Shown here: positions 1-64,000 of the stretch, in pieces
Layout of the letters: each line of letters starts with the position of its first letter
How positions within the stretch are numbered: position 1 is the first letter of the stretch
IMG/VR virus record: IMGVR_UViG_3300019742_000002
Location: 27,724-91,723 of that record
Origin: a virus
Reading direction: 5' to 3' (one strand)
Length of the DNA stretch: 64,000 bases
Made by a program: the position numbers and the translations under genes
Notes under the pieces: generated by a model
Database searches by the model: none
The model's input: only the letters and a program-made list of their open reading frames with translations
What the model was told of the DNA's origin: nothing

Positions 1-41
1 TTAAAAAAAATAAGAAAAAAGTGGCTAGAAAATAGTCACAT

Positions 42-812
42 CTAACTTTCCTCAATCCTTTTTTTAGCTATATTATAAGCTACTTGATTTTGGTCACAAT
101 ATATACCTCTACGACCTAACTTTTTAGCTACTGCTATAGTTGTTCCACTACCACCAAAGAAATCAGCTACTATTGAGTTTTCATTTGATGATGCTTTTAT
201 GATTCGTTCAAGTAATTTTGATGGTTTTTGGGTACTATAAATATAATCCTCACTATCTTTAGTTTTTAAGTATCCACTTCCATCTGCTATAGATTTTATA
301 TTCCAATAATCTTTTATTCTACTTCCATTATCGCTATTTTTTAATAAATTAATTATTGGAATGTTTGTCTTTCTGTAAACATATATATCATCGTGTTTTG
401 TAGCAAACGGTTTTTGTTTTGAACTACCACCCGCACCATAGCACCAAACTATATTATTTAAAAAATTATCTTTACCAAATATCTCATCTAAGAGTATTTT
501 TATATAGTGTCCTACATGCCAATCAATGTGAACATATATCGAACCTTTATCACTAAGTAGCTCTCTCATCTTTACTAATCTAGGATAGATAAAACTTAAA
601 AACTTTAAATCATTTTCATTTAGTATCTTATCAAACATTCCATAAACTAATGGTTCGTAATAGTTAGTTTTCTTCCAAGCTATCATATTAAACTTCTCAT
701 CTTGTTTTATCCCAAAAGGAGGGTCTATGTATATTAAGTCTATAGAATTTTCATCTAACTTATCCATTATTTCTAAGCAATCACCAATATACATATCTAT
801 TTTATTATCCAT
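42..812 (-). CDS. DNA methyltransferase (N6-adenine/N4-cytosine, beta class)
   Basis: Catalytic IDPPF motif precedes the SAM-binding DFFGGSGTT motif; TQKPxxLLERII signature; no adjacent restriction enzyme in window. Confidence 0.92.
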   Translation of the reverse strand: MDNKIDMYIGDCLEIMDKLDENSIDLIYIDPPFGIKQDEKFNMIAWKKTNYYEPLVYGMFDKILNENDLKFLSFIYPRLVKMRELLSDKGSIYVHIDWHVGHYIKILLDEIFGKDNFLNNIVWCYGAGGSSKQKPFATKHDDIYVYRKTNIPIINLLKNSDNGSRIKDYWNIKSIADGSGYLKTKDSEDYIYSTQKPSKLLERIIKASSNENSIVADFFGGSGTTIAVAKKLGRRGIYCDQNQVAYNIAKKRIEES

Positions 813-833
813 TTAAATTCCTTTTATTTTTTA

Positions 834-1019
834 CTAACAAGTTATACCACCTATATAGACTTTCTTTTCATATTTTTCTAAATTACATTCTAAAGTTTCT
901 AAAGTAGCTTCATCACTATAGTTATATTTAAAAGATATATTATCAAATCCTTCATCTTTGAAATGGTTTCTTAAAATCTCTTCTAAGTCATCTAGGGTTA
1001 GTTCAACTTTCAATTGCAT
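834..1019 (-). CDS. hypothetical protein
   Basis: ORF with AAGGA RBS. Confidence 0.55.
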   Translation of the reverse strand: MQLKVELTLDDLEEILRNHFKDEGFDNISFKYNYSDEATLETLECNLEKYEKKVYIGGITC

Positions 1020-1158
1020 TTATGTTCCTTTAGTAGTTTAATAATTATCTTTTGGTTATTAATGATAATATTATGATTATTACCTATGTGTTGATTAGTT
1101 ATAACCCAAAGTAAAAAAACCTCTAAAATTATAATTGCTGTTGGAATTACTAAATCTT

Positions 1159-1470
1159 TCATACTATATTCTCATAATTAAAATTATCTACAAATTGGTA
1201 TTCTTTTTCCATAAAAATCCTACCTATCATCATTTCTAAACTTTGTTCGTCTATATACATATCGTTCTCCAAGGCAAACTCCATTAAATCATTAGGCTTT
1301 GGACAATTATCAATCCATCCATAAAAATCTTCTAATTCATAGACATTGTTATTAATATCTACCACAAATAAACTATACCATTTATTTGTATTTTCAACAG
1401 TAATAACTGGTTTTTTATATTCCTCACCACAATATATTAGATTAATATTTCTTGTTGATTTATATATCAT
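1159..1470 (-). CDS. hypothetical protein
   Basis: ORF coupled to upstream gene, GGAGG RBS. Confidence 0.65.
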   Translation of the reverse strand: MIYKSTRNINLIYCGEEYKKPVITVENTNKWYSLFVVDINNNVYELEDFYGWIDNCPKPNDLMEFALENDMYIDEQSLEMMIGRIFMEKEYQFVDNFNYENIV

Positions 1471-1471
1471 T

Positions 1472-2038
1472 TTAAACCTCCTTCAATTCTGCATGAAATT
1501 TAGCATATTTTCCTGATATTTCTAATATCTTTGGTTTAACACCTTCAATTTTCCAATCACCATCTTTATACTCAATTTTAGATAACTCGTTTAAAGACAT
1601 ATAAAGGGTGATTATACCGTGTTTAGCTTTGTATTTATAGTTAGAGCTATATTCAATAGTTTCGTCCTTATATGCTAATTTATACCCATCTACATATAGA
1701 CTTTTTTCTGAACCCATACCATAACCATCATCAAGATAGTCTAAAATTCTATGGGCTTTTTCTTTAAGTAGCTTGAATCTTTTAAAAGAGATTCTCTTTT
1801 TAGTTTTGGTTTTTAGATTTAAATATTGTTTTTGGAGTATCTCATTAGCTTTCTTAATCTCATCTTCAACTCTATATAATCTAAACTTTTCATAAAGTTT
1901 AGCTCTATTTCTACTTGTTGAGAAAGTATCTAATAACTTTTTGTCATCATAGTTACCTGTATATTTAGCTAATAATCTAGCCTTTTGTGGAATTGTTTTA
2001 CTCTTTTCTGTTTGTTTTTTGAGTGTTTGTAAGTTCAT
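1472..2038 (-). CDS. hypothetical protein
   Basis: ORF with AAGGA RBS and early-type promoter upstream. Confidence 0.7.
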   Translation of the reverse strand: MNLQTLKKQTEKSKTIPQKARLLAKYTGNYDDKKLLDTFSTSRNRAKLYEKFRLYRVEDEIKKANEILQKQYLNLKTKTKKRISFKRFKLLKEKAHRILDYLDDGYGMGSEKSLYVDGYKLAYKDETIEYSSNYKYKAKHGIITLYMSLNELSKIEYKDGDWKIEGVKPKILEISGKYAKFHAELKEV

Positions 2039-2280
2039 TTTTTATCCTTTTGTTTTTAATATAATATATTAAACTAACTTAATTATAGCTTAAAACTCAT
2101 ATATCTTTTTGAATTCATCTTAACTATATAGTCTACATATCCCTTAATATCTTTAACCCAATGATATATCATATTAGTATTACTTATTTGATATTTTAGA
2201 AGATTAAGATTATATGAATGAAAATCAACAATATAACCGTTATACTCTAGTATTCTCTTAGAGTTGAATTGTCCATATTT

Positions 2281-2475
2281 TTATTTACAATTTTGTGGTT
2301 TAAGTGTTTTGGGATTTATCCAAACACTTAATTTCTTAGTACTGTTTAGATAATATATATTATCCACACAAATCTTATTAAATGTACTAAATCCTGAGTT
2401 TCCTTTGGTAGTATAACTATCATCACATCCATTGATTGTCATTAATATTGCCAATATAACTAATACTCTTTTCAT
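2281..2475 (-). CDS. small putative lipoprotein
   Basis: Hydrophobic signal peptide ending INGC (lipobox-like). Confidence 0.55.
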   Translation of the reverse strand: MKRVLVILAILMTINGCDDSYTTKGNSGFSTFNKICVDNIYYLNSTKKLSVWINPKTLKPQNCK

Positions 2476-2540
2476 CTTTTATCCTTTATTTTGTTTAGAT
2501 AATATATTATATAATAAGTAAACTTAAACCAAGATAAAAC

Positions 2541-2677
2541 CATCTAAGATTAAAAAATTATTTATAGTATATAATAAAAACTTATAATAATCAAAATTTG
2601 TAAATAAAAACTCTTATAATAAAGAAAAGAATAATAAATTTTAAAAAATATAAATTATTATATTCAATCGTAGATAC
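2541..2677 (+). repeat. dispersed ~130-bp element with imperfect terminal inverted repeats, copy 1
   Basis: CATCTAAGATT...AATCGTAGATAC; near-identical core AAAACTCTTATAATAAAGAAAA in 7 copies. Confidence 0.9.
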
Positions 2678-2682
2678 TTTTT

Positions 2683-2690
2683 ATAAATAT
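2683..2690 (+). promoter_or_regulatory. T4-type late promoter TATAAATA
   Basis: Exact T4 late consensus just upstream of the RBS of 2709..3695; same motif precedes the 27073 gene, gp5, gp4 and PhoH. Confidence 0.7.
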
Positions 2691-2708
2691 CAATAAAAAG
2701 GAGTTTAA

Positions 2709-3695
2709 ATGTTAGATTTTAGAGAGGAATTTAAAAACCTACAATTTAATGAAGCTATTATGTTGGAGTTAGAAGATATTGAGTTAGTTGAGCGTATTTT
2801 ACCTTCACAAGCTATTTCATCAGCCTCAAAGAAAGATGTTAGAAAGATGTCAAGAGCTAACTTACAAAAAATCGTAGATAAATTTACGGAGTTTGTGGCT
2901 ATAGAATATCAAAAACATCCCAAAAAACAAAAATATCTAGGTAGAATGAGATTTATTACGGATACAGGAAAGATTGTAGAGTATCCTATTAAATCACTTA
3001 CAAAAGATTCTTATGACAAGATTATAAAAAATAAAGAAGAGGGTAGAGGTAGAGATACATCTACGGATAAAGCTAATAATAAATTAAGAGTTGAGGTTGG
3101 ATATGGTGAATGGATTACTATAAATCTTGATAATGTATTGGGATTGATTTTTAAAGGGAAAGTATTTAGTTTAGAGGATATATCTAGGCAAGATTTAGAT
3201 AATGAAACACAAGAATCAACTATTATGAGATTTGTTAATAATCAAGCTAGAACAAAAACAAAAATAATTAATAATCTTATACCAATTCTAAAAGAGTTCA
3301 ATTTTTCTAAAATACCTGATGAAGCTGACGAAGAAAAGGAAAAAAGAAAAGCTTTAAAAAGTATTAGGTCTATGAGTACAGTTACTAAGTATATTGCTCA
3401 ATCAAAAAGAGAAAAGGCTATGGATGACACCAAAGATAGCTATAGTGTTACTGTTAAAGGATACAATCCAAAAGATGATTTGTTGCAAGTTGAGGTTAAG
3501 ATAAATCTTCAAGAAGTTCTAAGTAATTTTGGTTATGATAATTTGACTTTAGGGAAAGTTCCTGAAGGTTTTTCAAAGAGTGATTGGAAAGAAAAAGTAC
3601 AAAGTATAAAAGATGAGATTAGTGAGGTATTTGTAGCTAATGGGTTTAACTGTAAAGTAGGTAGAGCTTGGATTAATTGTATAGTAGAGGGTTAA
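2709..3695 (+). CDS. hypothetical late protein, possible internal head protein
   Basis: Late promoter, AAGGAG RBS, N-terminal DFREEF..FNE leader. Confidence 0.65.
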   Translation: MLDFREEFKNLQFNEAIMLELEDIELVERILPSQAISSASKKDVRKMSRANLQKIVDKFTEFVAIEYQKHPKKQKYLGRMRFITDTGKIVEYPIKSLTKDSYDKIIKNKEEGRGRDTSTDKANNKLRVEVGYGEWITINLDNVLGLIFKGKVFSLEDISRQDLDNETQESTIMRFVNNQARTKTKIINNLIPILKEFNFSKIPDEADEEKEKRKALKSIRSMSTVTKYIAQSKREKAMDDTKDSYSVTVKGYNPKDDLLQVEVKINLQEVLSNFGYDNLTLGKVPEGFSKSDWKEKVQSIKDEISEVFVANGFNCKVGRAWINCIVEG

Positions 3696-3700
3696 TCCCT

Positions 3701-3934
3701 CTATTGGTATCTAAATAATAAGTCTATTTGATGTTCAAGTTCATTAGCTTCTTCATATATCCAAATCATATAATCTTTAGTTACCTCATCTTGCTCGTAT
3801 AAATCTTTTATAGAATCTACATAACCTCTTAGGTAAGAATCTCTAAAATTATTCAATTCTTTTCTATAATTATGGGAATATTTATAATCATCTCTTAACT
3901 TTTCAAATCTAGCTATTGGCTTAAATATTTTCAT
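3701..3934 (-). CDS. hypothetical protein
   Basis: ORF in a coupled run of small genes. Confidence 0.55.
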   Translation of the reverse strand: MKIFKPIARFEKLRDDYKYSHNYRKELNNFRDSYLRGYVDSIKDLYEQDEVTKDYMIWIYEEANELEHQIDLLFRYQ

Positions 3935-4158
3935 TTTTTGTTCCTTTTAATATAATAGTGTATGTTTAAGTATGTGATATGTATTATAGCAATATCAGTA
4001 ACCAATAATATAATTCCTAAAATTATCATTTTTATCTCCCAAATATTTTCCAAGTAACTTATATACATACCTAAATGCAATAGAGATAAAGGGGTGAATA
4101 TAAGAAGTATAAATAAAGTATCCCATAAAAACCACAATATATTTTTTAATAGTTTCAT
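3931..4158 (-). CDS. small membrane protein
   Basis: Two hydrophobic segments. Confidence 0.6.
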   Translation of the reverse strand: MKLLKNILWFLWDTLFILLIFTPLSLLHLGMYISYLENIWEIKMIILGIILLVTDIAIIHITYLNIHYYIKRNKK

Positions 4159-4424
4159 TATAAATACTTAGAAAATTTTAAAATAGCATTCACTTCATAT
4201 TCTGAAGGGTCACTATTAGTGATATAATCTTTTATAGATTTATCAGTAATCTCACAATCATCATCTTCAATAGATTCCATACAATCTATAATATCTTCTT
4301 TTAGGTATATAGAAATACTTGAATTCTCTATATAATCTTGCATATCATCGTAGTTATCTATTTCATCATTTTGTCTCATTATATCGTTCATTGTGTTTTC
4401 AAATCTACAATAGCTCATATTCAT
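4158..4424 (-). CDS. hypothetical protein
   Basis: MNMSYCRFENT N-terminus; RBS and early promoter. Confidence 0.65.
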   Translation of the reverse strand: MNMSYCRFENTMNDIMRQNDEIDNYDDMQDYIENSSISIYLKEDIIDCMESIEDDDCEITDKSIKDYITNSDPSEYEVNAILKFSKYL

Positions 4425-4952
4425 TTTAAATCCTTTTGGTTGTTTAGATAATGTATTGTATAGTAACTAAACTTAAAGTACTATTAAATAGATATTCTAT
4501 ATGGTTATTTAATAATTATTTTGATAACATTCTACATCTTTATTTATACCCTCAAAATAGCACCTAAACCAACAAAACTCTTTTGAATCTTCTCTTATAT
4601 GTTTACAATTATATAGATATGCTTTTTTAGGTTTTATTGTGAATAGGGAATTTATTATAAAATTATCCCAAGTATTATATGGTATTGTATACGAATTGGT
4701 ATATTTCTCTATACCCTTAGAATCAAATACTCTAAAATCTTGTACATATTCAACCTCTATATTCATACTCTCTAATACATCTTTGATATTATCTCTTTTA
4801 AATTCTAACAAAATTCACTCCTCTTTATTAGTATTTATAAAGAAGTTTGGATTTTATTTTACTCTCAACTATTTAGAGATGTATTATCAAAATAACCTAA
4901 GTCATATTCTCTCCACTCTTTTATACTATTTTTATCAAACCCACATAAAATT

Positions 4953-6155
4953 TTAAAATTCATTATCTTCATATTTAAGTAATTTATCTTCAAGCTCTTT
5001 TATCCTCGTTCTTAATTCTTTAATTAATTTAGATTCATCTTCTTGAACCTTTGGTTTAGCCTTTATTACCTTTGTGGATTTTATACTATTATAATTGAAA
5101 TCTTTTGGTGTATCTTCAAGTTTTTGTTTTATATCTTTTAAATCATACAAAAATTTTTGTGGTATTGGCATAATCAATGTATATACCTCACTTGAAACTA
5201 TCTTAATAGGATGGTTGTTATCTTGTATAAATATTTCAATTTCATTCGTATCTATAGCCTTATGTACTCTTTTAGCATCTATAACTATCTCTAATGGAGC
5301 GTCTATATTATAATCACAACTCAATCTTTGAGTATAACCTATTTTATTTTTAATATCATCGTATTCTTGAACTATACAAATTCCATCTTGAAAAATTAAT
5401 TTACATTCTTTTATTTTTTCTGTGGCTTTTTTGAGTTCTATACCATTAATTTTTATACTAATATTAAACTCTTGTTTAATAACTCGTTGATAGTCACTAG
5501 TTATATTATTTGTATATAATTTAGATGTTATTTTAATATCGTTATCTACATAGAAAGATACAAACTCTTTACCTATTTTAACTTTTTTAAGTATTATATT
5601 AGGTACAATAGCCTTTTTAGGAATAGCATATAAACCTACAGAATTAGGTGAAAATTCATTTATGGTCATGGATATTGTGTCTGTGCTAATAATTTTATGA
5701 TTATTATAATCTACCAATAATCCTTTATAGACATCTAGCGCATAATTTGGATTTATTCCATCATATATAACCTTAGAGATAGGAATATCATCTTTATTAA
5801 CTAGAACATCATTATTAAACATATCTTCATAATCTTTATATGTTTTGTCTATTTTTGGATTTTTTATGTTTTCAAAAGATTTTTCCAATGTCCCTGATTT
5901 TATTACAATTTGACTATCTTTAAACTCAAATTCTAAATCATCTTTAGAGTTTTTTAAAAAATTCTTAAACTCTAAAAAATCTATCTTGAAATCAGGTAAA
6001 GTTAAGGGTATTGAGCAAGATGTTTTAAATTCATAAGAACCAGTCTCTAGTAGTGTATTATTATCTTTATTTGTAAACAATAATAAGGGTTGAGTATTTT
6101 TGTTGTAACTTTTTTGAAGATATTTCATATATCTTTTAATGTCTTTTATTTTCAT
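4953..6155 (-). CDS. DNA polymerase III beta-clamp-like protein
   Basis: Length and three-domain pattern; GLLVD..IISTDT (cf. VATDG), YAIPKK, ITSKL..DYQRVI, terminal LIMPI typical of DnaN. Confidence 0.65.
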   Translation of the reverse strand: MKIKDIKRYMKYLQKSYNKNTQPLLLFTNKDNNTLLETGSYEFKTSCSIPLTLPDFKIDFLEFKNFLKNSKDDLEFEFKDSQIVIKSGTLEKSFENIKNPKIDKTYKDYEDMFNNDVLVNKDDIPISKVIYDGINPNYALDVYKGLLVDYNNHKIISTDTISMTINEFSPNSVGLYAIPKKAIVPNIILKKVKIGKEFVSFYVDNDIKITSKLYTNNITSDYQRVIKQEFNISIKINGIELKKATEKIKECKLIFQDGICIVQEYDDIKNKIGYTQRLSCDYNIDAPLEIVIDAKRVHKAIDTNEIEIFIQDNNHPIKIVSSEVYTLIMPIPQKFLYDLKDIKQKLEDTPKDFNYNSIKSTKVIKAKPKVQEDESKLIKELRTRIKELEDKLLKYEDNEF

Positions 6156-6331
6156 AATAATCCCTTCTTATTTCCTTTATTATATTGGATTCTTTATAAT
6201 CCAATAGAAACTTTCCTGATTCATTTTTAATTATATACATAAGACACTCATCTTTATTGTTACATTTGTTAAACATAGACTTAGAATATAATAAAGGTAG
6301 CTGATACTTAGCTTTTAGTTCCATTTGCCAT

Positions 6332-6724
6332 TTATCTAGCATTTTTAATCTCCTTCACTAAATCGGGTACATAGACACTAGATAGTGGGTTTTTGTCTAT
6401 ATACCCTTGACCTATTTTTTGAATATATCTAATTATATATTCTTTCTCTTTTTCATTCAACTCAGAATTATCAAGGGTATATTCATCAATACTATTTACA
6501 ATTACACCAATTATCTGGTGAGATATATCTTTTAGTTTTCGTGTAGAGATTTTCATATTTTGATTTTTGGTAAAGTATTCATCAATAGACATATCTTTTC
6601 TGGTAAGTATTTTTATTGAGTTATAGTTATTTCCATACTCAGCTCTCACCTCCTTTAAAGTCATTTGTTCTATCTCTAAATACTCAGTCTCTTTATTTTG
6701 ATAAGATATTTCTATAATCATCAT
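6332..6724 (-). CDS. hypothetical protein
   Basis: ORF with AAGGAG RBS. Confidence 0.6.
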   Translation of the reverse strand: MMIIEISYQNKETEYLEIEQMTLKEVRAEYGNNYNSIKILTRKDMSIDEYFTKNQNMKISTRKLKDISHQIIGVIVNSIDEYTLDNSELNEKEKEYIIRYIQKIGQGYIDKNPLSSVYVPDLVKEIKNAR

Positions 6725-6733
6725 ACACTCCTT

Positions 6734-7153
6734 TTAAATTTCATAAACTGTTATATTATCAGGTAACTTATTCAGTTTAGATTTAATCATATTCTCATCT
6801 AAACCTCCGTTTAATGTTCCTAAAAGTGTCATAGCAATTGTTTTGTTGCTATTTTCCAAAGCGAATTCATTTAATTTAGAAATAGTTCTATCAATCAAAT
6901 CAATAGGTGACGGATTTTTAAAATGGATTTTAGTTTGAAGTGCTATGATTCTATCTATTACCAATAGATTAAATTCACTTAAATGTTCTATCTTATTCCC
7001 AAATTCTAAAGAAATTCCTTTAAAATTATCTCTAAAAGCCTTCGCTACACCAGCACCCATAACTAATTCACCATTCCTTTTGATAACTGAATTAGCTGTG
7101 AAACATATATAATCCTCTTCGGCTTGTAATATGTTACCTTTTTTATATTTCAT
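6734..7153 (-). CDS. macro domain (ADP-ribose/Appr-1''-p processing) protein
   Basis: KGNIL..., TANS..., MGAGVAKAF, LGTLNGGL motifs. Confidence 0.88.
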   Translation of the reverse strand: MKYKKGNILQAEEDYICFTANSVIKRNGELVMGAGVAKAFRDNFKGISLEFGNKIEHLSEFNLLVIDRIIALQTKIHFKNPSPIDLIDRTISKLNEFALENSNKTIAMTLLGTLNGGLDENMIKSKLNKLPDNITVYEI

Positions 7154-7210
7154 TTTATTCCTTTAATTTTTAGTATTCATAATCATAACCAAATAAAACT
7201 TAAAAGAACA

Positions 7211-7696
7211 TTAACCATCCGTTAAAATAGTCAAAGTACCCCAGTCAATTTTACCTGCTATGAAGACATTAAGATTATCTAAATTAAGAGGTTTCTTAAA
7301 TTTCTTTTTGATTATATTATCCACAAAACTTCTATGAATTTCATCATAATTTAACTCATCTTTTATTACTTTATATTCACAAGTATAAGTAAGTCCAACT
7401 AAAAATGAACCGGATTCATCGTGATAATTTTCATCTTCTATGAATATACATTCATCTTCTAGTCCAAGTTTCTTAATCTCTTTTTGAAAATCTTGTATAA
7501 TTTTTATGTTATTATCTAAATCATCAATATTATAAAAATTTGGTGATGATATAGAACTCCAATCAAAAAATTCTACTCCAAGATACGAATGTTCATATTT
7601 TGTACCTTTTTGATATTTTGACTTTTCTATTTGGAAATAATCCTCTATAGATTTTGCATAAGATTTTAGCTCATTGTGGTATTGTTTTGTTGTCAT
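7211..7696 (-). CDS. hypothetical protein
   Basis: ORF with RBS. Confidence 0.6.
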   Translation of the reverse strand: MTTKQYHNELKSYAKSIEDYFQIEKSKYQKGTKYEHSYLGVEFFDWSSISSPNFYNIDDLDNNIKIIQDFQKEIKKLGLEDECIFIEDENYHDESGSFLVGLTYTCEYKVIKDELNYDEIHRSFVDNIIKKKFKKPLNLDNLNVFIAGKIDWGTLTILTDG

Positions 7697-7946
7697 TTTG
7701 TTCCTTTTTGGTTTGATTATCTATATCTCTAAGCTCTTCTATGAGTTTGAATACTTCAACAAAATTTGTTCTATAACTAATTGTATCACAGTAAGGAGTA
7801 TCGCATATTATTCCAAAATTATCTTGCTTCAAATACTTATCCATATTCTCATAATCTTCTATACTAAATACCATTTTTAAATCCTTTATTTGTTTTGATA
7901 TTATGATTATAGCCAATTAAAACTTAAAAGAATATTAATTTTAAAT

Positions 7947-8228
7947 CTATTCGTTATGATATTCCCATAAAACAGCATTACAATATGCGTGAACTGCTCC
8001 GATACTTAAATCAGTTTTTCTACAATGATGTAAATGTATGGGATAGTTAAACATACCTTTTGGAAATGGTTTCTTATTTATAGGATGCGTTTTCATAAGT
8101 TCTTTTGGTTTATCTTTTAGAGGATTTTTACAATATATACAAATACCTTTTTGTTCTTGTATATATTGTTCTTTAGCTAATTTTCTTATTGTATAGTGAG
8201 AGGTTTTGTAATTGATTGGAAGTTTTAT
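7947..8228 (-). CDS. endonuclease VII-like (beta-beta-alpha-Me) small protein, ATA start
   Basis: Not in ORF track; hand translation IKLPINY...QKGICIYCK...IHLHHCRKTDLSIGAVHAYCNAVLW; AAGGA RBS before ATA. Confidence 0.7.
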   Translation of the reverse strand: MKLPINYKTSHYTIRKLAKEQYIQEQKGICIYCKNPLKDKPKELMKTHPINKKPFPKGMFNYPIHLHHCRKTDLSIGAVHAYCNAVLWEYHNE

Positions 8229-8229
8229 G

Positions 8230-9207
8230 TTAGTCCTTTATCTTGTTCTTTCTTCTAATGACACCTGCTATCTTCTTTATAGTAGTTTCAGCCCCATCGG
8301 TATAACCCACTCTATAATGACCTTTACCTTTGACCATATAATGAGTATCTTTTAATTTTGTATAGTATTCTAATTCATTAACTTGTATAGTGTTTTGATT
8401 TTCATTATCGGTAACCCAAACATTCCTGTTACTATGAGATTTTCTATGTCTTGCTAGGTTACTTGTTCCAATTTCCTTATCACAAATTCCACAAGGATGT
8501 CTTTCTTCTATATTTCCTTTATTGACACCTACATACAAATCTTTATTTCTCTTGTACTCTTCTTTTGGTATAGAAACAAATTCACCTGTAGATTTTAACT
8601 TCATAGATATATTATCATTGGGTCTTATGTATAAACATTTATTCTTATGATACTCTTCTTTAGTTACAGTTATCTTCTCATTAGTGGATTTTAATCTAGT
8701 ATGAATTTTACCATGATTAACGCCCTTTAGATTATCATTGGAGTCAAATTCTTCTTTCGATACATTTTTGAAATTATTTGTTTCTATATCTATACAAGTG
8801 ACTTTATCACATTGAACCGATTTATATAGGTGTGGATTTTCCCTAAACTCTTTCACCGATATAGTCATTCTTTCGTTTGTTTCTAGGTTATCAGCTGTAA
8901 CTAAACCTGTCCTATCATCTCTTGAAGCTAATCCTTGGTTTTGTTCATTGAAGAATTTTGGATTAGCTCTTACATCTAATCTCATGTGTACCTTACTTTC
9001 ATACCTAATTGCATCCATTGAATCCTTGCCAATATATAGAATTTTAACTCTAACTTGATTAATATTTGATTTATAGTAATCCTTTAGTTTTCCAGAACTG
9101 AAATATGTAACTCCAACATCCTCTATCTCTCCTGAATGCTTTCCTACATAATACTTTCTATTGTCCCAAGGTTCTAACAGCTCTAGTCTATACACAAAAT
9201 GTTTCAT
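8230..9207 (-). CDS. GIY-YIG (Seg-like) homing endonuclease with repeated C-terminal DNA-binding units
   Basis: FVYRL...YYVGKH, YFSSG, E..H, FFN motifs; ~5 repeats of xxxTNExxxVxxEEY; start taken at MKHF (RBS, TATAAATA upstream). Confidence 0.8.
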   Translation of the reverse strand: MKHFVYRLELLEPWDNRKYYVGKHSGEIEDVGVTYFSSGKLKDYYKSNINQVRVKILYIGKDSMDAIRYESKVHMRLDVRANPKFFNEQNQGLASRDDRTGLVTADNLETNERMTISVKEFRENPHLYKSVQCDKVTCIDIETNNFKNVSKEEFDSNDNLKGVNHGKIHTRLKSTNEKITVTKEEYHKNKCLYIRPNDNISMKLKSTGEFVSIPKEEYKRNKDLYVGVNKGNIEERHPCGICDKEIGTSNLARHRKSHSNRNVWVTDNENQNTIQVNELEYYTKLKDTHYMVKGKGHYRVGYTDGAETTIKKIAGVIRRKNKIKD

Positions 9208-9333
9208 AAATACCTTTTGATAATATTTATAAACCATTTAAATCAACCTATTTGATTAATTTCTACTTCCATATAACACTTTTTATCATCTAAGTATTTT
9301 AATACTCATAATATCATAGGTAAGACTTTCATA

Positions 9334-10719
9334 TCAACCTATATCTATATTATCAAGCTCTTCCAACCAAGTTTCTTTAATATCTTTATTAGTAATATCT
9401 TTAAGTTCTTTTTTCAAAGATGATATTTTCTTTCTAAGTTCTTGTACTTTTTCGTATGTTAAAGAGCTTATACTCATTCTAAGAAGATAATCAAAGGAGT
9501 TATCTACCTTAGTTATACCATCTATGGACTTTAGTTGAGTCTCGATTTCAGTTTTCTTTTTCTTGTGGATAACTATAGAACCATCAACCACTCCCGATAC
9601 AAAAAGAAATTTAGGTTCATTAATTGCTATATCACCCAATATCTTTTTGATTAGATGGTCTTTTCTTTTTTGGTAATATTCTAATCTAATATTAATAAAA
9701 GATTGTAATATTTCATTAGAATCCTCAAAAACTTTTATTGAATTATTTTCGGTCATACATGTATAATTTTCTGTGAATTTAGTAATCAACCCTAAAGAAT
9801 TTAGAATATTATCTTCACTCATATCAAATTTTGAATCAACTTTTACTTCAAACCTAAATTCATCTTTTTTGGTGTCACTCAAATCTTTATAAGACTTTAT
9901 AATTTTATCTTCAACCAAACTCTTTAATTTTTCTATATATGTTGTGAATCGCTTCTTACTCTTATCTGATTCTTTTGATTTTTTATCTGACTTTAGTTGA
10001 TAACCTATAGGAAGTTCGGTTATTAGTATATTCAATTTATCTATCTCGTACTTACCATAGGTCTCGTATTTGCCTTTATCTACTTTCTTTACAATACCTC
10101 TAAATCCTTTCCAATATGGTAATAAATCATCTTGTTGATGTGTTGAGTTTTTAAGTTTTTTATACAAAATGTCTTTAATATCTTTTGGATTTCTAGGTAA
10201 TATTAACTGGGCGTGTCCTGTTCCTATACCCAAAGAACCATTAATTAGAATAAAGGGCAGTACAGGAATAAGGAATTTTGGTTCTATATTTCTTCCTTCA
10301 AATTCTTGCCCTATTAAAACTTCACTATCCAGTGAATTAAAATAGTCATTCAATTGGGATAATAATTTTACCTTTATATATCTTGCCTCACCCGGTTTAT
10401 TATTTAGTCTTTGACCAAAATTTCCTTTAGTTCCCATCATAGATATGTTGTTTGATGTTGAATATCCTCTAGCTATATTTATAATCACCCCTTCAATATT
10501 TTTAGCTCCACCTAAGTACTCAGTAAAATCTGAAGTTGCATTAGCTAAACTATCTACTTTTTTTAACTCTTTTATATTATGACTTATAATAGTAAAGAGA
10601 GACTTTCTAGCTGTTGGTCTAAAACCATCAATATACGAAGCTATATTTTGGTAATTATCATTTTGAGCTTGTTGTTTAAATTCTTTCTCGAAGAAATCTG
10701 ATATACTTCTTTTTCTCAT
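9334..10719 (-). CDS. 52: DNA topoisomerase II medium subunit (gp52, GyrA/ParC-like)
   Basis: IDGFRPTARK, GNFG..EARY (active Tyr), EPKFLIPVLPFILING.GIGTG. Confidence 0.95.
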   Translation of the reverse strand: MRKRSISDFFEKEFKQQAQNDNYQNIASYIDGFRPTARKSLFTIISHNIKELKKVDSLANATSDFTEYLGGAKNIEGVIINIARGYSTSNNISMMGTKGNFGQRLNNKPGEARYIKVKLLSQLNDYFNSLDSEVLIGQEFEGRNIEPKFLIPVLPFILINGSLGIGTGHAQLILPRNPKDIKDILYKKLKNSTHQQDDLLPYWKGFRGIVKKVDKGKYETYGKYEIDKLNILITELPIGYQLKSDKKSKESDKSKKRFTTYIEKLKSLVEDKIIKSYKDLSDTKKDEFRFEVKVDSKFDMSEDNILNSLGLITKFTENYTCMTENNSIKVFEDSNEILQSFINIRLEYYQKRKDHLIKKILGDIAINEPKFLFVSGVVDGSIVIHKKKKTEIETQLKSIDGITKVDNSFDYLLRMSISSLTYEKVQELRKKISSLKKELKDITNKDIKETWLEELDNIDIG

Positions 10720-10734
10720 TTATTTCCTTTCATT

Positions 10735-12597
10735 TTAAAGTTCTAATATACTAAATTCATATCCATCTAACATATCTTTTCTGTCACTAGCTCGTTTACC
10801 ATTTAAACATTTATCAATAAGCTCATCAGTTAATTCCTCATCTTCAATATACATAACCTCTAGCATTTGTTCTATACCCTCTCTATCTATTATCACTTGT
10901 AATTCTTCTTTATCCCAACTTGATAAACCCTTTTTATATTCATATTTATACTTGCCTTTGGTTTCTTTTTGATGATTTCTTTGAGACTCAAAATCATAGA
11001 ACCAATCAATAATATTATCCTTATTATCCGTACACATAAATAGAGGAGTTTTTAGAACCTTAATCCTCCCTTCTTTAATTAGATTCTTTCCGTACTTATA
11101 AAACATACCAATCAATAATGAGCGAATTTGGTAACCGGCAATATCTTCATCAGCGGCAATAATAATATTTTGAAAATTTATATCTGTTTGTGTAGTTTTG
11201 CTAAATCTAATACCTAGTATATTTGTAAAGTCTCTGAGTTTATCTGATTTTAGGATATTAGACATCGTCATATCATAAGCATTTGGTGGTTTTCCGAACA
11301 TTGCGTAATGTCCAGCTTTGTCTCTACCTATAATAGATGCTAAAGATGAAGAAGCTGAGTCACCCTCGGCAAGATATATATCTCTCCATTCACCAATAGG
11401 TTCAAGAAACTTTTCACTATCAGGTTTTTTCTTAGTAGGTTTCTCCAAACCTTTCAATTCTTGTTGCTTTTTATACTCTTCTTTAATCCTAAAATAATCT
11501 ACAATAGGATTAATAATATCTTTATTTTTGTATATCTTATCTACTAATTTATCAAAATCAATATCCTTAAAATACTCTATAAAATATCTATTAGGTGTTG
11601 TTATACTCTCTTTGGTTTGACCATCCCAATCAATTTCTCTAACATTCTTAGCTATAACCACTAAAGTCAATCTATTTCTAATATCGGCAGGTTTGATTGT
11701 TTTATATTTTTTAATAATCTTCTCTCTAAGTCTATTAACAATATTATCAATAACATAGTTGATATGAGTACCACCTTTTGATGTTTCTAACCCATTTATG
11801 TATGAGATTTGTTTAAAATCATCAGTTTCATTTGGTGTAACAGCTATAAAAAAATCATTATAACTTTCTACTATGTTTATATCATTAAGCATAGATATAA
11901 ATTTTTTAGGAGTATAACTCACAACCTTTGAGTTAAATGTAAATCTAATATTAGGGTAAGTTAATGCTTGTAATAGAGTATATTCATACATTCTTTTTAT
12001 GTGTTCATTGTCTATCTCAATACAATCAAATATATTAAAGTCAGGAGTAAATTTTACGGATACACCTGTTTTACCTGTTTGTTTTTGTTTTGATACTGTA
12101 TGTATTAAGTTATTTTCTTTAACAATTAATTTAACTCTACCATTTATATCTTCCGATACTACAAGTAAATGTGAACTTAAAGTTGTACAAAGTTTTATAC
12201 CTATTCCATTAACACCTTTTTGACCTTGCCCTCTATTATCACCATAATTAGATGAAGTATTATATTTACAAAATGCTTTAAATAAAACACTTTCTCCATC
12301 AATATCTCTAGTATCTATACCATATCCATTATCCTTTACCTCAATGGAGTTACTATCAACTTTAATATCAATCTTATCACATCCACCCTTTATAGCAACA
12401 TCAATAGGATTATCTAAAGATTCCATAAATAATTTTAACAATGCCGGTACTATGGTTGACTCTCCATATTTAATAGATTCGTTAGTTATATTAAATCGTT
12501 CCTTTTTTATAGGATTAATTGAACCAGCTAAGTTGTGTGGTCTATTAATAATAGCTTCTCTTTGTGTCTCTTCTTTAATAATTTCAGGTTTTTTCAT
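10735..12597 (-). CDS. 39: DNA topoisomerase II large subunit (gp39+gp60, GyrB/ParE-like)
   Basis: GHKL motifs ESLDN, DNGYG, GVNGIG; TOPRIM AEGDSA and DEDIAG; KGLSS. Confidence 0.95.
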   Translation of the reverse strand: MKKPEIIKEETQREAIINRPHNLAGSINPIKKERFNITNESIKYGESTIVPALLKLFMESLDNPIDVAIKGGCDKIDIKVDSNSIEVKDNGYGIDTRDIDGESVLFKAFCKYNTSSNYGDNRGQGQKGVNGIGIKLCTTLSSHLLVVSEDINGRVKLIVKENNLIHTVSKQKQTGKTGVSVKFTPDFNIFDCIEIDNEHIKRMYEYTLLQALTYPNIRFTFNSKVVSYTPKKFISMLNDINIVESYNDFFIAVTPNETDDFKQISYINGLETSKGGTHINYVIDNIVNRLREKIIKKYKTIKPADIRNRLTLVVIAKNVREIDWDGQTKESITTPNRYFIEYFKDIDFDKLVDKIYKNKDIINPIVDYFRIKEEYKKQQELKGLEKPTKKKPDSEKFLEPIGEWRDIYLAEGDSASSSLASIIGRDKAGHYAMFGKPPNAYDMTMSNILKSDKLRDFTNILGIRFSKTTQTDINFQNIIIAADEDIAGYQIRSLLIGMFYKYGKNLIKEGRIKVLKTPLFMCTDNKDNIIDWFYDFESQRNHQKETKGKYKYEYKKGLSSWDKEELQVIIDREGIEQMLEVMYIEDEELTDELIDKCLNGKRASDRKDMLDGYEFSILEL

Positions 12598-12987
12598 AAT
12601 TCTCCTTTGTTTATGGTTCTATAGCTAAAAAAGTATATATTTGAACTTGATTTAAATTTATATAAAAGTTTATCATAACCTATGAATCTTTCGACATTTA
12701 ATCCATTCAATATAATATCTAAAATCCTAGCCTGTCTCTTACTAATAAATTCAACAAATAAAAGTTTAAAACCTCTTTTATTCTTCAAAATAATATCCTC
12801 AAATTTATATAAGTATATATCCATATAACTTACTTAAGGTTTCTATAAATATAATATGTTCTAGGTATATTCATAAATATATAAAATTTATTATAACCTT
12901 CCATATAATCAAAAGACCTTGTGTAAAACCATATAAATATATCAACTTCACTTTTAATTAACTTATATTTTACTTCTAACCAATCTA

Positions 12988-13284
12988 TCATATTAACTCC
13001 TTTTTGTTTATATATACATCATCTAACAACTCATAGGAGTTTGATAAAGTACCATTTATAACCTGTAAATCGTCAATAAATTGTTTAATAGGACTTTTAT
13101 TGAGTCCTAGTGATATAGCCTTAAAAACTGTTGTGGCATCATTAGATTCTATATAAACTACACCATCTTGAAGTATTAAAAAACCAAACTTTTTGAATAT
13201 ATTATATACCTCTTGTTTTATATCCAATCCATTTTCCCCATTTATTACAGAAAATAGGATAAACCATCTTTTTGAACTCTTCAT
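12988..13284 (-). CDS. VapD/Cas2-like ferredoxin-fold protein
   Basis: FKKFGF..LQDGVVY...VFKAI...IDDLQV resembles the VapD pattern GFxxxQGSVY...VYKAI...VRDIRA. Confidence 0.5.
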   Translation of the reverse strand: MKSSKRWFILFSVINGENGLDIKQEVYNIFKKFGFLILQDGVVYIESNDATTVFKAISLGLNKSPIKQFIDDLQVINGTLSNSYELLDDVYINKKELI

Positions 13285-13587
13285 TTACATATAATTTATT
13301 ACAAAAGTTCTTATACCACCACTAACTCTAAGTCTATTATATTCTTGTTCTTGTATATATCTACAATTTCCTCCACATTTAACTCTATATCTTTTGATAT
13401 AGTTTCCATCTTTTGTACTATTTAACCAATTATAATCTCTTTGTTGATATATCCATACTTCATTTTTGGCTATATTATATAGATATTTAGTATTATTTGC
13501 CATAGCAGTACTAGATATTATACTAACTATAGCTAGACTTTGTATTAATTTTTTCATTTCTTTCCTTTGGTCAATGTATGACTTCAT
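13285..13587 (-). CDS. secreted hypothetical protein
   Basis: Signal peptide MKKLIQSLAIVSIISSTAMA (likely start at second Met). Confidence 0.55.
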   Translation of the reverse strand: MKSYIDQRKEMKKLIQSLAIVSIISSTAMANNTKYLYNIAKNEVWIYQQRDYNWLNSTKDGNYIKRYRVKCGGNCRYIQEQEYNRLRVSGGIRTFVINYM

Positions 13588-13656
13588 ATTTTATAATAAC
13601 TAATTAGCTATTAACCTCTTTTTATGGGTAAATTATATAGGATATTTATTTAAAAT

Positions 13657-13980
13657 TTACTCATTTTCTATTGTTATTTCTAAATCTCTATAATATGCAA
13701 ATTGTTTCAATTTTATACAATCACCTAGATATGTATCTCTAATATTTTCTTTGGTATATATTATTATACCACTTTGGTTATCTATATCAATCCACTCAAA
13801 AGATATACCCATATTTATAAGAAACTCCTCTAATTTAAGAAGAAAGTATCTATTATATATCATTAGAACCTCATAATTATCTATATGAAAGTTTAATTTT
13901 TGAGTACCTTTTATAGCTAAATTAAATAAATTTTCGGATGTATACTCTAAATCCTCTCTCAATATAAAATATACATTCAT
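13657..13980 (-). CDS. hypothetical protein, weak Pth2-like N-terminus
   Basis: VYFILREDL resembles the Pth2 VxxRxDL motif; other catalytic motifs not evident. Confidence 0.3.
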   Translation of the reverse strand: MNVYFILREDLEYTSENLFNLAIKGTQKLNFHIDNYEVLMIYNRYFLLKLEEFLINMGISFEWIDIDNQSGIIIYTKENIRDTYLGDCIKLKQFAYYRDLEITIENE

Positions 13981-14237
13981 AATACTTAGACTATTTTTTG
14001 AATATTTATATGAGGTCTATTCTTTTCATCAACAAATGGTATAATGATAAAATGTTGTGGATTATTGAAATTAATCTTGATGTATGAATAAACTACTTTC
14101 ATATAACTAAAGAGATGTAGATTACCTATTTCCTCTACAAAAAAAGCCTTAAGCTTAGATTGTTCTTGCATTGTAAAGTTTATTGTTGTTACATCTGGTA
14201 GTATATCTGTAGTATATTCTTTGTTTATTTGTGTCAT

Positions 14238-14591
14238 TTATTTTCCTTGTTTTTTAATTTGTTTTGTTAATATCTCTATTCTATTTTCTAAGAAGTTATC
14301 ATATTTAATTTGATTTCTTTCATTTGATTTATCGTAATAGAACCATTCAAAATCTTTTGTTTCTATAATACAACCCAACGAAAAATTATTAATATCTCTA
14401 CTTAAAGCCAATCCTAGCTTATGTAAAACCTCTTTGTTTATTTTCCAAATAAGACCATTTTCACTCATTGTCTTAAAATCCATAGTAGGGTTTGGGTTAT
14501 TATTGTGTAGAAGTTTTTGAAAGAATATTTTAGTTTCCTCTTTAGATAGTTTATCTATAGAATTGATTATATTATCTATCTTGGTGTTCAT
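14238..14591 (-). CDS. hypothetical protein
   Basis: ORF with GGAG RBS in coupled run. Confidence 0.6.
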   Translation of the reverse strand: MNTKIDNIINSIDKLSKEETKIFFQKLLHNNNPNPTMDFKTMSENGLIWKINKEVLHKLGLALSRDINNFSLGCIIETKDFEWFYYDKSNERNQIKYDNFLENRIEILTKQIKKQGK

Positions 14592-14811
14592 TTATCTCCT
14601 TTATTTTACCATTCTCTCTATACATCCTTCTAACCTCTTTAATTTTTTCATAATCTCTTATAGCTTTCAAATGTTTTAAATATTGTTTATCAACGCACCC
14701 ATCTTGACAACTACTACAACAAGAAGATACTTCTGTCTTCAATCTATAAAACTTCGATTTATCTTTCAATTTATTACATAATGAACATATTTTTTGATTA
14801 TTATAACTCAT
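14572..14811 (-). CDS. small zinc-finger protein
   Basis: CSLC...CSSC. Confidence 0.55.
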   Translation of the reverse strand: MSYNNQKICSLCNKLKDKSKFYRLKTEVSSCCSSCQDGCVDKQYLKHLKAIRDYEKIKEVRRMYRENGKIKEINEHQDR

Positions 14812-15172
14812 ATCACTTCCTCTAATTTGTATTCACGAAAACATGTATCTCTATCTACCCGAGTATTATATCTATCTTTTGTAAACTCGTATATAAAATC
14901 ATATAACACATTAAGACTTTCCATATCCATATCTTTTGTTGTAATTCTAATGGTGCCGGGATATTTTTCCTTTATATTAAACTGAATTCCATATCTTTCT
15001 ATATTGTCTATACCAATATAATTTTTAATATCATCAAATTGAGGTGTATTTATAAAACCCCACTTTCTTCCTATAAACTCTCCATAACTAATATTGATTG
15101 GCATATCTATCATCATTTTGTTTCCTTTATTTTTGTAATTATATATAATTTTTGTTTAAAATATTCACTTTT

Positions 15173-15997
15173 CTAAACTTCCAAAACACTTATCTCATTA
15201 TATGATTCATTTGGATAACATAAAGGGTTACATATAAACTCTACTCCATCCTTTTTAAAATTAATAGAACTATGAATATGTCCAAAGATATGATATTTAA
15301 CTTTCATTCTTTTAAGTTCATTTAAGTTATCGGAATGGTATAATTTATTTGCCTCAGAACCTAAATATTTTTCATCATTTACTATATCACAAGGAACGTG
15401 ACTTACAAATATATCGCATTCTTTTATTAATTTTATTTTATTTATTTCTGATTTATAGTAAGATTCTGTATCAAATGTAGGTTTAAAATCTTTACCACCC
15501 CATCCATAGTCTATATAATACGGTTCTAATCTGCTCATAATTAACCTAGAATCGTTTGATTGTTCTTTCCAAACCTCATCATCATTCGATACATTATACC
15601 ACATAGGACATCCACCAATTTTGATACAATCAAATTCATATACATTACCATCAAGAACTTTTATATCATTTTCTTGAAGCATTTGTTTAAACTCGTTTAA
15701 TCTATTTAGGGAGTTATATTTATATTTCTTTTGGATAGATTTAGAAATTAAATATAATTCGTGATTTCCAAATGTAACTAAAACTTCCTTGTAATATGTT
15801 TTAAGTTCTTTTAGAACAGCAAGTGATTGATTATTATAGTGACCTATATCTCCTACTATAATAAGAATGTCAGCAGGTTTAGGGACTAGGTAATTATCTA
15901 TATATTTTTGAAGTTCTTTTTTAAATTTAGGTGTATTTGTATCTATAGATTTAATATAAAAATCTATATGTAAATCACTGATGTAAGCTATTTTCAT
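15173..15997 (-). CDS. calcineurin-like metallophosphoesterase
   Basis: SDLH, GD, GNHE, SH, GHIH motifs. Confidence 0.92.
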   Translation of the reverse strand: MKIAYISDLHIDFYIKSIDTNTPKFKKELQKYIDNYLVPKPADILIIVGDIGHYNNQSLAVLKELKTYYKEVLVTFGNHELYLISKSIQKKYKYNSLNRLNEFKQMLQENDIKVLDGNVYEFDCIKIGGCPMWYNVSNDDEVWKEQSNDSRLIMSRLEPYYIDYGWGGKDFKPTFDTESYYKSEINKIKLIKECDIFVSHVPCDIVNDEKYLGSEANKLYHSDNLNELKRMKVKYHIFGHIHSSINFKKDGVEFICNPLCYPNESYNEISVLEV

Positions 15998-16356
15998 AAA
16001 TTATCTTTATACTTTTCACACATAATATCGTAAATACCTAAAGATAAACTTTCAAAATAAGTATTATTTCTACTTGAAACTATACCCATAACCTCATTAG
16101 CAAGTTCACCACCTATTTCATAAAAGAAATCATAATCTTGAAAATAGTTTTGGGGTTCGTCTAAGCTATAATCTTCAAGAATTTGTTTAATATATTCCTT
16201 AGTTAAAAATACTATTCTATCATCTGTATAATATGATAGAATCCAATTATCTAAAAAATTATATCCTAGGTTTTCTATAATATTTTCTCTAATCCCTACA
16301 TTGTCGTCTATATCAACATCTTTTGATAAACTCTTTATATCTACTTCTAATTTCAT
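15994..16356 (-). CDS. hypothetical protein
   Basis: ORF with RBS. Confidence 0.6.
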   Translation of the reverse strand: MKLEVDIKSLSKDVDIDDNVGIRENIIENLGYNFLDNWILSYYTDDRIVFLTKEYIKQILEDYSLDEPQNYFQDYDFFYEIGGELANEVMGIVSSRNNTYFESLSLGIYDIMCEKYKDNL

Positions 16357-16523
16357 TTTTATTCCCTTTTTATATTAACCCAAAACTTTTAAAATTAACT
16401 ATTATACCTATAAACTCTAAAGCCGTATTTAAATCCTCAAATAAAGTAAAATTATAACCACCTATTGAGCGTTGCAAAATATGGTCTGTTGGTATATTGT
16501 GCTTATGTCCTACTTCTATCATA

Positions 16524-16976
16524 TTATCTCCTTTTATTGTAATAATATTTCATCTTTGAGTTATATATTCTATCATTGGTTTCACTTATATGAGTTTCAC
16601 CATATCTACTTAAAAATTCACCAACAATCTCTAAAGTATCATCACTCCTATTCCCAAAAATTGACATAACTACTCCCAAAGCTTCACCCTCATTACTGAC
16701 ATAGGTATCAATATCTTTTGGTTCTATATAAACCCAACTATTACTTTCCAATTCATAAAGATTCATTAAGAAACTTGTACAACTTGCTACCTTAAGATTT
16801 TTAACCATTTTAACAAAGTTTTTAGACGCTTCCTCTCCAATTTCTTTGAGAATATTGTCATGAATATGGGTGAGTTTTTCGGAATCTAAGTCCGAGATTA
16901 TAGCTCCTCTTCCTGATGTATAACCGGGTCTTGAACTCATTGAATTTGGTAGAAATTTTTCTGAAATGTAACTCAT
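16524..16976 (-). CDS. hypothetical protein
   Basis: ORF with AAGGA RBS. Confidence 0.65.
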   Translation of the reverse strand: MSYISEKFLPNSMSSRPGYTSGRGAIISDLDSEKLTHIHDNILKEIGEEASKNFVKMVKNLKVASCTSFLMNLYELESNSWVYIEPKDIDTYVSNEGEALGVVMSIFGNRSDDTLEIVGEFLSRYGETHISETNDRIYNSKMKYYYNKRR

Positions 16977-17611
16977 ATTTCATCCTTTTATTTTTTTGAA
17001 TAGTTTAAAATTTAATAGAACTACCTGATAATTTAGATTGGGATATAACTCTATATACCCTCTTCATCTTTATAAACAGATATTCCCTTAGTATTGTCAA
17101 ATACATAAGTTGAATTAGAACTAAAATCATTTAATATACCATCTTTAGAATCCAAAATAAAATCATAATACTTCATTTTGGATTCCATCTCTTTTTTAAA
17201 TGAATTAAGTGATAAGCCTATTGAAAATAAAATAAAAATTATCACCAAATATATAATTATTTCAAGTATCATCTATTTTCTCCAAGTTTTTATTGTTAAT
17301 GATTTAAATAAATTAACCAAACTATCTCTATCTTTCCTATACCACTCTCTATTTGCATAAGATTCATCCAATTCATCAAAAAGATTTTTACCTGACATCT
17401 CCATACCTATAAATGCACCAGTAATTATATTGTATAAATCACAATACTCCTTTTTATCTACTTCTACTTCTTGTACTTCACATAATAACTCGTCAAGCTG
17501 ATTGAGTGTTAATAACTCTTCATTCATATATACTTGATAATATATAGCCATTTTATATCCTTTAATTTAATATCTCTAATTATAGCCAAGTAAACTTAAA
17601 CTTTTATTAAG

Positions 17612-18313
17612 TTATTTAATATAAGCTATCAATCTATACTCTGATTTATCAGTTTTAGGTGTAATTGACCAAATCTCATCATCTTTCATTCTAGTTAAAT
17701 CATCCGAAATAATTGTAGATGTAATATTATCATAAAGAACTACCGAAATTCTTTTATCGTCTATCATATATTTCCACTCTTGATTGGAATTAATAAAATT
17801 CTTCCAAAGTTTTATAGCGTTTATGTGTTGAACTGAATCGGACATAATTATATCTCCATCAAACATCATAGACTTATATATAGCAGTAGCCATTCTTTTA
17901 CCTCTATGAGATGTATGAGTATCAATAGCTTTTACCTCTTTCACTTCACCAAATTTTTTATTTTTTACTACCTTGAAGTTCATATAACTATATATTTTAA
18001 ACAATCCCTCATTACAAACTCCTAACATAGTTCTTGAAATGTTATTTGTTAATATAACATAATTCTTAAGGTTTTTACCACCTTTATTATATATAGCATC
18101 AAAATTTCTAATATAGGATTGTGAATAATAATCTATATAATCATCAATCCCTTGTAGTTTCATTAAAGTTTCTTGTCCAAATTGACAATCCTCATACTCA
18201 GCAACAGGATTTTCATTAACATATTCAGAAAATGTTTTGAAATGATACCTATCATCCTTATAATTGTTTATATATTTTACAACAAACTCTCTAAAATCCA
18301 TTATATCTTTCAT
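17612..18313 (-). CDS. GNAT-like acetyltransferase, possible internal head protein
   Basis: THTSHRGKRMATAIY acetyl-CoA motif-A-like; SDxxQ..AIKLWK; N-terminal DFREF/FSEYVNE leader. Confidence 0.55.
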   Translation of the reverse strand: MKDIMDFREFVVKYINNYKDDRYHFKTFSEYVNENPVAEYEDCQFGQETLMKLQGIDDYIDYYSQSYIRNFDAIYNKGGKNLKNYVILTNNISRTMLGVCNEGLFKIYSYMNFKVVKNKKFGEVKEVKAIDTHTSHRGKRMATAIYKSMMFDGDIIMSDSVQHINAIKLWKNFINSNQEWKYMIDDKRISVVLYDNITSTIISDDLTRMKDDEIWSITPKTDKSEYRLIAYIK

Positions 18314-18664
18314 CTGATTCTCCTTTTATTTATTATATCCAATTTAACTTAAACTATCATAAGATAAATCTTTTAATTTCAAATCATCTATATATTTCAA
18401 TAATTCTATAAATTGATTATAAGTTATCCTATCATTTTTAATCCATTGAAATAAAACATTATATCTTTGTGTACTATTATATAAAGTTTCCTTTAGGTTT
18501 TTGATATTTTTATTCATATAGTATCCTTTTTTTATTTATTGTATCTAAAAATATATTAATATAACCTTAAATCTTAGTAGTTTTAAAATTTGGCACAACT
18601 ATCCCCTTTGATATTTAAGAATACATACTTTTATATGATAATTAGGTGTTAAATTTAACCTTTG

Positions 18665-20458
18665 CTATAGAAGAGCTACCTTGGTGTATATAAATCTATC
18701 AAGAGTCATAAAACCTTTGAGTAACTGTAAACTATAGATAGTATTTGTTATTAGTTTGATAAAGAGCATCTTTCTAATATTGTTCTTAAATCTTTTAACC
18801 CCTATCTTAATACCCTTTTTAATAGAGTGAATTAATTTAGCTCTTTTTCTTCTTTTAATAAACTCTTTTCTCTTTTTTTCTGATTCAAAATATTTAATAT
18901 AACTTCTAGTTTCAGAAAAATCTATTATTTGATTGTTTAATTTCAACATCTTTTGAATTTCTTTAATATCAGTTAATTCAAGTTTAGAAATTTCATTAAT
19001 AGGAATAAGAAGTCCATCATGTACATTTACTATATGTTCAATTTTAATTTTTTTAGTACCTAGGTATGCTTTAAGAGAATTCATAATTTTAGTTTCTTCT
19101 AACATAAACATTCTTGAAATATTTTCATATCCTAAATTTCTAGCTATAATATCTAATTCTTTCATTTCTGAATTAAAATCTTTATAAAAAGTTGAAAGTT
19201 TAAGTGCATCATGTACAGTTTTATCATCTTTTGTATTTCTATTAAAAGGAGTTAAATGTCTTCCAAATATAGCACTAAGATACTCCATTTTAAACATAGA
19301 CCTAAATTCAATCTTTTTGTTAGCTCCTTGTTTACCTCTAATATTATCAATTGTATCTACATTGGACTCAATAATCTTTTTTCTATTTTTTATATATTCA
19401 ATAAGACAAGGATAGTTAATAGGGTCTATATTATGGTTCTCAAAACAATTCTTTATTAATCTTGGTGCGGCATTTTCTAAATCAAATTCAATATAATCTC
19501 TAAATAATCCATTTCTTATTTTTTTAGGAATCTGATTTAAAATATCAAAAATTCTACCAGAAGATGTAAATGTTCTATTAAAATAAATATGTTCATCTAC
19601 TATATTTTTTCTTATTAATTTCATAGAATTAATATATCTTCTTCTTTGAGCTGGGTATCTCATATATCCTATATCATTATCTAATTCATCGAGAATCTCT
19701 AAGTAATTATTGGGTAATTTAAATTTTATAATATCTTTGTAATTTTCCTTAGGAACTTCTCTTGGAATATTTTTAGATTTAGATGTAGTTACATCATCAG
19801 AGAGTCTCATTATAACCATATCAATAGGTTTTAGAGGTTTTTGTTTAGAGGCTATATCATAAAACTCCTGATATTTGGCTAGAGAAATAGTACCATTTAG
19901 AACTTTTTTAAGAATAGTATCTACTTTTTGGACTTTTGAATATACTTGGTTACTGTTGTCATAAGGATTGTTTAAAAATTCATAAGAAGAACAACCTGAA
20001 CCATCAAAAGAATTACCTCTTCTTGTTTGATTAAGATAAAGGTTATAGAAATCTCTATATGATACAAAAGAAGATAGGGATTTTTTAAGGTAGGTATTAC
20101 TAAGAGCAAGGTCACCTGTTAATTCATGAACTGAATGAGCAGAAGAAAGTAGTTTAGAAATAGATTTTAGAACATTGATTGATAGGTTATATTTAATATA
20201 TTTTTTTGCACTTTTAAATTGAATCATATCTTGAACAATACTAGGATGTGGAACTATAGAGTAACTTCTTTTTTGTTTTTCTATATTAGTAAAGGTTTTA
20301 TCTGATTTAATTGCAGTATGAACTTGAATAATAGCCTCTTTTGGATTAAGGATATTTTTAATGTAGTAATAATCCTTGTGGATTGTAAGATATGTTAGGT
20401 CATAATTAAATGGATTGGTAAGTATATAATCTTTGAGGTTTTCTTTTTTAATTTTCAT
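18665..20458 (-). CDS. family A polymerase-related (TV-Pol-like) protein
   Basis: SGRIF..LNQIPKKIR, motif A EFDLENAAPR, motif B-like RSMFKxxxLSAIFG, motif C VHDGL. Confidence 0.6.
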   Translation of the reverse strand: MKIKKENLKDYILTNPFNYDLTYLTIHKDYYYIKNILNPKEAIIQVHTAIKSDKTFTNIEKQKRSYSIVPHPSIVQDMIQFKSAKKYIKYNLSINVLKSISKLLSSAHSVHELTGDLALSNTYLKKSLSSFVSYRDFYNLYLNQTRRGNSFDGSGCSSYEFLNNPYDNSNQVYSKVQKVDTILKKVLNGTISLAKYQEFYDIASKQKPLKPIDMVIMRLSDDVTTSKSKNIPREVPKENYKDIIKFKLPNNYLEILDELDNDIGYMRYPAQRRRYINSMKLIRKNIVDEHIYFNRTFTSSGRIFDILNQIPKKIRNGLFRDYIEFDLENAAPRLIKNCFENHNIDPINYPCLIEYIKNRKKIIESNVDTIDNIRGKQGANKKIEFRSMFKMEYLSAIFGRHLTPFNRNTKDDKTVHDALKLSTFYKDFNSEMKELDIIARNLGYENISRMFMLEETKIMNSLKAYLGTKKIKIEHIVNVHDGLLIPINEISKLELTDIKEIQKMLKLNNQIIDFSETRSYIKYFESEKKRKEFIKRRKRAKLIHSIKKGIKIGVKRFKNNIRKMLFIKLITNTIYSLQLLKGFMTLDRFIYTKVALL

Positions 20459-20492
20459 CTAATTCTCCTTTTTTATTTAGTCAAAAGTAGAA

Positions 20493-20566
20493 TGCTGTCC
20501 TACTTCTTAAGAGAGTTCATATCAAGTGGTAGGACAGCAAAAGCACCTGTATATGAACTCTCTTAA
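20493..20566 (-). promoter_or_regulatory. pseudoknot-type leader (interleaved inverted repeats)
   Basis: 16-bp stem 20507-20522/20551-20566; loop 20529-20539 complementary to 20493-20503. Confidence 0.7.
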
Positions 20567-20596
20567 AGACTTTATGTTATTTATATATTTATTTCT

Positions 20597-20635
20597 AGTA
20601 AGATATTGGTTTATCTATATTACCAATATCTTACT
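20597..20635. terminator. 14-bp hairpin, probable terminator
   Basis: AGTAAGATATTGGT...ACCAATATCTTACT downstream of 20647..21147. Confidence 0.6.
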
Positions 20636-20646
20636 ATTCTTATTCT

Positions 20647-21147
20647 CTATACCTTAGCAGAGAATAAGAATACCATTTCGTCGCTGTTTTTTTTATAACT
20701 GTCAAAATTTGAGTTATTAAATATACTAGAACTACTAACATCTTTAAAAACTTGCTCCATTTCATCTTTAGAGATACTTTTAGTTGATATAGATATATGG
20801 AAATATATCTTTCCATTTTTATAATCAACTAACTTCATATCAAATTTATGTATGTCCATTTTATTTAAAGTATTATTCAAGTATCTAATATCTTTATTTA
20901 TCTTTATGGTTTTATCAAACTCTATATCTTTTGTTGTTATTAAGTCTTTAGAGGTTACTTTATCTATATTACCGTTTTTAATATAGATAACTCTAGCTTC
21001 TGTTGGAGATACAAATTTATCAAAAAAACCTATTTGACCGTCTACAGTTATAAATTTATCGTATACCTCAAATTCATTAAAATTACCTTTACCCTCATTT
21101 AAGCTCATTTTCACAAACTCACTAAATCTCATATTTATTTTTTTCAC
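20647..21147 (-). CDS. hypothetical protein, possible internal head protein
   Basis: MRFSEFVKMSLNE leader. Confidence 0.6.
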   Translation of the reverse strand: MKKINMRFSEFVKMSLNEGKGNFNEFEVYDKFITVDGQIGFFDKFVSPTEARVIYIKNGNIDKVTSKDLITTKDIEFDKTIKINKDIRYLNNTLNKMDIHKFDMKLVDYKNGKIYFHISISTKSISKDEMEQVFKDVSSSSIFNNSNFDSYKKNSDEMVFLFSAKV

Positions 21148-21413
21148 CTTAACTCCTTATTTTATATTATAGCCTAAATCTATTTAAAAATAAACTAATC
21201 CGATAAAAGATTTTGATTTAATATCAATCTCTTTTTATTATTTATAAAATTATTTTTAATCTAAAATATAAAAATTAGTCCATATTAACCAAGATTTAAG
21301 TTTTTGTTGTTTACAAGCATAACAATATACACCTAAACCTTTTGAAGGATTTGGTATAATTTGGTTACACATTAAACATTCATTAAAAGTATATCCGTAA
21401 AATATAGATTTAC

Positions 21414-21686
21414 TCATTTTTTATCTTCTTTATCACAATGTATTTCTAATATGGTGTCTTTTACACAAGTTACAATATCATATAATTCATTTATAGTTGA
21501 TTTTTTAGCATCATACATAAAAATCAAGGTAAATGGAAATATTATTAGTGTAGATACCATCACTAGGAAGGCTTTTGCTGATGTAGGTAAATTAAATCCT
21601 CCACTTACAAAACTCATCATCAAATATAATAAGGTTGTCAATAATAACCAAATTATAACATTTAAAACCAATCTCTTTTTTATCAT
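21414..21686 (-). CDS. membrane protein
   Basis: Two TM segments. Confidence 0.6.
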   Translation of the reverse strand: MIKKRLVLNVIIWLLLTTLLYLMMSFVSGGFNLPTSAKAFLVMVSTLIIFPFTLIFMYDAKKSTINELYDIVTCVKDTILEIHCDKEDKK

Positions 21687-21697
21687 TTTATTCTCCT

Positions 21698-22042
21698 CTA
21701 ATATTGAAAATCACAGTTAATATCATATAGATAATCATTAAAATCCACTTTATACATACAATTCTCAGCTAGATACTCCAACATATCTTTAAATTTAGGG
21801 TCAATTATATAGGAGTCCTTGGTATCATATCTTTGAGATACAATAGCTATATTAGTTTCATTATATGATATAACTGCTACAAAATCGTGACCTTCACCAA
21901 AATCAAAATTCTTTATATCGTTTTCTAATTCAGCTAATAATTCTTCTCTTGTGAATATATAGTCTTCATACATTAAACCTCTGATTGTATCATTTCTACC
22001 TTGAAGATGGTAAAAGGCTTTTTCTTTTATTTCGAGTTTCAT
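21698..22042 (-). CDS. hypothetical protein
   Basis: ORF with RBS. Confidence 0.6.
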   Translation of the reverse strand: MKLEIKEKAFYHLQGRNDTIRGLMYEDYIFTREELLAELENDIKNFDFGEGHDFVAVISYNETNIAIVSQRYDTKDSYIIDPKFKDMLEYLAENCMYKVDFNDYLYDINCDFQY

Positions 22043-22254
22043 TTATTAGTCCTTATATTATCTACTAAGATATTTTATTATGGATTTTTCACATTCTAAC
22101 TCATCTTGTATAATTTTTAGTGTTTCTTTTGCTTGTATTTCCAATTCTAATAATTTTAGAATTCTTTTCTCTTTACTTGTGATTACATCTTTAATTTTAT
22201 CAGTCATAATTTAATCCTTTTAATTTATTATATACTAACTAACTTAAATTCTAC

Positions 22255-23364
22255 CTAAAACTCCCACAAAATCTCATCAAATTCATCATAACATGGCACA
22301 GTAAAACTTCTCATCATACCAAGATATACATTATCATGGATAAATTTACCTTTTCTTTCACTTGCTCTTTGTTTAATAATTTCCAAAGATGTACAAAATA
22401 TGATGGACTTTTTGTGATAGTCTTTAGGGATAGAGTGAAGCCATTTTCGTCTTGATTTAATACTAAGATTTGTCATATCAATAATAATATTTTCTCTATC
22501 TTTAACAGCCTTTTGGAACTTCTTTTGGACTAATTTATCAATCTCTTTGTGTAGGTCATTTTCGGTTAGATATTTCCAAGCTTGATTATAGTTCATATTA
22601 TCGTCTATTTTAGAAATATAATCCATCATAGTATTATCTCTACTAATTACAACCTCATCTTTAATATTGTTTTTTATGTATGTAGATTTACCTGATGAGG
22701 GTAATCCTGTCAATAAAGTTATATTTTTACTTTTATTAATAATAGGTTCATTTGAGGTGTATTTTAGAAAGGTATCTTCATTAAAAATATCTTTACCTAA
22801 TCTAAGAGTATCCTCTTTTTTTGAAAATTCATCACCAAATCTTCCTAAAGAATCATATTTAACTTGATTTACAAGTGTGTAGTAATCCTCTATATCTCTG
22901 AATTTAGAAACTAACTTTTCTGGTTTATATTCCATTCCATCTTTAATATGATTAAAAAGAGTTCCGTGTAATGAAATAGCATTAAGAATTTCTGACTTTT
23001 CTTCATCACTTAATTCAATTTCTTTTTGAAGATTATTAAGAATTTCTATAGCTAACCAAAAGGAGATTCCTTCGTGTCCTTTAAAAAATGTGCGTTGTTT
23101 CTCATTATCAATTTCTAAAGATTTTGGTTTTCCTATATCGTGGAGTAAAGCCACAATTTTGTTAATTTTAGTAGCATTATATAGTTCAGCTACTTTACAA
23201 ACCATCATTAAATGTGTCCATATTTGTCCTTCTATATGATATGGGTTAATACTATCTTTGTAATGATGGGTACAACTTTCCATATCTTTTGTTAGCTTGG
23301 GTTGAGTTACTTGAAACCATTTTATTAGTTCGTTCATAGTTGGGTTTTGTTTATTTTTGAACAT
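22255..23364 (-). CDS. HD-domain phosphohydrolase fused to P-loop (AAA_33/PNK-like) kinase
   Basis: HIEG..WTH, LLHDIGKP, GHE; GLPSSGKST, IIDMTNL..R. Confidence 0.88.
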   Translation of the reverse strand: MFKNKQNPTMNELIKWFQVTQPKLTKDMESCTHHYKDSINPYHIEGQIWTHLMMVCKVAELYNATKINKIVALLHDIGKPKSLEIDNEKQRTFFKGHEGISFWLAIEILNNLQKEIELSDEEKSEILNAISLHGTLFNHIKDGMEYKPEKLVSKFRDIEDYYTLVNQVKYDSLGRFGDEFSKKEDTLRLGKDIFNEDTFLKYTSNEPIINKSKNITLLTGLPSSGKSTYIKNNIKDEVVISRDNTMMDYISKIDDNMNYNQAWKYLTENDLHKEIDKLVQKKFQKAVKDRENIIIDMTNLSIKSRRKWLHSIPKDYHKKSIIFCTSLEIIKQRASERKGKFIHDNVYLGMMRSFTVPCYDEFDEILWEF

Positions 23365-23788
23365 TTGTTTCCTTTACAAACCCATAAGCCATACAACCAA
23401 ATCTAACATCTAAATCAATATCATCAATACCTTTAATACTCACCTTACCTGATATTGATGTCAATTTAGTTCCATTTGGTATAAAATTATATAAACTAAG
23501 AGGAATCACAACAAGTCTATTATCCCAATTACCAAATCCTAATTCATAAAGTTCTTCTTTTGAATATATAGAAAAATCAATTCCTTTAACTTGATTAGGT
23601 ATATTATTCATAGCTAATTTAAGCTCTTTTACACAAAAATCAGAACTCCAATTATATGCACAAATCTGTGCAGAAGTTCTTGATAAACTATCATTGTGTA
23701 ACCTAATAATATCTTTTATGGAAACCCTTTCAATTACAATATCGTATCCACTTTTAAACTCTCTTGTGTATATTTTTTTATTAATCAT
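23351..23788 (-). CDS. hypothetical protein
   Basis: ORF ending DLDVRFGCMAYG; RBS and early promoter. Confidence 0.65.
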   Translation of the reverse strand: MINKKIYTREFKSGYDIVIERVSIKDIIRLHNDSLSRTSAQICAYNWSSDFCVKELKLAMNNIPNQVKGIDFSIYSKEELYELGFGNWDNRLVVIPLSLYNFIPNGTKLTSISGKVSIKGIDDIDLDVRFGCMAYGFVKETNVQK

Positions 23789-23862
23789 CTTTATACCTTT
23801 TATTTTTATTAATTATATCAAAATCAAACTTTAATAAAGCTTAATCAAAATCTTCACAAAAA

Positions 23863-24078
23863 CTACTTTATGAGTTTTGTCCTGTTTATATCTTTTGCTA
23901 CTCTTGGTTTACATTTAATAGCAACTATAGTATTAGGGTCTATAAAATATCTCACAAGAGCTACATGGTCTAAATCATATCTATCACATTCGTCAATAGC
24001 ATCTCTAATCTCTTTTGGTGATACAGCATAATCACACCCATTTAGTATTAATATAGCAATTAGTATTATTGTTTTCAT
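23863..24078 (-). CDS. small putative lipoprotein
   Basis: MKTIILIAILILNGC lipobox. Confidence 0.6.
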   Translation of the reverse strand: MKTIILIAILILNGCDYAVSPKEIRDAIDECDRYDLDHVALVRYFIDPNTIVAIKCKPRVAKDINRTKLIK

Positions 24079-24686
24079 TTATTTAGTCATTTTTTTATTT
24101 ATTATATCCAAACTAAACTTCAGTATAGTTTAATTGAAAGCTATTATATCAAAGATTTCTCTTCTTTAATATATTTTATCTCATTTTCAATATACTTTAC
24201 CTCTAAATCAGTTAAAATATTTTCGTATTCTACTAATAAACCTATCAAAGATTTCTCTTTATCTACAAGTAGTTGAAGTTTTCCTCTCTTCATGGTATCA
24301 TTAAAACCTTCTATTTTGCTTTTTAAAGATGTTCTCATTTTAAATCCTTTTCTTTTTAATTTATTTATTATACCCTCTTTAGACTTTAATATAACTTAAA
24401 CTATAAACTATAACTATTTCACTAAAATCATCTCACCATTTTCAACATTATTATCATATATAGTAGTAAATCTATATCCACCTATATTAACATTAAATCT
24501 ACTAATCTTTTCAAAAGGTTTTATATATGATGTACTATTACCGTATTCTTTGAATTGAATATTATAACTAATAATCAAATAAAAGATTTTTGTATTGGCT
24601 AAGATATATTTAAAATCTTCTATACTTGTGTCTATGTTTAAACTTATTTGTCTTATGGCTTCATAATTAAGAGTCATCCAACATCC

Positions 24687-26051
24687 TTATTTAATTAACT
24701 TTACAGCATTTTTAGCCTCTTCTATAGATTTTCCTGATGCTATCGTTGAAATAAATATAGCATCTTGTCGAACCTTAGTCTCGTACTCTTTAGTTTTAGT
24801 TTCCAGCATTTTAGCAAATTTAGTACCTCTATTATTTACATCGGATAAATATTTTGTGGTGTGAGTATCATCAATTTGAATTTGCATAAGATTTTCTACT
24901 ACTGTATGTACCTTTTCAGCCGTTGCTTCGGTTAATCCTGATACCAATATTGATGTCTCTTCCCACATTTTTTGAAAATCATCTACATTGGATAATAAAG
25001 AACCTATAGCTGATTCATCAGTTAAATCTGCTTTCTTAGATGGTAAATCTTGACCTAGTTTTATAATAGTTGCTTGTGTCGCTATAAAAGCTCCTTCTAC
25101 TTTAACTACCCTATCATTTAATTTGGCTATATGTGATTGAATTTGAGATTTAAGTAAAGTATCTCTAATTGGTATATCGGAGGGATTATCATAAACCTCT
25201 AATTCAACATTTAATTTATTGAGAATTTCATTAGATGCTTTTGATTGAGCTACCATATTTGATTTTGCTTCTTGTAAACCCTCAGCTATTACTATTAATT
25301 TCTCGTGCTTATCATAGATGATACCAAACAATTCATCAATATTTACTTGTACAGATTTATGTTCTGTTTGAATATCTTTAACCGAGTTTCCTATAGAATT
25401 GATAAGAGGTATCTTATTAAAATACTTATTAATAAGTGATATTTTTGTTGGTTTATTCGTTTGTAATTCCTCAATCTTACTCTTAGCTTCCATAAAAGAT
25501 TTAACTAATAATTTATTATCCCCTAGCGAATGTTCATTATTAATTTTCTTAGATACTTCGGAGGTTTCCGATATAACCTTTTGAAATTGTTCTTTAAGTG
25601 ATGAGGTGTTGTCTATGTCTATATGAACCTCTTTAGCTTCTTGAATTAGTTCAGTTACGGGTAACATATTTTTACCTTTATTTGTCATTTCTTCTTTCAG
25701 TTGTAGTCTTTTATATTCACTTTTCCTAGCTTGTGAAATAGTTGAATAAATAGAGTCTATAGCTTTTTCTATAATTGTAGATGATACCTCTTGATATATA
25801 CCACATTCCAATTTAAAACCTTCTAACCATTCTTGATTATCATTTATTGGTATAAATTTGATTTTTGTGTCATATAAATATAATCTTCCTTCAATACCTC
25901 CGCATTCCTCTACTATATCAAAATATTCTTTTGAGGTTCTATCTTGGTAGAACTTTAGATAATATCGAGATTTGTCTGCATCAACACTCTCTATAACATC
26001 ATAACTATTATTATATCTCTTTACAATCAAATTTTTATAAACTTCGTTCAT
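24687..26051 (-). CDS. coiled-coil protein, TelA/KlaA (toxic anion resistance)-like C-terminal part
   Basis: Helical; KIPLI..KSVQVNIDELF pattern; internal RBS+ATG at 25667. Confidence 0.45.
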   Translation of the reverse strand: MNEVYKNLIVKRYNNSYDVIESVDADKSRYYLKFYQDRTSKEYFDIVEECGGIEGRLYLYDTKIKFIPINDNQEWLEGFKLECGIYQEVSSTIIEKAIDSIYSTISQARKSEYKRLQLKEEMTNKGKNMLPVTELIQEAKEVHIDIDNTSSLKEQFQKVISETSEVSKKINNEHSLGDNKLLVKSFMEAKSKIEELQTNKPTKISLINKYFNKIPLINSIGNSVKDIQTEHKSVQVNIDELFGIIYDKHEKLIVIAEGLQEAKSNMVAQSKASNEILNKLNVELEVYDNPSDIPIRDTLLKSQIQSHIAKLNDRVVKVEGAFIATQATIIKLGQDLPSKKADLTDESAIGSLLSNVDDFQKMWEETSILVSGLTEATAEKVHTVVENLMQIQIDDTHTTKYLSDVNNRGTKFAKMLETKTKEYETKVRQDAIFISTIASGKSIEEAKNAVKLIK

Positions 26052-26683
26052 CTCTATTTCCTTTTATTTAAAATCTTTTATAGATTTATTAAATCTAATC
26101 ATTTGTTTCGCAATCATCTTGAACAAATTTTCCTAAGGTATATTTTCCATTTCAATATCTTTCAAAAATTTCTTAAGATTAGATGTATAAAATCTATGAG
26201 TTCCTGAAATATATTCAGAGATTATACTTATTTTGTCTATCCACTTTTTTTGAATATCTACTATAAAAGTAGCATCTAATCCCAGAGGTTTGTAATATAT
26301 CTCGTAAACCTCTTTATTTGATTTTATTATCGTTGTCATATTTTTCCTTTAGTATATCTATTAATTCTACAAAATTTATCAAAATTAGATTAGGATTTTC
26401 TTTCATTTCTAAATTTAAACTTAATAAATCTATATTATTTAAGGTTTCAAATTGAGCTATATTACCTTTAACTAATGTGTCTTCATTTATTTTAGATAGT
26501 GAATGGTATAAAAATTCATTATATTTATCATAAATAGATACCAAAATCTCCTTGAAATCTTTTGTTACTAAATATTTAGTCATCCTTATCTCCTTTGAAA
26601 TATTTTTTTAACCATCTTTTATCCTTTTTTTTATTTTTTAAGATATGTAATTATCTACTAACTAAGCTTATATATAACTTAAA

Positions 26684-26986
26684 CTATAAAAGTATTTCAC
26701 TAATTACCCTACTATCAATATTATTATCTCTAAAAAAATCTATAGTAAACCTCTCTTCATCTAATATACTTTGTAAACCCTCATCTCTTGTTTTATAAAG
26801 TTGAAATTCAAATACTGAATTAGACTTGTTATCTTGGTCTGGATTTGTATGGTAAAAATAATTTATTTGTATATCATCCCCATCCGAGAGAATTTTAATT
26901 CCAATTACCTCTATTTCTATCACCTCACCTTTCTTAGATTCCACAAAACCTATATCACCTACATCATACTTAGTTTCTATTTTCAT
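26684..26986 (-). CDS. hypothetical protein
   Basis: MKIETKYDVGD start; RBS and early promoter. Confidence 0.6.
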   Translation of the reverse strand: MKIETKYDVGDIGFVESKKGEVIEIEVIGIKILSDGDDIQINYFYHTNPDQDNKSNSVFEFQLYKTRDEGLQSILDEERFTIDFFRDNNIDSRVISEILL

Positions 26987-27072
26987 CTTTTATCCTTTTT
27001 TATTTTTAATATTTCTAATTATATACTAACTAAGCTTAAAGTTTTATAAATAAATATAAAAAGGAGTATAAA

Positions 27073-27321
27073 ATGGCAAATACAGCTTATGAAGAATATC
27101 CTAAATCAAATTCTTGGGTAAAAGTAGATTATATAACAACAGGGTTTCAGGCTAAAAATCCAAGAGGTTTTGAATATGGTATAAAAACTGTTGATTCATT
27201 ACCCTTAGACACCGATGAGATTTTTACTTGTGTATATTTAGAAACTGTTACATACGCAACAGGTAATTTTCTATATGTTAGAAATAAAGAACAAAATATT
27301 AATATTACAGTGAGGGTTTAA
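27073..27321 (+). CDS. small late protein of tail-fibre module
   Basis: TATAAATA and AAGGAG upstream. Confidence 0.65.
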   Translation: MANTAYEEYPKSNSWVKVDYITTGFQAKNPRGFEYGIKTVDSLPLDTDEIFTCVYLETVTYATGNFLYVRNKEQNINITVRV

Positions 27322-27323
27322 TT

Positions 27324-30300
27324 ATGAGTACAGATTGGGACGGAATAGGTGGAGGAGGTACGACTACTCCTGTTGTGGATAACTTAACATCCACCAGTAC
27401 AACAGATGCACTTTCAGCTAATCAGGGAAGGGAACTAAAGGTTTTAGTAGATGGTATAATAACAGGTATAAGAATAATAGATAATTGGAATGCTACTACA
27501 AATACTCCTGATATTTCCATAGTAACTCAATCAGGAGATGCCTATATAGTAAATATAGCAGGTTCTACTGATATTGGAGGAATAACCGATTGGAAAATAA
27601 ATGATATTGCTTTAAAAACTGATTCGGGTTGGCTTAAAATAGACAATACAGAAGATGTCACTATACTTAAAGATGCTGATATTGGCGTAAATGTACAAGC
27701 TTATGATGTAGATATAGTTTCGGATTCAAATTATATACACACTGATAATAACTATACTACAACCGAAAAAACCAAATTAAGTAATATAGAAGAAAATGCC
27801 AAAGATGACCAAAATGCAAGTGAAATTCCTACTACTAATATAATAGGTACTCCTACAATAGCAAATGATGTCAAACAACAATTAGACTATGTTAATACAA
27901 GTGGTATTATTGAAGGTTGTGACTTAACCGATAATGGAGATGGTACAATTTCTACCTCTGATGGACATGCTTTTCTTAGACCTACTAGTGGAGATGATTT
28001 ATCTCCTTTAATATTAGTCCAAGGTACAGGTACAACTAATATCACTTTAATTGATGGTGAAACAAATTATGTCTATTTAGACTATAATGGCGGAAGTCCT
28101 ATTTGTAAATCAACTACAATTCAAAGTGATATAGATTGTCAATCAAAATGTTTAGCTTATATTATTTATAGAAATGGTACTAAACTTCATGTAATAGATG
28201 ATAGACAACATGGATTAGATGCTAGTAGGAAATCAAGAAAAGTTATGAGAAGTCTATCAAGATTTATTCATCAAGGTGATGGTTCTATTTTAGGAGAAGT
28301 TGGTAATCTCGGATTGAGTTTAACATCAGGTAGTTTTTTCTATACAGTCACAGAAATACCTCATCCTGCTTTTGATACAAGTATAGTTGGTACAGCTAAT
28401 GAAAATACTTTTGTACTTCATTATAGAGATGGATTAGGTGGATTCATTGATGTAGAAGGTGTTAAAGTAATAGATTCAACTGTTTATGATAATGGATCGG
28501 GGATTCCTACAAGTATCTCAAATAATAAATATGGTGTATCATGGGTATATATATTGAATGATACTCCTAGTGAACTTCATGTTGTGATGGGTCAAGATGA
28601 GTATGGAAGTCAATCAGAAGCTGAAAATGCTTCGTTACCAAGTACATTACCTAATATATTGGTTGGATTAGGTGCTTTAGTTGGATTTGTAGTTTATCAA
28701 GAGGGTAGTATTAATTTTGATAATATATTAAGTGCTTTAGGTAGAACTTTTAGCTCATCTTCTCCGACTGAACATGACGGATTAAGTGGATTAAATGTAG
28801 GTGATTATCAACATTTAACAGTTGATGAAAAAACTTATATAACTTCTAATATAGAAGATTTGTTACAAATTAATTTAGATACTAATGAACCAACAGGTTT
28901 TATTAGAGAACAAAAACAAACTTTAGGAGTAATAGAATTTAGTCCAGACGGAACTAAAATAATATCCAAAAAAGGAGACGAAACCATTTCTATCAGAACA
29001 GATGGATTATTTTATGACGGTTCTATAGCTACAGCTAGAGAATTTGCTATTAGTCCTTTATCTGTTGTAGATGGTGGAGACGATACATTTTCTATCTACA
29101 TTGAAGGTATAAAATACATTAAAACAAGTACTGAAAAAATTACCTTATTAGATACTAGTGGATTAAAATTTGTATACTTTGATAGAGTAACAAAAACACT
29201 TTCTGTTGGTTCTACATTTAGTTTTGATTATTTTGAAGATTCTCCTATTGTTTCTACATTTTATTGGAATACTAATACACAAAAATTAGTAAATTTTGGA
29301 GATGAAAGACATGGTATAACCATGGACGGATTTACTCATAGATACCTACATTTTACCCAAGGTACTAAATACATATCAGGAATGGAGATTCAAGGAATGT
29401 CAAACGGTTCTCCTACATTTACACAAGTTACATCAGGGTTAGCTTATGATGAGGATGTAGATATGTATCCTTTACAACAATCAACTCTACCATTTCTTCA
29501 TAGAGCTGGTACAAGTTGGACTGTTGAAACTGATAATAACAGTATCGCATATTTGGTTGGTGGAGTTACACAATTTAACTGTGATACAAATTATGTAAAT
29601 TATGGTGTATCAGGTGTTGATTATATTCCATCAAACTCTTATGAATTAAGAGATGTTACTGGTAATGATAGAATGATTATGTTCTTTATACTAACTAATA
29701 ATATTGAATTCCCTTATGTTAAAATATTGGGTCAAAAAACTTATGCTAGTTCTACAACTGCTAGAGCTGATGTTGAGAAAGCAATTGAAGAGCTGAAACT
29801 AGATGGACTTCCTACACCAGAATTTATGCCAATTGGAGCTGTGATAGTAGATAGTTCAGGAAATCTTGATGATATTACTTCTGATGAGATATTTGTAGAT
29901 TTAAGAAAATATATAGCAGGTGGAGTTGGTTCTATATCAGGAGTTGCTAGTATTCATAATGATACAACTGGCAGAGATTCGGCAGACGCTCATCCTATAA
30001 GTGCTATTACAAATTTACAAACAGAATTAGACAGTAAGGCTAATATAGTAGGTGGTAACAATTTTACTGGGGCAAATAAGGTTATCCCAGTTGCTACCAA
30101 TACAATGGCATTAGACTTTGCTATTAACACAAACTTTAGAGTAGATACACTTACTGCTACAACAATTACAGCTTTAAATGTAACTGGAGCAAATGGTTTA
30201 AGTGGCAGGATAGAAATAGGAAGTATGGCAACACCAGCTGATACTATTACTGGATGGAGTACAGAATACAATACTGGTGGATTAGGTACTCTGTCATCTA

Positions 30301-30368
30301 CAGGTTTTACGGTTATCGCTTATGTTGTACGAGATGGTATGATTTATCTATACCAAGTAGGTGTATGA
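27324..30368 (+). CDS. tail fibre / receptor-binding structural protein
   Basis: VVDNLTSTSTTDALSANQGRELK, HTDNNYTTTEKTKLS, HPISAITNLQTELDSK fibre motifs; Gly/Thr-rich. Confidence 0.8.
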   Translation: MSTDWDGIGGGGTTTPVVDNLTSTSTTDALSANQGRELKVLVDGIITGIRIIDNWNATTNTPDISIVTQSGDAYIVNIAGSTDIGGITDWKINDIALKTDSGWLKIDNTEDVTILKDADIGVNVQAYDVDIVSDSNYIHTDNNYTTTEKTKLSNIEENAKDDQNASEIPTTNIIGTPTIANDVKQQLDYVNTSGIIEGCDLTDNGDGTISTSDGHAFLRPTSGDDLSPLILVQGTGTTNITLIDGETNYVYLDYNGGSPICKSTTIQSDIDCQSKCLAYIIYRNGTKLHVIDDRQHGLDASRKSRKVMRSLSRFIHQGDGSILGEVGNLGLSLTSGSFFYTVTEIPHPAFDTSIVGTANENTFVLHYRDGLGGFIDVEGVKVIDSTVYDNGSGIPTSISNNKYGVSWVYILNDTPSELHVVMGQDEYGSQSEAENASLPSTLPNILVGLGALVGFVVYQEGSINFDNILSALGRTFSSSSPTEHDGLSGLNVGDYQHLTVDEKTYITSNIEDLLQINLDTNEPTGFIREQKQTLGVIEFSPDGTKIISKKGDETISIRTDGLFYDGSIATAREFAISPLSVVDGGDDTFSIYIEGIKYIKTSTEKITLLDTSGLKFVYFDRVTKTLSVGSTFSFDYFEDSPIVSTFYWNTNTQKLVNFGDERHGITMDGFTHRYLHFTQGTKYISGMEIQGMSNGSPTFTQVTSGLAYDEDVDMYPLQQSTLPFLHRAGTSWTVETDNNSIAYLVGGVTQFNCDTNYVNYGVSGVDYIPSNSYELRDVTGNDRMIMFFILTNNIEFPYVKILGQKTYASSTTARADVEKAIEELKLDGLPTPEFMPIGAVIVDSSGNLDDITSDEIFVDLRKYIAGGVGSISGVASIHNDTTGRDSADAHPISAITNLQTELDSKANIVGGNNFTGANKVIPVATNTMALDFAINTNFRVDTLTATTITALNVTGANGLSGRIEIGSMATPADTITGWSTEYNTGGLGTLSSTGFTVIAYVVRDGMIYLYQVGV

Positions 30369-30955
30369 TGTTTGGATATTTATTAGGTGCTACTAATACT
30401 CAAAGTGAGATAATACCATACGCTAGATACTTATTGAAAAATGATGCAAATGACAGTATAGGGGATAAAGATGGGGCAATTGTAGGAGGTAACATAACTT
30501 TTGATGGTACACAGGCTACTTTTGATGGCAATTCGATAATTCAAACTCAATTAGCTCTAAATATTTATACATACTCTTTTAATTTTAAATTTACACTATT
30601 CTCAACATCTGGGTACACCTTTTTGACAGACTCAACAACCAGAGTAGTAATAGCTGTATATGAGAATAACCTTTTATTATTCAATAATGGATTTATCACA
30701 ATTGATACAAATGTAATAGACATTAATACTGAGTATAATATCGTAGCTGTATTTGATGGTGATCAATCTACTATCAATTTGAATGGGACTACTTATATTA
30801 ACACCATAATACCAACGCAACTTGCGTCTTTTTTTTTAATGGGTGGGGAAAAGAGCAACACTGCTGGTCTTGCTCTGGATGGAACTATGCGTAACTTTAA
30901 TGTCTATGACAGAGCTTTAACTGAAAGTGAAATAAACATATTAGCAAATCAATAA
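30365..30955 (+). CDS. LamG/concanavalin A-like lectin domain protein
   Basis: ANDSIG...FDGNS, GTMRNFNVYDRALTESEI; start taken at ATG overlapping the fibre stop. Confidence 0.8.
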   Translation: MMFGYLLGATNTQSEIIPYARYLLKNDANDSIGDKDGAIVGGNITFDGTQATFDGNSIIQTQLALNIYTYSFNFKFTLFSTSGYTFLTDSTTRVVIAVYENNLLLFNNGFITIDTNVIDINTEYNIVAVFDGDQSTINLNGTTYINTIIPTQLASFFLMGGEKSNTAGLALDGTMRNFNVYDRALTESEINILANQ

Positions 30956-30966
30956 AAGGAAAATAA

Positions 30967-31524
30967 ATGCAAGTATATATATTAAGTACAAAGAAAATAG
31001 AGGATATTAAGATACATAAAAATATGTATTTAAATAAATTGAATGATGTAGAACTTAGAGATTTAGGAGTTCTTAGAGTAGTTATAGACCCTATCTGTAA
31101 TACTAATTTTTATGATATTGAGCAGGTTGGAGTACAAGATGGTAATATTTGGAGAGTTGGTTGTGTATCTACCCCTAAAAGCATTGAAGATATTAAGATA
31201 TATCTTAATGATATAGTTAATAGGGTTGCAAGAGATAAGATTAACGCAATCACTTCAAAATATACTCCAGCAGAGATGGCAGTTTGGTACACGCTAGAAG
31301 CTGAAGCTCTGAATGATGATAGTACAGGAATACTAGGAGCTGAGGCACTTATAGCAGGTATCCCATTTGAAGATTATAGAGATAATATTTTAGCTAAAGC
31401 AACAAGTTTTAAGGATTTCAAGACTCAGGTCTGTGGTACTAGAGCTAAGTTATCTCTACAGATAGAGGCACTCTCTACACTAGAGGAGTGTATTGAGTTT
31501 GAGGTTACTGCTAAGAGTTGGTAA
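30967..31524 (+). CDS. tail fibre assembly/chaperone-like protein
   Basis: Position after fibre; YTPAEMAVW..EAEA..ILAKA pattern. Confidence 0.55.
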   Translation: MQVYILSTKKIEDIKIHKNMYLNKLNDVELRDLGVLRVVIDPICNTNFYDIEQVGVQDGNIWRVGCVSTPKSIEDIKIYLNDIVNRVARDKINAITSKYTPAEMAVWYTLEAEALNDDSTGILGAEALIAGIPFEDYRDNILAKATSFKDFKTQVCGTRAKLSLQIEALSTLEECIEFEVTAKSW

Positions 31525-31675
31525 TTGATAAGTGTAGTTCTTGTTTTTGGTGGTTTGATAGAATTTTATGGTTAGATTGATGTAAATGTTGTAAAGAGCA
31601 TGATAGGACACTACTCAAACAAACACATAACTAGGTACAAAGCTGATGTTTTGTTGTTCAAGTAATGTTTGTAGA
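31518..31675 (+). pseudogene. degraded Cys-rich phospholipase A2-like ORF
   Basis: DKCSSCFWWFD..WLD*CKCCKEHD, frameshift, HYSNKHITRYKADVLLFK. Confidence 0.45.
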
Positions 31676-31766
31676 GTTAGACTAGGTTGGATTGTATATT
31701 CTAAGTTTAAGAGTGTACAATTCCTAAAAATAAAAGATTAAAATATACCAAAGCTAATTAATAAAT

Positions 31767-32234
31767 CTATATATAACTCTCAATAGTAAAATTATCATAA
31801 ACTAATCCAATGTCTAGGGTGATTATTTCATCCTCTGATATTGAGTTAAATTCTAAATCACCTATAGATTCTATTCTAGCTGAATGATATGTAACTTTTA
31901 AAATATTATGCCCATTATCATCTTGTAAAACTATCCAAGCTTGACCTTCTAAATCAGAACCTAATCCCTTATCTTGCTCTCTCATTACAAAAATAGTGCT
32001 CATTATACTTTGCCAAGTTTCTAATTTCTCATCAACTATTATATTTACATTCAAAGCATTAAAAACCAAAGTATCACCCGTTAAAAAACCCTCAACAGAA
32101 CTTTTACTAGTTTTAATATGACTAAAAGCAACACCCGGTAAATTTACTTGTTGAATGTTATAAAGTACATTATCTGTAAATAGAGTTGTTCCAAAATAAT
32201 AATTAGAATTATGAGTAAAGTTTTTGTTTGACAT
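31767..32234 (-). CDS. 3: tail completion / sheath stabiliser (T4 gp3-like)
   Basis: QQVNLPG, GDTLVFNALNVNIIVDEKLETW matches the gp3 pattern. Confidence 0.82.
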   Translation of the reverse strand: MSNKNFTHNSNYYFGTTLFTDNVLYNIQQVNLPGVAFSHIKTSKSSVEGFLTGDTLVFNALNVNIIVDEKLETWQSIMSTIFVMREQDKGLGSDLEGQAWIVLQDDNGHNILKVTYHSARIESIGDLEFNSISEDEIITLDIGLVYDNFTIESYI

Positions 32235-32347
32235 AAATACCTCTTTGATAATATTTATAAATAGTTATATAATACCAAAATAAACTTAAAATAACCTTAA
32301 TTTTAAATAAAATTACACTATAATTAATAAAACATAAAGGAGAATGA

Positions 32348-33643
32348 TTGAGTGAAATACCTAAAAAAACCAAAAAATCTATAAGACAATATGTACAAGA
32401 GGATGAGATTAAATTTTATATATACCTTTTTAAATATTCCCAACAATTAAAAAATATTGAAGAAATGACTAAAGAAGAAATATTAGAAAAACATAAAAAG
32501 GCCGTTCAAGCTAGATTGAAAAGAATTAAATCGAGTATTCTAAGGAAATATGAAAATTTTTTAAATGTCATTGAGGCTGGTGATAATGATTTAACTGATG
32601 AGTTTGTCTTATCAAGGTTTAATAAATTAGATAGAGATAATAAAGAAATATATACTGATTCTTTAGAGGGTATTTTTATATATAATAAAAATAAAGAGTA
32701 TGTTAAATGTTGGGAAGCACCTATAGATAGAGATTTAATTATAAAAGAATTTAATGAGAAGAGGAATAATTATATAGAATTTCTTGAAAATACGGACAAT
32801 AAAAGATTTAAAAATGAGTTAGATTATGTAAAAAATATTAAAATATCTTCTAATACATCTAAGGAAAAATTTGGTAAAATTATAATGATTATGGTACATA
32901 ACTTATTAAAAATGCCTAGTTTTAGTTCGTATACAGATAATTGGAGTTCTGATTTTTATTCAAATGCTGTAGAGAAAATATTATTATATACTCATAATTA
33001 TGATGAAAATATACTATCTTCTATATCAGGTCAAAAAAGTAAAGCCTTTGCATATATAACACAAGTTTGTACCAATGCTTTTAGGAATATTATAAATACA
33101 AGAAAAGAAGATGAGGAGTGTCTTAGAGATACTATTTCATTGAGTACATTTCACACCGATGGTGTATTAATAGATTCTACCAACAAAAGTACATATATTA
33201 ATGAACATAACTCAATAAAAATTAGACTAAAAACTAAAGACATTCTTATAGAGATTAAAGATTATATTGATAAAATTAGAGAAACTAATTCTATAAACTT
33301 TGCTAATATATCTATAAAAACTGAGTTAAAATATTTAAAAGAGGATATAGATGAGGTTGATAAAAATAGTGACTATTATGATTATATAGAACAACTAGAA
33401 AATAAAATAAATCATTCTAAGTTGATAGAAGATTTAAGTAACAACGAAGACGAAATTGAAGGTGTTACATTTATAAAAGATTCTAGTATTAGTTTAACTG
33501 AGGATATTTTAAACGAAATAGAGGCTTATAAAGGTTCTCTATATGTATCAATAATAAATTATAAAGAACCTATAGAAATTGAAAAAGAGGAAATTATAGA
33601 AAAAATAGTTAAGAAAAAGGTGGATTTTACAGATGAGTTCTAA
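32348..33643 (+). CDS. 55: late-transcription sigma factor gp55, extended
   Basis: FGKIIMIM..PSFSSYTDNW..NYD..AFAYITQVCTNAF; followed by gp47. Confidence 0.85.
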   Translation: MSEIPKKTKKSIRQYVQEDEIKFYIYLFKYSQQLKNIEEMTKEEILEKHKKAVQARLKRIKSSILRKYENFLNVIEAGDNDLTDEFVLSRFNKLDRDNKEIYTDSLEGIFIYNKNKEYVKCWEAPIDRDLIIKEFNEKRNNYIEFLENTDNKRFKNELDYVKNIKISSNTSKEKFGKIIMIMVHNLLKMPSFSSYTDNWSSDFYSNAVEKILLYTHNYDENILSSISGQKSKAFAYITQVCTNAFRNIINTRKEDEECLRDTISLSTFHTDGVLIDSTNKSTYINEHNSIKIRLKTKDILIEIKDYIDKIRETNSINFANISIKTELKYLKEDIDEVDKNSDYYDYIEQLENKINHSKLIEDLSNNEDEIEGVTFIKDSSISLTEDILNEIEAYKGSLYVSIINYKEPIEIEKEEIIEKIVKKKVDFTDEF

Positions 33644-34736
33644 AGTTATTATATTAGGAGATACTCATTTTGGTATCAAGAAGTTTTCGTTAGAATTTCT
33701 TGATAATCAACTAGAACTTTTTAATTCTCAAATATTTCCATATATGCAAGAGAATAATATAAAAGAAATATATCAATTAGGAGACCTTTTTGATAATAGA
33801 ACAACAGCTGAAGTTGGTTGGCTAGAGAGTGTTAAATCTAAATTCTTTGAGACTCTAAAAGAAAAAGATATAGTTCTATATACTCTATTAGGAAATCACG
33901 ATATTTATTTCAGAGAGTCAAGAGAAATATCTTTAATCGAAACATTTTCTGAACTATACCCTAATAATTTTAAGATATTTAAAGAGAGAACTTCAATAAA
34001 TCTTTTGGGTAGAGAAACATATATAGTGCCTTGGATTACTAAAAATGAATCTCTTGAATATAATGAAATAAAAGATAAAGAAATCATTTTAGGTCATTTT
34101 GAAATTAGAGATTTTAGTATGGTTAAAGGTCATGTGGATAAATCGTCAAAACTAACTAAAAACTTTTTTAAAACTGATACTAAAGTAGATAGAGTGTTTT
34201 CGGGTCATTATCATCTAAAAAATACAGATTCTGATATAAAATATTTAGGTACACCTTTTCAACTAACTTTTGCTGACCATAAAGAAGAAAAGGGTTTTTA
34301 TGTATGGGATGGTTGGAATTTAGAATTTATAGAGAATACTTGCACTAAAAGATTTATAGAAATTCATTATAATGATTCAAATTTAGATGGTAATGTTGAG
34401 GTTATAGGATTAGCTAAAGAAAGTTTATATTATACCAAAGACGAGTTTAAGGATACTTTAGAGAGTTTAGAAAAACACGATTGTAAATTTATAGTAAAAG
34501 AATCTAAAAATAGAGATTTTGACGATATTATATTTAACATAAAAGAATCTAAAATAAAAGTATCAATATCTAATCAACAAGAAGTTAAAGAGCTTATAGG
34601 TGATGTAACAAATATTGATGAAAGTGTTCTCAAAGATACTAGAAAATTTATATTAGATAAAGTGAAAGATAGTGATGAAAATTTAGTTCCTACTTTATTG
34701 GAAATTTTTAGTGATTTGGATTCAATTACAAGCTAA
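33633..34736 (+). CDS. 47: recombination endonuclease subunit gp47 (Mre11/SbcD)
   Basis: GDTHFG, GDLFDNR, GNHD, GHFE, SGHYH. Confidence 0.92.
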   Translation: MSSKVIILGDTHFGIKKFSLEFLDNQLELFNSQIFPYMQENNIKEIYQLGDLFDNRTTAEVGWLESVKSKFFETLKEKDIVLYTLLGNHDIYFRESREISLIETFSELYPNNFKIFKERTSINLLGRETYIVPWITKNESLEYNEIKDKEIILGHFEIRDFSMVKGHVDKSSKLTKNFFKTDTKVDRVFSGHYHLKNTDSDIKYLGTPFQLTFADHKEEKGFYVWDGWNLEFIENTCTKRFIEIHYNDSNLDGNVEVIGLAKESLYYTKDEFKDTLESLEKHDCKFIVKESKNRDFDDIIFNIKESKIKVSISNQQEVKELIGDVTNIDESVLKDTRKFILDKVKDSDENLVPTLLEIFSDLDSITS

Positions 34737-34782
34737 TTTTTAATATTTTAAACAAGTATTAGCTATAATATAGACAATTAAA

Positions 34783-35556
34783 AAAGATTAACTAAAGTGT
34801 TTATTAGTTTTTCTTATTAATTTATTTTTTTAAAATATGAAAGCAAATTTAAGATAGCTCTATCTTTTTTCATATTTAAAACTTTTTATATAAAATACCT
34901 CCGTTTAATTCCCTTTTTTACATTTCATCTATAAGTTTTAATTCATTAATATATAACTATAAAAAGATACTCTTCAATTAAACATAATAAATAATATCTA
35001 TAGTTTACAGTTGCTCAAAAGAGTATCTACGATTAAATATATTAATTTATAACTTTTAAAATTTTTTATTCTTTTCTTTATTATAAGAGTTTTTATTTAC
35101 AAATTTCACTTTTTATAAGTTTTTATTATATTTAAACTATTATATTCAATCGTAGATACTCTTTATAAATTTCATATAGTAATTCACTTTATCTACTATA
35201 GTCAATCAAAACAATACTTCAATATAAACTATGTACTATTTAATCATCCATAAACTACCTTTAAACCACTTTAAATAATATATCCTATACCTTACTATTA
35301 AAATCAATTAATAAAGCCTTAAAATACCCAATAAAATCATCTATGATTAAAACTATAATAAAAACTTATAATAATCAAAATTTGTAAATAAAAACTCTTA
35401 TAATAAAGAAAAAGAATTAAAAATTTTAAAAGCTATAAATTAATATATTCAATCGTAGATACTTTTTTATTTTAAATGATTAAGTAATTATATACTATAG
35501 ATATTAAATGATGATTATAGATGAAATGTGAAAAAAGGAATTAAACGGAGGTATTT
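34783..35556. repeat. quasi-palindromic repeat block A (element copies 2 at 35021-35161 and 3 at 35338-35462)
   Basis: Two opposed elements flanked by opposed AAATACCTCCGTTTAATTCC motifs; inverted homolog at 52447-53049. Confidence 0.88.
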
Positions 35557-36114
35557 CTATAAAAGTTTCACATTCCAATACTGTATATCACTCTCTTTTA
35601 GATTGTATGGATTTGTATAATATCTTGTTCTATTTCTAAAGGCATTAATTCTACATCTTTTATTTCTTGCCTCAAAATATTTTATAAGCTCATCACCACC
35701 TCTAAAGAATATATTAAATAAAGGTTTTAATATACCCTCAAATCTACTATCACTTATTTCATTTCTTAATTTAACTGATATAATTTGCATACATAAAGGA
35801 TGTGAGTTTTTTGTTTTGTGGCAATAAGAATGTAAATCTTCTAATTTAGGTACTGTTGTATACCCACTAGTTTTAATAGGAGAATTACTCATATTTATTG
35901 TATAATCCTTTCTATCTACCCTTAAATACATATCCAATTTTCTAATATCACCTCTAATATCACCACCGTTAGTATTAAAACTTATACGAAATGACGAACT
36001 TTTATCAATAACTATATATTCATTCAACGAAATATTTTTATAACTAGTATCTTTATCCTCTAAATATTGAACAATATACTCAACTACATTTTCTAATAAA
36101 CTTTTAATTTTCAT
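35557..36114 (-). CDS. hypothetical protein
   Basis: ORF with RBS and early promoter. Confidence 0.6.
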   Translation of the reverse strand: MKIKSLLENVVEYIVQYLEDKDTSYKNISLNEYIVIDKSSSFRISFNTNGGDIRGDIRKLDMYLRVDRKDYTINMSNSPIKTSGYTTVPKLEDLHSYCHKTKNSHPLCMQIISVKLRNEISDSRFEGILKPLFNIFFRGGDELIKYFEARNKRCRINAFRNRTRYYTNPYNLKESDIQYWNVKLL

Positions 36115-36192
36115 ATTATACCCTTTTATATTTTGTTAATTATACCCACTTAAACTTAAATCTTTATAAATAATCCTAAAAGGATACCTAAA

Positions 36193-36969
36193 ATGTCTAT
36201 ACAAGATATAATTAACAATAAAACTACCTCAACATCTCCAACAAATTCTTACAGGGCTACTGTAGTTGATGTTGAAGACCCCGAGAAATTAGGAAGAGTT
36301 AAAGTAAGAATTGATGGAATACATTCTGACGATGTTAATATAGAACATTTACCTTGGTCTGAATGTTCAGCTAGTTTAGACGGTGCCGGACCTAATAATA
36401 AAGGTACTTCTAGTGTTCCTTTAAAAGACGCTAAAGTCAATATAACTCTTGATGAGGGTGATTGGAATAAACCTATAGTTCAATCAGCTTCCAATATAGC
36501 AAGTTCTTCTCAAACAGGTAAAGACCTAGATAAATCTCCTATAACTCTTGTAAAGGGTGCTAATAGAGACCAAGGAGTTCCATCAGGTCAGGGTAAAAGT
36601 TGGGATGAACCTAAAGATACTACAAAAGATTCTAAATATCCTAATAATACTGTAACAGAAACTTCATCAGGTCATATAATTCAACAAGATGATTCATCAG
36701 GAAATAGTAGATTAAATACTATGCACAAATCAGGAACATTTACAGAAATGGCTGATAATGGTGATTATTCTACTAAGGTTATTGGAGTTAAAAAAGAGAT
36801 AGTTCAGGGGGATAATTTTGTGTTAAATAAGAGTAATTATACAAATACTACACAAGGAAGTTCTGAAATAAAAATTGATGGGTCTTCTAAAAGAGTTATA
36901 AATGGTGGTGAAGAGGTGACGGCAGGTTCTTCATTTAAAGTAACTGCTGGTGTTATTTTTTTAAATTAA
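36193..36969 (+). CDS. 5: baseplate hub/spike gp5-like (OB-fold + beta-helix, no lysozyme domain)
   Basis: VVDVEDPEKLGRVKVRI.G.H, LPW, YPNN.V.ET.SGH...DD, HKSGT; late promoter. Confidence 0.88.
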   Translation: MSIQDIINNKTTSTSPTNSYRATVVDVEDPEKLGRVKVRIDGIHSDDVNIEHLPWSECSASLDGAGPNNKGTSSVPLKDAKVNITLDEGDWNKPIVQSASNIASSSQTGKDLDKSPITLVKGANRDQGVPSGQGKSWDEPKDTTKDSKYPNNTVTETSSGHIIQQDDSSGNSRLNTMHKSGTFTEMADNGDYSTKVIGVKKEIVQGDNFVLNKSNYTNTTQGSSEIKIDGSSKRVINGGEEVTAGSSFKVTAGVIFLN

Positions 36970-36985
36970 TATATTTTTATAAAAA

Positions 36986-37109
36986 GTATCTACGATTGAA
37001 TATATTAATTTATAACTTTTAAAATTTTTAATTCTTTTCTTTATTATAAGAGTTTTTATTTATAAATTTCACTTTTTATAAGTTTTTATTATATTTTTAA
37101 TCTTAGATG
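36986..37109 (-). repeat. dispersed ~130-bp element, copy 4
   Basis: Reverse-complement match to copy 1. Confidence 0.9.
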
Positions 37110-37127
37110 GTTTTTATAAATATTAGT

Positions 37128-37598
37128 ATGAAAAGAAAATATAAACAAGGTATATATATACCAATAAACCCAAGTAAATTTTATATAACTAAAACATTTG
37201 ATATGAAAGAAATTTGTATAAAATATAGGTCAAGTTATGAGTATAAATTTTTAGTATTTTGTGATATGAACCCTGATATAATAAAGGTAAATTCGGAGGG
37301 GTTAATAATACCATACTATAATCCAATTACAAATAAAAAATCTAAATATTATATGGATTTTGTAGTTAAGAATAAAAAGGGAGTTATATTTATAGTTGAG
37401 GTTAAGCCATACTCACAAACGATTAAACCAAAACCTCCTAAAAATTCATCGGCTAAATCAAGAGAAAATTATGATAAAGCTATAGAGACATTTATTGTTA
37501 ATTCGGCTAAATGGGAGTCAGCTAGAGAATTTGCAAGAAATAATAAATGCAGTTTTATGATAGTTTCAGAAGAAACTTTAGGAATTAAAGTGAGATAG
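37128..37598 (+). CDS. 4: head completion nuclease (T4 gp4-like)
   Basis: YKQG.Y.P.NP.K, YRSSYE, SE...IPY, YYMDF, EVKP..Q, N.AKW. Confidence 0.9.
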   Translation: MKRKYKQGIYIPINPSKFYITKTFDMKEICIKYRSSYEYKFLVFCDMNPDIIKVNSEGLIIPYYNPITNKKSKYYMDFVVKNKKGVIFIVEVKPYSQTIKPKPPKNSSAKSRENYDKAIETFIVNSAKWESAREFARNNKCSFMIVSEETLGIKVR

Positions 37599-38031
37599 TA
37601 TTAAAGAATTTTTGAATCTCTTTATTATCTATTTCTTTTAATTTTAATATATCTAACATATATTTATAGTCATTATCTGAGATTTCATATAATTTATTAA
37701 AGTTTTTGATATAGGATAGAGTAAATTTATCGACAAATCTTTTATTGTAATAATGTAATGACAATTTTAATAACCTCTTAAATAAAATCAACCTTTTAAT
37801 TTTCATACTATCTTTTTGACTTATTTTAATATACTCTTTTACTTGTTTCAATACCAAAATCCTATAATTCCAATTATGTTTATATATGCCATTTTTATCT
37901 ATATAGTCTAATAATTGATTTTTAAATGAGATTTTATGATGAATTATCTTTTGTTTCTTTATTGGCGTATTTCTAAAATATCCTAAAGGAGGTATAAATT
38001 CTCCTTTAGGTACTACAAGAGTTGGTTTCAT
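37585..38031 (-). CDS. hypothetical protein
   Basis: ORF with AAGGA RBS. Confidence 0.55.
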   Translation of the reverse strand: MKPTLVVPKGEFIPPLGYFRNTPIKKQKIIHHKISFKNQLLDYIDKNGIYKHNWNYRILVLKQVKEYIKISQKDSMKIKRLILFKRLLKLSLHYYNKRFVDKFTLSYIKNFNKLYEISDNDYKYMLDILKLKEIDNKEIQKFFNTISL

Positions 38032-38318
38032 TTTATTCCTTTAATTTTTATACTCTCACAATTGGTCTAATTGTACCTTTTGATTTACCTGTTTTAAATC
38101 AACCTCTAATCATAGACCATTTTTATATAGTTTAGATACTCATCTATACCCTAAAGCATCTACTATTGACTTTATGAACCATAATACAAGAATGAATGGT
38201 AAAATTTCCTTTATCATTTTATCTCCTTATTTTTGTAATTATACTCTAATAGACTTAAAGTATTTGATTATGTACATACATATTTCTAGCCATAATAGGA
38301 ATATCAACATACCTCAAA

Positions 38319-38497
38319 TTATAAACCTTTTGAAAGAGTTCGTCTATTTTGTTCTCTTGCACTTACAAAGGCTAAAGCAGAAGCACAAAAACTTTCTATA
38401 CTTGATTGTGAAGTATTTCCTGGACAAAATTTAATATCAACTAAACCATTTTTTTCTCTTTATCTACCCATTCTTGTAATTTTCTTACATTTGTCAT
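38319..38497 (-). pseudogene. small ORF frameshifted in an A7 tract
   Basis: RBS+ATG; one extra A gives a 59-aa MTNVRKLQEWVDKEKKNGLVDIKFCPG..SKGL. Confidence 0.5.
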
Positions 38498-38546
38498 TTT
38501 ATATTCCTTATTTTTATAATTATACTATAATAAATTTAATTCAAAC

Positions 38547-38846
38547 TTAAAAATATATAGAGTCTCCGTCTAATTCAAATTTAATTCTAAAATTACCTTC
38601 AATCAAATCTAAATAAGCATCATTAGCCTTATCATTACTATAAAACTTAATCCCTAACTTTGTTTTTGTGGGTATTTCTTCTTTAATTTTATATCCTAAA
38701 TCTCTAAGATATTTTTGAGGAGTTAATCTTCTTTCTTGTAGTTTTTGAACCTCTATTTTTGAACCTCTTATAACCTTATCCTGTTCAACAATCTTTTTAG
38801 GTTCTTTATCTTTCAAAAGAACCCTAAAATCCATAGAATTTATCAT
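38547..38846 (-). CDS. hypothetical late protein
   Basis: Coupled to gp68-like gene; MDFRVLL leader. Confidence 0.6.
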   Translation of the reverse strand: MINSMDFRVLLKDKEPKKIVEQDKVIRGSKIEVQKLQERRLTPQKYLRDLGYKIKEEIPTKTKLGIKFYSNDKANDAYLDLIEGNFRIKFELDGDSIYF

Positions 38847-39475
38847 CTACCTATCCTTAGTCTATTTTTGATATGCTTAATAAGTTTTTTGATACCATTA
38901 GCCTTTATAATAACCATATCAGCATCCCAATCATCATCTTTATACATTCTATTATGTTGGTTTGAATATCTTTGTATATAATCCTCATAAGTTATTTTAG
39001 TAGCTTTATTGAAAACATCTCTAAAGTCGTTGAACTCTTCATCATCTTGACCAAATTCCACATATCCTCCTCTGTCATCGTGAACTTCATACATATCATC
39101 TATATATATTATTGTACAATTCTCTTTAAAGCCATGAAATAGAGTACCTAAGCCAATCGTAGGGTTACTCTCATCTAAACCTAGGGATTGTCTTTTTCTT
39201 GCTAATTTCTTAGCTCTCATCTTTAATTTAGAGGCATTTTTCTTTTTTGCTTTTTCTCTTTTTATAGCAGTTTTTTTATTTTTTACTATATCAGCTGGAC
39301 TCATTTTCTTACACTTACCATCTTTTTTTTCGTAATTTAATGCTGGTTTTCCATCATCATCCATACATATTTGTTTAGTAACTTTTTTATAGTTTCCCTT
39401 GTCATCAGGTATCATCTTTCTAATTTTTTGAAGCTTAACCTCATTTATTTTCATTAGTTCTCTAAAGTCATCCAT
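38843..39475 (-). CDS. prohead core protein gp68-like with C-terminal extra domain
   Basis: Basic helix ending KKLARKRQSLGL (cf. T4 gp68 ...RRKALGL); late promoter. Confidence 0.6.
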   Translation of the reverse strand: MDDFRELMKINEVKLQKIRKMIPDDKGNYKKVTKQICMDDDGKPALNYEKKDGKCKKMSPADIVKNKKTAIKREKAKKKNASKLKMRAKKLARKRQSLGLDESNPTIGLGTLFHGFKENCTIIYIDDMYEVHDDRGGYVEFGQDDEEFNDFRDVFNKATKITYEDYIQRYSNQHNRMYKDDDWDADMVIIKANGIKKLIKHIKNRLRIGR

Positions 39476-39535
39476 CTAATATCTCCTTTTTATATATTTA
39501 TAAATAATTATATAAAACCAAAATTAAGGATGTAA

Positions 39536-40939
39536 ATGTTAAATAAAAAATTAGAAGAAGATTTTAAAAAGGTCTTTATAATCGATACAAACATAATATT
39601 AGATAATGCAAATAATATTTTCCAACTCTCACAGAATAACGAAAATTTAATCGTAATTCCTGAAACTGTATTAGATGAGGTTGATTCTAAGAAAAGTATT
39701 ATGGGAGAAATTGGTTATCAGGCTAGACAATTTGCAAGAACTATTTCTGATATAAATCCTATCAAAGAGGTTAATAATGGATTAACCACAATCAAAGTAA
39801 ATGTAGAGAGTATATCTTTATATATAATTTCTAAAGATAACTATAAAACTGAGGGTGAAGAAAATAATATAAAAAATGATAGAAAAATATTAGAAATTAG
39901 TAACGATTTTATAAAGACATTCAATTTAAATAATGCTTATTTTATATCTCTTGATGTAATGGCTAGAGTTCGTGCTATATCTTTAGGAATTAATACAGAA
40001 TTTTTCAATAATGGAGTAAAGGAAGAAAAATCAATTGAATATATTAAGAATATTATTGTAGATGAACATCCAAAAAATAATACCGATATATTGGAAATTG
40101 ACCCAGAATATAAAATTAGTGATTATTCTTATGTTATAGATAATGGAGCATTTAAGAAAGTAGCTGTTATTCAAAATGGTAAGTTAGTTTATATAGATGA
40201 TGAAGAATTAGCTAAACAAGATGTAAAACCTTTAAATATAGAGCAAAAATTATTTACTCACGCTATATTGGATGATTATTATAAGTTAGTTTTATGTGAG
40301 GCTAAGGCAGGTAGTGGCAAGACTGCTATAGGTATTTCAACTGCTATGAGATTAGTTAGAGATAGAAATAGTCCATATAAGAAAATTATGTATATTAGAA
40401 ATTCTGTTGAGAGTGTTCAAAAAGGTGAAGAGATTGGTTTTTTAAAAGGTGGATTAGAGGAGAAATTAAGTATATACAATTTTCCTTTATACGATACTTT
40501 GTATTTTATAGCTGGTATTCAATTAAAAGCTTCCAATCACAATAAAAATACTAAAAATACAATTACTTCCGAAATGTTAGAAGAAAAGGTTGAAGAGCTA
40601 AAGAGTAGGTATTCTATAGAGACCCAGTGGTCTGGTTCGCTCCGTGGACGTACGATTTCGTCAGATACTATAGTGATTATGGATGAGGTTCAAAATTTTA
40701 GTGCGGCTACAACACAAACAGTTCTTAGTAGAATGGATAAAAGTTGTAAAGTAATTTTAGTTGGTTCATTTAGACAAATAGATAATCCTTATCTAAATAA
40801 ATATAATAACGGATTAAGTATTCTATTGAACTCAGCTCTTGAAAAACACGATGAGGTTAATCTATTTGCTGTAGAGCTTAAAAAAGTTCTTAGAGGCCCT
40901 ATTACTGAATTTGCAGAGAAAGTTTTTAGTAAGGATTAG
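39536..40939 (+). CDS. phoH: PIN-PhoH (PhoH2-like) protein
   Basis: IIDTNI PIN motif; AGSGKT, LRGRTI, DEVQN, QIDNPY. Confidence 0.92.
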   Translation: MLNKKLEEDFKKVFIIDTNIILDNANNIFQLSQNNENLIVIPETVLDEVDSKKSIMGEIGYQARQFARTISDINPIKEVNNGLTTIKVNVESISLYIISKDNYKTEGEENNIKNDRKILEISNDFIKTFNLNNAYFISLDVMARVRAISLGINTEFFNNGVKEEKSIEYIKNIIVDEHPKNNTDILEIDPEYKISDYSYVIDNGAFKKVAVIQNGKLVYIDDEELAKQDVKPLNIEQKLFTHAILDDYYKLVLCEAKAGSGKTAIGISTAMRLVRDRNSPYKKIMYIRNSVESVQKGEEIGFLKGGLEEKLSIYNFPLYDTLYFIAGIQLKASNHNKNTKNTITSEMLEEKVEELKSRYSIETQWSGSLRGRTISSDTIVIMDEVQNFSAATTQTVLSRMDKSCKVILVGSFRQIDNPYLNKYNNGLSILLNSALEKHDEVNLFAVELKKVLRGPITEFAEKVFSKD

Positions 40940-42182
40940 ATATTTAAATAAGGGGTATAATATCTATAACCCTTATTCTTTATTTAAACATTGAAGTATT
41001 CTTTTTCATTTCAATCAATTTTTTACCATCAATATCATCTAGTTTATCCTCTTCATTAATTTTAAGTCTCTTTTCTAACTCTCTTAATAATTTAGTAGCT
41101 TGTTCTGTATCTAAAAAATAATCCTCAATTTGTTCATCATCTCTCTTAACTGAAATCATAATATCAGCATCATTGTTTAAACTTCCTATACAACCATAAC
41201 CATAGGCTCTTATTGTTGTCATTTATATTCCTTTATTTTAATATCTCTAATTATACTCTTTTAAACTTAAAACTATCTAAAATATTTTTAAAGTTTTTAT
41301 TTTAAAAATATTATCTCTTTCTTTAAATGTAAGCCTTTTTCAAAACAGCACTAATTACATTGAACTATATCAAAATCATTTGTTCTTTGTTGAACTTGTC
41401 TCTTTTGAGTCTCTTTTATATTAGTTCCATCATATTTAATAGGTGAAAATATAAAACCCATCAAAACAAGTATATGAATAATATACGATGTCTTTTTAAA
41501 GCCTTTTTTGTAAATATAAAAAGCTAATCCTATAAATCCTGCTAATATTGTAAATTTAAGTATTGGAAACCAAGCTATTATAAATTCCATTTGTAATCTC
41601 CTTTAGATTTTATGTTTAACTTTAGTAATAGCTATACTGTACCCTATCATATCTATGTTTATATTCTTTTCTCATATCTTTTACATAATCCATATTTACC
41701 TTACGCTCTTCTGTTCCATCATTCCAAAAGATGTCACAAGAATTTCTTCTAACTTTACCAATCTCACCTATATATCCCGTAGGACTTATCACTTTTTTAC
41801 CTTTTTTCATTACATTCCTTTAATTTAATATTTAAAACTATAACTTTCTTACAATGACTTTGAAAGCGTTATAATCAACTCCTCAATTTCTTTAGGCATA
41901 GCTTTTCTATCTTCTCTTAAAAATACATCTTGGTCATATAAAGACTTATTATTACTTTTTAGAAATTTTAAAGCCTTTTCCCTTTCGTCAAAAGACTCCT
42001 CTATATTATCATATAATACTGTATATGTAATATGTCTTTTATCCTCTAACTCTTTACCAAGTTTTTTGATATATCTTATATCATCTCTAGTTAAACCTAA
42101 CTCTTGTGGTATTGTCATTTGTAAATCCTTTATTTTAATATCTCTAATTATACTCTTTTAAACTTAAAACTATATTAAAAAT

Positions 42183-42308
42183 CATCTAAGATTAAAACTA
42201 TAATAAAAACTTATAAAAAGTGAAATTTCTAATTAAAAACTCTTATAATAAAGAAAAAGAATTAAAAATTTTAAAAGTTATAAATTATTATATTCTCATC
42301 GTAGATAC
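42183..42308 (+). repeat. dispersed ~130-bp element, copy 5
   Basis: Match to copy 1. Confidence 0.9.
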
Positions 42309-42337
42309 TTTTTAAATTTTCTTGCCTCAACTAGCTA

Positions 42338-42868
42338 TCATTTCATAAACCTTTTAAATTTCATATAAAACCACATTCTTACCAATTCATATAAAGAAGA
42401 GTTAAATAATATATCCAAATCTTCTTTTAATTTTACTATTTTATTGTTTGATATGTTTAAATCAGTTTTTAAATCTACTATTTTATTGTTTGATATATCT
42501 AAATTAGCTTTTAAATTTCCGTTAGAATAGTCTAAATCACGAACTTTTGATTTAAGTGCTAGAGTATTCTTTTCTACTAATAATGATACTCTAGCTTCAA
42601 AAGTCATTCTACCTCTATCCTTAACTTTACTAATTGATATACCTTTTAGTAAATTTTCAGCTAAATTATTAGCCATACGACTTCTAACCTCATTATCCGA
42701 AATTATATCAATCATATCTCTATATTGGTCATAAGGAATACTATACATACTTTTGTTAATTTCGGGTTCATAAGTTATGGTATCAATTATTACACCCTCT
42801 CGTGTATATTCCGATTTAACCTCTACAGGGTCACTTGAATAATCTTTTCTTAATATATTTCTTATCAT
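42338..42868 (-). CDS. hypothetical coiled-coil protein
   Basis: Internal 14-aa tandem duplication (ISNNKIV). Confidence 0.6.
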   Translation of the reverse strand: MIRNILRKDYSSDPVEVKSEYTREGVIIDTITYEPEINKSMYSIPYDQYRDMIDIISDNEVRSRMANNLAENLLKGISISKVKDRGRMTFEARVSLLVEKNTLALKSKVRDLDYSNGNLKANLDISNNKIVDLKTDLNISNNKIVKLKEDLDILFNSSLYELVRMWFYMKFKRFMK

Positions 42869-43340
42869 CTTTAAGTCCTTTCTAATGTTCTACATAATTT
42901 ATAATATTTTGGATATTTCTTTAGGTTTTTGATATATTCTTCGTACTTTAACGATTTTATTGTTATTAAAATATAAGTTTCAAACATATCCGTAAGAAAT
43001 AACCTATTATCTTTAGGTATATTTTCTATCATTTTTAAGAATGCAATTCTTTCTAGTTTTGAGTTATATTCCACATTTTTTATATCAATACATTTATTAT
43101 ATATCTTTGGATAACTTTTTAAATTATCTATATAAATAACATTAAAATTTAAACTCTCTTCTATATTATATATACGGTTATAGAATTTATTTAGATATAG
43201 TATTATTTCTCCATTTTTTAAATTTTTTTATAATTTCTTTATATCTTTTTGACCTTATACATAGTTTACAATTACACATAATTTTATCCTTTATTTAATC
43301 TTAAATGAGGGTATAAAAATACCCTCTATTAAAACTAACT

Positions 43341-43682
43341 TTATTTAGCTATTAAACTTGTAATCATAGCTTGAACATTCACATCATCTTTTAATATTTT
43401 TTGAATATTATTAAACTCTGTTACATCGTCACCCGTTGAGCTTAGTTCATCTTTAAAAGCTTTAATCACTTTATTGACATTAGCAACACTTACACCTAAA
43501 TCTTTGGCGTTAGCTTTATTCTCTTTTTGTAACCCCCTAATCTTTTTAATATCAGCCTCATAACCTAAGTGAATTTTAGCAAACTCTAATATATTTTGAG
43601 CTTCCTCACTATCTTTAGCTTTCATAAAGTTATCCATCTTTTGTTGAAGAGGTGAAACCTCTATATCATTTAATTCGTCCAT
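43341..43682 (-). CDS. dsDNA-binding protein (T4 DsbA-like)
   Basis: Size and the IKKIR...AKDLGVS..NVNKVIK pattern. Confidence 0.5.
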   Translation of the reverse strand: MDELNDIEVSPLQQKMDNFMKAKDSEEAQNILEFAKIHLGYEADIKKIRGLQKENKANAKDLGVSVANVNKVIKAFKDELSSTGDDVTEFNNIQKILKDDVNVQAMITSLIAK

Positions 43683-44377
43683 CGTTCTCCTTTATTTGTG
43701 AAATGGTAAAAACTATCTAAAAATTCTTTGTATATATATTTATCTCTTAGATTAAAAAAGATAAAAGCAGATGTAGATGTATATTTGTCAGTTTCTTGTG
43801 GTTGAGAAACACAAAAGTTTAAATTCACAATAAACCTAAGCTTATCCTCTTCTTCCTTAACACTCGCTATACAATTTGGATTAATATAGCTATGATTTGG
43901 GTCGAATGGTCTAAACCAATCTTGACATATATCATCTATATTAGATTTAACCTCGTTGAACTCTTCGTTAGAATCCATAAAGATAAACTCATAATCAGGA
44001 ATTATATCCTCGTCTCTTGATTTGATAGAGTAGTTATAGTTAAATGTAATCTTATTTCTATCACTTTTGAATTTGATTGAGCTTATATTTTTTAAATTTA
44101 TATAATCAGCTTTAGGGCTATTAACTTTTAAAAAACTATCACCTAAATTATCTTTTATATAATTAATCATTTCATCAAATTCTTTTTGATTACTAGCTCT
44201 CCAAAAAATTGAATCTGCTTTTTCTATATTATTTTGTTTAATGGAATAATTCATACTGAATTTTATTTTTCTTGATTTTATAAGTGCCGTAATTGGGTCT
44301 TTCTCTACAAAGATACTTAATCTTGAAACAGCATCCAAATTTACCACTCTATTGTTTTTGTATTTAACGATATTCAT
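43670..44377 (-). CDS. hypothetical protein with three ~75-aa internal repeats
   Basis: (V/I)N(L/P)xxxxxx...(K/R)xxFxxNYS/NFC repeated three times. Confidence 0.7.
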   Translation of the reverse strand: MNIVKYKNNRVVNLDAVSRLSIFVEKDPITALIKSRKIKFSMNYSIKQNNIEKADSIFWRASNQKEFDEMINYIKDNLGDSFLKVNSPKADYINLKNISSIKFKSDRNKITFNYNYSIKSRDEDIIPDYEFIFMDSNEEFNEVKSNIDDICQDWFRPFDPNHSYINPNCIASVKEEEDKLRFIVNLNFCVSQPQETDKYTSTSAFIFFNLRDKYIYKEFLDSFYHFTNKGERWTN

Positions 44378-44387
44378 TTTAATCCTT

Positions 44388-44702
44388 TTATATAATATTT
44401 TGACTTCTATAATAATTTATTGAGTCATTGAGAGTTTCTTTTTCTGATGAATCCCCACTAAAAGCTATATCATAGATATAGTCATCTATACATTTATTAT
44501 TGTGATGAGATTTTATAAACTCTTCAAAATCATCATACAACCAATATTCTAGTCTATCTTTTATACCTTCATTCACAAACATTTCAAATACTTTCGTAAA
44601 AACAAATGAATTATCTTTTTGAAGTATTTCCTGTATTAGTTTAATTTGTTGGAACTCATCGAATTCCTCTAAAACCTTTTCTCTTGTTTCTTTTACTTGC
44701 AT
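44388..44702 (-). CDS. hypothetical protein directly downstream of the ncRNA units
   Basis: AAGGAG RBS preceded by a 21-bp hairpin. Confidence 0.65.
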   Translation of the reverse strand: MQVKETREKVLEEFDEFQQIKLIQEILQKDNSFVFTKVFEMFVNEGIKDRLEYWLYDDFEEFIKSHHNNKCIDDYIYDIAFSGDSSEKETLNDSINYYRSQNII

Positions 44703-44714
44703 CTTTCTCCTTTT

Positions 44715-44774
44715 AATATTTAATAAATAAAGAACCTATTTTGAAGTAATGTAGTTCTTTATTTATTAAATATT
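44715..44774. other. 21-bp perfect hairpin (terminator or processing site)
   Basis: AATATTTAATAAATAAAGAAC...GTTCTTTATTTATTAAATATT. Confidence 0.7.
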
Positions 44775-44782
44775 TATAGCTT

Positions 44783-44892
44783 ATGAAGTGTACAAAAATA
44801 CTTTAGTTGTTAGTATTCCAAAAACATATAGCATTTGTATTATATATGGTCGATTCGACACAATTACAAATACTGAAAAATCTACACTTCAT
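44783..44892 (-). ncRNA. retron-like msr/msd ncRNA, unit 2
   Basis: 10-bp terminal IR ATGAAGTGTA/TACACTTCAT, followed by GATT, stem capped by GTGTCGAATCGACC, short msd-like hairpin. Confidence 0.65.
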
Positions 44893-44910
44893 TAACTAAA
44901 GGATATAAAA

Positions 44911-45103
44911 TATAAACCCTTAAAGATGATTACACTTTGTTTCGAGGATGTGGTTATATCCTGTAATCTTGTAGATTTCTGCTCTTGGAAATCTACAAGA
45001 TTTATGTACTAACATTATAAAAGGTCGATTCAACACTCTAGCTATGTACTTTCTTGTATGTAAAATACAGAAATTAATCTGTAATCATCTTTAAAGGTTT
45101 ATA
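44911..45103 (-). ncRNA. retron-like msr/msd ncRNA, unit 1
   Basis: ~23-bp terminal IR, followed by GATT, two stems incl. GTGTTGAATCGACC, 15-bp msd-like hairpin AATCTTGTAGATTTC/GAAATCTACAAGATT; no ORF. Confidence 0.75.
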
Positions 45104-45120
45104 TCCTTTTTTATGTTATA

Positions 45121-45143
45121 ATTTTACTATAACTTTACTTAAA
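45121..45143 (-). promoter_or_regulatory. early-type promoter driving the ncRNA units
   Basis: TTTAAG-N11-TAAAAT, a variant of the recurrent TTTAAG..TATAAT motif. Confidence 0.55.
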
Positions 45144-45154
45144 ATATTCTAAAT

Positions 45155-45460
45155 TTACAACTCTTCTATGTAAATATTTTCTAAAGCCTCATCAAACATA
45201 TCATTGATACATTTTATATGTTCTTGTCTATTTCTTTCAATTAGTTTAAGCTTTTTAGTTAAGGCTTCCTCCTTATTGGTAAATAAATAAGAAGCTTTTA
45301 GAATTGTATCATAGTCTCTAGTGTTTTGAGAGCTATCAACCAAATTTTTGTCATTATATGTATATATTTTAATACAACTATTTATATGAGGTAATCCTAC
45401 ACTATTTCTACAAGGTTCATTATTCCTAAATATTCCATATATTATTGTTCCATTTTTCAA
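45155..45460 (-). CDS. hypothetical protein
   Basis: ORF between RT and ncRNAs. Confidence 0.55.
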   Translation of the reverse strand: MKNGTIIYGIFRNNEPCRNSVGLPHINSCIKIYTYNDKNLVDSSQNTRDYDTILKASYLFTNKEEALTKKLKLIERNRQEHIKCINDMFDEALENIYIEEL

Positions 45461-45472
45461 GATTTAATCCTT

Positions 45473-45799
45473 TTATTTATAGTCTTTATATACCTTACTT
45501 GTATAATTTGTTTCTACTGATATTGAGTAATTACCTAAATCGACATAACAACCATCTTCATCGTATGACTCTGCAAGAAAACCATAAACATCACAGCCAA
45601 AATAATGTGCTAGTAGTTCATCTTTCCTACCCAGTGTTATTCGTATGTAACAATATTCGTATAATTTATATAGTAAATCATCCTTATCTTTGTATTCAAA
45701 CTCAATTCTCACTTTTTCTTGGTACTGTTTAATTTCTTTATTATCTAGTAGTAGATAAAAGTCTGAGTCTGTTCCTATTGTTAGTAATGCTCTTTTCAT
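45473..45799 (-). CDS. hypothetical protein
   Basis: ORF with own promoter/RBS cassette. Confidence 0.65.
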   Translation of the reverse strand: MKRALLTIGTDSDFYLLLDNKEIKQYQEKVRIEFEYKDKDDLLYKLYEYCYIRITLGRKDELLAHYFGCDVYGFLAESYDEDGCYVDLGNYSISVETNYTSKVYKDYK

Positions 45800-46041
45800 T
45801 TTAAATCCTTTGTTTTAATATTCTAATTATAGCTAATTAAACTTAATATAAGCTTAATTGTTTATAGTAATCCACCACTTTTCATTTCAAAAACTGATAC
45901 AGTTCCATATATACTATTAGCATACTCAATAATACCTTTAAGAGCTTTTTGTTTTGTAGTAAATGGTATATCTATAACTCTAATATCATTTAAATTATAT
46001 ACTACCTCTATTTATTAAACTAAGCAAATATATCTATTATG

Positions 46042-46389
46042 TTATGACATTATTACTTTTTTATTTTCATTGTATATACTAAGTGTTGTCTTTAAGATTA
46101 AGTTCCAGTTATTTTTATTCGTTTTTATATTAAACTTTTTATATTTTTTAATATATTTAACACATATATCCTTAATAAAATAATCAACAGGACAACTTCC
46201 GTCTGCCATTCCCCAAAACCTATCATGATATGATTTATCGCCAACATATTGAATAAATCCTTTGTCATAAGGGGCTATCCTAATATAACCATATTCCACA
46301 TCTAATAATTCTTTCATTAGTTCAATAGGTAAAAATACTTTTTTTAATTTTATACCTTTAGTTTCGTACATTATACATTCACTCATCAT
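46042..46389 (-). CDS. hypothetical protein
   Basis: ORF with own promoter/RBS cassette. Confidence 0.65.
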   Translation of the reverse strand: MMSECIMYETKGIKLKKVFLPIELMKELLDVEYGYIRIAPYDKGFIQYVGDKSYHDRFWGMADGSCPVDYFIKDICVKYIKKYKKFNIKTNKNNWNLILKTTLSIYNENKKVIMS

Positions 46390-46441
46390 CTAATCCTTTG
46401 TTTTAATATTCTAATTATAGCTAATTAAACTTAATATAAGC

Positions 46442-47491
46442 TTAATTATTTGATTGATTTTTCCAATTTGTTAATCCACCTAAAGATGAGTTATTAGATT
46501 GATGTTTTGATGCTCGTATCTTTCTCATAATCTTTCTAGTAGCTTGTGTATTTTTATCTCCTACATTTATACCCAAGATTCTTCTAAATCCATACTTAGC
46601 ATATCGTATTCTAGTTTTAGATTTATTAATACTTAAGCCAAAATTATTAAATACATTTGATACTATTTCTATAAGATTATTAATATCTTCGTGGTTTTCG
46701 GTATTTGTGCTTAATTGAATATCATCAGCATAAATAGTCAATTTAAAACTTATATCTAAATCTTTATGATAATATACCAAAATAGGCACTAGAATATCTA
46801 AAATAGGCACAAGTGATATATTAGCTAACATAGGACTTGTAACAAATCCTTGGGCTGTTCTTTCATCATCTACTGTAAAACATTCATCAAAGTTTTTATA
46901 ATCTTTGATGGGTTTAAAAGCTTTATTATCTTTATGAATAGAATCAAAGAAGTTACTTATATCCATCATAATTGTACTTTTAAAACCTATATGTTCTTTG
47001 GCACAAGTAACTGGACTTTTATTTTTAAGAAAACCATGCAAAAGATTTTTATTAGGACTTTCAAGGTTATTGAAGTAAGTATATAGTTGTTTCAACATAC
47101 CTCTTTGAGTCTTTTTAAGTTCTTTTGATGGAATACATATAGTTCTAAATCCTTTTCTCTTCTTTGGTATTTTAGATTCTTTGTATTTTTTGGTTGGTGT
47201 TGGTTTTAAATTTGGTGAAATATCTTCAAATAAATCTTCATACTTAACTTCTTTACAATTTTTGAAGTTTTCTGCATTTATACTCCAATTAAAAAACCAA
47301 CTTTCTTTACATCCATCATCAAATATAAAACACCTATCACAAGGAATTTTTGAATGGTCGTAAGAACATCCCACAAATTCGCATAACCTTATATACTTCT
47401 CTTGTGTCCACTCACCATTACTATAAAAAGCAAGATTTCTAATCTCACCTTTACTATTTCTTAATTTTTCTAATTCTTCTTTTAAAGTCAT
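46442..47491 (-). CDS. retron-type reverse transcriptase with N-terminal ~90-aa repeat domain
   Basis: KIPKKRKGFRTICIPSKELKKTQR, HGF..CAKEH (NAxxH region X), DISNFFDSI, QGFVTSPMLANI, YADD, INKSKTR, RILGINV (VTG-like region Y); start at MTLKEE behind AAGGA. Confidence 0.9.
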   Translation of the reverse strand: MTLKEELEKLRNSKGEIRNLAFYSNGEWTQEKYIRLCEFVGCSYDHSKIPCDRCFIFDDGCKESWFFNWSINAENFKNCKEVKYEDLFEDISPNLKPTPTKKYKESKIPKKRKGFRTICIPSKELKKTQRGMLKQLYTYFNNLESPNKNLLHGFLKNKSPVTCAKEHIGFKSTIMMDISNFFDSIHKDNKAFKPIKDYKNFDECFTVDDERTAQGFVTSPMLANISLVPILDILVPILVYYHKDLDISFKLTIYADDIQLSTNTENHEDINNLIEIVSNVFNNFGLSINKSKTRIRYAKYGFRRILGINVGDKNTQATRKIMRKIRASKHQSNNSSLGGLTNWKNQSNN

Positions 47492-47492
47492 C

Positions 47493-48260
47493 CTATAATC
47501 CTTTATATTTCCATCTAAAACCATAAGCAGTATACTTATTAATATCCTTCAATGCTTTTGAAATCCCCACATAAGAGGAGGAAGGTAATTTCAATTCCTT
47601 TCCTGCTTCCGTCATATTTTTAAATTCGTTTAAAACCTCTAAAGAATCTTTATCAAGTTGTAGTATTTCTAACCCAACTCTCTTAGAATATGATTTTTTA
47701 GCCTCTATAAATCTAGTATTATGTAAATCATCGGTAACTTCATCCATAAATATAAAGAAATATTCCCCTACAGTCTTTTGTTTTGTATTTCCTCTAGCTA
47801 CACTAGATATATTAGCCCTATTTAAACCCAATACCCTAGATGCTTGGGAGGCACTAACATACGAATTTAGAAATTTTCCGGTATTGACACAATACTGGTT
47901 TAAAGGTTTAAGCTGTACTCCATATCCATCTTTTCTTGCTTGGTTACCATTTTCATTATTTTCTTTCCATGTCATTAGCTGTATATTGTCGAATGAGTAG
48001 TGTTTATTATTATCTAATCTGTCAAAAGACGGTCTTAAATTTTGCTCAAAACCTGAGTCCTTCCAGTTATTATAAAGTCTAATAAATAAATCACTATCTA
48101 AAAACGTAACTAGTAACTCATTAATTGTATAATCGGGTAGAGGGTGACCTCTTTGCATACTTTTCCTCTCTTGGGATTTAAATAAATCTTTTAGTAATCC
48201 CTCTGGTCTATATTTACCTATTCTTAAAATTAAATTCTCCAGCTTTTGTTCCCTATTCAT
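47493..48260 (-). CDS. HNH-like homing endonuclease with NUMOD-type DNA-binding repeats
   Basis: PSFDRLDNNKHYSFDNIQLMTWKEN; two [SY/EF]xSxxxAxxxL...G(Y)xF/W modules. Confidence 0.8.
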   Translation of the reverse strand: MNREQKLENLILRIGKYRPEGLLKDLFKSQERKSMQRGHPLPDYTINELLVTFLDSDLFIRLYNNWKDSGFEQNLRPSFDRLDNNKHYSFDNIQLMTWKENNENGNQARKDGYGVQLKPLNQYCVNTGKFLNSYVSASQASRVLGLNRANISSVARGNTKQKTVGEYFFIFMDEVTDDLHNTRFIEAKKSYSKRVGLEILQLDKDSLEVLNEFKNMTEAGKELKLPSSSYVGISKALKDINKYTAYGFRWKYKGL

Positions 48261-48307
48261 AATCACCTCTTTTATATTATTTATATACATGGTTTATAAC
48301 ATAAATC

Positions 48308-49120
48308 CTACTTTAACAACCTAGGTTTTCTTCTCTTAACCTTAGTTAAAATCTCATCAATTTCTTTATCAAGATTAAAATCAGCTATAGAAACTGTATT
48401 TTTGGGATTACCTACCATTGCCTCAGCATCAGAAATCATTTCATAGGATGCCCATCCAAAAGTTCTTTTGGAATTTGATGTAAAAAATAGAAATTCTTTA
48501 GGTTTTATAGGCATTCTAAACTTCTTTAAATTATAGGAATAACAAGTATTAGATGGTTTACCTGATACATGGTTCACAACATACACCCTCATACCAATAA
48601 CCTTAGATAAAGCCGATACAAGTGCAAATAAAGCATAAGAATTATTCCTTATAGTTGAGTTACTAACCTCCCAACTATAACTAAGGTTAATATAAATATC
48701 GTGGAATAATTTAGAATCATCATAGGTAGAGTTTTTGAAATAACAATCTCTTCTACCCAACATAGCTCTAGTTTTACTCATCATTCCTGTATTCTCAGTT
48801 GAAAACTCTACATTGCCATATAAAAGAGATGTTTTAAATCCTCTTGCTATTAGTTTAGATTTTACTTTTTTAGCTACATCATCATATAACTTATCATAAT
48901 TTGAATCTTTTTCGTCTAATTTCTTATAAGCTTTTATACCCTCTTCAATATAAAATTTACCCTCTTGATTAGCTAACTCTTTATTAGCTATAATAGTATC
49001 CATAAAATCAATTGGATTCTCAAAATGGTTATATATTGTATTATTTGTCCATCTTGTATCAGTACAACCCTCTAAAATTTTAGGTACTTCATTAGGTTTT
49101 GTGTTTAATTTTTGAATCAT
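48308..49120 (-). CDS. vWA-like partner of MoxR ATPase
   Basis: Directly follows the AAA gene; DIYINLSYSWEV resembles a degenerate MIDAS strand. Confidence 0.5.
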   Translation of the reverse strand: MIQKLNTKPNEVPKILEGCTDTRWTNNTIYNHFENPIDFMDTIIANKELANQEGKFYIEEGIKAYKKLDEKDSNYDKLYDDVAKKVKSKLIARGFKTSLLYGNVEFSTENTGMMSKTRAMLGRRDCYFKNSTYDDSKLFHDIYINLSYSWEVSNSTIRNNSYALFALVSALSKVIGMRVYVVNHVSGKPSNTCYSYNLKKFRMPIKPKEFLFFTSNSKRTFGWASYEMISDAEAMVGNPKNTVSIADFNLDKEIDEILTKVKRRKPRLLK

Positions 49121-49172
49121 TCTCTATTCCTTTTTATTTATTATATATAATATTTACTTAAATCCTCTTTAA

Positions 49173-51587
49173 TTATGAATTAAATATATCCATATCTTCA
49201 AAAAGCATATTATAATCATTCAACTCTTTAGATATAATCAAATTATCTACAATTCTCTCAACATCTCTAGGAGGTAAATCTTTAAATTTGACATTAGATT
49301 TAGTATTAACCAATTCCTTAGCTTCAAGAATATTATCTAATCCATATCTAATAGCTAGATGAGGTTCTTTAAGATTATAAATAACAACTTGAAACCTTGC
49401 TATGGTTGCTTTATCCATTGGACTTCTTGCATTATAATCCTCCGAATAAGTAAGAGTATTTGCTGTAGCAATTAACCTAAAATTAGAATGAACATTAACT
49501 AACTTATCAGGAAATTGTACTGTATCTTTTTTCAATCCATTTAATATTAATAGAGTATTAGGATTACAAGCATCTATTTCATCAAAGATATAAACTTTAC
49601 CATTTTCTACAGCGTCTCTAAGTAGAGGTGATTTATATTCAAGAGTAGTAAAGCTAAAGAAACCTTCTAAATCATCTTTAGTAATTTGAGCATTACCTTT
49701 TTCAATAACATACTCCATATTTTTATCTTTGGCATAATCTATTGCTAAATTTGTTTTACCACTTCCTGAATCACCTACTAACATTACCCATTCTTTTCTT
49801 TTAATTTTTAAAGGATGGTCTAACATTACCTTTACTTTTCTAAGAATTTCTTTATCTTTTGCCTCTAAATCTTGAATATCTATAGAATACTTTTTAGAAA
49901 TATTTGATAACTCATAGGAATATTCTAAAATATTTTCATTTTTCTTTTTAGCTGTTTTAAATTTAGTTTCAAAAGATTCCTTAGAATATATAGTATTATC
50001 TACCATAACATTACCACAAGAATAGTAAGTAGGTTCAATAATATAATCAGTTTTTCTGCCAAATATTCTAATAATTTCATCGTCTTTTATATTACTTGAT
50101 GTAGTTTTATAAGATTTCGAGTTAATTCTTATTACTATATCGGTATATATTTTATTATCTTTTAGGTATACAACTACATCACCTGTACTAATCTTATTCT
50201 TTTCATACACCAACCAACAATCTTCTTGATTCATAATAGATTTTTTAAATTCTTGAATAAGTCTAATATCATTTTCTGAAATAATCAAATCACCTTCATT
50301 AATTTTGTTGAGATTTTTCATCTTTGGTTTTGGGTTTTTCCAACTAGTTTGAATGATAGAAATTTTAAGTAAATTTTTGGAAGATTTTTGTTTGATTTCT
50401 TCTATGTCTAACGGAATGTCTTTAACTATATTACTAAGGTCATCTTCTTGGGTGTCTTTTGTGGTTTGTTTTGTGTTAAATATATCTTCATAAGCTACTT
50501 GTTTAAGGTTTGGGAAATTAGAATGGTGTTCTTGAATATTCCAACTAAAATATGTATTCCTATACTCACTATAGAATATCCACTTAATGCTTATATCTAA
50601 TCCTTTAGAAAACTCTACAGTTTTAGTAAATGTTAATATATTTTTATACTCACTATCCGTCCAATCTTCACCAGATTTCTTATAGAAAGCTAAATCTTTA
50701 ATTTTGCCATCTTTATCTCGTAACTCTTCTAACTCTTCTCTTAGTGAATTTGTAGTTGTCATATTTAATCCTTTTTCGTTTATTATGTCTTTTAGGTAGA
50801 AAATATTATAATTGTTTGCTATGTAACTTACATCTTTTGATGTAGTTCTTAATGTGTTATTTACTCCAATAAATATATATTTATTACTAAAATTATATTC
50901 CCATACGCTTTGACCACTAGACCACCTAAAACCATTCTCATCTAAAAGTTTTAAAATTATATTCTTATCTTCTTCATTATCCCAAGTTATACAAATTTTG
51001 TTATCTTTAGTCCAATTTAACAATTCTTTTTTAAGAGTATATGTATTTTGAGTAGGAACTAAAGGTTTTGGTTTCTTTGAGTACAGTTCTAGGAAATCTT
51101 TTGGTGTGATTAGTTTTGTATCTTCAAGAGGTATAGTATTAGTATTTAGTTTAGTTTCTATATTAAATGTTCTAAAATATTGAAATGATTTACTACCACT
51201 CCACCAATATACACCATTCCCAAAACAACATTCTTGAACCTCTTTGGATTCATTTTCGGTAAGATTTTCTAGTCTAAACTTTCTATCTTTTAATGGGATT
51301 ATGTTAATTTGTGATGATTCAAAAACATCTTCATATCTAACTTTTCTACAATTTTTGAAGTTATCATCACCTTTATTCCAATTATAAAACCAACCATGCT
51401 CTGAATTATTATCAAAGATATATTCTCCTTTACACAAATTTTCAGGTAAAAATCTACCCTTATCACCTATAAATTTATGTACCATTTTGATATTCTCATT
51501 AGTCCACTCACCATCACTATAAAAAGCAAGATTTCTAATCTCACCTTTACTATTTCTTAATTTTTCCAATTCTTCTTTTAAAGTCAT
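49173..51587 (-). CDS. multi-domain protein with C-terminal MoxR/CbbQ-type AAA+ ATPase
   Basis: GDSGSGKT, IFDEIDA, HSNFRLIATANT, MDKATIARF; N-terminal half is tandem small domains, two homologous to the RT N-terminus. Confidence 0.88.
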   Translation of the reverse strand: MTLKEELEKLRNSKGEIRNLAFYSDGEWTNENIKMVHKFIGDKGRFLPENLCKGEYIFDNNSEHGWFYNWNKGDDNFKNCRKVRYEDVFESSQINIIPLKDRKFRLENLTENESKEVQECCFGNGVYWWSGSKSFQYFRTFNIETKLNTNTIPLEDTKLITPKDFLELYSKKPKPLVPTQNTYTLKKELLNWTKDNKICITWDNEEDKNIILKLLDENGFRWSSGQSVWEYNFSNKYIFIGVNNTLRTTSKDVSYIANNYNIFYLKDIINEKGLNMTTTNSLREELEELRDKDGKIKDLAFYKKSGEDWTDSEYKNILTFTKTVEFSKGLDISIKWIFYSEYRNTYFSWNIQEHHSNFPNLKQVAYEDIFNTKQTTKDTQEDDLSNIVKDIPLDIEEIKQKSSKNLLKISIIQTSWKNPKPKMKNLNKINEGDLIISENDIRLIQEFKKSIMNQEDCWLVYEKNKISTGDVVVYLKDNKIYTDIVIRINSKSYKTTSSNIKDDEIIRIFGRKTDYIIEPTYYSCGNVMVDNTIYSKESFETKFKTAKKKNENILEYSYELSNISKKYSIDIQDLEAKDKEILRKVKVMLDHPLKIKRKEWVMLVGDSGSGKTNLAIDYAKDKNMEYVIEKGNAQITKDDLEGFFSFTTLEYKSPLLRDAVENGKVYIFDEIDACNPNTLLILNGLKKDTVQFPDKLVNVHSNFRLIATANTLTYSEDYNARSPMDKATIARFQVVIYNLKEPHLAIRYGLDNILEAKELVNTKSNVKFKDLPPRDVERIVDNLIISKELNDYNMLFEDMDIFNS

Positions 51588-51677
51588 ATTCAATCCTTTT
51601 TATTAATTTTTATATTAATCTACCGAAATATTCTAATATAAAAATTAATACCAACCCAAAAGAGGGTTGATAGTTTT

Positions 51678-52058
51678 CTAAAGTAATCCACCAATAGGTT
51701 TATTTATTCCTGAAATATTTCTAAGGACAGCATTACTTGCAATGATATTAGCAGTTTCTTGAATAAGAATTTTTTGAGCTAATTCTTCACCTAGTTTTAG
51801 AGTCATAGAATCAATATCTACATTCTCAACAGCATTAAGAACATTAACATATTCAGCTCTAATAAATTCCCATTTTGATTCTTCATCTAAAATAGAAACA
51901 CTCATTGCCCCGTAAGCTGTTTCAACTTTTGGTGATTTTGGTGTAATCTCAATTCCATCAATTTTAGAAATTTCTACAGCTTCTTGAACTACATTGATTA
52001 CAGCCTCTAGGTCTTTTGTTTGGATAGCTTCAGTTAGTGATTTGTTAGTTTTAGACAT
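51678..52058 (-). CDS. hypothetical protein upstream of AAA gene
   Basis: AAGGAG RBS; followed by CAACCC-AAAAGA-GGGTTG hairpin. Confidence 0.7.
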   Translation of the reverse strand: MSKTNKSLTEAIQTKDLEAVINVVQEAVEISKIDGIEITPKSPKVETAYGAMSVSILDEESKWEFIRAEYVNVLNAVENVDIDSMTLKLGEELAQKILIQETANIIASNAVLRNISGINKPIGGLL

Positions 52059-52446
52059 TTAAGTCTCCTTTTGTTTTTGTTTTTGAGTATTTGAACTCTT
52101 ATTGGTATTATATCTAAAAGTTACTTAAATGTAACTTAAACCTCTTTAAAATCTTTTAGGATATTTTAACTCATTTTTAATCCTTTATGTTTTGATATTT
52201 AGATTATATAGTAAGTTAGCTTAAATCTTACTTAAATATATAATCTTTTATGAATTTATTTTTACTGATTTATATGTCATAAAATTTATTTGTAAATTAG
52301 TAACAGTTTTATCGTATTCTATAATATCTTTTTTACTTAATTTAACTCTTCTTTTAAGTAATACCTAGTCTTGTGTTGCCATTTTAAATCCTTTGTTTGT
52401 TTTGATACTCTAATTATAGCCATCTAAACTTAAAAATAAAATAAAA

Positions 52447-53049
52447 GTATCTACGATTGAATATAATAATTTATATTTTTTAAAATTTTTATTCTTTTCT
52501 TTATTATAAGAGTTTTTATTTACAAATTTCACTTTTTATAAGTTTTTGTTATACTTTTAATCTTAGATGGTTTTGAATAAAAATGGTTATAATAGAGGAT
52601 GTAAGCTTATTTTAATTGATTTAATAGTATGTATATGGTATTAGATTTAAAGATGTTTAAATGTGTATTAAGGGTATTTAAAAGATATAGAAGTATATAA
52701 GAGTATCTACGATTGTAATATAATAGTTTAAATATAACAAAAACTTATAAAAAGTGAAATTTGTAAATAAAAACTCTTATAATAAAGAAAAAGAATAAAA
52801 ATTTTAAAAAATATAAATTATTATATTCAATCGTAGATACTTTTATTTTATTTTAGAATTATACACAAATGAATTAAACTTATATGTGAAATGTAAAAAA
52901 GGGAATTAAACGGAGGTATTTTAAATCAAAAGTTAATTTAAAAAGTTTTAATTTTGAAAATTTAAAAAAGACATTACTATCTTAAATTCACTTACATATT
53001 TAAAAAGGGTATTAAAAAGAAAAACTAATAAAACACTTTAGTTAATCTT
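52447..53049. repeat. repeat block B (element copies 6 at 52447-52569 and 7 at 52701-52840), inverted homolog of block A
   Basis: Same motifs in reverse order and orientation relative to 34783-35462. Confidence 0.88.
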
Positions 53050-53085
53050 ATTAATTTTTATGTTGTAGCTTATTGTTTGGTATTA

Positions 53086-53634
53086 CTATATAGATTTCCT
53101 AAAAGTTAAAGAAATCCTTGGAGTTAATATCTTATTTTGTTTTGGTATTTCGTGAGTAAAATGTTCTTGAAATCCTTTCTTCATAATAAATAAACTTCCA
53201 TGTTCTACATTAATAGTTTTCTTATAGGTTTTATCATCACTTCTAATAGTAAATTTTCTAGTTGTCCCTAAAGATATTACATAGATTGATTCGTTGGAGT
53301 CCATAGACTTTTCATCGTCTTTATGTTTAGCTATAGAATCACTTCCATCTCTATATAGATTCAATAAACAAGAATTTAAATTATGATTATCTAATTCTTT
53401 CATTATATCCTTTACCACTTCAATCATTTCACAAGGTTCATTATGCAACCCTGAATAGTCATAGGAATTTTTGGAATACCATTTAACCATTCTAGGCATT
53501 TTGACCTCTCTACCATAAAATTGATATGAATGGCTTACCCAATCAACTTGTTTCATAATATCTCTAAAATACTCTTTACCTTTTTGAGGCTCTATATATT
53601 TTGGTAAATATTCAAAATAACTTTCATAATCCAT
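53086..53634 (-). CDS. AlkB-family 2OG-Fe(II) dioxygenase
   Basis: NSCLLNLYRDGSDSIAKHKDDE (HxD), FTHEIPK, RISLTFR. Confidence 0.92.
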   Translation of the reverse strand: MDYESYFEYLPKYIEPQKGKEYFRDIMKQVDWVSHSYQFYGREVKMPRMVKWYSKNSYDYSGLHNEPCEMIEVVKDIMKELDNHNLNSCLLNLYRDGSDSIAKHKDDEKSMDSNESIYVISLGTTRKFTIRSDDKTYKKTINVEHGSLFIMKKGFQEHFTHEIPKQNKILTPRISLTFRKSI

Positions 53635-54163
53635 CTAAAATTCCTTTAATTTCTTTTATACATTTTTTATAATCTATATTCTCAACAACATAATCGAATT
53701 CATTTTCTATAATATCTTTTGGATATAATTCTAAATCATCTTTTAGCCTTCTATTAAATTCTTCTTGACAAAATGAACCTCTTGATATAGCTCGTTCTCT
53801 TCTAATTTCTATAGGTGCATCGATAAAAATAGAGATAACTTTAAATTTGTTTCTAATCGCTTTAAGACCTTTTAAATCTAGTACTGATATATAATTACCA
53901 TATTTTATAGAGGATTTATGAATACCATAATACCAAGTATCTGTATTAGTTATATATTTTCTATACTCTAAGAATTCATTATTTTTTATTTTATTTTTGA
54001 AGTTTTCTTTAGAAATAAAATGATATTCTTTACCGTTTATTTCTTTCTTTCTAATAGGTCTTGAAGTATATGATATAATTTCTTTAAATTTATAGAGGTT
54101 TTTTATATTATTTAGGATAGTATCTTTACCTACTCCTGAAAATCCTGATAGAATTATAATCAT
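53624..54163 (-). CDS. gmk: guanylate kinase
   Basis: SGFSGVGKDT, SYTSRPIR..E.NGKEYHF, YYG. Confidence 0.9.
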   Translation of the reverse strand: MIIILSGFSGVGKDTILNNIKNLYKFKEIISYTSRPIRKKEINGKEYHFISKENFKNKIKNNEFLEYRKYITNTDTWYYGIHKSSIKYGNYISVLDLKGLKAIRNKFKVISIFIDAPIEIRRERAISRGSFCQEEFNRRLKDDLELYPKDIIENEFDYVVENIDYKKCIKEIKGILDGL

Positions 54164-54466
54164 CTAAATCCATTTAGATAATGAAGATTTACCTATAGCA
54201 CCTACAACCTCATCTTTTATTTCATTTAGTGTATAGAAATCCTTTTCTTGAATGAATATATTTTTAGCTAGTTTATCAGTTCCTATACTGGGTACTAAAA
54301 TACTTGTAATAACTTCCTCATCTCCTTCAAACTCTATTTTCTCAATAACACTAAAACCCTCAGCCGTAACTGTATGTTTTTCTATAGTCGTTGTGTTTTC
54401 ATCAATAGAACCAAATCTATATACCTCATCATTTTTAAAATATTTTCTAGTTGGGATTTTGTGCAT
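54164..54466 (-). CDS. hypothetical protein
   Basis: Coupled ORF. Confidence 0.6.
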   Translation of the reverse strand: MHKIPTRKYFKNDEVYRFGSIDENTTTIEKHTVTAEGFSVIEKIEFEGDEEVITSILVPSIGTDKLAKNIFIQEKDFYTLNEIKDEVVGAIGKSSLSKWI

Positions 54467-54710
54467 TATTTTCCTTTGTATATTCTTTGAACCATTTTAA
54501 TATATCTTTATCATAACTAAACATTCCTGTTTTATCGAAATAAAGACTCCTCATTTTTTCATTGACACTGTTATATTCGGTTCCTTTAGTTTTACAAGCC
54601 CTACATTTATAAAGAGGTTCAAGAGTTGTTATATCTCTATCTTTATCATATTTTGTAATATAATCTTGAATTTCTAAAGGTGATTGACATATTGTGCAAA
54701 GTTTATTCAT
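54447..54710 (-). CDS. zinc-ribbon protein
   Basis: CTIC...CRAC. Confidence 0.6.
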   Translation of the reverse strand: MNKLCTICQSPLEIQDYITKYDKDRDITTLEPLYKCRACKTKGTEYNSVNEKMRSLYFDKTGMFSYDKDILKWFKEYTKENNAQNPN

Positions 54711-54797
54711 TTAATTCCTTTATAATAATAGATACTTAAATATTCGGGAAGTAGTAGAGGGAGTTTATACATCTCTACTATTATCTTATGATGGATA

Positions 54798-55469
54798 TTA
54801 CATATTATCTATATATATCCTACCACTTACTTGTCCACCAGAGTCTGTACGAAGTCCATTAATAAAATTACCTTCAATATCTTTCATAAACATATTCAAT
54901 CTTTTATATGTATCATTAACCAATTGATAATAAAAATGACCTCTTTTAATATCTTCCTCAGTGGCGTAATTAGGTATCATTTGCTCATCTTTATTAATAT
55001 ATAGCACTATACCACCATCTTTAAATTCTATATTATTAAAACCATATTTCTTAGATAGCTTTTCTATATCATTCTCTATATGTTTGAAGGTGAACTCACC
55101 AAATAGTTCACTATCTCCTTGTTCAATCACTTCTTTTGGTTTCTTAATATCATTTACCGATTGTACTTGCTTACCAAAGAATCTACTAAAATCTCTTACA
55201 TTTTTAAGTTCTTTTATGCTTTTTAGATTTCTTGAAACTTCAAAATACTCTCCATCTTCTTTAAATCCAACTAAATACATATCTTTAAATACTAAAGTTA
55301 TATTATCAAAATTAACTAATACATAACCCATTTCTTGTTCCATATCCATAGTTTTTGAACCTAGATATTTCTTTATGATATTAAAATATTTTAATCCTTG
55401 ACCTTGACTAATCTTAACCTCATTCAAACCATCTATCTTTTCTTGTACTATTTGTCTATATAATTTCAT
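54798..55469 (-). CDS. hypothetical late protein, possible internal head protein
   Basis: TATAAATA promoter; MKLYRQIVQEKIDGLNE leader. Confidence 0.65.
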   Translation of the reverse strand: MKLYRQIVQEKIDGLNEVKISQGQGLKYFNIIKKYLGSKTMDMEQEMGYVLVNFDNITLVFKDMYLVGFKEDGEYFEVSRNLKSIKELKNVRDFSRFFGKQVQSVNDIKKPKEVIEQGDSELFGEFTFKHIENDIEKLSKKYGFNNIEFKDGGIVLYINKDEQMIPNYATEEDIKRGHFYYQLVNDTYKRLNMFMKDIEGNFINGLRTDSGGQVSGRIYIDNM

Positions 55470-55532
55470 AACTATACTCCTTATTTTCTTTTATTTATAA
55501 ATGTATTATACCACACTAAACTTAAACCTTTC

Positions 55533-56024
55533 TTAACTCCAATCTAAATCCAAATTATCTACCACTTCATTTTCTAAAACTATTTCAAAATCAATCTTAG
55601 GTAATTTAGAAATATCTAAATTTTTACAACTATAGCCTAGTGTAATATGTGGAGAATATTCATCAAAATCTGATATAAAATCATAATCCTGAACAAGCTC
55701 TTTATTTCTATTAACTAAATCCTTTGAATCTAATTCTAAAACAAGTATATCGGAATCTTCTCCAAATTTATTGAAACTTTTGAAAGAACAATTATATTTA
55801 TTTTCATTGGTTTTTATTTGACCTTGATGAATTTTCTTAGAATATATCAGGGTACAATGTAATTTTTTATTAATATCAATATCATCTATTTCCTTTAGAT
55901 ATTTTTCTTGATACTCTTTGAGTTTAGTTTCAGTTTCTTTGTTGGGATTTACTGATATATAAACACCGTCTTTAAATTCTAAACCCTCCTTGAAGAAGTT
56001 TAGAAAGTTTGGTATGTTGTTCAA
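55533..56024 (-). CDS. acb1: anti-CBASS 2H phosphoesterase Acb1 (T4 gp57B-like)
   Basis: EFKDGVY, HCTLIYS, LVLELDS, DFDEYSPHITLGY, LDLDW parallel the T4 57B motifs (two HxT). Confidence 0.85.
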   Translation of the reverse strand: MNNIPNFLNFFKEGLEFKDGVYISVNPNKETETKLKEYQEKYLKEIDDIDINKKLHCTLIYSKKIHQGQIKTNENKYNCSFKSFNKFGEDSDILVLELDSKDLVNRNKELVQDYDFISDFDEYSPHITLGYSCKNLDISKLPKIDFEIVLENEVVDNLDLDWS

Positions 56025-56051
56025 ATTTATTTCCTTTTGGTTTATTTATAT

Positions 56052-58409
56052 CTAGCTACAACTCTCACATTCTTCATCATCACCCTCTTTAGGTTGTTTA
56101 ACATAATATAATGTCTTAAGCCCTAAATAAAACGCGTAAAGATGTATATCCATAAGTTCCTCTAAACTATCGGGTCTCAAAAAATACATATTAACACTTT
56201 GAGATTGGTCTAGCCATTTTTGTCTAACCGCCGCATTTTCCATTAACGAATATTGGTCACAGTCAAAAGCTTTTTTGTAATATTGGTTATTAGTCTTAAA
56301 GTTAGGTACAAGTGTTGGAATGTTTGATGTACCCTCTTCTTTATAGAAAAAATTATTAATAGGTTCAATACTTTCAGTGGCATTAATTGATTTTCCCGAT
56401 GTAGATGTTGGAGCAATAGCCATCAATGTTGCATTTCTTAAACCATATCTCATAATATCCTCGGCTAATTTATTCCATTTATCCATATCAACTTCATATT
56501 TTGTTAAATTGATAGCCTCTTGTTTAGCTTTATGAATAGGTAAAATTCCTTTAGCCCAATCAGTTTCATAAAACTTCTCAAATCTACCCTTTTCTTTGGC
56601 CAACTCCATAGAAACTGATATAATTTTATATGATAAATCATCAAATAATTTATCAGTTTCTTCAAGAGCTTCTTTAGAATCTATGACAATTTTATTAAGT
56701 GCTAAATAGTTTGTATAATTCATAACACCTACACCCATATACCTATACATCATATTAGCATTTTTACCCTCTTTAACAGGGTATGAAGCAACATCAATAG
56801 TGTTGTCAAGACCTCTAAGAAGCACTCTAATAGTATTCCATCTACTATCCTCATCCATATAGTACCATTTTTCAAGATTTACAGAAGTAAGATTACAAAG
56901 TGCTACTTCACCGGCTGTATATTTCTTTTCAATTACTTTAGAACCATCTTCAAGAGTCATAAGACTTTCACTAATTACTTCGGATGGTCTGCTAGATTCC
57001 AAAATTTCCGTGCAAAGATTTGAACATCCTATATATCTATCAGTCATATTTCCATCATTTACATTCTCTTCATGGAAAACATAAATATTACCAGTTTCTG
57101 ACCTCTCTTTTGAAAACTTTTGAAATAACTCTCTAGCATTTACCTTTTTTCTTCTAATAGATGTTTTAGCAACATATTCATTATAATTTCTATTAAACTC
57201 TTCTCCATATACACCTATTAATTTAGGAGTATCTTTTGGGTCAAATAGATAAATGTCTTCATTTGATTGTACTTTATCTATAAATATTTGATTAAGTTTT
57301 AAAGCATATTTAAGACCTCTTGCTCTATTTTCCTCAGTACCTCCATTAGATTTTAGTGAAAGTAAATCAAATACATCTATATGCCACCAAGAGAAATAAA
57401 CTGCTAAACTTCCTGCCCTTTTTCCACCTTGATTCCACGCTTTCATAATACTCTCAAAAAACTTCATAAAAGGTATAGGGCCACTTGAATAACCTTGTGT
57501 TCCCTCAATATATGAACCCTTAGCTCTCATTGAAGTTATATCAAGTGCTGTACCACCTTTATATTTGGAATAAATACCTAAGTTTTTACCAGTATCAAGA
57601 ATGTTATGTGAATCATCAATAAGAGTAGTTAAAACACAACTAGATAACTGTTGATTAGGTGTTAAAGCATTCATATTAATTGGTGTAGCTCTTGTATATA
57701 GATGAGTACTAAGAGCATTATATTCCTCTATAATCCTTTGAACCTTATCGTCCTCTTCAATCATTAAAGCTATAGCTACTCTCATATATGTAATTTGAGG
57801 TAGTTCTAATTTTCTTGTTTTAGTATAATTCAAACAATATTTATCAAAAAATATAGAAAGAGATTTATATGTAAAGTTTAGATCTCTTTCTGGTACTATA
57901 ACACTGTTAAGCCGTTCTATCTCATCATCAGTTAGTTTTTTAAGAGTGTTTTTATCATATATTTTATGTTCTATACCTTTAGCAAAAACATCTTTTAAAT
58001 GAGGATATGATTTAGTATCTTTTAAATTATATGTCTCTTTATAATAAGATAGTAATTGTAGTTTAGCTGAAATAGTTTCCCAAATTGGAAATAGCATAGA
58101 TATTTTATTAACTGCTGTATTGATAAGTTGCTCATACATATCCTGAATTCTTATCTCCTTTTGAAGCTTAATTTTAGTGTCTCTAATAAGTTCATCAGCT
58201 AGACTCCTATTATTATCAGTAGCATACATACATACTCTATCTAACTTTTTAGGACTAAACAATTCTCTTTTGCCATCTCTTTTAATGAGAATAATTTTAT
58301 TAGCTTTCATCTCATCTTGATTAGAAATATCTATTACCTCTTTACTGTTGACAGCTTTTGTTAGTTCGTTTAGTGATAGTTTATTATATCTTTTTTGTTT
58401 TTTAGACAT
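56052..58409 (-). CDS. nrdA: ribonucleotide reductase class Ia alpha subunit
   Basis: N-terminal ATP cone (IKRDG), QLSSC, NQGGKRAG, SNLCTE, AIAPT, DQSQS, C-terminal CESCS. Confidence 0.96.
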   Translation of the reverse strand: MSKKQKRYNKLSLNELTKAVNSKEVIDISNQDEMKANKIILIKRDGKRELFSPKKLDRVCMYATDNNRSLADELIRDTKIKLQKEIRIQDMYEQLINTAVNKISMLFPIWETISAKLQLLSYYKETYNLKDTKSYPHLKDVFAKGIEHKIYDKNTLKKLTDDEIERLNSVIVPERDLNFTYKSLSIFFDKYCLNYTKTRKLELPQITYMRVAIALMIEEDDKVQRIIEEYNALSTHLYTRATPINMNALTPNQQLSSCVLTTLIDDSHNILDTGKNLGIYSKYKGGTALDITSMRAKGSYIEGTQGYSSGPIPFMKFFESIMKAWNQGGKRAGSLAVYFSWWHIDVFDLLSLKSNGGTEENRARGLKYALKLNQIFIDKVQSNEDIYLFDPKDTPKLIGVYGEEFNRNYNEYVAKTSIRRKKVNARELFQKFSKERSETGNIYVFHEENVNDGNMTDRYIGCSNLCTEILESSRPSEVISESLMTLEDGSKVIEKKYTAGEVALCNLTSVNLEKWYYMDEDSRWNTIRVLLRGLDNTIDVASYPVKEGKNANMMYRYMGVGVMNYTNYLALNKIVIDSKEALEETDKLFDDLSYKIISVSMELAKEKGRFEKFYETDWAKGILPIHKAKQEAINLTKYEVDMDKWNKLAEDIMRYGLRNATLMAIAPTSTSGKSINATESIEPINNFFYKEEGTSNIPTLVPNFKTNNQYYKKAFDCDQYSLMENAAVRQKWLDQSQSVNMYFLRPDSLEELMDIHLYAFYLGLKTLYYVKQPKEGDDEECESCS

Positions 58410-59541
58410 TTTCTCTTCTTTCTTTTATTCTATTTAAAATTTTATTCATATCTTGTGGAGTATCTTCCAAATCATTTCTCATAATACCAATCGAATAAAC
58501 AGCTAAATCTGATTCTTGAAGTGCCGCGTTATCAAGATTTAAGTCCTTGTATGTTTCAAACCAACTAACAATATCAGTCTTTTTTTGTCCAAATATTTCA
58601 GGTTGCCCTATAGCTTTTAACCTTAAATCTACATAATACTTTAGAAATTGCTCTAAAATAGGTTCGGTGATACCCGGTATATTTCCGAAAGACATTAGAT
58701 ATTTTCCAAATTCTATCTCATCATCATAAACCTCTTGAAACACTCTTTTAGACATTTCATAAAACCATTTAGATTTTATTAATTCACTAAAACCCTCATC
58801 CTTTTCTTTTTTTAATATATTAATAGTACCTGAACTCATAGCATTATGCAAATCTTCATCATGATTGATTAGTTTAATTATTCTAGTAGCACCTTGTATT
58901 GATGAGCTATAACTATTATTAATTATGTATGTAATAAGAAAAGATACATAAAATTTAACACCCTCCAACGCAAATATAGAAACTAATAATTCAAGAAGTA
59001 ATTTCTTTTTATCTTCTAAAGTTTCTAAATTATTTATATTTTTAACTCTTGAATATAAATCAATTTCTTTATTAACTCTATTTTTAATTTCAGGATAATC
59101 ATCAATTCTATCAAAAATTTCACTAGCGTCACTAAAAATACCTCTAAGAATATGTGAATAGGATAAAGAATGAATCAACTCAAAATATCCCCAAGTTTTT
59201 GCCATAGCTTCAAATTCCGGATTAGTAAATAGTCCAGCAAGTACATCTTCGAGTCCAGAGTTTTGAGCTGAATCCATTAATGTCTGAAATAGCCATACTC
59301 TAATCATAACTTCTTGAATATGTTGGGGTAATTCTGGGAATTTTTGAGAGTCATTATTCATAGAAATTTCGTTAGGATTCCAAAAAGCGTTTCTTTGTCT
59401 CTCCTCTTGAATAACAGCAAATTTATATTTAGGTGAATCATATCTTTGAAATCCTGAATATTTACCAAAGAATATCTTATCGTCTTCTCTTGAATTTACT
59501 AGATTTTTAGTGTCTAGTATTTTATCATAACTAGACCCCAT
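58402..59541 (-). CDS. nrdB: ribonucleotide reductase class Ia beta subunit
   Basis: FWNPNE, QTLMDSAQ, ELIHSLSY, LEGVKFYVSF, DEDLH, QE..Y. Confidence 0.96.
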   Translation of the reverse strand: MGSSYDKILDTKNLVNSREDDKIFFGKYSGFQRYDSPKYKFAVIQEERQRNAFWNPNEISMNNDSQKFPELPQHIQEVMIRVWLFQTLMDSAQNSGLEDVLAGLFTNPEFEAMAKTWGYFELIHSLSYSHILRGIFSDASEIFDRIDDYPEIKNRVNKEIDLYSRVKNINNLETLEDKKKLLLELLVSIFALEGVKFYVSFLITYIINNSYSSSIQGATRIIKLINHDEDLHNAMSSGTINILKKEKDEGFSELIKSKWFYEMSKRVFQEVYDDEIEFGKYLMSFGNIPGITEPILEQFLKYYVDLRLKAIGQPEIFGQKKTDIVSWFETYKDLNLDNAALQESDLAVYSIGIMRNDLEDTPQDMNKILNRIKERRENV

Positions 59542-59984
59542 TATTCAATCTCCATTTCTCTTTGATTTTGTTTATTCTTTTGAGCTATTTTTATAGACTT
59601 TTTCTTATCATCTTTATCCTTAAACTCTTCTAAAGAATTAAGATATTCCTCATCAGAAATAGATTCAAAATAAGCCTGTCTATTTTTTAGGTTTCTTTTT
59701 GCTATATATTCTTTAGTATTATCCAATAATTCACTTCTATCATTAATAAAAGTATTCACAATTTCTTGCTTTATATCATCAGAAATAGGAGGAACTTTTA
59801 CATTTTTTATGTTAGTTTTCTTATATGTTTTTTTAAGTTCTTTTTTAGATTTCCTAATAATTCTACCAGATGGTTGTCCATCTTCTAAAGTCTCTATTTG
59901 AGAAACTATAACACAAGCTCCCGAATCCGAATATAATAGTTCAATTATATCATCTCTATTTTGTTTGTTCATATAAAAATTCAT
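59541..59984 (-). CDS. hypothetical protein
   Basis: Coupled to nrdB; TATAAATA upstream. Confidence 0.7.
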   Translation of the reverse strand: MNFYMNKQNRDDIIELLYSDSGACVIVSQIETLEDGQPSGRIIRKSKKELKKTYKKTNIKNVKVPPISDDIKQEIVNTFINDRSELLDNTKEYIAKRNLKNRQAYFESISDEEYLNSLEEFKDKDDKKKSIKIAQKNKQNQREMEIE

Positions 59985-60055
59985 TTATATACCTTTTAGT
60001 TTATTTATATCTTTAGAATTATAGCTAATGGATGTTTAAAATATTTGGGATTTGG

Positions 60056-60170
60056 TAGGGAGTTTTGGGAAGTTTGTACCCTATCATAATTAACTAGGAC
60101 ACCGAGTTTTGTTAGGTGTGGTTTAATCAAGTCCATAAGGACTTGATTTTATTTCATAATTAACTCCCTA
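60056..60170. other. structured intergenic element
   Basis: TAGGGAGTT/AACTCCCTA closing IR, two internal hairpins, TCATAATTAACT twice. Confidence 0.5.
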
Positions 60171-60222
60171 AAAGAGCTATATTTCTTTATTAAGAACAAT
60201 TTTTCAACTTTCTTTGGTATAT

Positions 60223-60608
60223 TTATTCTCTCTCTAATACATTCTTAACTCTTTCTACATATTTCATAATACCTGGGTTTTGCCAAATTAAATCACTCAA
60301 AGAATGAGAATCTTCACTGGTTCTAATTTGTCTCTTATCACTTCTCAGTTTCTTTTTTATTTTATCTAATGTATTGTTTTTGATATATTTAAGTGGTAGT
60401 TCTATATCACCCATATTACTTTCAATTTCATCAATAAACATAATATAAAGTGTATCATCATCGACAGTTAATCTTACATCATAATCAAAACCATCTCCGT
60501 CTATATCTTCATACTCTTCAAATCTTGACAAATCAGGTTTGTCACCCTCATTTAAACCTAACTCTCTCTCTCCATAAACTCTCTAAAACCCTCATTTAAT
60601 TTTCTCAT
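60223..60608 (-). pseudogene. late gene frameshifted in an (AG)5 tract
   Basis: RBS+ATG at 60608; removing one AG joins MRKLNEGFREFMERE to LGLNEGDKPDLSRFEE. Confidence 0.55.
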
Positions 60609-60660
60609 CTTTAATCTCCTTAATTTTTAATTTCTTTAAATCTACCTAATTATAGTCTAA

Positions 60661-60752
60661 TAAACTTAAACTAACCTTAAATACAAAACCTTTTCTATTA
60701 TTTATAAACTTAAACTAACCTTAAATACAAAACCCTTTCTATTATTTATAAA
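60661..60752. repeat. 2 x 44-bp tandem duplication of promoter region
   Basis: TAAACTTAAACTAACCTTAAATACAAAACCyTTTCTATTATTTA twice. Confidence 0.85.
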
Positions 60753-60823
60753 ACTTTTTATTCACTCTCCTCTAATTTTAAACAAATTTACCCTAAAATA
60801 AGATATATAAATATTAATGAGAT

Positions 60824-60967
60824 ATGAATAATTTGATTTGGCTTTCGTACGCCATCGTTATCTAAGTTTTATTAGGTCATTTAAAAGGAAGTAAAATCTC
60901 TTTTTAAGTGTACCGAAACCAAATCAAATTATTCATCATAATAAACTTAGATAACGAGAAGTACGAA
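60824..60967 (+). promoter_or_regulatory. pseudoknot-type leader (interleaved inverted repeats)
   Basis: 18-bp stem 60824-60841/60919-60936; loop 60855-60874 complementary to 60939-60957. Confidence 0.7.
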
Positions 60968-61031
60968 CACCTCATCTAAAGTTTATTAACTCACATAAAT
61001 CCTATTAAAAGGAATAAAGAGGTAAATAAAA

Positions 61032-63734
61032 ATGTTAGAAGTTACTTTTGGACTAAATGTCAAAAATAGAGGCTTATATAATAGAGCAAGATTTAAAGAT
61101 TTTGGTACTTTTGTATATAAATTAGAAGACCAAAGAAATGATGTTATTAGTACAAGTGCCAATAAAGAGAGAAATAATTGGATAAGTTCTGAAATAACCG
61201 ATGGAGATTTTAAACAAGAAAACTACATAAGAAATGGTGGATTTTTAATTCTTGATATAGATGATGGATTAACTATTCAAGAATCTTTAGAAATTCTTAA
61301 AAATGAAAACTTTCAACACTACATAACAAATTCTACAAATCATGGGAAAGATTCTAAAGATAGATTTAGAATTATGATACCATTAGAAGACCCCAAAGAA
61401 ATTAAAAACCTAGATGAACTAAAAGATACCTTATATTGTATTCATCTTATATTCAATGAAAAGCTTGATAAAAGTTGTTTACACGGTTGTAGACCTTTCT
61501 ATAAACCCGAAAATTGGTTACCATCAATTGACAATCCTAATGCTAAAAATATATCTATTATTGGTTTAGATGGTATAAGTATTAATTCAATAGATTTAAG
61601 AGAAAGATTTAAAGATGAATTAATAACCAAAAAGAAAAATGATATATTAATTCATAAAGAAAATAAAAAAGCCTATAGAAATTTATTAGGAACTGTTAAT
61701 ATAGATAATTGTGAAATCAATCAAGAAGCTAAGGTATATTTTTCTGAAAAATTAGTAAATAAATTTGACTCTCAACATATAAAAGCTAGATATAATAAAT
61801 TACTTAAATTGGCAGTTGATTTATTTAAATTAGGATGTAATGAAAATGATATGGTTCATTTTATGGGTAAATCTAATTATTTTAAAAAGCATACTGATAG
61901 AACACCATTAAGTTATGTGAAAGATGCCTTGGAAATATTTGAAAAAGACAATAGAATGATATTAAATAAAGTAACTAATGATTATAAAGAAGAATTAGAT
62001 ACAAGATTAGAAAATGAGAGATTTAAAGGTGATATAGATTATTATTTGAAAGATGGTGAGAAATTATCGGAGTTGGTGCAATTTAAGAATAATGATATAT
62101 TCAAAAAAGAGGGTGTAAACCTTTTAGATTCACCTACGAATTCAGGTAAAACATATTATGTTCTAAATGAATATAAAGATAGAATAGGTGATGATGAATT
62201 TGTAGTTTTAACAGTTCCTTATTTAAATTTAAGAGATGAATTAGAGAGTTATAATACATACATTTATAGAGCTGGTGAAGATTTTGATATGGAAAAGGCT
62301 AAAAAATATAAAAGTGTAGTATGTGTTTATGATTCAGCTATTAGAGTATTTAATGAATTAGCTTCAAGAAAATGTCATATATTTATAGATGAGGCTCATA
62401 ATTTTTATTCAGCATTCTCATATAGATATAGAGTTCTTAATGAAATTTTTATGTATTGTATAAGAGTACAAAGTCAAATTAAATTAGTTCTTATGTCAGG
62501 GACTTTTGATAATTCAGTTTTTGATGATAATTTTATAACAAATACAATAACTATAAGAAACTCTAAAGAATCTACACCTAAAAAGTTAAAAATAATTGAC
62601 ACCAATAGTCCACAAGAGGATACTATAAAAGATGTCACTAATATACCAAATTCTAAAAAGACAATAGTATTTATTAATGATAAGTATAGAGGTAAGGAAA
62701 TCCAAAAAAGATTAAATGCTAATGGAAAACATTCACTATTCTACAATAAAGAAACTAAATCAAATAAGGATATTAGATATTTAATAGAAAATAATAAGTT
62801 ACCTGATAATATAGATACTTTGATTATGACTCAAAGTGGTTTAGAGGGAATTTCTATATTGGATGATATAGAAACAATACATATTTTAGGATTTTTAAGT
62901 ACACACGAAATAGAACAATTAGGTAATAGACCTAGAAATAATAAAGCAAATGTAAAAATGTATTTAGATATTAATCCTAATTTTAAAAATCTTAAGAAGA
63001 CGGATTATGAAAAGGAAAATAAAGAACTTATGATTATGAGTGAATATATAGTACAAGGATTAAATAAAAATATAGTTAGTTATAATGAAAATGACGAAAG
63101 AATGGTTAAAAATATATGCCAAAATGATGTAACTAATGAATATGAAATGACACCTCTATTAATGGCTTCATATAAATGTGAGGATTCAAAAGATATTGAA
63201 AGGTTCAATTTAAATGATTTTTATTTTTCTAAGAAGATTAAAATGTTATACAATTGGGATACTGAATTTATATATTCTAAAACAGAACATAAAGATACAA
63301 TAAATATAACAAGAGAGATGAGAAAAGAAGAGAATATAAGAAGATTTAAACACGAGGATTCAAATTTAGTTAAAAAGATTAGAAGAATGATAGAAATGGA
63401 ATTATTGAAAGAACAAAATGTATATGATATGATTGATGTTTGTCCTAATGATAAGGATGTTTTTGAATTGATTTTAAAGAGATATACTAATAATAAAACG
63501 GCAGAAGATATATTTATTATAGGTCAATTTACAAAAGGTGAAAGATATACAAATAAAGATATAAAATTTAAATATAATGAATTTAATCAATATAGAAATG
63601 AATTTACTATAAAAGGTAGAAAGAAAATGATAGGTTTTAATAATTATAAAAGAATGATTAGAGCTTTGGTTGAGGTTAAGGATATGAAAGTAACTATAGA
63701 TGATAAAAGATGTTTGGTTATTGAAATTGTTTAA
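61032..63734 (+). CDS. primase-polymerase (AEP-like) fused to SF2 helicase
   Basis: LILDIDDG, STNH, RFRIMIPL, D.S; DSPTNSGKT, IDEAH, MSGT, EGISI, QLGNRPR. Confidence 0.82.
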   Translation: MLEVTFGLNVKNRGLYNRARFKDFGTFVYKLEDQRNDVISTSANKERNNWISSEITDGDFKQENYIRNGGFLILDIDDGLTIQESLEILKNENFQHYITNSTNHGKDSKDRFRIMIPLEDPKEIKNLDELKDTLYCIHLIFNEKLDKSCLHGCRPFYKPENWLPSIDNPNAKNISIIGLDGISINSIDLRERFKDELITKKKNDILIHKENKKAYRNLLGTVNIDNCEINQEAKVYFSEKLVNKFDSQHIKARYNKLLKLAVDLFKLGCNENDMVHFMGKSNYFKKHTDRTPLSYVKDALEIFEKDNRMILNKVTNDYKEELDTRLENERFKGDIDYYLKDGEKLSELVQFKNNDIFKKEGVNLLDSPTNSGKTYYVLNEYKDRIGDDEFVVLTVPYLNLRDELESYNTYIYRAGEDFDMEKAKKYKSVVCVYDSAIRVFNELASRKCHIFIDEAHNFYSAFSYRYRVLNEIFMYCIRVQSQIKLVLMSGTFDNSVFDDNFITNTITIRNSKESTPKKLKIIDTNSPQEDTIKDVTNIPNSKKTIVFINDKYRGKEIQKRLNANGKHSLFYNKETKSNKDIRYLIENNKLPDNIDTLIMTQSGLEGISILDDIETIHILGFLSTHEIEQLGNRPRNNKANVKMYLDINPNFKNLKKTDYEKENKELMIMSEYIVQGLNKNIVSYNENDERMVKNICQNDVTNEYEMTPLLMASYKCEDSKDIERFNLNDFYFSKKIKMLYNWDTEFIYSKTEHKDTINITREMRKEENIRRFKHEDSNLVKKIRRMIEMELLKEQNVYDMIDVCPNDKDVFELILKRYTNNKTAEDIFIIGQFTKGERYTNKDIKFKYNEFNQYRNEFTIKGRKKMIGFNNYKRMIRALVEVKDMKVTIDDKRCLVIEIV

Positions 63735-63763
63735 ATGACTAATTCTAACGAATTAGTTTATCA

Positions 63764-63792
63764 AATATGGATTACTACATAATCCATATTTT
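63764..63792 (+). terminator. hairpin terminator after primase-helicase
   Basis: AAATATGGATTA-CTACA-TAATCCATATTT. Confidence 0.6.
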
Positions 63793-63806
63793 CAAGTTTT
63801 TTAAGA

Positions 63807-64000
63807 AGATAAATTATAGGGATTTTTAGATGTCCTTAAAACTAATTAATATAATAAGAGATAGGTATTTGTTTTTCTAAATTAAAGAAATATAAAAAGA
63901 TAAAAAAAAGATAAATTATAGGGATTTTTAGATGTCCTTAAAACTAATTAATATAATAAGAGATAGGTATTTGTTTTTCTAAATTAAAGAAATATAAAAA
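63807..64000. repeat. 102-bp tandem repeat, truncated by window end
   Basis: AGATAAATTATAGGGATTTTTAGATGTCC... at 63807 and 63909. Confidence 0.9.

What the first reader, a model, noticed from the sequence alone, without database searches (positions are those of the whole stretch)
46442..52058. RT and a MoxR AAA+ ATPase share an N-terminal domain within one gene cluster (AAA-vWA-HNH-RT)
Seen: the RT starts MTLKEELEKLRNSKGEIRNLAFYSNGEWT...W..NW....NFKNC..V.YED.F. The AAA protein starts with the same domain; its first ~85 nt differ at only 2 positions (47407-47491 vs 51503-51587). It also carries a further diverged copy (SLREELEELRDKDGKIKDLAFY...W...NFPNLKQVAYEDIF). Known: MoxR ATPases act with vWA proteins as remodelling chaperones. 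Inference: the shared ~90-aa domain may dock the RT/msDNA complex onto the MoxR-vWA machine or send both to a common target. I do not recognise this retron-partner architecture. Alternatively it is simply a mobile domain duplicated by recombination.
Basis: partly seen in the sequence, partly recalled or inferred. Interest (0 to 1): 0.85.

Follow-up and report, generated by a model that had tools for sequence, protein, structure and literature searches.

The report
Phage RT and ATPase share domain
In one lineage of large uncultured phages, a retron-like reverse transcriptase and a neighbouring CobS/MoxR-type ATPase carry copies of the same unnamed ~92-residue domain, which is real and widespread in phages but is not a general feature of either enzyme family.

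Summary
The RT (46442-47491, minus strand) begins with a ~92-aa domain ("N-dom"). The 804-aa AAA_5 ATPase (49173-51587) carries it twice (BLASTP 2e-31 and 5e-13). The first 28 codons of the two genes differ at 2 nt.

N-dom is a genuine domain family with no Pfam or PHROG name. It has 86 cluster representatives: about 30 stand-alone proteins of 82-135 aa and about 50 mosaic fusions. Its AF2 model is confident (pLDDT 88) and has no PDB fold match.

About 100 RT relatives lack N-dom. Only one 96%-identical relative (L092) has it, twice, and that relative has no HNH gene. The HNH gene is therefore a mobile homing endonuclease.

The "vWA" protein is DUF7192; a vWA fold could not be shown.

RT and the AAA-DUF7192 pair each occur alone in complete phage genomes. 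Where both are present they are adjacent, in a replication-module slot.

Independent support for an N-dom link to the ATPase module: a stand-alone N-dom gene lies in the module in G002, and three N-dom-like ORFs flank DUF7192 in G003.

N-dom also has a ~100-nt hypervariable block between near-identical phages.

Verdict: a lineage-specific accretion of a probable recognition/adaptor domain. Docking is plausible but unproven. The scan had already noted the RT's ncRNA-like units in this same window.

The parts
51678..52058 (-). p126: conserved first gene of the p126-(small ORFs)-AAA-DUF7192 module; function unknown
   Evidence: HMM matches upstream of the ATPase in L013, L018, L081, L095, L103, L104, L106, L111. 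No Pfam hit. Unrelated to N-dom by hhalign.
51649..51672 (-). terminator-like hairpin between p126 and the ATPase gene
   Evidence: 9-bp stem, 4 GC pairs, T-rich tail. Consensus match only.
49173..51587 (-). 804-aa ATPase: N-dom / X region / N-dom / Y region / AAA_5 core
51312..51587 (-). N-dom copy 1 of the ATPase (aa 1-92)
   Evidence: BLASTP 56% identity, E 2e-31 to the RT copy; HMM
50751..51311 (-). X region, no relatives found. Contains a 21-aa/63-nt stretch (50928-50990) resembling the start of the T4 MotA C-terminal domain.
   Evidence: MotCF, E 0.007; blastn 81% over 63 nt to T4-like motA; no other matches
50466..50750 (-). N-dom copy 2 of the ATPase (diverged)
   Evidence: BLASTP 35% identity, E 5e-13; HMM 1e-23
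49884..50465 (-). Y region: N-terminal extension shared with the long forms of this ATPase in other phages
   Evidence: phmmer matches to the L095, L096 and L081 ATPases
49392..49787 (-). AAA_5 core (Walker A GDSGSGKT, Walker B IFDEID)
   Evidence: Pfam AAA_5, 58 bits against a cutoff of 22; alignment; PDB profile hits to midasin, CobS, CbbQ, NorQ
48308..49120 (-). p270: DUF7192-family protein, constant partner of the ATPase. A vWA fold was not shown.
   Evidence: (8 of 11 family members hit DUF7192, best 2.3e-13)
47493..48290 (-). free-standing HNH + NUMOD homing endonuclease gene, a mobile insertion
   Evidence: Absent from L092, where p270 is followed directly by the RT. Absent from L013, L095, L096. 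A homologue sits in another context in L087.
46442..47491 (-). 349-aa reverse transcriptase = N-dom + compact retron-clade RT core
47216..47491 (-). N-dom of the RT. Codons ~43-75 form a hypervariable block relative to L092.
46586..47170 (-). RVT_1 domain (fingers/palm, YADD)
   Evidence: residues 119-313 of the 360-aa ORF; alignment A2
47407..47491 (-). 85-nt tract nearly identical to 51503-51587 (probable gene-conversion tract)
   Evidence: 2 differences in codons 1-28, then 10 of 12 codons differ
46392..46451 (-). 60-nt promoter/RBS-like cassette. It is repeated at 45804-45863 and, diverged, at 52391-52450. The first two copies bracket the p115 gene, which L092 lacks.

Best explanation
N-dom is a small, independently folding phage domain of about 90 aa with no existing name. 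It has a conserved scaffold (RNLAFYK...W-T...YIFDDG...W...NFxNC.VAYEDxF) and variable loops.

Its most likely home is the p126 / CobS-MoxR-like AAA+ / DUF7192 module of large uncultured phages. There it probably serves as a recognition or adaptor piece, binding a client, a partner protein or another N-dom. In some phages it is a separate small gene in that module. In the window's lineage it was fused twice to the N-terminus of the ATPase, which is the usual place for substrate or adaptor domains in AAA+ proteins.

It was then copied by local recombination onto the next gene of the same transcription unit, a compact retron-clade RT. That RT sits in this genomic slot for independent reasons. The fusion would bring RT and ATPase to the same ligand or to each other.

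Shown here: the domain, its family, its fusions, the synteny, the conversion tract, the variable block and the mobility of HNH.

Inferred: the binding or adaptor role, and any RT-ATPase contact.
For: Domain reality:
- 86 representatives at E<=1e-3 and 27 at E<=1e-10.
- stand-alone proteins of 82-135 aa exist.
- AF2 pLDDT 88, pTM 0.79.

Link to the ATPase module in three lineages:
- Fused to the ATPase here.
- Stand-alone gene directly after the p126-like gene and 1.3 kb before AAA-DUF7192 in G002/L103.
- The only three N-dom-like ORFs of complete genome G003 flank DUF7192.

Recognition-like behaviour:
- Between the window and L092 the RT core is 96-97% identical. In a ~100-nt block of N-dom, 37 of 93 nt differ, against 8/126 and 7/73 in the flanks.
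- The same region varies in length across the family.

Local copying:
- Codons 1-28 of RT and ATPase differ at 2 nt, followed by an abrupt break.
- The RT carries one N-dom here and two in L092.

Co-transcription: there are gaps of 52, 17 and 1 nt between AAA, p270, HNH and RT, with no terminator-like site on that strand.

ATPase class. The solved relatives (CobS, CbbQ, NorQ, midasin) all work with a vWA/MIDAS partner; that statement rests on established knowledge, not a test here.
Against: - N-dom is dispensable for both enzymes. About 100 RT relatives lack it, including those in the same p126-AAA-DUF7192-RT synteny (L013, L095, L096).
- Complete genome G004 has the whole cluster and no N-dom.
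- No other AAA protein with N-dom was found among 5.8 billion clusters.
- 15 or more AAA-DUF7192 loci have no N-dom nearby.
- N-dom also occurs far from any such module (G001) and in about 50 mosaic proteins of unknown role.
- The three G003 ORFs match only weakly (E 1e-5 to 7e-4) and may be one tandem-duplication event.
- No fold or family hit gives a biochemical function.
- No interaction was tested.
Confidence: 0.5

Rival explanations
1. Neutral domain shuffling. N-dom is simply a promiscuous mobile module of phage mosaic proteins. Recombination between nearby short homologies copied it onto two adjacent genes. The copies are tolerated but do not couple RT and ATPase functionally.
For: - The domain sits at many positions in about 50 mosaic clusters.
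- Copy number differs between 96%-identical phages, and an HNH gene replaced one copy.
- There is an abrupt conversion tract.
- RT N-termini in this family carry other, unrelated extensions (P0017, P0027).
- Nearly all relatives of both enzymes lack the domain.
Against: - All copies keep open frames and the conserved scaffold residues.
- N-dom lies beside AAA-DUF7192 in two further lineages.
- Divergence is localised to the variable block, with a conserved scaffold around it. This looks selected rather than decaying.
Confidence: 0.3
2. Tripartite phage retron. RT plus ncRNA plus AAA-DUF7192 acting as its cognate effector or partner module, with N-dom as the physical link.
For: - RT lies within 0-2 kb of (p126)-AAA-DUF7192 in every lineage that has both: the window/L092, L013, L095, L096, L012, L018. 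The RTs in these loci are only 29-49% identical.
- The RT is retron-clade.
- IR-flanked ~130-300-nt units follow the RT in many relatives.
Against: - Each part occurs alone in complete or near-complete records. RT without DUF7192: G001, G006, G007. AAA-DUF7192 without RT: G002, G003, G009 and more than 12 loci.
- Both occupy the same slot just upstream of the primase/helicase genes, so adjacency may be positional.
- The IR-flanked units travel with the RT, not with the ATPase.
Confidence: 0.12
3. N-terminal targeting signal. The identical first 28 residues (an amphipathic MTLKEELEKLR helix plus the first strand) direct both proteins to one place, for example the capsid interior or a replication compartment.
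For: - The first 28 codons are kept identical, including at synonymous sites.
Against: - Identity at synonymous sites points to recombination, not protein-level selection.
- Most family members start at RNLAFYK and lack the helix.
- In L092 the same segment is internal, behind another N-dom.
- The domain is often in the middle of proteins.
Confidence: 0.05

Closest known systems
Retrons (RT + msr/msd ncRNA + effector), in particular RT-fusion retrons and type I-A (RT + PtuA ATPase + PtuB HNH)
   Same: The RT core scores best against retron RT models: PADLOC RT_III-A 3.5e-33, RT_XIII and RT_II-A; NCBIfam retron St85 at 113.7 bits. It has the AAxxH and ILG positions that correspond to retron NAxxH and VTG (alignment; the motif assignment is my own reading). 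IR-flanked non-coding units lie near the RT. An ATPase and an HNH gene are neighbours.
   Different: All scores are below the curated cutoffs (235 bits for St85). The RT family is much shorter (about 245 aa) and is found only in uncultured large phages. The extra domain is N-terminal and non-enzymatic. The ATPase is AAA_5, not the ABC/SMC-type PtuA. The HNH is a NUMOD homing endonuclease missing from close relatives. The candidate ncRNA units lie downstream of the RT, not upstream.
MoxR/CobS-class AAA+ ATPases with vWA partners (CobS-CobT, CbbQ-CbbO, NorQ-NorD, RavA-ViaA), and the MoxR-vWA pairs noted in jumbo phages (PMC7824862)
   Same: AAA_5 core with intact Walker motifs. The closest solved relatives are midasin, CobS, CbbQ and NorQ. 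A constant downstream partner gene of about 270 aa is present. PHROG phrog_249 ('porphyrin biosynthesis', CobS-like) matches at 1.9e-23.
   Different: The partner is DUF7192 with no detectable vWA or MIDAS signature. The module sits among replication genes (PolA, ligase, helicase, primase), not among virion or cofactor genes. Here the ATPase has a 570-aa modular N-terminal extension with two N-doms, and no other database protein has that.
Viral retron-like RT clades from metagenome surveys (Hlife 2024, PMC13681634: RTC3 and RTC5)
   Same: That survey reports retron-like RTs in Caudoviricetes metagenomes and suggests roles other than replication or DGR mutagenesis.
   Different: The survey does not describe N-terminal fusions, ATPase neighbours or this domain. 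Whether this family is RTC3 or RTC5 was not tested.
Diversity-generating retroelements (considered because an RT sits beside a hypervariable block)
   Same: An RT gene and a sharply bounded variable block in a nearby coding sequence.
   Different: Substitutions hit all four bases (13 from A, 11 from T, 7 from C, 6 from G). No template repeat was seen. The RT is retron-clade, not DGR-clade.

Membership tests
Retron | RT belongs to the retron RT clade | tested here: inconclusive
   The best PADLOC and NCBIfam matches are all retron RTs (3.5e-33; St85 113.7 bits). They fall below the curated cutoff of 235 bits. The group II RT model scores lower, at 67.5 bits. No tree was built.
Retron | Adjacent msr/msd ncRNA flanked by a1/a2 inverted repeats | tested here: inconclusive
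   IR-flanked units lie at 44777-44898 and 44910-45104, about 1.3 kb downstream. Similar units lie directly after the RT in L005, L006, L007, L008, L009, L013 and L014. Rfam gave no hit. No covariance test was done here.
Retron | Production of msDNA (RT-DNA) with a 2'-5' branch | not testable with these tools
   Needs an experiment.
Retron | Cognate effector gene(s) co-inherited with the RT | tested here: not met
   For AAA-DUF7192 as the candidate effector: G001, G006 and G007 have the RT but no DUF7192; G002, G003 and G009 have AAA-DUF7192 but no RT.
Retron type I-A (Eco7-like) | PtuA-type ABC/SMC-family ATPase | tested here: not met
   The ATPase is Pfam AAA_5. It matches no PADLOC retron or Septu ATPase model.
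Retron type I-A (Eco7-like) | PtuB-type HNH nuclease conserved with the RT | tested here: not met
   The HNH gene carries NUMOD/I-HmuI-like domains, hits the PADLOC 'homing endonuclease' model, and is absent from L092, L013, L095 and L096.
MoxR/CobS-class AAA+ (AAA_5) | AAA_5 core with Walker A/B and similarity to CobS/CbbQ/NorQ/midasin | tested here: met
   Pfam AAA_5 58.2 bits (cutoff 22). Walker A GDSGSGKT and Walker B FDEID. PDB profile hits: midasin 2e-34, CobS 8.6e-10, CbbQ 1.4e-8.
MoxR-vWA pair | Partner protein with a vWA fold and MIDAS motif | tested here: inconclusive
   The partner is DUF7192. It has no VWA Pfam hit and no PDB sequence hit even at E<=10. Its AF2 model is unusable (pLDDT 38). 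A conserved 'YI(N/S)xSYS' stretch after a predicted strand might be a degenerate MIDAS; that is my reading of alignment A9 only.
Free-standing HNH homing endonuclease | HNH plus NUMOD DNA-binding modules, and presence/absence polymorphism between close genomes | tested here: met
   The gene is absent at the same junction in the 96%-identical L092.
Diversity-generating retroelement | Adenine-specific differences between a template repeat and a variable repeat | tested here: not met
   The 37 differences in the variable block involve all base classes. No extra repeat of the block was found within 45000-54000.
N-dom (unnamed domain family defined here) | Scaffold RNLAFYK / W-T / YIFDDG / W / NFxNC / VAYEDxF, about 90 aa | tested here: met
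   All three window copies and both L092 copies align with 28 stand-alone family members. HMM E-values run from 1e-23 to 3e-42.

The most novel reading that the evidence does not exclude
N-dom is a docking module that physically couples a phage-encoded, retron-like RT (with its RT-DNA/ncRNA) to a CobS/MoxR-type AAA+ remodelling machine inside a lytic phage's replication module. This would be an ATP-driven phage 'retron' used for replication or counter-defence. The hypervariable loops of N-dom would set which host or phage target both enzymes are brought to.
Probability: 0.15. Interest if true: 0.75.

Novelty: new variant of a known kind. Interest (0 to 1): 0.45.

Why it matters
The finding defines an unannotated phage domain family. 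It has 86 clusters at 50% identity, a confident model and no PDB fold match. It ties that family, by gene neighbourhood in three lineages, to the enigmatic CobS-like AAA+/DUF7192 pair. That pair is widespread in large marine-type phages and is usually annotated as 'porphyrin biosynthesis'.

It also shows that a compact retron-clade RT family lives in the replication modules of uncultured large phages, and that it can acquire N-terminal add-ons.

If N-dom proves to be an adaptor, it would give a handle on what the phage CobS-like ATPase acts on, and on what a lytic phage does with a retron-like RT.

As it stands, the RT fusion is confined to one lineage, so the general significance is moderate.

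Tried and rejected
The neighbourhoods of the 86 N-dom proteins and of most RT relatives could therefore not be fetched. Only IMG/VR and JGI loci were available.
- N-dom fold: Foldseek against PDB gave no hit at E<=0.001. VIA-align wide gave best Z 2.3. BFVD gave best E 0.07. The ESM Atlas gave only unnamed clusters at 0.86.
- N-dom names and occurrences: Pfam and PHROGs have none. tblastn against 50,697 GenBank phage records found nothing.
- N-dom charge varies widely across the family (pI 4-9.7). No DNA-mimic or nucleic-acid-binding inference can be drawn.
- p270 as vWA: there was no PDB sequence hit and the AF2 model failed.
- p126 and the ~220-aa protein that precedes short ATPases are unrelated to N-dom and to the ATPase extension.
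- The X region (aa 95-281) has no relatives apart from a 21-aa MotA-like stretch.
- A tidy 'two paralogue types present in both proteins' idea was dropped. The first N-dom copy of the L092 RT (P0002) is 46-53% identical to all the other copies.
- The DGR idea was rejected.
- The giant palindrome at 52433-52854 was considered as the RT's ncRNA. It was rejected because it belongs to a genome-wide palindrome family.
- The genome search 'relatives' is not available for virus records.
- Literature searches found no description of DUF7192, of this domain, or of an RT-MoxR link in phages.
Full report
**Context.** The window is the last 64 kb of a single 91.7-kb virus record with 26% G+C. It encodes topoisomerase II subunits, NrdA/NrdB, PhoH and a gp55-like late sigma factor. 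It is therefore a fragment of a large T4-like or related phage. The same RT and ATPase proteins are also on a 173-kb contig.

**The cluster.** It lies on the minus strand, in this order:
- p126 (51678-52058)
- a terminator-like hairpin (51649-51672)
- an 804-aa ATPase (49173-51587)
- p270 (48308-49120)
- an HNH gene (47493-48290)
- the RT (46442-47491)

The gaps between the last four genes are 52, 17 and 1 nt, and no terminator-like site lies on that strand. They are probably co-transcribed.

**Check of the observation.** The RT N-terminus matches ATPase residues 1-90 (56% identity, E 2e-31) and residues 281-370 (35% identity, E 5e-13). At the DNA level, 47407-47491 and 51503-51587 differ at 2 of 85 positions. 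Codons 1-28 carry one synonymous and one non-synonymous change, and then 10 of the next 12 codons differ. That abrupt break, with synonymous sites preserved, is the signature of a recent recombination or conversion tract rather than protein-level constraint. An HMM of the copies finds no further copy in the 91.7-kb record. An independent assembly (L092) contains the same RT segment, so this is not an assembly artefact.

**Gene identities.**
- *RT.* It has RVT_1 (79 bits) and YADD. Its best matches in PADLOC and NCBIfam are all retron RTs (RT_III-A 3.5e-33; St85 113.7 bits), but below the curated cutoffs.
- *ATPase.* The core is AAA_5 (58 bits). A profile of it hits midasin AAA domains (2e-34), CobS (9e-10), CbbQ and NorQ in the PDB. 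It belongs to the MoxR/CobS class.
- *HNH gene.* It carries NUMOD/I-HmuI-like modules and matches homing-endonuclease models.
- *p270.* It is not demonstrably vWA. It scores weakly on DUF7192 (E 0.0036), but 8 of 11 family members hit DUF7192 (best 2.3e-13), and all 30 Atlas neighbours are DUF7192 clusters. It has no PDB sequence hit, and its AF2 model was unusable (pLDDT 38).

**What the shared segment is.** A profile of the three copies was searched against 1.84 billion representative proteins. It found 86 hits at E<=1e-3 and 27 at E<=1e-10.
- About 30 are stand-alone proteins of 82-135 aa.
- About 50 carry the domain at varied positions inside mosaic proteins of 160-945 aa.
- The other modules of those mosaics recur among themselves but have almost no Pfam or PHROG names.
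- None of the partners is an RT or an AAA protein.
- A word-indexed search with the ATPase N-terminus found no other AAA protein with the domain.

The family alignment shows a conserved scaffold and a length-variable middle. AlphaFold2 gives a confident alpha/beta model (pLDDT 88, pTM 0.79). That model has no fold match in PDB or BFVD. N-dom is thus a real domain family without an existing name.

**The RT family.** About 105 metagenomic proteins are 37-52% identical to the RT core. Nearly all are 245-275 aa and lack N-dom. Only P0002 carries it: 90% identity overall, 96-97% in the core. It has two tandem copies.

Its contig, L092, is 96% identical in DNA to the window across ATPase, p270 and downstream genes. 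It has p270 followed directly by the RT. The window's HNH gene sits exactly where L092 has the first N-dom copy. HNH is therefore a mobile insertion, and N-dom copy number is labile.

Between the two phages, 37 of 93 nt differ in a ~100-nt block of N-dom (codons ~43-75). The flanks differ at 8 of 126 and 7 of 73 nt. All base classes are affected, so this is not DGR-like. A conserved scaffold with a sharply bounded variable block is what one expects of a binding surface under diversifying selection or allele swapping.

**Synteny.** Profile HMMs were run over all fetched loci.
- *RT directly after (p126)-AAA-DUF7192:* the window, L092, L013, L095 and L096. In L012 a DNA ligase lies between them. 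L018 has the order RT, a 589-aa gene, p126, AAA, DUF7192. None of these other loci has N-dom, and complete genome G004 (the L013 contig) has none anywhere.
- *AAA-DUF7192 without an RT:* L081, L083-L089 and L104-L111. Complete genomes G002, G003 and G009 have no RT at all.
- *RT without DUF7192:* G001, G006 and G007. There the RT follows three unnamed genes and precedes helicase (phrog_1967) and primase (phrog_2135).
- *Position of the RT-less pair:* it lies between PolA and the same primase family.

Both modules therefore occupy the same slot in the replication gene block. That alone could explain why they are adjacent whenever both are present.

IR-flanked units of 130-300 nt follow the RT in both contexts and in the window (44777-45104). 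They do not follow RT-less ATPase modules. The candidate ncRNA goes with the RT, not with the ATPase.

**Independent link of N-dom to the ATPase module.**
- In complete genome G002 (L103) the gene order is: p126-like, stand-alone N-dom (E 5e-33), four small ORFs, AAA, DUF7192.
- In complete genome G003 (L088) the only three N-dom-like ORFs (E 1e-5 to 7e-4) flank DUF7192.
- Together with the fusion in the window, this makes three lineages.
- Against this, G001 has N-dom but no DUF7192, and most ATPase modules have no N-dom.

**Reading.** The best-supported account is as follows. N-dom is an accessory recognition or adaptor domain of the p126/AAA/DUF7192 module. In one lineage it became fused to the ATPase, and local recombination copied it onto the next gene, the RT. 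Whether this tethers the RT to the ATPase is plausible but untested; I put it at about 0.5. Neutral shuffling is the main rival, at about 0.3. A true tripartite retron, with AAA-DUF7192 as a dedicated partner of the RT, is unlikely because each part occurs alone.

**Literature.** Retron-like RTs in viral metagenomes have been reported (PMC13681634). MoxR-vWA pairs in jumbo phages have also been reported (PMC7824862). Nothing was found on this domain, on DUF7192, or on an RT-MoxR link.

Noticed in passing
window 52433-52854: Near-perfect ~136-bp inverted repeat around a 149-nt spacer, in the 1-kb gap upstream of p126 (RNA fold -157.6 kcal/mol, z -21). It is 77% identical over 470 nt to window 35019-35476. 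It therefore belongs to a palindrome family repeated in this genome and is not an RT-specific ncRNA.
   Followed up: partly
window 44777-45104; L005, L006, L007, L008, L009, L013, L014 just after the RT: Inverted-repeat-flanked units of 130-300 nt, sometimes in tandem, follow the RT in both synteny contexts. The palindromic motif GTCGAWTCGAC lies within about 400 nt of the RT in L009, L035, L092 (twice), L094 and L102. These are candidate retron-like ncRNAs.
   Followed up: partly
window 50928-50990 (ATPase aa ~202-222): A 63-nt stretch is 81% identical to the motA gene of T4-like coliphages, and the same 21 aa give a weak Pfam MotCF hit (E 0.007). It may be a small recombined fragment of a MotA C-terminal domain.
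   Followed up: no
window 46042-46389 with repeats 45804-45863 and 46392-46451: The p115 gene is bracketed by 98%-identical 60-nt promoter/RBS-like cassettes and is absent from the 96%-identical relative L092. This is a gene cassette gained or lost between direct repeats.
   Followed up: partly
L006, L007, L010, L011, L014 (upstream of the RT): A conserved trio of large genes without any Pfam or PHROG hit (families F3-F7-F1; about 450-660, 330-560 and 410-510 aa) precedes the RT in phages that lack AAA-DUF7192. Helicase and primase follow.
   Followed up: no
L083-L089, L103, L104-L111: The AAA_5 (CobS-like) + DUF7192 pair is a widespread module in the replication block, between PolA and primase, of uncultured large phages. 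It is often preceded by a p126-like gene and a ~220-aa gene. PHROGs labels the ATPase 'porphyrin biosynthesis', which this context does not support.
   Followed up: partly
P0112, P0117, P0141, P0147, P0183 and others: The mosaic proteins that carry N-dom share other recurrent unnamed modules. Examples are SH3-like 'KVGDTV' repeats and a C-terminal 'KTDLE..WLTIWY..LQKP..LG.TFRSY' module. This suggests a family of shuffled multi-module phage proteins.
   Followed up: no
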